A stretch of DNA of 8,156 nucleotides. It comes from a virus (lineage: Duplodnaviria; Heunggongvirae; Uroviricota; Caudoviricetes). The notes under the pieces were generated by a model. It made no database searches. It was not told where the DNA came from and worked only from the letters and a program-made list of their open reading frames with translations. The stretch lies in IMG/VR virus record IMGVR_UViG_2778261152_000004, one strand, 5' to 3'. This document shows positions 1 through 8,156 of the stretch, piece after piece. The translations under genes were made by a program, and so were the position numbers. How positions within the stretch are numbered: position 1 is the first letter of the stretch; the number at the start of each line of letters is the position of its first letter.

Positions 1-546
1 ACCAAGATTGACGGTCTGAACATCCCCTGCCTGGTTCGTGGCGTTTTTTACGCCATGGACCATAGTGTTTTGATCTTCTTGATCTGTATCTTTATCTGTA
101 TCTTTATCTGTCGTGACTCGTCGTGACATGTGCGTGACATTTCGTGACGCGCCGTGACAATCGCCATTTTGTTCCCGCTTTCTTTCCCTCTCTCGCTGCG
201 CCCTCTTGCGCTCTGCAGGAGATTTTGCGGTTTGCGAAATATTGCCGTTGTCCTCTTTAAGCACCTGGCGTTTTTCCCATCCAGTGATTAAATCACCATC
301 AAGTACCCGCCCCTGCATCGTCTGCAAAATTGAATCAATTACCTCTTCTGTCACGTCGAGCGCACTTGCCAAATCTTCTGTCGTGACATCAATGTGACCT
401 CGCGTGACATTTCGTGACGCGCTCACCAGGAGGTGGATATACACTGCCATCACTGTTGCAATTGGCTGCCCTGACACCCTGGCAATTGTTCGCCACTTAG
501 GGTCATTTGGCATGTCATGCCATAATCTGAGCCAGGCGTTAGCCAT
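1..546 (-). CDS. Replication initiator (lambda O-like), N-terminal 182 codons; 3' end lies beyond the window start
   Basis: My own minus-strand translation (absent from the ORF track because no stop falls in the window): ATG at 544-546 preceded by GAGGTGAG. Protein begins MANAWLRLWHDMPNDPKWRTIARVSGQPIATVMAVYIHLLVSAS... and is open to position 1. Sits in the O position downstream of the cro-like and YdaT-like genes and contains periodic iterons, as O-type initiators do. Confidence 0.6.
   Translation of the reverse strand, partial: MANAWLRLWHDMPNDPKWRTIARVSGQPIATVMAVYIHLLVSASRNVTRGHIDVTTEDLASALDVTEEVIDSILQTMQGRVLDGDLITGWEKRQVLKEDNGNISQTAKSPAERKRAQRERERKREQNGDCHGASRNVTHMSRRVTTDKDTDKDTDQEDQNTMVHGVKNATNQAGDVQTVNLG
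61..160. repeat. Putative replication origin: AT-rich tract with 12-bp tandem repeat (61-110) followed by five CGTGAC iterons
   Basis: CGTGAC at 112-117, 122-127, 133-138, 143-148 and 153-158 (spacing 10/11/10/10 bp, one helical turn). Adjacent 61-110 is AT-rich and holds ctgtatctttat x2 (84-107). Iterons beside an AT-rich stretch inside the initiator gene is the lambda ori layout. Confidence 0.5.
351..422. repeat. Second iteron cluster, including a 21-bp exact direct repeat of the first cluster
   Basis: (C/T)GTGAC at 382-387, 393-398, 403-408 and 413-418 (spacing 11/10/10), plus an inverted copy GTCACG at 351-356. gcgtgacatttcgtgacgcgc occurs exactly at 132-152 and 402-422. Confidence 0.45.
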
Positions 547-617
547 ACTCACCTCTTCTGATACCGAATCTTTTTACTCACGAGTTGCCGGAAGCGATTC
601 GATATGGCTATTGTCAG

Positions 618-1043
618 TCAATGTACTGCCACAGCATTTCCTGCCGGGCCACCACGGTTCATCTGATTGAAACCGGCGATTGCCACTGCGACAAAATCAT
701 CAGCGTCTCTCACCAGTCGCTCCCGCGTCTCCACCAGCTCCCGAAAATAAGCTGAACTGTGGCTGCGCATTCTGGCCACCAGCAAAGGTGGCATTGCCTT
801 TTCGATCGCTGGTAACAACGCCTGAATTTTTTCAACTGCATCAGGGGTGTCTTTCTCTATCCAGCGGAAAATTTTCTGGGTATTGCGAGCCAGGGCTTCC
901 GGATGGCTGTCGTCGTACAGTTCAGGAAACGTCATACCCAACTCAAAATAAGCCTGGGTTATTCCAGCTGCCGGAACTTTTTCGCCATCAGGACGCGCCC
1001 AGGCATTCATCGCCATGCGGATGTGTTCATGCTTGATTTTCAT
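618..1043 (-). CDS. YdaT-like prophage protein (cII-position gene), 141 aa
   Basis: Track ORF 618..1115 trimmed to the internal start MKIKHEHI... (ATG at 1041-1043) preceded by a strong RBS AAGGGGGGA. The N-terminus matches my recollection of the Rac YdaT family. Overlaps the upstream cro-like gene by 17 nt. Confidence 0.65.
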   Translation of the reverse strand: MKIKHEHIRMAMNAWARPDGEKVPAAGITQAYFELGMTFPELYDDSHPEALARNTQKIFRWIEKDTPDAVEKIQALLPAIEKAMPPLLVARMRSHSSAYFRELVETRERLVRDADDFVAVAIAGFNQMNRGGPAGNAVAVH

Positions 1044-1269
1044 GAATCCCCCCTTGGTTAGAAGGCGGATTATGATCAGAACCGGGAATGACAACCGTCG
1101 GTATGTGTAACTCATATTTGAGCGCCCCGGCAGTGACTGCCTGAATTAGCAACGCCCATTTCCACGGAACCTCTTCCCCCCACATGCTGACTGTGGTTTT
1201 TGACGTTCCTAGAGCTGCGGCTGTTTTAACAACTCCGCCAAAATAGCCTAATACTTCTGATTTTTTCAT
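1027..1269 (-). CDS. Cro-like HTH regulator (DicC/YdaS type), 80 aa
   Basis: Track ORF 1027..1317 trimmed to MKKSEVLGYFGGVVKTAAALGTSKTTVSMW... (ATG at 1267-1269, GGAG 8 nt upstream). Small HTH protein transcribed divergently from the repressor. Confidence 0.65.
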   Translation of the reverse strand: MKKSEVLGYFGGVVKTAAALGTSKTTVSMWGEEVPWKWALLIQAVTAGALKYELHIPTVVIPGSDHNPPSNQGGIHENQA

Positions 1270-1298
1270 GAGTCGCTCCATAAAACTGAACGCCAAAA

Positions 1299-1360
1299 GT
1301 TTAATAATCAAAACCAAAGAAAGTCAAGAAACAAAACCATCTGTGTTTTAAAATCAAAAC
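1299..1360. promoter_or_regulatory. Divergent operator/promoter region (OR-like) between the cro-like and repressor genes
   Basis: Two 16-bp palindromes of form GTTTT-N6-AAAAC: gtttaataatcaaaac (1299-1314) and gttttaaaatcaaaac (1345-1360), 14/16 identical, centres 46 bp apart. CAAAAC recurs at 1309, 1332 and 1355 (23-bp spacing). Minus-strand -35 TTGACT at 1322-1327 for the cro-like gene. Plus-strand -10 TAAAAT at 1349-1354 ending 6 nt before the repressor ATG. Confidence 0.45.
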
Positions 1361-1999
1361 ATGAACAAGCAAACAATATCTGAACGCATAACCCAACGTA
1401 TGCATGCGCTAAACCTGAAAGGCAAAGACCTTGTCAATGCCACTGGCGCATCAAAAGGCTCCGTAAGTCAATGGATGAACGGTGGAGGAGCGCCGTCCTC
1501 GCGTTACATAAGTTCACTGGCAAAAATATTGAAAGTAAACGAAAATTGGCTTCTTAATGGAGGAGAGTTAAATACAGGTGATTCGCTTGATCTATCTTTA
1601 CCGCCGATAAAAACGGTTCCGCTACTATCACTTCAGCAGGCAGCAAGCTGGAGTGATTATATGAAAAATTCCTCAATAACCTCTTGTGTGCAGCTTGTCG
1701 GAGAAATCCCGGCCAATACCTTTGCAGTTGTTCTAGAGAGTGACAGTATGTCAACATCTGGTGGGGGAGTTTCCATCCCAAATGGTTCAACAGTTTTTGT
1801 TGATCCCGATCGAACCGTACAACCAGGAAATATTGTCCTTGCCTTACCCAAAGGGACCACAACACCTGTCATTCGTAAACTGGAGATAGAAGGGCCGGAT
1901 ATTCTTTTAGTCCCCACGAATCCTCGCTACCCTTCAATTATGCTGGATGATCTATCTTGCATATTGGGCGTATGCTTTAAAATTCAACAAAATATTTAA
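1361..1999 (+). CDS. cI-type prophage repressor: N-terminal XRE-family HTH plus C-terminal S24 (LexA-like) peptidase domain, 212 aa
   Basis: HTH segment LKGKDLVNATGASKGSVSQWMNG. C-terminal region aligns by eye with lambda cI (ESDSM...VFVDPD...PGNIV...IRKL...LVPTNPRYP vs GDSM...LVDPE...PGDF...FKKL...LQPLNPQYP). Ser129 and Lys173 of the catalytic dyad are present. No SD upstream. Confidence 0.8.
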   Translation: MNKQTISERITQRMHALNLKGKDLVNATGASKGSVSQWMNGGGAPSSRYISSLAKILKVNENWLLNGGELNTGDSLDLSLPPIKTVPLLSLQQAASWSDYMKNSSITSCVQLVGEIPANTFAVVLESDSMSTSGGGVSIPNGSTVFVDPDRTVQPGNIVLALPKGTTTPVIRKLEIEGPDILLVPTNPRYPSIMLDDLSCILGVCFKIQQNI

Positions 2000-2064
2000 C
2001 CGACCTCATCTATTTGATTAACTGTATGCCATCGTGGTGATGGCTTAACAGCTGCCTGCTTAAA

Positions 2065-2112
2065 ATGTTTTGATAAAAAAACATTGACCTGAAAAGTTCA
2101 TTTTTCTAAACT
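2065..2112 (+). promoter_or_regulatory. Putative leftward (dicB-operon) promoter with overlapping operator
   Basis: -35 TTGACC (2084-2089), 17-bp spacer, -10 TAAACT (2107-2112), A-tract upstream. Palindrome ATGTTTT-gataaa-AAAACAT (2065-2084) has the same GTTTT-N6-AAAAC architecture as the OR-like sites and abuts the -35. Confidence 0.4.
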
Positions 2113-2291
2113 TCATTCATTCCCTCTCCCCACCCCACAGAATGCAGGGCAATACTTCTAGTTACCAGGCAGTGGTCAGGGGTTAAGTAGCCAGCCCGAG
2201 GCGTAAGAACATGACGGCAGGGTTCAACTTTAATAACTATGCAGCAGGTTTTTGTTCCGCTACCCCGGCGTTAAGGGGAAATGAGGTCAGC

Positions 2292-2447
2292 ATGGATACT
2301 ATCGATCTTGGCAACAGCGAATCTCTGGTATGTGGCGTGTTCCCCAACCAGGACGGTACGTTCACCGCGATGACGTATACCAAAAGCAAAACGTTTAAAA
2401 CCGAAAATGGTGCCCGTCGCTGGCTGGAAAGAAACTCAGGTGAGTGA
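2292..2447 (+). CDS. ydfA: Small prophage protein, YdfA/YdaF family, 51 aa
   Basis: Track ORF 2211..2447 trimmed to the internal ATG at 2292 (MDTIDLGNSESLVCGVFPNQDGTF...) with GAGG 7 nt upstream. Size and position (first gene after the repressor) match ydfA of the dicB operon. Confidence 0.6.
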   Translation: MDTIDLGNSESLVCGVFPNQDGTFTAMTYTKSKTFKTENGARRWLERNSGE

Positions 2448-2448
2448 T

Positions 2449-2577
2449 ATGGATTTCGACACAATCATGGAAAAGGCTTACGAAGAATACTTCGAAGGTC
2501 TTGCCGACGGCGAAGAAGCTCTCAGCTTCAACGAATTTAAACAGGCGCTTTCCAGTTCGGCAAAATCTAACGGCTGA
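2449..2577 (+). CDS. ydfB: Small prophage protein, YdfB/YdaG family, 42 aa
   Basis: Not in the ORF track (too short). ATG at 2449 lies 1 nt after the ydfA stop with AGGTGA upstream. Translation: MDFDTIMEKAYEEYFEGLADGEEALSFNEFKQALSSSAKSNG. Size and position match ydfB. Confidence 0.55.
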   Translation: MDFDTIMEKAYEEYFEGLADGEEALSFNEFKQALSSSAKSNG

Positions 2578-2606
2578 TAAGCGAAACAGCACCGCGAGGA
2601 ATCAGT

Positions 2607-2825
2607 ATGCAGAAACGAGAACCCGTCATCATCGCGCCAGACTATACCGATGATGAACTTTATGAGTGGATGCGCCAGAAAATTAATGCAGCGCAGGATT
2701 TGAAATGGGCCAATGAAACCAGGGCTAAGCAGGCTGAAAATCTGTCCGCTCTGGAGCAGGATATCACCAATCTGGAAAAAGCAGCGGCATTAAGCATTGC
2801 CAGAATGATTACATACCCGCGTTAG
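2607..2825 (+). CDS. ydfC: Small prophage protein, YdfC family, 72 aa
   Basis: Track ORF with RBS GAGGAA 7 nt upstream; third gene of the ydfABC-dicF-dicB arrangement, size matches ydfC. Confidence 0.6.
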   Translation: MQKREPVIIAPDYTDDELYEWMRQKINAAQDLKWANETRAKQAENLSALEQDITNLEKAAALSIARMITYPR

Positions 2826-2966
2826 TAGCTAATCAACAAAGCTAAGGTTAGTAATTAAGGAGTTCTCCACGGGTGAGGTGGAGTGCGTGCGCCGGACACG
2901 GGTGAGCATCCGGCACTGACAGTTTACTGAAAGGATATTTCCCTGAAAAGTCAGACCATAACGCGA

Positions 2967-3031
2967 AAGCGCACGGCGAGGTAGCTGGTTCATAGATAGC
3001 CTGTCGTTAAATTTTCGTCGACCGTGCGCTT
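2967..3031 (+). other. Long-range RNA stem in the dicF leader (candidate double-strand RNase processing site)
   Basis: aagcgcacggcga (2967-2979) pairs with tcgaccgtgcgctt (3018-3031): 13 bp with one bulge, enclosing a 38-nt loop. Lies in a ~340-nt stretch with no credible ORF. Confidence 0.35.
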
Positions 3032-3165
3032 CCGGTTGTGGCAACCCGCGAAATGGCGCGGCGGTAAGTATGGCGGGGTTATTCCTTCCCCGTTGAGGAC
3101 ACCGGGTTGTCAGGTTGACCATACGCTTAAGTGACAACCCCGCTGCAACGCCCTCTGTTATCAAT

Positions 3166-3223
3166 TTTCTGGTGACGTTTGGCGGTATCAGTTTTACTCC
3201 GTGACTGCTCTGCCGCCCTTTTT
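3166..3223 (+). ncRNA. dicF: DicF small RNA (ftsZ-targeting cell-division inhibitor)
   Basis: Sequence tttctggtgacgtttggcggtatcagttttactccgtgactgctctgccgccc followed by a T5 run matches my recollection of the ~53-nt DicF. Located between ydfC and dicB as in the dicBF operon. Exact 5' end uncertain by a few nt. Confidence 0.65.
3181..3223 (+). terminator. Rho-independent terminator forming the DicF 3' end
   Basis: GGCGG (3181-3185) pairs with CCGCC (3213-3217), followed by c then TTTTT (3219-3223). Confidence 0.5.
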
Positions 3224-3392
3224 AAAGTGAATTTTGTGATGTGGTGAATGCGGCTGAGCGCACGCGGAACAGTTAAAACCAAAAACAGTGTTATGGGTGG
3301 ATTCTCTGTATCCGGCGTTAATTGTTAACTGGTTAACGTCACCTGGAGGCACCAGGCACTGCATCACAAAATTCATTGTTGAGGACGCGATA

Positions 3393-3581
3393 ATGAAAAC
3401 GTTATTACCAAACGTTAATACGTCTGAAGGTTGTTTTGAAATTGGTGTCACTATCAGTAACCCAGTATTTACTGAAGATGCCATTAACAAGAGAAAACAA
3501 GAACGGGAGCTATTAAATAAAATATGCATTGTTTCAATGCTGGCTCGTTTACGTCTGATGCCAAAAGGATGTGCACAATGA
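3393..3581 (+). CDS. dicB: Cell-division inhibitor DicB, 62 aa
   Basis: Track ORF 3288..3581 trimmed to the internal ATG at 3393 (MKTLLPNVNTSEGCFEIGV...) with GAGGA 7 nt upstream. Length and position downstream of dicF match DicB. Confidence 0.7.
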   Translation: MKTLLPNVNTSEGCFEIGVTISNPVFTEDAINKRKQERELLNKICIVSMLARLRLMPKGCAQ

Positions 3582-3769
3582 ATTCAGCATTTGTGCTTGT
3601 TCTGACAGTTTTTCTTGTTTCCGGAGAGCCAGTTGATATTGCAGTCAGTGTGCACAGGACAATGCAGGAGTGTATGACTGCAGCAACCGAACAGAAAATT
3701 CCCGGTAACTGTTACCCGGTCGATAAAGTTATTCACCAGGATAATAACGAAATCCCGGCAGGTCTTTAA
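3578..3769 (+). CDS. ydfD: YdfD-family small membrane protein (reported lysis-type toxin), 63 aa
   Basis: Track ORF 3524..3769 trimmed to the ATG at 3578, which overlaps the dicB stop as ATGA. N-terminus MNSAFVLVLTVFLVSG is hydrophobic. Size and position match ydfD. Confidence 0.65.
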   Translation: MNSAFVLVLTVFLVSGEPVDIAVSVHRTMQECMTAATEQKIPGNCYPVDKVIHQDNNEIPAGL

Positions 3770-3862
3770 AACAGTTCCGTAATAAATATCCGGTTTCATT
3801 CTTATATGCCAGCAATGGCAGGGATTTGTTCATCCTTAAATCTGTCATGAGGTTAAAACAAA

Positions 3863-6334
3863 ATGAGTAAAGTCTTTATTTGCGCCGCTATTCCTGACGA
3901 ACTGGCAACAAGGGAAGAAGGCGCTGTGGCTGTAGCCACAGCCATTGAAGCTGGCGACGAACGCCGTGCTCGAGCAAAATTTCACTGGCAGTTCCTGGAA
4001 CATTATCCGGCTGCTCAGGACTGCGCTTATAAATTTATTGTCTGCGAGGATAAACCTGGCATACCCCGCCCTGCCCTCGATTCATGGGATGCTGAATATA
4101 TGCAGGAAAACCGCTGGGATGAGGAGTCTGCTTCTTTTGTCCCGGTTGAGACTGAATCCGATCCGATGAACGTCACTTTTGACAAGCTGGCCCCTGAAGT
4201 ACAGAACGCTGTCATGGTTAAGTTCGACACATGTGAAAACATCACCGTTGATATGGTTATTAGCGCACAGGAATTGTTGCAGGAAGACATGGCAACATTC
4301 GACGGACATATCGTTGAAGCGTTGATGAAAATGCCAGAAGTTAACGCCATGTATCCGGAGCTTAAGTTGCACGCCATTGGGTGGGTTAAGCATAAATGTA
4401 TTCCTGGTGCTAAATGGCCCGAAATTCAGGCAGAGATGCGCATCTGGAAAAAACGTCGCGAAGGTGAACGCAAGGAAACCGGAAAATACACGTCTGTTGT
4501 TGATCTCGCCCGCGCCAGAACCAATCAACAGTACACTGAAAATTCAACAGGAAAAATCAGCCCGGTCATTGCTGCCATTCATCGCGAATACAAGCAGACA
4601 TGGAAAACACTGGATGACGAACTGGCCTACGCTCTCTGGCCTGGTGATGTGGATGCCGGAAACATTGACGGCAGCATCCATCGCTGGGCAAAAAAAGAAG
4701 TTATCGACAACGACCGCGAAGACTGGAAGCGTATCTCGGCATCAATGCGCAAACAGCCTGATGCCCTTCGCTACGACCGCCAGACTATTTTTGGCCTTGT
4801 CCGTGAGCGTCCGATCGACATTCACAAAGATCCCATAGCACTGAACAAATATATCTGCGAATACCTGACGACAAAGGGCGTGTTTGAGAATGAAGAAACA
4901 GACCTGGGCACTGTTGATGTTCTCCAGTCATCAGAAACACAAACTGATGCAGTGGAAACTGAGGTATCTGATATCCCAAAAAATGAAACCGCGCCGGAAG
5001 CTGAACCATCTGTAGAGCGTGAGGGGCCGTTCTATTTCCTCTTCGCAGATAAGGACGGAGAAAAATACGGTCGCGCAAACAAACTTTCTGGTCTGGATAA
5101 GGCACTGGCTGCTGGCGCCACTGAAATCACAAAAGAAGAATATTTTGCCCGAAAAAATGGCACATACACGGGCTTACCGCAAAATGTAGATACCGCTGAA
5201 GATTCAGAACAACCAGAGCCGATAAAAGTTACCGCTGACGAAGTAAACAAAATTATGCAGGCAGCCAATATCAGCCAGCCTGACGCCGATAAGTTGCTTG
5301 CTGCGTCACGTGGTGAATTTGTTGAAGGGATTAGTGACCCGAATGATCCGAAATGGGTTAAGGGGATCCAGACCCGCGATTCTGTGAACCAGAACCAGCA
5401 TGAATCGGAACGGAACTACCAAAAAGCGGAACAAAACAGCACAAATGCGTTACAAAACGAGCCAGAAACGAAACAGCCTGAACCAGTGGCGCAACTGGAA
5501 GTGGAAAAAGTCTGCACCGCCTGCGGTCAGACCGGCGGCGGCAACTGCCCTGATTGTGGCGCGGTGATGGGCGACGCAACATACCAGGAAACATTCGATG
5601 AAGAGTATCAGGTTGAAGTTCAGGAAGATGATCTGGAGGAAATGGAAGGCGCTGAACATCCACACAAGGAGAACACTGGCGGCAATCAGCATCACAATAG
5701 CGATAATGAAACTGGCGAGACGGCAGATCACTCAATTAAGGTGAACGGTCATCACGAAATCACATCCACCAGCAGGACGTGTGACCATCTAATGATCGAC
5801 CTTGAAACCATGGGAAAAAATCCTGATGCCCCGATCATCTCAATAGGTGCAATATTTTTCGATCCGCAAACCGGAGATATGGGACCGGAATTTAGTAAGA
5901 CTATCGATCTGGAAACTGCTGGCGGAGTCATTGATCGGGACACCATTAAATGGTGGCTTAAGCAATCACGCGAAGCGCAATCTGCCATTATGACCGATGA
6001 AATCCCGTTAGATGATGCACTGTTACAATTGCGGGAATTTATCGACGAAAACTCCGGTGAATTTTTTGTTCAGGTTTGGGGAAATGGAGCCAACTTCGAC
6101 AACACGATTTTGCGTCGTTCATACGAACGGCAGGGGATCCCCTGCCCGTGGCGTTACTACAACGATCGCGATGTACGCACAATCGTTGAGCTGGGGAAAG
6201 CCATAGACTTCGATGCCAGAACGGCTATTCCATTCGAAGGTGAGCGCCATAATGCACTTGATGACGCCCGTTACCAGGCAAAATACGTTTCAGTTATCTG
6301 GCAAAAACTGATCCCGAGTCAGGCTGATTCTTAA
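3863..6334 (+). CDS. Large prophage exonuclease: unknown N-terminal region, RecE-like central linker with CxxC-x7-CxxC zinc ribbon, C-terminal DEDDh 3'-5' exonuclease domain, 823 aa
   Basis: Single long ORF with a GAGG RBS. C-terminal motifs: Exo I MIDLETMG, Exo II VWGNGANFDNTIL, Exo III HNALDDARYQAKY. Central segment DKLLAASRGEFVEGISDPNDPKWVKGIQTRD...CTACGQTGGGNCPDCGAVMGDATYQETFDEE resembles what I recall of the RecE (exonuclease VIII) linker. Occupies the exo position upstream of xis-int. Confidence 0.8.
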   Translation: MSKVFICAAIPDELATREEGAVAVATAIEAGDERRARAKFHWQFLEHYPAAQDCAYKFIVCEDKPGIPRPALDSWDAEYMQENRWDEESASFVPVETESDPMNVTFDKLAPEVQNAVMVKFDTCENITVDMVISAQELLQEDMATFDGHIVEALMKMPEVNAMYPELKLHAIGWVKHKCIPGAKWPEIQAEMRIWKKRREGERKETGKYTSVVDLARARTNQQYTENSTGKISPVIAAIHREYKQTWKTLDDELAYALWPGDVDAGNIDGSIHRWAKKEVIDNDREDWKRISASMRKQPDALRYDRQTIFGLVRERPIDIHKDPIALNKYICEYLTTKGVFENEETDLGTVDVLQSSETQTDAVETEVSDIPKNETAPEAEPSVEREGPFYFLFADKDGEKYGRANKLSGLDKALAAGATEITKEEYFARKNGTYTGLPQNVDTAEDSEQPEPIKVTADEVNKIMQAANISQPDADKLLAASRGEFVEGISDPNDPKWVKGIQTRDSVNQNQHESERNYQKAEQNSTNALQNEPETKQPEPVAQLEVEKVCTACGQTGGGNCPDCGAVMGDATYQETFDEEYQVEVQEDDLEEMEGAEHPHKENTGGNQHHNSDNETGETADHSIKVNGHHEITSTSRTCDHLMIDLETMGKNPDAPIISIGAIFFDPQTGDMGPEFSKTIDLETAGGVIDRDTIKWWLKQSREAQSAIMTDEIPLDDALLQLREFIDENSGEFFVQVWGNGANFDNTILRRSYERQGIPCPWRYYNDRDVRTIVELGKAIDFDARTAIPFEGERHNALDDARYQAKYVSVIWQKLIPSQADS

Positions 6335-6346
6335 TGTTCAACTGTC

Positions 6347-6376
6347 GCCGGTTGTGACTGGTATTCTGCAACCGGC
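6347..6376 (+). other. Stem-loop between the exonuclease gene and xis
   Basis: gccggttg (6347-6354) pairs with caaccggc (6369-6376): 8-bp GC-rich stem, 14-nt loop, no following T-run. Confidence 0.3.
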
Positions 6377-6406
6377 GCTCGTCTGATGTAAGAGATAAAG
6401 AAATCG

Positions 6407-6658
6407 ATGAGCGAAGTAATCATGATTGTCTCTCCCGGCAAATGGGTATCCGAAGAGCAGTTAATTGCGCTGAAAGGAATAAAAAAAGGTACGTTAAAAA
6501 AGGCCCGGGAAAAATCGTTTATGGAAGGAAGGGAATATAAGCATGTCGCTCATGACGGTATGCCATGGGATAACAGTCCATGCTTTTACAACCTGGAAGA
6601 AATTGATCGCTGGATTGAGCGCCAGGCATCAGCGAGACCAAGACGTCATCTTACTTGA
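6407..6658 (+). CDS. xis: Excisionase (lambda Xis-like), 83 aa
   Basis: Small basic protein directly upstream of the integrase. EGREYKHVAHDG resembles the lambda Xis DGREYLFHESA segment. Start may be the in-frame ATG at 6422. Confidence 0.65.
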   Translation: MSEVIMIVSPGKWVSEEQLIALKGIKKGTLKKAREKSFMEGREYKHVAHDGMPWDNSPCFYNLEEIDRWIERQASARPRRHLT

Positions 6659-6692
6659 CTAAAAGCCACACTAACTAATGAGAGAAGTTGAA

Positions 6693-7973
6693 ATGAAATA
6701 TCCGACAGGCGTGGAAAACCATGGAGGGAAATTACGTATCTGGTTTGTTTATAAAGGCGTAAGAGTCAGGGAAAACCTGGGGGTTCCTGACACAGCAAAA
6801 AACAGGCGCGTTGCAGGTGAGCTACGCGCCTCTGTTTGTTACGCAATAAAAACTGGTGTTTTCGACTATGCAAAACAGTTTCCCTCCTCACGCAATCTGG
6901 AAAAATTTGGTGAGGCCCGACAAGATTTAACCATAAAAGAACTGGCTGAAAAATTTCTGGCACTGAAAGAAACTGAAGTCGCAAAAACATCACTCAACAC
7001 ATACCGTGCCGTCATCAAAAATATCCTGAGCATAATCGGTGAAAAAAATCTTGCCTCATCGATTAATAAAGAAAAATTACTGGAGGTTCGTAAAGAGCTA
7101 CTGACTGGATACCAGATCCCCAAAAGTAACTATATTGTTACACAACCAGGGAGATCGGCTGTAACTGTAAATAATTACATGACAAATCTTAACGCCGTGT
7201 TCCAGTTTGGTGTTGATAACGGTTACCTGTTAGATAACCCGTTTAAGGGGATCTCGCCATTAAAGGAATCAAGAACCATTCCGGATCCTCTTTCGCGGGA
7301 GGAATTCATCCGTCTTATCGATGCGTGCAGAAATCAGCAAGCCAAAAATTTATGGTGTGTTTCTGTTTATACTGGCGTTCGCCCTGGTGAGCTGTGTGCA
7401 CTTGGATGGGAGGACATAGATCTGAAAAATGGAACAATGATGATCAGGAGAAATTTAGCAAAAGACCGTTTCACGGTACCAAAAACACAGGCGGGAACCA
7501 ATCGGGTCATTCATCTTATTAAGCCAGCAATCGACGCTCTCCGGAGTCAGATGACATTAACGAGACTGAGCAAAGAGCATATCATTGATGTTCACCTCAG
7601 AGAGTATGGCAGAACAGAAAAACATAAATGCACCTTTGTTTTTCAACCTGAAGTGTCAGCGAGAGTAAAAAATTATGGTGACCATTTTACCGTTGACTCA
7701 ATAAGGCAGATGTGGGACGCAGCGATAAAACGTGCCGGACTCCGCCATCGAAAATCATATCAGTCGAGACATACTTATGCCTGCTGGTCGCTGACAGCTG
7801 GTGCTAACCCGGCATTTATAGCAAACCAGATGGGCCATGCAGATGCGCAAATGGTATTTCAGGTATACGGAAAATGGATGTCTGAAAACAATAATGCACA
7901 GGTAGCTTTGTTAAATACACAGTTAAGCGAGTTTGCCCCAACCATGCCCCATAACGAAGCAATGAAAAATTAA
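6693..7973 (+). CDS. int: Phage integrase (tyrosine recombinase, Rac/Qin IntR-like family), 426 aa
   Basis: C-terminal catalytic motifs RHTYACWSL...GANP...QMGHADAQMVFQVY (His and Tyr present). N-terminal MKYPTGVENHGGKLRIWFVYKG resembles integrase arm-binding domains. Track gives 6678 as start; 6693 is preferred because MKYPTGVE matches the family N-terminus and has a better purine-rich spacer. Confidence 0.85.
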   Translation: MKYPTGVENHGGKLRIWFVYKGVRVRENLGVPDTAKNRRVAGELRASVCYAIKTGVFDYAKQFPSSRNLEKFGEARQDLTIKELAEKFLALKETEVAKTSLNTYRAVIKNILSIIGEKNLASSINKEKLLEVRKELLTGYQIPKSNYIVTQPGRSAVTVNNYMTNLNAVFQFGVDNGYLLDNPFKGISPLKESRTIPDPLSREEFIRLIDACRNQQAKNLWCVSVYTGVRPGELCALGWEDIDLKNGTMMIRRNLAKDRFTVPKTQAGTNRVIHLIKPAIDALRSQMTLTRLSKEHIIDVHLREYGRTEKHKCTFVFQPEVSARVKNYGDHFTVDSIRQMWDAAIKRAGLRHRKSYQSRHTYACWSLTAGANPAFIANQMGHADAQMVFQVYGKWMSENNNAQVALLNTQLSEFAPTMPHNEAMKN

Positions 7974-8079
7974 TTTAATATTTATCAAATAGTTGACACG
8001 TATGACTCTTGAAATCCATAAATTCAAGCGCAGTGCCCAGCCATCCCGATACTGCTGCTTTCACCAAATCCTTAGTGCT

Positions 8080-8156
8080 GGTAATGACTCCAACTTATTG
8101 ATAGTGTTTTATGTTCAGATAATGCCCGATGACTTTGTCATGCAGCTCCACCGATT
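8080..8156 (-). mobile_element. IS1 insertion sequence, terminal inverted repeat and adjoining end (element continues past the window)
   Basis: ggtaatgactccaacttattgatagtgttttatgttcagataatgcccgatgactttgtcatgcagctccaccgatt matches the IS1 terminal inverted repeat (GGTAATGACTCCAACTTATTGAT) and adjacent sequence as I recall it. Confidence 0.85.
8095..8156 (-). CDS. insB: IS1 transposase InsB, C-terminal fragment (5' part outside window)
   Basis: Minus-strand translation ends ...SVELHDKVIGHYLNIKHYQ with stop TAA (complement of 8095-8097), the InsB C-terminus. Confidence 0.8.
   Translation of the reverse strand, partial: SVELHDKVIGHYLNIKHYQ

Follow-up and report, generated by a model that had tools for sequence, protein, structure and literature searches.

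Two phased repeat arrays within a lambdoid prophage initiator gene: a candidate bipartite intragenic origin of replication

Why would a phage replication-initiator gene carry two separate arrays of the same short repeat, one of them within the codons of its putative DNA-binding domain? The question is raised by an 8156-bp stretch of prophage DNA (hereafter the window, to which all positions refer), at the left end of which the 5′ part of such a gene lies on the minus strand. The answer considered here, to which we assign a probability of roughly 55%, is that the 5′ third of the gene holds a bipartite origin of replication, with one array (array A) and an A-rich tract as its core, and the other (array B) as an auxiliary element.

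The window is 100% identical to a prophage of Escherichia coli UTI89 and of many other, mostly extraintestinal, strains, and it covers the part of a Qin-like lambdoid element that is devoted to immunity, replication, and integration. Its plus strand encodes a cI-like repressor (1361-1999), the DicF RNA (3167-3218; the only known RNA family matched, and far from the arrays), a large exonuclease, xis, and int. On the minus strand are cro/DicC (1269-1027), a YdaT (CII-like) gene (1042-618), and the initiator gene, of which 182 codons (1-546, with the ATG at 546-544) precede the point where it leaves the window at the left end. At full length in UTI89 (locus UTI89_RS07065, 100% identical; WP_001262357.1), this gene has 1071 nt and encodes 356 amino acids, and it is also present in the complete 46-kb phage genome deposited as Tritos. 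A scan of viral contigs gave only 100%-identical copies. Most of a 1320-bp query (window 1-1320, comprising cro, YdaT, and the start of the initiator gene) is held by 1018 of 5426 complete E. coli genomes; with relatives in three proteobacterial classes, the initiator family is common.

The gene had been taken for a replication initiator in an earlier note made from the DNA letters alone, and its position, its PHROG family, and its names in public sources uphold that assignment. It occupies the place of lambda O, after cro and YdaT; PHROG 3729 ("replication initiation protein") matches the translated product over its full length (E 5e-258); and it appears in public sources as "phage replisome organizer" or "DNA replication protein O". 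The order repressor, cro, YdaT, initiator recurs in the seven homologues fetched with their flanks. In these, the initiator gene is followed by an IstB/DnaC-like ATPase gene in four (L003/L004, L005, L006, L007), by a lambda-P-like gene in two (L009, L010), and by a DUF977 gene in L008, as in UTI89; no P-like gene follows it in UTI89 or Tritos. The identification is thus supported by synteny, uncurated families (PHROG), and source names, and none of the curated Pfam or NCBIfam models reaches its threshold with this protein. The lambda-O family (Pfam Phage_rep_O) gives no match above its gathering cut-off, and the weak Pfam matches below cut-off are HTH_Crp_2 and Phage_rep_org_N only, the latter (PF09681) at 16.1 bits against a cut-off of 23.3 and aligned to model positions 1-119 of 121. 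TIGR01714 scores 15.4 bits against a cut-off of 49.8. None of the classical model phages has this initiator family, for which 22 phage records were matched, and no experiments on any member were found in the literature searched. YdaU of the Rac prophage, considered as a studied relative, was rejected, as its N-domain differs (DUF1376).

The hexamer CGTGAC occurs 11 times in the window (3.0 expected), a number that none of 200 dinucleotide shuffles reached, and nine of the 11 copies fall in 112-418. Array A (112-158, minus strand) consists of five phased direct repeats and is the candidate core initiator-binding array of the origin. The five exact copies that had been reported at a spacing of 10-11 bp are all present, starting at 112, 122, 133, 143, and 153 on the plus strand (spacing 10, 11, 10, and 10); in the coding sense, they read GTCACG at 158-153, 148-143, 138-133, 127-122, and 117-112, and the array encodes residues 130-145. 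Array B (382-418, minus strand), the candidate auxiliary initiator-binding array, had been described as a cluster of four repeats. Three of these are exact (CGTGAC at 382, 403, and 413), and the cluster reaches four only if the one-mismatch variant TGTGAC at 393-398 is counted (spacing 11, 10, and 10). In the coding sense, array B reads GTCACG at 418-413, 408-403, and 387-382, with GTCACA at 398-393, and it encodes residues 43-55 (ASRNVTRGHIDVT).

Two exact matches connect the arrays: the 21-bp segment already noticed, GCGTGACATTTCGTGACGCGC, is indeed found at both 132-152 and 402-422, and an 11-mer, TCTGTCGTGAC, is found at 107-117 and 377-387. In each match, the two copies are offset by 270 bp, or 90 codons, and are therefore in frame. 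The repeats also impose recurring peptides on the protein, as had been proposed, with ASRNVT encoded at residues 42-47 and 133-138, and SRRVTT at 141-146. A single inverted copy, absent from the earlier note, lies at 350-355 (GTCACG on the plus strand, CGTGAC on the coding strand), in codons D64-V65-T66 at the start of the predicted recognition helix.

Array A adjoins an AT-rich tract, as had been claimed, and this tract (61-111; A-rich on the coding strand) contains the GC minimum of the whole gene, at 27.5% over 62-101 (35% over 82-121). It is a candidate DNA unwinding element (DUE). Within it, a 12-bp unit is repeated 2.9 times (77-111) and GATC occurs twice (72-75 and 81-84), and the tract encodes DKDTDKDTDQEDQ; an equivalent purine tract, GATAAAGATA or GATACAGATA, follows array A in the homologues inspected. 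A likeness of the tract to the oriC 13-mer (GATCTnTTnTTTT) was considered and rejected, with two matches at up to two mismatches against 4.6 expected. Directly after the tract is an imperfect palindrome (32-62) with 13-nt arms and a 5-nt loop. In enterobacterial homologues (8 sequences only), its core TGGCG...CGCCA is kept, and the outer arm varies in a compensatory way (GGTTCA/TGAACC versus GTCC/GGAC).

In ori-lambda, the repeats, the AT-rich tract, and the inverted repeat follow one another in this order inside gene O. The resemblance to ori-lambda that had been suggested is sound for this layout: here too, the candidate origin lies inside the initiator gene, between an N-terminal DNA-binding part and a C-terminal part; the array is followed by an AT-rich tract and then by an inverted repeat, the palindrome occupying the place of the one that flanks the AT-rich region in ori-lambda; the array and tract have the same order in the homologues inspected; and the repeats impose amino acids on the protein. 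The resemblance fails for the repeats and for the protein. Lambda iterons are about 19 bp long, with internal dyad symmetry, in one contiguous array, whereas the repeats here are direct units of 10-11 bp with a core of 6-7 bp, and a second array lies 230 bp upstream in the codons of the DNA-binding domain. On these repeat and protein-family comparisons, with no Phage_rep_O match and with direct 10-11-bp units, the initiator is outside the lambda-O family proper.

A second system with a related layout is that of phage SPP1, in which G38P binds direct repeats (AB boxes) beside an AT-rich DUE in the middle of its own gene 38 (oriL). A further, separate binding region of SPP1 is built from repeats organized in the same way, and the likeness to the present arrays is one of logic, not arrangement: oriR is intergenic, about 13 kb away, and has its own AT-rich tract, while array B is intragenic, 230 bp away, and lacks an AT-rich tract, and apart from the two arrays no cluster of the motif occurs in the complete 46-kb Tritos genome. 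The name "replisome organizer", used by NCBI and PHROG for the family, is shared with G38P, and homology to G38P was not detected by hhalign with the N-domain alignment (probability 0.4%, E 0.14). Because the layout is common to ori-lambda and SPP1 oriL, array A, the A-rich tract, and the palindrome would, by analogy, constitute the core origin.

The DNA compared came from eight diverse homologues and from another 58 loci, each from a different species, which represent Gamma-, Beta-, and Alphaproteobacteria along with a few metagenome bins. Most homologues have two phased arrays, at about nt 129-165 of the gene (the position of B) and about nt 345-490 (the position of A). Three 5-mer cores (GTCAC, GTAAC, and GAACG) were recognized, and an array was called where at least three copies of one core occur at a position. 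By this definition, 45 of 61 genes carry the same core at both positions (29 GTCAC, 6 GTAAC, and 10 GAACG), six have a core at A only, two at B only (by threshold), and eight have other or weak repeats. At the position of array A, one of the three commonest cores is present in at least three copies in 51 of the 61 homologues, and phased repeats of other sequence occupy the same place in additional members. The background of the three 5-mers outside the genes is 0.5-1.1 per kb. The presence of two arrays in one initiator gene, which the earlier note called unusual, is so among characterized systems; within this family, it is the rule. Array A occurs without B in about 6-10 family members (L046, L047, L062, and others), and since these have array A alone, B is, as far as gene comparison can tell, dispensable for the basic mechanism.

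The conservation of the arrays could in principle belong to the protein, but the encoded peptides are not conserved. They are wholly different between the core classes (ASRNVTRGH, GNAGVTQSNA, and NATERGRTQ), and the 10-11-bp periodicity stays. In the protein alignment, the peptides at both sites change together across lineages, with ASRNVT in the present protein, GNAGVTQSNA in P0087, and VTRGNAGVTHGNA in P0097. Because 10-11 bp is not a multiple of three, the motif is read in all three frames; this period and the wholesale change of peptide between motif classes exclude a protein-level repeat.

The cores of the two arrays are discordant in none of the 61 genes. In a rough neighbor-joining tree of the N-domain, from which the array B loop was masked, genes of different core class are adjacent several times, which suggests that the core has changed repeatedly (about five times, by our reading), in each case in both arrays. 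The clearest case is a pair of genes from Erwinia (L035, GTCAC class) and Enterobacter (L036, GTAAC class), whose products have 78% amino acid identity. Nine homologous sites, distributed over both arrays and the inverted copies, have C in one gene and A in the other: seven forward (142, 160, 181, 224, 412, 422, and 451) and two inverted (175 and 214), with GTCAC or GTGAC in L035 and GTAAC or GTTAC in L036. The site homologous to the inverted copy at 350-355 reads GTTAC in L036 and GTGAC in L035. The same base change at nine sites is what would be expected if one reader recognizes all of them and its preference has changed. From these comparisons, both arrays are very probably functional cis elements read by a single specificity determinant.

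The obvious candidate for this determinant is the N-domain of the initiator, and we consider this identification probable, at lower confidence than the existence of a single reader. The AlphaFold (AF2) model of the initiator has a mean pLDDT of 60.8, with blocks of 60-84 in the N-domain and about 90 in the C-domain. It predicts a helical N-domain (residues 2-77), a basic helix (110-127), and a confident C-domain (245-332), and within the N-domain a helix-turn-helix formed by helices 56-63 and 67-77. A Foldseek comparison of the model with the PDB returned nothing with E below 1, only faint winged-helix-type matches, and a sequence search of the PDB matched only the last 24 residues of the initiator, to DnaT. 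From the helix-turn-helix-like model and the weak family matches, we infer that the N-domain binds DNA. The array A peptide and a DKDTDK tract lie in a predicted disordered linker between the domains (pLDDT about 33), array A and the A-rich tract together corresponding to codons 130-162. The array B peptide, by comparison, forms the end of a predicted helix (29-49) and the loop ahead of the helix-turn-helix, where insertions of 7-21 residues occur in homologues and model confidence falls to about 60.

The repeats might instead be sites for another protein, either a host factor or a phage protein such as YdaT/CII or the DUF977 protein. This would accommodate the lack of a curated DNA-binding family assignment for the N-domain, and YdaT lies just upstream in all seven enterobacterial-type contexts examined. 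The operator of YdaT, however, is an inverted repeat (TTGATT-N6-AATCAA), and the arrays, being inside the gene for the N-domain, are found wherever the N-domain is, including loci with no YdaT match. At three distant loci, the upstream ORFs tested gave no match to YdaT and the arrays were still present, so that the arrays go with the initiator gene and not with YdaT; the upstream genes at such loci encode the DNA polymerase III beta subunit, T5orf172, and NinB. A single host factor is further argued against by hosts from three proteobacterial classes, and the switching of the core between close relatives in the same host group supports an element-encoded determinant, as judged from the comparative data. 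We therefore regard a reader other than the initiator as very improbable.

If the arrays are read as DNA, array B should be constrained beyond the needs of the protein it encodes. Among 21 GTCAC-class genes that align without gaps (median pairwise nucleotide identity 69%), the core codons of array B are nearly fixed: A43 is GCG in 20 of 21, S44 TCA in 21 of 21, V47 GTC and T48 ACG in 21 of 21 each, G50 GGT in 21 of 21, H51 CAC in 20 of 20, V54 GTC in 21 of 21, and T55 ACG in 20 of 21. In contrast, the spacer codon R49, whose residue is invariant, has a synonymous entropy of 1.77 bits, within the 1.5-2.4 bits of invariant four- or six-fold degenerate residues elsewhere in the protein (R7, L8, P13, R19, T20, R23, P28, V32, G79, R80, V81, G89, and R93). 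At the inverted copy, V65 is GTG in all 18 GTCAC-class genes with valine there. Because the core codons are fixed while R49 and the other invariant residues vary synonymously, codon usage indicates that array B is held by purifying selection on its nucleotides and not merely on the protein. The comparison that the earlier note proposed, of iterons among homologous initiator genes, thus gave the opposite of the outcome that the note named as a refutation: the arrays are conserved and the encoded peptides are not.

These results also bear on how the second array arose and on whether it has a function of its own. The suggestion that the duplication may reflect slippage did not survive, in that B keeps its position in 45 of 61 genes and is frozen at its synonymous sites; on the same two grounds, slippage and chance are excluded as the source of array B. 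Between close relatives, the repeat number of either array can change by two (21 bp, or 7 codons), and slippage explains only this change. Separately, the two arrays can share long identical stretches (39 nt in L005, 29 nt in L003, and 21 nt in the present gene), which include spacers that vary among relatives. In the GTAAC class, the longest common substring averages 19.4 nt within a genome versus 10.8 nt between genomes, while in the GTCAC class the median B/A common stretch is 10 nt within and 9 nt between. On this sequence evidence, the long identical stretches indicate exchange between the arrays, mostly absent in the GTCAC class, and such exchange could contribute to the concordance of cores.

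Taken further, this exchange would allow B to be a paralogous part-copy of A that has no function of its own, sits in a permissive loop, and is kept like A by gene conversion or protein constraint. The greater identity of B and A within than between genomes (the GTAAC class; L005, L003, and the present gene), the two-repeat steps in which copy number changes, and the location of the B peptide where model confidence dips and homologues have insertions would all suit a passive copy. Gene conversion is, however, hard to reconcile with the GTCAC class, where point substitutions accumulate in the spacer codons and the cores remain invariant across 21 lineages, and protein constraint cannot explain the 10-11-bp period or the wholesale peptide change between classes. 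Moreover, the helix-turn-helix codons lie between direct repeats 230 bp apart, an arrangement prone to deleterious deletion, and useless repeats should therefore vanish. A passive copy of this kind is accordingly the least likely of the explanations that we considered.

In the reading that we prefer, the bipartite origin, the core would consist of array A, whose five GTCACG repeats recur once per helical turn, together with the A-rich tract and the palindrome. The N-terminal helix-turn-helix domain of the initiator would occupy adjacent repeats along a single face of the double helix, and the resulting complex would destabilize the A-rich tract, leading to loading of the host helicase. Array B would be a second, auxiliary array for the same initiator, 230 bp upstream of A, and initiators bound at B and A could touch via a loop of roughly 230 bp in an enlarged initiation complex, thereby raising occupancy and cooperativity at the core. 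The roles of the initiator as the binding protein and of the A-rich tract as the site of melting are those that we infer from the features above. The helical phasing of A and B shows moderate clustering (resultant length 0.44), which is confounded by shared ancestry and by gain and loss of repeats.

That B would act positively, as part of the origin, is a tentative component of this model, with precedents in phage P4 and in the extra iterons of Stx phages. In P4, the same short iteron is clustered at two separate places, ori and crr, both bound by the alpha protein and both cis-acting for replication. They differ from the present arrays in being about 4.5 kb apart and outside the codons of a DNA-binding domain, and alpha is an unrelated primase-helicase. 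In the Stx phages P27 and 933W, whose origins have six iterons, the extra iterons lengthen the protein, and two of them are weakly bound yet crucial for plasmid establishment (PMC7466680).

A negative role for B is nearly as likely as a positive one, and in its explicit form, B would be a control site, acting either as a roadblock, at which initiator bound within its own gene would halt transcripts from the early rightward promoter and so autoregulate both itself and transcription across the origin, or as a partner of A, in cis or in trans, in handcuffing or titration that limits initiation. We consider this form rather unlikely, although it has much the strongest claim among the alternatives. 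In the plasmids P1 (incA) and F (incC), the origin iterons recur in a second array that is not part of the minimal origin, located within the rep region or on its far side, and these extra arrays act as negative controls of copy number; in iteron plasmids, inverted iteron halves also serve as operator sites. Like incA and incC, array B is an extra array that shares its core motif with A and lies outside the array-plus-DUE core, at a distance of 230 bp. Its motif has the same orientation as in A, a conserved inverted copy follows it, it is dispensable in some lineages, and it separates the promoter region from the remainder of the replication operon. The plasmid arrays differ from B in being mostly intergenic, with units of 19-22 bp two helical turns apart. 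Against negative control, no promoter overlapping array B was found: a possible internal promoter formed by the repeats (plus strand, 134-161) is at chance level, with three promoter-like matches in 1-1400 against 1.4 expected. Array A would equally be a block to transcription, to which B adds little as a roadblock, and nothing in the sequence favors repression over activation. To our knowledge, lytic phage replication has no need of copy-number limitation, and we know of no autoregulation by lambda O.

The layout as such belongs to a known kind, the iteron origin inside an initiator gene. What appear to be new are the second array in the codons of the putative DNA-binding domain, with its conservation throughout a wide family and the selection on its DNA, and the concerted motif switches documented here; no prior description of a two-array origin in this initiator family was found in the literature searched, the coverage of which is incomplete. 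If both arrays bind the initiator, the family offers a compact natural system for the joint change of an initiator and its site specificity, with ready-made cognate pairs in the GTCAC, GTAAC, and GAACG classes, including close relatives that differ, and it shows how an essential cis element can be housed in the coding sequence of its own reader domain. Since synonymous changes can abolish array B with the protein left intact, the family would also allow a clean test of the part that a second iteron array plays in a phage origin. For annotators, the arrays are a simple signature by which origins may be located in many lambdoid prophages.

A further idea, which we put forward as a long shot, concerns the placement of B inside the codons of the DNA-binding domain. 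This would physically link the reader to its site, such that each N-domain module keeps its cognate sites through the mosaic recombination of lambdoid phages; array A could then be re-seeded from B by gene conversion, and nascent initiator might load in cis onto the gene that encodes it. A single base change could alter both the site (GTCAC to GTAAC) and a residue of the recognition helix (His to Asn), giving a self-referential route to new origin specificities and, if this is true, to new replication incompatibility groups. In the Erwinia and Enterobacter pair, copies of the motif coincide in part with the first codons of the predicted recognition helix.

The initiator gene of this prophage (the minus-strand phage replisome organizer gene) runs beyond the left end of the window, and its last 24 codons (L001, one of the loci carrying the gene, 5771-5842; context L001 5886-6308) encode a DnaT-like C-terminus. 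In NCBIfam, these final 24 residues (ISEPDNEIPPGFRG together with the residues preceding it) show similarity to the C-terminal end of DnaT, a primosomal protein of the host (E 7e-4), and their PDB matches are 6aep, 2ru8, and 9zbt. No helicase-loader gene occurs downstream of the initiator gene in E. coli UTI89 or in Tritos, a complete 46-kb phage with the same gene, both of which have DUF977 there instead. Among homologues with other C-terminal parts, the next gene downstream is DnaC/IstB-like or lambda-P-like. Together, these arrangements suggest that the type of C-terminal domain and the helicase-loader strategy are exchanged as one unit, and that the DnaT-like version of the initiator may recruit host DnaB-DnaC directly.

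Five hybrid initiators in the protein alignment A1 (P0032, P0041, P0047, P0048, and P0053) combine an unrelated N-terminal part, which by eye looks like the DUF1376 type (the RefSeq annotation of the Rac prophage protein YdaU), with the middle and C-terminal parts of the window protein. Because the hybrid junctions fall in the region of the repeats and the acidic tract (EQEQEK here), the origin segment appears, from these alignments, to serve as a recombination joint between initiator modules. In the same alignment, a natural variant of the initiator from E. coli (P0019, 302 aa) is missing precisely the region in which most of array A (112-158), the A-rich tract (61-111), and the palindrome (32-62) are encoded, and retains array B (382-418) and both domains; this variant may represent an origin-deleted, replication-dead prophage copy. 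Two further homologues, from a Serratia MAG (L054) and Pantoea (L065), have neither array. In both, the N-domain is succeeded (gene nt about 320-370) by ACTACGTA-type repeats and a different middle region, in which the peptide YVYYV...VGISRNPWAR resembles, by eye only, a GIY-YIG / T5orf172-type motif.

The TGGCG-N5-7-CGCCA core of the palindrome that follows the A-rich tract is kept in enterobacterial homologues (window 32-62 and the equivalents in L003, L005, L006, L007, L009, and L010; n = 8 sequences), and across these 8 sequences the outer arms vary in an apparently compensatory way (GGTTCA/TGAACC versus GTCC/GGAC). The palindrome is also terminator-like by score on the plus strand, antisense to the initiator gene. 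Additional copies of the motif are present in one subclade, where they overlap the codons that start the predicted recognition helix (gene nt 211-227; positions 2711-2727 in both L035 and L036). At this site, L035 (Erwinia; GTCAC class) encodes DVT-ERH (GAC GTG ACG GAA CGT CAC G), whereas L036 (Enterobacter; GTAAC class) encodes DVT-VSN (GAC GTT ACA GTG AGT AAC G), and the His/Asn codon difference between them is the same base that separates the GTCAC motif from GTAAC.

Elsewhere in the window, a full-length DicF antisense sRNA (3167-3218, plus strand; Rfam RF00039, 76.7 bits, E 4.6e-16) is flanked by ydfA-C-like genes and dicB-like genes, which confirms that the prophage holds a Qin-type cell-division-inhibition cassette. 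The repressor ORF (window 1361-1999, plus strand) encodes 212 aa, of which the N-terminal part is HTH-like and the C-terminal part LexA/S24-like. Its UTI89 RefSeq annotation (L001 3322-3660) covers the C-terminal 112 aa only (as a "LexA family protein"), and one phage record annotates it as 199 aa, versus the 212-aa ORF in the window.

Follow-up and report, generated by a model that had tools for sequence, protein, structure and literature searches.

The 8156-bp window, by which we mean the whole stretch of DNA that was analysed, is the immunity region of a Qin/CP-933P-like E. coli prophage. Its features are collected in Table 1. The repressor carries the Pfam domains HTH_3 and Peptidase_S24 and is 28% identical to P22 C2 over its full length (BLASTP E=5e-26) and 25% identical to lambda CI, and the Cro-like protein is 47% identical to P22 Cro (BLASTP E=9e-15). 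The recognition helices of both proteins begin with Ser-Lys. The two genes are divergent and separated by a 91-bp intergenic region, and this pairing of an HTH and S24 repressor with a Cro protein across a short regulatory region is the arrangement of a P22-type immunity region. In RefSeq the repressor is represented by its C-terminal 112 aa only, as 'LexA family protein', without the DNA-binding domain. The neighboring ydaT gene, whose CP-933P counterpart is the subject of an earlier study (PMC9986795), is a conserved flank that lies outside the immunity-specific module.

Table 1. Genes, predicted promoters and candidate operators of the immunity region
Feature	Position	Strand	Description
YdaT (CII-like) gene	618..1043	-	Matches PDB 3c4r (E=1e-88) and 8bt1 (E=2.9e-79)
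P22-type Cro, 80 aa	1027..1269	-	Pfam P22_Cro; recognition helix TSKTTVSMW
PR, predicted, for Cro-like gene	1298..1327	-	TTGACT (1327-1322), 18-nt spacer, TAAACT (1303-1298)
OR1-like candidate operator GTTTAATAATCAAAAC	1299..1314		Left half plus A1298 reads as PR -10 TAAACT on the minus strand
OR2-like candidate site AGTCAAGAAACAAAAC	1322..1337		Consensus right half AACAAAAC; left half taken by PR -35 (TTGACT, minus strand)
OR3-like candidate operator GTTTTAAAATCAAAAC	1345..1360		18-bp symmetry TGTTTT..AAAACA; adjoins repressor ATG
PRM core, predicted	1349..1361	+	-10-like TAAAAT 1349-1354; start at A1361 of the ATG or immediately upstream
CI/C2-like repressor, 212 aa	1361..1999	+	N-terminal HTH (recognition helix ASKGSVSQW), C-terminal S24 domain (Ser129, Lys173)
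OL2-like candidate operator GTTTTGATAAAAAAAC	2067..2082		20-bp symmetry ATGTTTT..AAAACAT; ends 1 nt upstream of PL -35
PL, predicted (dicBp equivalent)	2084..2112	+	TTGACC-17-TAAACT
OL1-like candidate operator GTTCATTTTTCTAAAC	2096..2111		Between PL -35 and -10; right half is part of -10 TAAACT

The S24 domain of the repressor retains the Ser-Lys dyad, with Ser129 and Lys173 aligning with Ser149 and Lys192, the catalytic pair of lambda CI. An Ala-Gly or Cys-Gly scissile bond was not found; Ala94-Ala95 aligns with Ala111-Gly112 of lambda and with the Ala-Gly of P22. Relatives carry Ala-Glu, Ala-Val or Ala-Ala at this position, and Ala-Gly is kept in Yersinia P0032 and P0036 and in the outgroups.

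The original prediction placed three GTTTT-N6-AAAAC palindromes at 1299-1314, 1345-1360 and 2067-2082. The coordinates are right and the latter two sites fit the pattern perfectly, but the first has GTTTA as its left arm (GTTTA-N6-AAAAC) and thus one mismatch. When up to one mismatch is allowed, GTTTT-N6-AAAAC has four matches in the window against a mean of 0.57 in dinucleotide shuffles, none of which (0/200) reached four. The relaxed core GTTT-N8-AAAC matches perfectly at these three sites only in the 8156 bp, compared to a mean of 0.235 in first-order Markov simulations of the whole window, where three matches were never reached in 1000 runs. When the simulation was confined to the AT-rich intergenic DNA, P(>=1) was 0.019 and P(>=2) was 0.00016, and 0 of 50,000 runs had three matches. 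The 10-mer ATCAAAACAT, which had been said to recur in inverted orientation, is present at 1353-1362 (+) and 2065-2074 (-); it is the consensus half-site plus flank and is not significant alone, with at least three one-mismatch matches in 29 of 200 shuffles. GTTTT/AAAAC is too strict, and the common core is better written as GTTy-N8-rAAC with GTTTTGAT as the best half-site. Half-sites free of promoter elements read ATCAAAAC at 1307-1314, 1330-1337 and 1353-1360 and GTTTTGAT at 2067-2074; the first of these, the right half of the OR1-like site, is the consensus half-site (=GTTTTGAT). The six exact site strings had no match in the literature searched, and the putative binding sequence of this E. 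coli prophage switch is without earlier description.

In the divergent region, the site centers fall at 1306.5, 1329.5 and 1352.5, which gives a spacing of 23 + 23 bp and agrees with the 46-bp start-to-start distance reported before. The three tandem, imperfectly symmetric sites lie over PR and PRM and overlap PR -10, PR -35 and PRM -10, respectively. The weaker CAAAAC element that had been noted between the outer sites is real: the sequences at 1303-1316 and 1326-1339, offset by 23 bp, form a repeat of 86% identity. The comparison to a tripartite OR likewise stands: the middle element, 1322-1337, is 23 bp from each neighbor, and its right half, the single recognizable half-site that it has, follows the half-site of the lineage, reading CAAAAC in E. 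coli and Yersinia but ACGAAC in Salmonella and Morganella. A fourth OR site was considered at 1271-1286 (AGTCGCTCCATAAAAC; GTTCGCTCCATAAAAC in L004), 28 bp from OR1, but is unproven. It is absent from distant lineages, and its conservation is attributable to the cro Shine-Dalgarno region that it covers.

As read from the sequence, PRM has a poor -35 and the repressor start has no Shine-Dalgarno sequence. An in-frame stop, TAA at 1349-1351, bars an upstream start, and the N-terminus that follows the assigned ATG is conserved as MxKxTIxERI. We infer the PRM start from these features and by analogy with P22 and CP-933P, and the repressor mRNA is probably leaderless or nearly so. If PRM starts at the ATG, OR2 is centered at -31.5, unlike the activating position of lambda at about -42, and positive autoregulation can therefore not be assumed.

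At the leftward promoter, the site at 2067-2082 had been described as abutting a -35, and it does end one base before a promoter-like TTGACC-17-TAAACT. The original prediction listed this site only and missed a second one at 2096-2111, so that two OL sites flank or overlap the second promoter. In the window the OL1-like site deviates (GTTC); its outer GTTC/AAAC are invariant while the center is polymorphic, and relatives have better matches at this position, such as GTTTTGATATATAAAC in L002 and GTTTGTTTTTCTAAAC in L004. Between the repressor stop and 2067, no GTT-N10-AAC that could provide a third OL site was found. The predicted PL drives ydfA-ydfB-ydfC-dicF-dicB-ydfD-exoVIII-xis-int, and its -10 is closely followed by the mosaic boundary with heteroimmune modules. 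The conserved PL leader, 2113-2291, was considered as a structured RNA and rejected, as its fold is no better than that of shuffles (z=+1.09) and it has no Rfam match. The sole sub-threshold Rfam match, STnc100-like, lies further downstream at 3230-3370.

We compared ten repressor lineages: E. coli (two types), Symbiopectobacterium, an Arsenophonus-named and a Xenorhabdus-named lineage, Yersinia, Morganella, Salmonella and two others. This diversity was obtained by profile search and contig look-ups; the first IMG/VR scans were dominated by near-identical E. coli copies, and a scan of genome contigs with the repressor alignment returned one relative, from Symbiopectobacterium. The repressors are 38-47% identical to that of the window, where measured. 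One layout is common to all ten lineages, namely two palindromes around a half-site fused to the PR -35, the last palindrome adjoining the repressor ATG, and two sites around the PL -35/-10. For six lineages the positions of the site centers relative to the repressor ATG were measured, giving -53.5/-54.5 for the OR1 homologue, -31.5 for OR2 and -8.5 for OR3; the four further lineages have the same order of sites, with OR1 at the equivalent place. The 16-mer adjoins the inferred repressor ATG in nine of the ten lineages and is 3 nt off in Morganella. The AGTTTA upstream of OR1 is invariant in all lineages, and every lineage has a TTGAC -35 that follows the OL2 homologue by 1-8 nt. The half-site free of promoter elements reads ATCAAAAC in E. 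coli and Yersinia and TTACGAAC in Salmonella and Morganella.

Exchange of the repressor module is accompanied by a change of palindrome, as would be expected of operators. L007, L008, L009/L010 and the K-12 Qin prophage (L146) have the ydaT and/or PL-leader/ydfA flanks in common with the window, but other repressors, and their palindromes are of the GTAAC..GTTAC, TACC..GGTA, GTAC or TGTTAG..CTAACA type. In outgroups whose recognition helices differ, different palindromes occupy the corresponding positions, among them a P22-type TTTAAGA..TCTTAAA in a Proteus relative with a P22-like helix. A motif search in related prophages, which the original prediction had proposed, found GTTT-N8-AAAC at 0.15/10 kb in 392 kb of CP-933P-type prophage DNA versus 8.5/10 kb in cognate loci. 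The 16-bp motif is thus about 55-fold rarer in sibling prophage DNA, and the similar frequency across prophage DNA that would have spoken against operators was not observed. An 18-bp variant has the reciprocal distribution between CP-933P-type and cognate loci.

Among near-identical E. coli copies, variation is absent from all 48 columns of the three OR sites, whereas 16 of the 43 remaining intergenic columns vary (Fisher p=1e-6), as do 45% of third codon positions. The OR1- and OR2-like sites are invariant in 56 haplotypes, which are phylogenetically related and hence non-independent. It should be noted that part of this conservation is promoter constraint, because several half-sites are at the same time promoter hexamers: the -10 TAAACT in OR1-left and OL1-right, the PR -35 in OR2-left, and the PRM -10 in the OR3 center.

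This overlap is also what one would see if the repeats were promoter architecture only (-10 TAAACT, -35 and an A-tract UP element upstream of PL) in DNA of AT-rich composition. The intergenic DNA is 66% A+T, and the right half of 2067-2082 (AAAAAAACA) sits where the position rule for a proximal UP element would put one. We regard this explanation as very unlikely, because the halves outside promoter hexamers are the best conserved and change jointly by lineage (ATCAAAAC versus TTACGAAC), the distance from OL2 to the -35 ranges from 1 to 8 nt among lineages, unlike that of an UP element, and heteroimmune modules combine similar -35 elements with very different palindromes. The simulation of the AT-rich segment (P(>=2)=0.00016) argues in the same direction. 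Binding of a host nucleoid protein such as IHF, rather than phage regulators, is barely credible. AATCAA and TATCAA do occur within OR1, OR3 and OL2; however, measured against the IHF consensus WATCAANNNNTTR, the TTR part is fully matched in none of the three sites, the Salmonella- and Morganella-type sites (TTACGAAC) keep their positions without ATCAA, and the motif follows the type of repressor, not the host.

A different question is whether the unit is a palindrome for symmetric dimers of both regulators or a direct repeat, with ATCAAAAC recurring at 23-bp intervals in OR, that is bound head-to-tail or by one regulator only. The consensus half is on the same side in all three OR sites and OR2 lacks a left half, and the authors of the CP-933P study described direct as well as inverted repeats in their footprinted region (PMC8630535), all of which count toward a direct repeat. 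Nevertheless, the arms of OR3 and OL2 are perfect over 6 and 7 bp, and in all 40 full sites the weaker half retains GTT at the symmetric position, although this GTT/AAC invariance is partly circular because the motif itself was used in part to find the sites of other lineages. Symmetric dimers are the DNA-binding form of the homologous repressors of P22, 434 and lambda. In addition, PR and PL are alike in having a consensus half followed by a promoter-element half, which fits asymmetric palindromes such as those of lambda. We therefore consider the direct repeat improbable as the unit.

Taken together, the original proposal that the palindromes are operators at both repressor-controlled promoters holds up, because the genes fit, ten lineages keep the layout, heteroimmune modules carry other palindromes and the sites are invariant in close relatives. 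The locus is, with high probability, a P22-type immunity switch in which five 16-bp GTTy-N8-rAAC sites serve as operators for repressor dimers and the Cro-like protein. Both proteins would recognize the five sites via their helix-turn-helix motifs. Occupancy of 1299-1314, which covers the PR -10, and of 1322-1337, which covers the PR -35, would shut off cro, ydaT and replication. The site at 1345-1360 would cover the PRM -10 and start, allowing negative autoregulation by excess repressor and shutoff of the repressor gene by Cro, and the repressor mRNA would begin at the ATG or within a few bases. At PL, 2067-2082 and 2096-2111 would bracket the -35 and cover the -10, such that bound repressor would silence ydfABC-dicF-dicB-exoVIII-xis-int. 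Within this scheme we infer the pairing of proteins and sites, the affinity order, cooperativity, the transcription starts and the route of repressor inactivation.

Among the closest known systems is P22 immC (C2, Cro, OR1-3 and OL1-3; GenBank BK000583 annotation), whose repressor and Cro are homologous to those of the window. The cro Shine-Dalgarno regions are alike in DNA (GAGTCGCTCC in the window, AGACTCGCTCC in P22). Both systems have a three-site OR block, 66 bp long in P22 and 62 bp in the window, that adjoins the repressor ATG. They also have a PR -35 TTGACT inside or at the edge of OR2, a PRM -10 inside OR3, and a PL with TTGACC in which one operator overlies the -10 and another immediately precedes the -35. 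The P22 annotation puts the PRM start 4 nt ahead of the c2 ATG, which OR3 adjoins as it does the repressor ATG in the window. In contrast, P22 operators are of an 18-bp ATTTAAGA..TCTTAAAT type rather than the 16-bp GTTTTGAT/ATCAAAAC type, and three OL sites are annotated in P22 (three also in lambda) versus two recognizable in the window. The recognition helices differ (SNVAISQW in C2 and SDAAVSQW in P22 Cro versus SKGSVSQW and SKTTVSMW), as does the cleavage position (Ala-Gly versus Ala-Ala), and where P22 has C1, the window has a CII analogue of the YdaT type. N (gene 24) is missing downstream of PL in the window. Homoimmunity with P22 was rejected, given P22 sites ATTAAAGAACACTTAAAT, ACTAAAGGAATCTTTAGT and ATTTAAGATGACTTAACT versus GTTT..AAAC 16-mers and the different helices.

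The lambda cI/cro region (OR1-3, OL1-3) has the same switch logic and a repressor that is similar over HTH and S24, with the dyad aligned; unlike the window, it has 17-bp operators of unrelated sequence and a Cro of an unrelated fold family. Lambda sites are spaced by about 23-24 bp and are asymmetric palindromes, and the cI mRNA is leaderless. Relative to the PRM start, OR3 is shifted upstream by about 12 bp in lambda compared with the window.

The CP-933P/Sp12 immunity region of E. coli O157:H7 encodes PaaR2, YdaS and YdaT (Jurenas et al., mBio 2021, PMC8630535), and has a near-identical YdaT, the same PL leader, a ydfC-like gene and the recE region in common with the window. Its divergent PRM/PR lie in a 97-bp intergenic region with palindromes that were footprinted with PaaR2 and YdaS, and the paaR2 start was mapped to the ATG by 5' RACE, which indicates a leaderless repressor mRNA (PMC8630535). 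As in the window, PL has related operators, half-sites begin with GTTTA and the -10 is TAAACT. PaaR2, however, is unrelated to the repressor of the window (∼123 aa, without an S24 domain), and its gene is co-transcribed with a ParE2/PaaA2 toxin-antitoxin pair. The helix of the Cro analogue is SPSYLSQM versus TSKTTVSMW; the palindromes are 18 bp (GTTTAGTG..TAAAC) versus 16 bp, each spacing being exclusive to its own module; and the PRM-proximal site ends 11 nt before the ATG rather than adjoining it. The dicA-dicC/dicBp region of Qin in E. coli K-12 has the same downstream operon, ydfABC-dicF-dicB-ydfD, and a divergent repressor/Cro-like pair with operators at dicCp/dicAp and dicBp, one of which adjoins the dicA ATG. 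These operators are of the TGTTAG..CTAACA type, unlike those of the window, and DicA, which has 135 aa, lacks an S24 domain and is counteracted by an antirepressor (PMC10448788). The switch described here is a further specificity of the known P22/lambda design and is conceptually not new.

A broader reading, which we consider doubtful, is that the GTT-N10-AAC core common to many Enterobacterales prophage repressors with Ser-Lys helices forms a graded specificity series (GTTTTGAT, GTTTAxxx and GTTCGTAA), perhaps including the 18-bp GTTTA..TAAAC operators of CP-933P, whose PaaR2/YdaS pair is unrelated, combined with a repressor that is induced other than by RecA-stimulated self-cleavage. The latter is suggested because the repressor clade is without the Ala-Gly cleavage site and may be induced by another route. 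If the series were true, partial cross-regulation would be expected between the PR/PL and dicBF operons of prophages that reside in one genome, for example in O157:H7, and immunity would be set by half-site spacing (16 versus 18 bp) and the inner bases as much as by the outer core.

Of 5426 complete E. coli genomes, 1042 (about one in five, including O157:H7 strains) carry the immunity module, which also occurs in induced temperate phages. It lies upstream of the dicF/dicB cell-division inhibitors, a recE-type exonuclease, xis and int. The full 212-aa repressor corrects the RefSeq annotation, and the candidate operators together with the likely leaderless start provide a basis for reporter and induction designs and may allow one to predict which prophages are mutually immune.

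The window represents the early/immunity region of a lambdoid prophage that belongs to the Qin/Rac/CP-933P group. The three palindromes of the original prediction lie where they were placed, at 1299-1314, 1345-1360 and 2067-2082, except that the left arm of the first reads GTTTA rather than GTTTT. With one mismatch allowed, the pattern matched the window four times, compared to a mean of 0.57 after shuffling, and four matches were reached in 0 of 200 shuffles. The perfect core GTTT-N8-AAAC occurs in the window only at these three sites, a number that was never obtained in Markov simulations of the whole window or of AT-rich intergenic DNA alone; in the latter, P(≥2) was 0.00016. The inverted recurrence of a 10-mer is real but is not significant on its own. 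Repeat-finder alignments (1326-1339 with 1303-1316, at an offset of 23 bp, and 2092-2111 with 1295-1314) indicate two additional elements, a middle OR element with one clear half-site only and a second OL site that is degenerate in the window.

Features of the immunity region and its surroundings
Feature	Coordinates	Strand	Sequence or remark
OR1-like site	1299-1314		GTTTAATAATCAAAAC; one mismatch to GTTTT-N6-AAAAC
OR2-like site	1322-1337		middle OR element
OR3-like site	1345-1360		GTTTTAAAATCAAAAC
OL2-like site	2067-2082		GTTTTGATAAAAAAAC
OL1-like site	2096-2111		GTTCATTTTTCTAAAC
PR, predicted cro promoter	1327-1298	-	TTGACT-18-TAAACT, consensus scan
PL, predicted leftward promoter	2084-2112	+	TTGACC-17-TAAACT, consensus scan
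Repressor ORF, 212 aa	1361-1999	+	HTH_3 and Peptidase_S24 domains
ydfA (DUF1391), ydfB, ydfC		+	
DicF sRNA	3167-3218	+	Rfam RF00039, 76.7 bits
dicB, ydfD (DUF1482)		+	
823-aa ORF	3863-6334	+	counterpart named exodeoxyribonuclease VIII in phage record ON470612
Excisionase (DUF1233), integrase		+	
P22_Cro-family gene	1269-1027	-	
YdaT gene	1043-618	-	matches PDB 3c4r (E=1e-88) and 8bt1 (E=2.9e-79)
O-like replication gene		-	5' part only

The sites overlap or adjoin predicted promoter elements. OR1 overlaps the PR -10, OR2 the PR -35, and OL1 the PL -10, while OL2 stops 1 nt before the predicted PL -35. OR3 adjoins the repressor ATG and holds TAAAAT (1349-1354), rightly spaced for a transcript start at or just before A1361.

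This layout was compared across repressor lineages. Loci with 83-84% protein identity (L003-L006) keep all sites, whereas the spacers and flanks diverge. The same layout is present in relatives at 38-47% identity, which comprise loci from Symbiopectobacterium (L002), Yersinia (L149), Morganella (L151) and Salmonella (L147), loci named for Arsenophonus (L091) and Xenorhabdus (L148), and two others (L095 and L150). At OR1, the left half of the palindrome doubles as the PR -10, with AGTTTA invariant; OR2 consists of a half-site joined to the PR -35, which reads GTCAAG or ATCAAC; OR3 is a palindrome adjoining the inferred repressor ATG (3 nt off in Morganella); OL2 lies 1-8 nt 5' of the TTGAC -35 of PL; and OL1 ends in the -10 TAAACT. 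In the six lineages scored, OR centers fall at -8.5, -31.5 and -53.5/-54.5 relative to the ATG. The core of the site family is GTTy-N8-rAAC. The promoter-hexamer-free half is lineage-specific: E. coli, Yersinia, Symbiopectobacterium and L091 have GTTTTGAT or GTTTTGTT, and Salmonella and Morganella have GTTCGTAA. Ser-Lys opens the recognition helix of both repressor and Cro in six aligned lineages and in four of five further contexts, the exception being Salmonella Cro with Ala-Lys. Where outgroup repressors have different recognition helices, the palindromes at these positions differ as well, and a Proteus relative with P22-like helices carries P22-type TTTAAGA..TCTTAAA sites, a positive control for the comparative approach. 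Taken together, the comparative evidence supports the operator interpretation well, and the original observation was essentially right.

The refuting alternative named in the original prediction, that the motif is general in AT-rich prophage DNA, is not borne out by the motif search, which found 6 occurrences of the 16-bp motif in 392 kb of CP-933P-type prophage DNA (0.15 per 10 kb) compared to 260 in 307 kb of cognate loci (8.5 per 10 kb). For the 18-bp variant the relation is reversed, with 97 occurrences versus 0. Flanks shared with the window, ydaT on one side and PL leader/ydfA on the other, also occur at four heteroimmune E. coli loci that carry other repressor/Cro pairs, and K-12 Qin has the downstream ydfABC-dicB operon in common with the window; in all five, OR and OL contain different palindromes and no copy of the window's motif. 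Among 56 E. coli-type haplotypes, 0 of 48 columns vary in the three OR sites compared to 16 of 43 in the rest of the intergenic region (Fisher p=1e-6, which overstates independence because the haplotypes are related by descent), and 45% of third codon positions vary. In OL, the variable positions lie at the centers of the sites and between the -35 and the -10, with the outer GTTy/AAAC fixed.

The closest characterized homolog is P22 (C2 28% and Cro 47% identical to the window's proteins). In its annotated genome OR1-3 occupy 66 bp directly adjoining the c2 ATG, PRM starts 4 nt 5' of that ATG, and PL has TTGACC with operators on both sides; the window shows the same geometry, but its 16-bp sites differ in sequence. 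The sibling prophage CP-933P has the same backbone and an unrelated repressor, PaaR2; this protein and YdaS bind 18-bp palindromes that are equally spaced and have GTTTAGTAA as their half-site, as determined by EMSA and DNase I footprinting (PMC8630535). In K-12 Qin, which has the same dicBF operon as lies downstream of the window's PL, that operon is controlled by DicA/DicC via operators at dicCp and dicBp (PMC10448788). A search of the literature library found no match to the window's site sequences. At 1033-1050, TTGATTTTCATGAATCCC spans the ydaT start codon, its right half degraded where it meets the exchanged cro module; the corresponding position in CP-933P-type loci (L099, 6903-6920) is occupied by a perfect TTGATT-N6-AATCAA, which is the published YdaT binding site (PMC9986795).

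No Shine-Dalgarno sequence was found 5' of the repressor ATG (1361), an in-frame TAA at 1349-1351 excludes any start further upstream, and the N-terminal peptide is kept in distant relatives, which together suggest a repressor mRNA that is leaderless or nearly so. With a PRM start at the ATG, OR2 would be centered at -31.5, and lambda-style activation cannot be assumed. The paaR2 mRNA of CP-933P is leaderless (PMC8630535). Operators also lie directly at the start codons of K-12 dicA (L146, 900-965), P22 c2 (L154, 2165-2230) and a Proteus P22-like module (L152), as in every lineage of the window's repressor family (3 nt away in Morganella), and thus leaderless or near-leaderless repressor mRNAs may be the rule in these immunity regions. 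Annotations differ: RefSeq/PGAP (E. coli KSC9, O157:H7 493/89) gives a 112-aa 'LexA family protein' from Met101 (1661-1999) with the HTH domain unannotated, one phage record begins the gene at Met14, and in Salmonella and Yersinia relatives the annotated start is pushed upstream through the operators. A good Shine-Dalgarno, GGAG 7 nt before the ATG of Met101 (1640-1663), lies just past the putative linker. The GGAG also occurs in L002 and L091 and is missing from L095; it could arise incidentally from Trp-Ser/Arg codons or mark an internal start for a C-terminal-domain-only product.

The repressor keeps the Ser129/Lys173 dyad, but Ala94-Ala95 (1640-1648) aligns with the Ala-Gly scissile bond of lambda CI and P22 C2, and its RecA-dependent inducibility is therefore uncertain. 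Several relatives have Ala-Glu, Ala-Val or Ala-Ala there with both dyad residues kept, while Yersinia-type relatives and outgroups retain Ala-Gly. Between the repressor stop and OL2, a hairpin (GCCATC-GTGGT-GATGGC, 2028-2044) has an invariant stem and a loop that varies between E. coli copies (ATATT in L003/L004). At this position other lineages carry a canonical terminator with GC-stem and T-run, whereas the window's hairpin is without a T-run and may be a weak terminator of the PRM transcript. Heteroimmune E. coli modules share a conserved PL leader (2113-2291), and a core of it, AAGTAGCCAGCCCGAGGCG..GAACATGACGGC, recurs in Symbiopectobacterium and, in part, in loci of the Yersinia and Xenorhabdus types. 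It holds no N gene or Rfam match and its fold is not unusually stable (z=+1.09); its role could be that of a nut/put-like or processing signal.

Elsewhere in the window, a sub-threshold STnc100-like match (34.1 bits, gathering score 47) lies directly 5' of dicB at 3230-3370. The O-like gene has three tandem 12-mers (TCTTKATCTGTM) followed by (C)GTGAC repeat clusters, within 77-158 and 380-418, which are probably origin iterons. An IS1 end at about 8079-8156 (GGTAATGACTCCAACTTATTGATAG...), ∼100 bp past the integrase stop, matches sequences annotated IS1A/IS1B, of which nearly every E. coli genome has multiple copies; the attachment site has probably been truncated or displaced by this element.

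Of 5426 complete E. coli genomes, 1042 contain the 1.3-kb immunity core at ≥80% coverage, O157:H7 strains among them, and three phage records (204576, vB_EcoS-640R1 and vB_EcoS-813R8) contain it too. The comparisons give good support to reading the five sites as a candidate operator specificity that would be new to a familiar switch design; the feature is widespread in E. coli and has been annotated poorly.

Follow-up and report, generated by a model that had tools for sequence, protein, structure and literature searches.

The ydfC–DicF spacer of a Qin-like prophage: a probable RNase III stem-loop and an adjoining candidate RNA domain

RNase III sites of phage early-left operons (the lambda N-leader site, sib) and the RNase III-processed sRNAs ManS and CJnc190 each involve a long imperfect hairpin within a phage or operon transcript, and its cleavage by RNase III creates a new, functional RNA end. 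Substrates of this enzyme need approximately two helical turns of double-stranded RNA. The spacer between ydfC and dicF described here likewise displays a long imperfect hairpin inside a phage operon transcript. It differs from these systems in that the 3′ strand of the hairpin appears to double as a helix strand of the RNA that is released, and in that a second enzyme, RNase E, makes the active sRNA.

The closest described system is the biogenesis of DicF from the E. coli K-12 prophage Qin, which is the same locus with essentially the same sequence, and nothing essential differs. In K-12, RNase III gives a 190-nt form, RNase E gives the 53-nt form and an intrinsic terminator forms the 3′ end; the same arrangement is found here. 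DicF processing in K-12 was described by Faubladier, Cam & Bouche in 1990 and was confirmed by Ragunathan 2023 (PMC10448788). An rnc mutant lacks the 190-nt species, inactivation of RNase E makes it accumulate, and the 53-nt DicF requires RNase E (Ragunathan 2023, PMC10448788). In K-12, primer extension maps cleavage by RNase III to “between positions 813 and 814”; the end is a processed one, with no internal promoter (PMC10448788). Reviews of DicF give a concordant account. Functional DicF is also made without RNase III, i.e. the enzyme is not strictly required (PMC11745405). Thus RNase III followed by RNase E is one route to DicF and its order is not obligatory. An earlier note on this DNA, made from its letters alone, had named maturation by RNase III and then RNase E; this is correct as a published K-12 pathway but not as a fixed order. 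The dicF processing pathway was published in 1990 and confirmed in 2023, and there is no new biology in the region as the earlier note described it.

The Rfam family RF00039 covers only the 52-nt mature DicF. No Rfam family includes the 115-nt domain upstream of it (termed module B below) or the RNase III stem.

The window and its operon

The window, i.e. the whole stretch of 8156 bases that was analyzed, is the early-left (dicBF) operon of a Qin-like prophage; it takes in the immunity and early-left region of an E. coli lambdoid prophage that is Qin-like. Positions 2400–3700 display 100% identity with E. coli strain KSC9, and a match to this segment is present in 4752 of 5426 complete E. coli genomes. 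K-12 and the window differ at only 3 bases in positions 2800–3400 and at none in positions 2975–3400. The sole difference in the RNase III stem is C2974U, which changes a C-G pair to U.G and keeps the pair. Since K-12 is near-identical to the window, the K-12 processing results transfer to it. The features of the operon are as follows, in gene order.

Minus strand, first in the gene order: YdaT-like gene
1361–1999: LexA-type (S24) repressor, 212 aa
Between the repressor gene and ydfA: dicB promoter
Between the dicB promoter and ydfC: ydfA and ydfB
2607–2825, plus strand: ydfC, the last protein gene 5′ of the spacer (open reading frame list and RefSeq annotation of identical or near-identical records)
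Between ydfC and DicF, approximately 340 nt: untranslated spacer
2862–2954, plus strand: three small 5′ hairpins (2862–2886, 2891–2914 and 2916–2954)
3166–3218, plus strand: DicF, 53 nt, from the K-12 annotation (terminator hairpin 3181–3217; U tract 3219–3223)
3224–3388, plus strand: module D, a long stem (3232–3246 / 3357–3371, extending to approximately 3222–3388)
3393–3581: dicB, followed by ydfD
3863–7973, 3′ of ydfD: region of the intact 823-aa exonuclease, excisionase and integrase

Unlike K-12 Qin, this prophage has the 212-aa S24 self-cleavage repressor and an intact exonuclease, excisionase and integrase. It may still be inducible via the SOS response.

The spacer was said earlier to be GC-rich, but it is so only mildly, at 52.5% compared with 46.4% for the whole window. 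No credible open reading frame is found between ydfC and dicF, as had been claimed: the three open reading frames of at least 30 aa that overlap the spacer (111, 36 and 51 aa) have no Pfam match, and 1-nt indels, which are common among close variants, disrupt the spacer reading frames. A search of positions 2826–3166 against Rfam at a permissive threshold gives no match, and a promoter scan of the plus strand over the same positions gives no promoter-like site. ARAGORN detects no tRNA in the window; module B resembles a tRNA only in its four-helix topology. The two short hairpins named in the earlier note are both real. GCCGGA/UCCGGC is at positions 2891–2896 / 2909–2914, one base above where it had been placed, and GGGUUGUCA/UGACAACCC is at 3104–3112 / 3132–3140.

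The three 5′ hairpins have a fold z of only −0.98. Positions 2862–2954 are a mosaic, with unrelated sequence at this place in other prophages, and no fewer than two versions of the upstream part, unrelated to each other, lead into the one RNase III stem. At the other end of the spacer, positions 3167–3218 give a full-model match to Rfam RF00039 with 76.7 bits (gathering score 48), and UUUUU follows at 3219–3223.

Module D is located between DicF and the dicB ribosome-binding site and ends right at the latter; its fold z is −3.85. Positions 3230–3370 give 34.1 bits with Rfam RF02076 (STnc100), which is below the gathering score of 47; at this sub-threshold level, the outer stem and terminal hairpins of STnc100 are as in the dicF–dicB spacer. 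An RNase III site is listed at K-12 position 1649470, which is window position 3254 (Gordon 2017). The literature describes a second RNase III site in the operon, and module D is probably this site.

The probable RNase III stem-loop and the predicted position of the cut

2956–3041, plus strand: RNase III stem-loop (5′ strand 2956–2979, variable loop 2980–3017, 3′ strand 3018–3041)
3029–3036, plus strand: predicted RNase III cut, the 5′ end of the 190-nt pre-DicF
3150–3165, plus strand: A/U-rich single-stranded linker, with the RNase E cut at its 3′ edge between 3165 and 3166 (K-12 annotation and literature)

A 13-bp duplex had been proposed at positions 2967–2979 with 3018–3031, and it is present, with A3021 bulged. 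Ten perfect Watson-Crick pairs, 2967–2976 / 3022–3031, form its core. Folding shows that the duplex is itself the apical core of a 22-bp interrupted stem, 2956–2979 / 3018–3041, which from its base consists of 7 bp, a bulged G2963, 2 bp, an A2966 x C3032 mismatch, 10 bp, the bulged A3021 and 3 bp. At 22 bp the stem has the length of an RNase III substrate (about 20 bp or more, mostly continuous).

Minimum-energy folding yields the stem in each of three different sequence contexts. The local fold of positions 2950–3045 has −37.4 kcal/mol and z = −3.2; the fold z of the whole region 2826–3223 is −2.1. A perfect 10-bp stem occurs in 4.4% of dinucleotide shuffles, and interrupted helices of at least 23 bp are found in the minimum-energy folds of 66 of 150 shuffles (44%). 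Judged from sequence alone, the stem is weakly beyond chance, and since the helix-length shuffle test is not significant it is not claimed to be improbable on that basis; by shuffling, GC-rich sequence commonly gives helices as long as this one. The real support for the stem comes from its conservation pattern and the published mapping.

Conservation was analyzed in 50 unique versions of the stem from viral contigs, phages and K-12. Twenty-one stem pairs are kept in at least 94% of these variants. The loop that they enclose is represented by 26 different sequences of 27–37 nt, and the bulged base 2963 and the bases flanking the stem vary in 36–58% of the versions. Near-invariant arms around a replaced loop and replaced flanks are the pattern expected of a selected stem. 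The covariation test of the duplex was negative, i.e. no pair is changed on both sides in the 50 unique variants. The changes found in the stem are one-sided and give wobble pairs or, in about 12 cells, mismatches. Thus the evolutionary comparison supports a conserved sequence and not proven pairing.

The cdtI-type phages lend the stem indirect support: a different long hairpin takes its place directly 5′ of module B (phage cdtI, L002, positions 2934–3006; −42.5 kcal/mol, z −4.9), and the 3′ base of this hairpin also uses the 5′ strand of helix P1 of module B, CGUUGU. This suggests that the arrangement of stem plus domain is conserved even where the stem sequence differs. In phiSTEC1589-Stx1c the RNase III stem joins a DicF-like terminator directly, without module B.

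A direct repeat, CGCGAAA, is present at window positions 2962–2968 and 3047–3053. Two viral-contig variants (L013 and L058) look like deletions between these repeats; they have lost the RNase III stem together with the 5′ strand of helix P1.

The 5′ end left by RNase III had been placed near position 3030, about 190 nt from the DicF terminator. Two independent counts come within a few bases of this and give 3029–3036. Counting 190 nt back from the 3′ end of DicF (3218, or 3223 with the U tract) leads to 3029–3034. The other count starts from the K-12 dicB promoter (TTGACC, 17 nt, TAATCT), which has a predicted start near K-12 position 1,648,437; from this start, +813/814 would correspond to window positions of approximately 3033/3034, give or take a few bases. 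The placement depends on a gel size and a start site deduced from the promoter match, and the sequencing ladder of PMC10448788, which starts at 3004–3027, fits it. We infer that the cut lies within the 3′ strand of this particular stem. Almost certainly, this stem and the published RNase III site from which the 190-nt DicF precursor is released are one and the same, and as such it is already known. The literature examined gives no description of the substrate stem, of its 22-bp extent, of how it overlaps helix P1 or of the conserved fold of the 190-nt body.

Module B, a conserved domain 5′ of the terminator

The possibility had been raised that the leader holds further RNA elements, and module B is such an element. 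Its parts in the window, and its positions in two phages, are as follows.

3035–3149, plus strand: module B, a four-way-junction RNA domain (covariance model R1 and independent conservation)
3035–3041 / 3143–3149, plus strand: helix P1
3046–3050 / 3057–3061, plus strand: helix P1a
3074–3078 / 3088–3092, plus strand: helix P2
3103–3112 / 3132–3142, plus strand: helix P3
3068–3073 (GUAUGG) with 3119–3124 (CCAUAC) in the P3 loop, plus strand: candidate pseudoknot
L001, 2993–3100: module B of phage P1
L002, 3001–3123: module B of phage cdtI

The fold was analyzed with covariance model R1 in an alignment of 100 distinct sequences from viral and metagenome contigs. Paired cells amount to 95.2%, compared with 33–57% when the partners are slid. 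Both sides change in 16 of the 33 pairs, whereas shuffles give 6.2 ± 1.5 and none of the 500 shuffles matches the observed number. Double-changed pairs are found in helix P3 (six), helix P1 (six) and helix P2 (three), and P1a is without any variation. In the pseudoknot a single pair covaries (UA 89, CG 7, UG 4, no mismatch), the CG form being found in the phage P1-type and in two Qin-type sequences, and the pseudoknot is a probable part of the fold. Junction and loop bases of module B are invariant. The family is confined to phages of Enterobacteriaceae, thus the covariation comes from few lineages. Thermodynamic z values are modest, at −1.0 to −2.1 for module B, for the 5′ hairpins and for the region as a whole.

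Positions 3035–3157 have no match in Rfam 15 at E values up to 10, and the core sequences of module B were not found in the literature searched. Module B seems to be a conserved RNA domain that nobody has named.

Module B is represented by 9462 copies in 4417 of 5426 complete E. coli genomes (81%), with up to eight copies in each, and no annotation lies over the copies among the matches listed. Its taxonomic range was assessed by BLAST of phages, plasmids and E. coli genomes. BLAST against phage genomes splits the region 2826–3223 into modules, and positions 3035–3157 are conserved on their own. In phages cdtI, 2H10 and Stx2c, module B is found shortly after the repressor gene with no annotated N between them. 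It is also present in Salmonella phage F1055 and in “Actinobacillus phage vB_Apl-pPE4” (L003). The L003 region is very close to E. coli prophage sequence, and for this reason Actinobacillus as the stated host looks doubtful. L003 also displays, at positions 2590–2770, a tandem duplication of the DicF-like spacer and terminator after module B. In phages P1 and P7 the ban promoter (Pban), which C1 controls, has its predicted start approximately 28 nt before the beginning of the domain; phage P1 records label this locus only “dicF-like region”. A scan of the genome collection with a 15-base pattern gave nearly all chance matches, the only real one being an E. albertii locus (L149).

An intrinsic terminator follows helix P1 by 12–35 nt in all 16 of the 16 tabulated downstream sequence classes, where that of the DicF-type classes is taken from the known DicF terminator. 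The short spacer between helix P1 and the terminator is different in each class, one of these classes being DicF. A search for an antiterminator pairing that is conserved across the phage P1, F1055 and lambdoid types was negative; a GGCGG match to the terminator is absent in phages P1 and F1055. The minimum-energy fold of the isolated 190-nt RNA differs from the covariation-supported fold of module B. It pairs the 3′ strand of the terminator with positions 3055–3078, and this pairing was rejected as an antiterminator, as it is not conserved in the phage P1 and F1055 types. A pairing of the pyrimidine-rich P2 loop with GAGGA of J2/3 or with the dicB ribosome-binding site was dropped, being inconsistent across variants.

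The put RNAs of phage HK022 are cis-acting antiterminators of a lambdoid phage that lacks N. Module B is like them in its place, i.e. it lies in an early operon before the first terminator, with no annotated N there. However, put consists of two stem-loops, whereas module B has a four-way junction and a probable pseudoknot. In a comparison that covered the HK022 immunity region, the best match of model R1 was no more than a short, trivial hairpin (12.3 bits, nominal E 0.007), and module B as a put-type RNA was rejected.

GUUGAGGAC in the module B junction (3092–3100) is an exact copy of the dicB Shine-Dalgarno region (3378–3386). In some variants the junction motif resembles the Shine-Dalgarno sequence of the downstream kil gene, although this is not consistent across all of them. 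The 3′ strand of helix P1 is CUGCAAC in the window, and most non-Qin variants have CCACAACA there (L002 3113–3122, L003, L004). CCACAACA is the consensus target of the GcvB R1 seed, a motif used by the prophage anti-sRNA AgvB. A CACAACA motif is found in some helix P1 3′ arms. The anti-sRNAs AgvB and AsxR are unrelated to module B; they are located downstream of PR′ and not in this operon.

Proposed processing and alternative readings

The reading that we prefer, with a probability of about 0.8, is that the spacer is a processed non-coding part of the dicBF transcript, whose stem is cut by RNase III before RNase E acts. RNase III would cut the 22-bp stem (2956–2979 / 3018–3041) in its 3′ strand at approximately 3029–3036 and leave a pre-DicF of about 190 nt, the 5′ two-thirds of which would be module B. 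RNase E would then cut the A/U-rich single strand between 3165 and 3166, which frees the 53-nt DicF in K-12, and the 3′ end would be formed by DicF's own intrinsic terminator, again as shown in K-12.

GGUUGUGG (positions 3034–3041) is invariant across the 50 variants. It has two alternative partners, 2956–2962 at the base of the RNase III stem or 3143–3149 in helix P1, and the upstream partner is transcribed first. The uncleaved RNA displays two conformers that are 3 kcal/mol apart (−77.9 and −74.9). Given these alternative partners, cleavage would free the strand and let module B close. After a cut at approximately 3033/3034, GGUUGUGG would be at the extreme 5′ end of the 190-nt RNA, with only the helix P1 pairing left to it.

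A further reading, which is compatible with the processing model and is held tentatively, gives module B a function as a phage RNA in its own right, the RNase III stem acting as a folding switch. Module B might act as a conditional terminator or govern read-through into toxic downstream genes (dicB/kil), or it could be a protein-binding or stabilizing domain of “long DicF-like” sRNAs with exchangeable seeds. Its conservation does not depend on DicF, ydfC or the RNase III stem, and both lambdoid phages and the leader of the phage P1 ban operon have it, always just before the first intrinsic terminator of an early operon. The strong covariation, the invariant junction and loop bases, the 9462 copies in 4417 of the 5426 genomes and the cdtI/2H10-type operons that have no annotated N before the terminator of module B also argue for it. 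Against this, the search for a conserved antiterminator pairing was negative, the few lineages behind the covariation weigh on the comparison, and module B may be passive, i.e. a stable precursor body. It is unlikely that the spacer has no specific role, being folded merely to escape Rho and nucleases and cut by RNase III opportunistically. The untranslated gap of about 340 nt after ydfC, the modest z values (−1.0 to −2.1) and the survival of DicF when RNase III is lost would all agree with such a spacer, but the compensatory changes in helices P1, P2 and P3 together with the invariant junction show selection for one particular fold, and the arms of the stem are conserved while its loop and flanks are replaced.

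Two other origins of the 190-nt 5′ end carry far less weight than the processing of the local stem. It is very improbable that this end is made by a long-range processing stalk on either side of pre-DicF, as in rRNA maturation, in which 3023–3030 (and 3032–3034) would pair with 3257–3264 (and 3251–3253). AGCGCACG is indeed present at both 2968–2975 and 3257–3264, each copy being complementary to 3023–3030, and the RNase III site at window position 3254 is listed in a global study (Gordon 2017). The stalk has only 8 + 3 bp, however, compared with 22 bp in the local stem, whose partner strand is made earlier. As the 190-nt species stops at the DicF terminator, its molecules never included positions 3251–3264, and the minimum-energy fold of 2940–3400 keeps the local stem and pairs 3222–3250 with 3355–3388. 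Least credible of all is that the 190-nt RNA is the primary transcript of an internal promoter, or that the spacer is a decayed protein gene. PMC10448788 does cite an older report that placed a promoter upstream of dicB; but rnc cells lack the 190-nt species, the search in K-12 gave no extra promoter (PMC10448788), and the promoter scan of the spacer is without a candidate site. Several phage records annotate “hypothetical proteins” here, mostly on the minus strand. These open reading frames differ in frame and extent between phages, the spacer frames lack Pfam matches and suffer frequent 1-nt indels, and the substitutions track base pairing and not codons.

Under the preferred reading, the RNase III substrate can now be drawn as a 22-bp stem whose 3′ strand is shared with a helix of the released RNA. 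This allows a mutational test of the cooperation of RNase III and RNase E on DicF. Module B is a common, unannotated and covariation-supported phage RNA domain, which four out of every five complete E. coli genomes contain, as does phage P1. Should it govern read-through into division inhibitors of the dicB/kil type, or how stable DicF-like sRNAs are, very common prophages would have in it a new regulatory element.

Follow-up and report, generated by a model that had tools for sequence, protein, structure and literature searches.

An IS1 element in host DNA 58 bp outside a Qin/mEp460-type prophage with an intact attL in ydfJ

Results and discussion

Gene content and prophage type

The sequence analysed here is an 8,156-nucleotide stretch of DNA (hereafter the window) from the IMG/VR virus record IMGVR_UViG_2778261152_000004. 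It contains an early-left prophage region with genes for a replisome organizer, YdaT, cro/cI-type regulators, dicB, ydfD, an exonuclease of 823 amino acids (aa), xis and int. The gene order dicB - ydfD - exonuclease - xis - int, together with a fragment of the host gene ydfJ, is that of the Qin/mEp460-type prophages that integrate in ydfJ. Judged by its sequence, the element is a lambdoid prophage of this type, and its int-proximal end (attL) is seen in the window. The features of this end are as follows:

6407-6658, plus strand: xis, excisionase, 83 aa, intact (open reading frame [ORF]; the protein is identical to mEp460 Xis)
6693-7973, plus strand: int, tyrosine integrase, 426 aa, intact (exact protein on record; Pfam domains)
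7934-7952, plus strand: candidate Int arm-type sites, the tandem TGCCCCAA and TGCCCCAT with 11-bp spacing, within the 3' part of int (proposed from a repeat match)
7974-8010, plus strand: phage DNA from the int stop to the core, the core-proximal P' arm of attL (identical to mEp460 attP)
7975-8079, minus strand: 3' part (codons 9-42 and the stop) of a chimeric ynfP-like ORF, cut off by IS1 (a 42-aa ORF in IS1-free relatives)
8011-8021, no strand: prophage/host junction in attL, with the common core GAAATCCATAA (four-way att comparison)
8022-8079, minus strand: host DNA, ydfJ codons 9-28, the 5' fragment left by integration (same sequence in IS1-free lysogens and at empty ydfJ sites)
8080-8156, minus strand: IS1 right end, comprising IRR and the last insB codons, with the transposase reading towards the prophage (77/77 identity; InsB C-terminus in frame)

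The initial annotation of this DNA had described int and xis as intact, and the protein comparisons agree: in addition to the identity of Xis, Int differs from its mEp460 counterpart at 2 of 426 residues (L180A and H301Y). The int gene ends with a TAA codon at 7971-7973, and the exact 426-aa protein is present in 439 blocks of the assembly collection. Adjacent to attL there are thus an integrase with an arm-binding domain (PF12167, Arm-DNA-bind_2) and a tyrosine recombinase catalytic domain (PF00589, Phage_integrase), both recorded on the exact protein, and an excisionase; Pfam DUF1233 is recorded for the same xis gene in related contigs, and the gene carries an excisionase family annotation. 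There are two in-frame ATG start codons for int in the region 6678-6695, at 6678 (431 aa) and at 6693 (426 aa). The 426-aa form is the one used by RefSeq annotations and by the exact-protein index.

In E. coli K-12, the same place is annotated as the right end of the cryptic prophage Qin, with the order intQ' - ynfP - rspB; at its left end, Qin directly adjoins ydfJ. Qin is reported to integrate site-specifically at the 5' end of ydfJ (PMC6379469), and passages in published work place both Qin and the PPydfJ prophages there (PMC6379469, PMC8112680). The prophage in the window shares with Qin this integration site, the core and the host flank, as well as the rspB neighbour that is found in IS1-free relatives. 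In these relatives, rspB and rspA are located within 187 bp beyond int; rspB itself is outside the window, with IS1 intervening. The two prophages differ in that intQ of K-12 is a pseudogene next to an IS2 remnant, whereas int and xis of the window are intact, and in that the ynfP fragment of K-12 is free of IS1, whereas the ynfP-like fragment of the window is interrupted by it.

Attachment core and prophage/host junction

Four attachment sites were aligned: attL (from the window), attP (from mEp460, L003), attR (from the left end of K-12 Qin, L006) and a deduced attB. The 11-bp GAAATCCATAA at 8011-8021 is the sole stretch common to all four, and the flanks on either side of it are swapped as site-specific recombination predicts. 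This core is defined by identity alone; in the S7 Fig legend of PMC8112680, the att sequence of related ydfJ prophages, which was defined from an attP PCR product, is 18-19 bp. The deduced attB has 100% identity over 510 bp with real, uninterrupted ydfJ-rspB loci, and places covering at least 80% of it were found in 2006 of 5426 genomes.

The two sides of the core were assigned by comparison with free phages and with lysogens. Four phages (mEp460, Tritos, PhiR42_1 and HannyBb) have the same sequence from the int 3' end to the core: with window positions 7600-8079 as the query, DNA identity is 98.8-99.8% within the matched part, and the match to the window ends at about 8026. The P' side of mEp460 attP is identical to 7974-8021. 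These four are free genomes with an attP, whereas the window has an integrated attL followed by host DNA and IS1. IS1-free E. coli lysogens match the window at 100% as far as 8079, beyond which they run on with TCTTTCGTG / TCTTTCGTGTTTTTCTATTGTCAT... into rspB. In a megablast comparison with 5426 complete E. coli genomes, 2697 covered at least 80% of positions 7600-8156. Translation of the host part on the minus strand gives MTIEKHERSTKDLVKAAVSGWLGTALEFMDF..., the N-terminus of YdfJ, and the core spans ydfJ codons 28-31. Because the four-way comparison, the free-phage matches and the empty-site matches all point to the same boundary, we assign 7974-8010 to the phage, 8011-8021 to the junction and 8022-8079 to the host.

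It had been suggested in the initial annotation that a comparison with IS1-free prophages would locate the native att core, and it is this comparison that places it at 8011-8021. For annotation purposes, the prophage boundary can be set at these positions, and 8022-8079 can be labelled as a host ydfJ 5' remnant (ynfP in K-12). The prophage entered ydfJ at codons 28-31, beside rspB, by site-specific recombination with GAAATCCATAA as the crossover core, and attR in the source genome is predicted to read ...GAGCGAATATAACTG GAAATCCATAA TTCACAGGTG....

On the minus strand, the core holds an ATG codon (TTATGGATTTC, YdfJ Met29). At the K-12 attR (L006 3778-3786), this ATG is annotated as the start of truncated ydfJ, so a restartable ydfJ gene remains after integration; as described previously, this gene is without 28 codons (PMC6379469).

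The IS1 end

Positions 8080-8156 begin with GGTAATGACTCCAACTTATTGAT / GGTAATGACTCCAACTTATTGATAGTG and are identical at 77 of 77 bases to the start of three complete 768-bp IS1 copies (L001, L004 and L005), which are located in finished E. coli chromosomes and carry the annotation IS1A/IS1B family transposase. Agreement with a known IS end at all 77 bases is far beyond chance. The terminal inverted repeat (GGTRATG...CCAACTTA..TGAT) is found at the element boundary: 8080-8109 (GGTAATGACTCCAACTTATTGATAGTGTTT) is the IRR of the complete IS1 copies, in which it pairs with the IRL GGTGATGCTGCCAACTTACTGAT. The minus strand of 8080-8156 encodes the C-terminus of InsB, ...SVELHDKVIGHYLNIKHYQ, followed by a stop codon. 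Only the last 19 insB codons are within the window; a programmed frameshift is annotated in the full-length copies that share this 77-bp end. The initial annotation had IS1 starting 106 bp past the int stop, which is exactly the length of the spacer at 7974-8079.

The window stops 77 bp into IS1, such that one IS1 end is visible. This resembles the end of a short-read contig in a multicopy repeat, and since a contig of that kind would end there, the far end of IS1 is out of reach from this sequence. A value of 77 is also a k-mer length often used by short-read assemblers, and the exact agreement with the length of the IS1 part raises the idea that the junction is an assembly artefact in which a repeat-derived 77-base tail was wrongly joined to the contig end. 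We consider this highly improbable. An assembler can take a contig into a repeat only through junction-spanning k-mers, which means that there must be reads connecting ...TTAGTGCT with GGTAATGAC. The junction also falls exactly at the terminal base of IS1, as it does in finished genomes whose genuine insertions are 4 bp and 58 bp away (described below).

Between the core and IS1 there are 58 bp of host DNA (8022-8079). As the initial annotation proposed, IS1 is close to the att region, with the core lying in the spacer between int and IS1; it is not inside the junction. The same annotation went on to propose that IS1 had hit the att region and replaced the prophage/host junction, locking the prophage in despite intact int and xis genes. 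IS1 is indeed a mere 106 bp from the int stop, and events of this kind are real in other strains: in CP010226.1 (L016), IS1 lies inside int with fimbrial genes beyond, and in NZ_CP128592.1 (L026), it interrupts the int 3' end. For the window, such a loss has almost no plausibility. An intact core and adjoining phage arm between 7974 and 8079, which had been named, together with an unchanged host flank beyond IS1, as evidence against it, are both present; the core and the 58-bp host flank are identical to those of IS1-free lysogens and empty sites, and the phage-derived part is identical to the attP of a free phage. Lambda-type integrases are not known to need particular bacterial sequences further than 58 bp from the core. 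Since positions 8022-8079 belong to ydfJ of the host and do not differ from the sequence of IS1-free lysogens or of empty sites, these alignments show that the junction has not been replaced and that IS1 is in host DNA, separated from the prophage by 58 bp.

What IS1 does interrupt is a chimeric ynfP-like ORF. In IS1-free relatives, YdfJ residues 1-31 are fused to 11 phage-encoded residues, giving a protein of 42 aa (MTIEKHERSTKDLVKAAVSGWLGTALEFMDFKSHTCQLFDKY); this ORF is called at 5283-5411 in the IS1-free L008, and its positional counterpart in K-12 is annotated as ynfP (b4534). IS1 cuts the ORF ahead of codon 9. As the prophage had already split ydfJ, no further host gene is lost to IS1, and the sole local effect of the element is that the ynfP-like ORF is cut and the rspAB side is parted from the prophage end.

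IS1 insertions in other strains

In the mechanism that we propose, IS1 would have transposed after prophage integration into the leftover ydfJ 5' fragment, behind base 8079. We infer that the insertion is simple, that it generated the 9-bp duplication CTTAGTGCT and that rspB follows. The predicted far junction is ...GGCAGCATCACC CTTAGTGCT TCTTTCGTGTTTTTCTATTG... (the IS1 left end, the duplication, and the ydfJ start leading to rspB), and the IS1 left end in the source strain would be expected before CTTAGTGCTTCTTTCG.

By analogy with other strains, a simple insertion is likely here. Further along the flank, IS1 is found in the same orientation 4 bp away in E. coli strain 205, 58 bp away in TW10573 and about 680 bp away in E308, where it is inside rspB; each of these copies was inserted simply and has a 9-bp duplication. 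The flank is unchanged around the three neighbouring copies checked for duplications (L001, L004 and L005), and the annotation of two more strains, L023 and L024, shows rspB resuming past IS1. These same observations argue against a different arrangement, in which IS1 lies outside attL and is the endpoint of a rearrangement (an adjacent deletion, an inversion between IS1 copies or a composite transposon), such that rspB is not beyond it. In favour of a rearrangement are the IS1-bounded foreign DNA at this locus in one strain (L016), the absence of the exact junction from all collections searched and the fact that the window ends inside IS1 with the far flank out of view; however, a contig end in a multicopy IS is normal for short-read assembly and is uninformative with respect to rearrangement. 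We regard a rearrangement as unlikely. In either case, simple or rearranged, attL is intact, and a rearrangement arising from this IS1 would part attL from attR only if its other endpoint were inside the prophage.

The junction itself was sought in several collections. In species-representative genomes, there was no match to a 39-mer across the window junction or to the predicted far junction with a duplication of 8-10 bp allowed; in metagenome contigs, there was no match to a 30-mer across the junction. Megablast comparisons of 7600-8156 and of the whole window with the 5426 complete E. coli genomes gave no record with this junction; strain 205, in which IS1 is displaced by 4 bp along the flank, comes nearest. 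When the exact Int and exonuclease proteins were looked up, the 439 and 3170 blocks respectively yielded solely IS1-free or differently arranged loci, both proteins being widespread. The IS1 of the window therefore has the same 77-bp right end as simple insertions of IS1 (IS1A/IS1B) elsewhere, but its insertion point, after ...CCTTAGTGCT, is absent from the collections searched.

Among the matches listed, at least nine complete genomes have IS1 near the junction, at several positions, compared to 2697 genomes with a query coverage of at least 80%. We do not claim an IS1 hot spot: insertion here is recurrent but rare (nine listed genomes versus 2697). Near this prophage end, IS1 is positioned at 3485 in L001, 3539 in L004, 4160 in L005, 3234 in L023, 3158 in L024, 2782-3549 in L026 and 9828 in L016. 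The sites of independent IS1 insertions include the ynfP fragment, the ynfP-rspB spacer, the interior of rspB and the interior of int, mostly in the same orientation as in the window. In L025 (NZ_CM135826.1, positions 2912-3975), the core beside int is followed by P-arm-like sequence and tail-fibre genes rather than by ydfJ and rspB, and IS1 is about 290 bp past the core. This junction appears attP-like, which suggests tandem or nested prophages.

Prospects for excision

The initial annotation inferred from the position of IS1 that the intact int and xis genes would be unable to excise the element. We find no support for this, as attL is intact and 58 bp of bacterial flank are kept. The bacterial arm of a lambda-type site is just a few tens of bases in length. 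Since a bacterial site of about 21 bp suffices in lambda, 58 bp of authentic flank should be ample, and nothing in the window appears to block excision or to suggest that IS1 prevents it. Excision of this prophage, whose attR is outside the window, is probably possible.

The nearest complete genome, NZ_CP098211.1, is 99.5% identical to the window over positions 1-8079. Its 48.4-kb prophage has complete sets of genes for the head, the tail and lysis and is flanked by the same core at both ends, so a complete, excisable prophage is plausible in the source strain of the window also. For a related ydfJ prophage, an attP amplicon is reported in the S7 Fig legend of PMC8112680.

Taken as a whole, it is very probable that the window contains the attL of a Qin/mEp460-type prophage in ydfJ, that this attL is intact, and that IS1 was inserted later, 58 bp outside the prophage, without preventing excision. 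The event is of a known kind, an ordinary IS1 insertion in host DNA by a well-known prophage attachment site. IS1 is thus not grounds for calling this prophage defective or locked in. More generally, an IS near int does not equate to a disrupted att site; it is comparison with free phages and with empty sites that decides the matter.

Candidate arm sites and the attP promoter

There are just two exact matches to TGCCCCAW in the window, at 7934-7941 and 7945-7952. In mEp460 attP, all three exact copies are within about 150 bp of the core, and the P arm of this phage has a second TGCCCCAW pair with the same 11-bp spacing (L003 3042/3053). A Stx2a phage with 92.5% identity in the int 3' end has kept the pair near int. 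The number of matches in the window is not above chance (2 matches are reached in 40 of 200 shuffles); it is their clustering and tandem spacing, alone, that are suggestive of arm sites, with the P' pair lying in coding sequence.

The arrangement may be compared to lambda attL (B-O-P'). As in lambda, transcription of int runs towards att, the N-terminal domain of the integrase is an arm-binding one, a short core is followed by the bacterial arm, and the candidate tandem arm repeats are at apparently lambda-like distances from the core. The two differ with respect to both the sequence and the length of the core (11 bp of identity in the window, in contrast to the 15-bp lambda core). Furthermore, the target in the window is inside a coding gene, and part of the P' arm, with its putative arm sites, overlaps the coding end of int.

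A scan of 7850-8156 for promoters and terminators found none, and a sib-like terminator or outward promoter in attL was rejected as a candidate on this basis. In mEp460 attP (L003 2894-2923, corresponding to window positions 7993-8023), there is a near-consensus sigma-70 promoter, TTGACA-18 nt-CATAAT (11/12), with its -10 hexamer in the core; it reads from int into the P arm, towards ynfT/ydfK/pinQ. In attL, the last T of the -10 hexamer is replaced (CATAAA at 8018-8023) and no promoter is called; in attR, the -35 hexamer is replaced by host DNA. The promoter might accordingly be confined to the circular DNA formed on excision and serve to switch with the integration state, with IS1 still an ordinary neighbour. 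We view this idea as doubtful: it is made less likely by the related Stx2a phage (int 3' end 92.5% identical), in which the -35 hexamer is not conserved.

The record of this Stx2a phage (L028, Stx2a_EH1535, LC727872.1) keeps ATGACTCTTGAAATCCATAA at about 1150-1260. Past the core, its sequence is unlike both the ydfJ flank and the mEp460 P arm, which could mean either that its P arm differs or that the record has another boundary.
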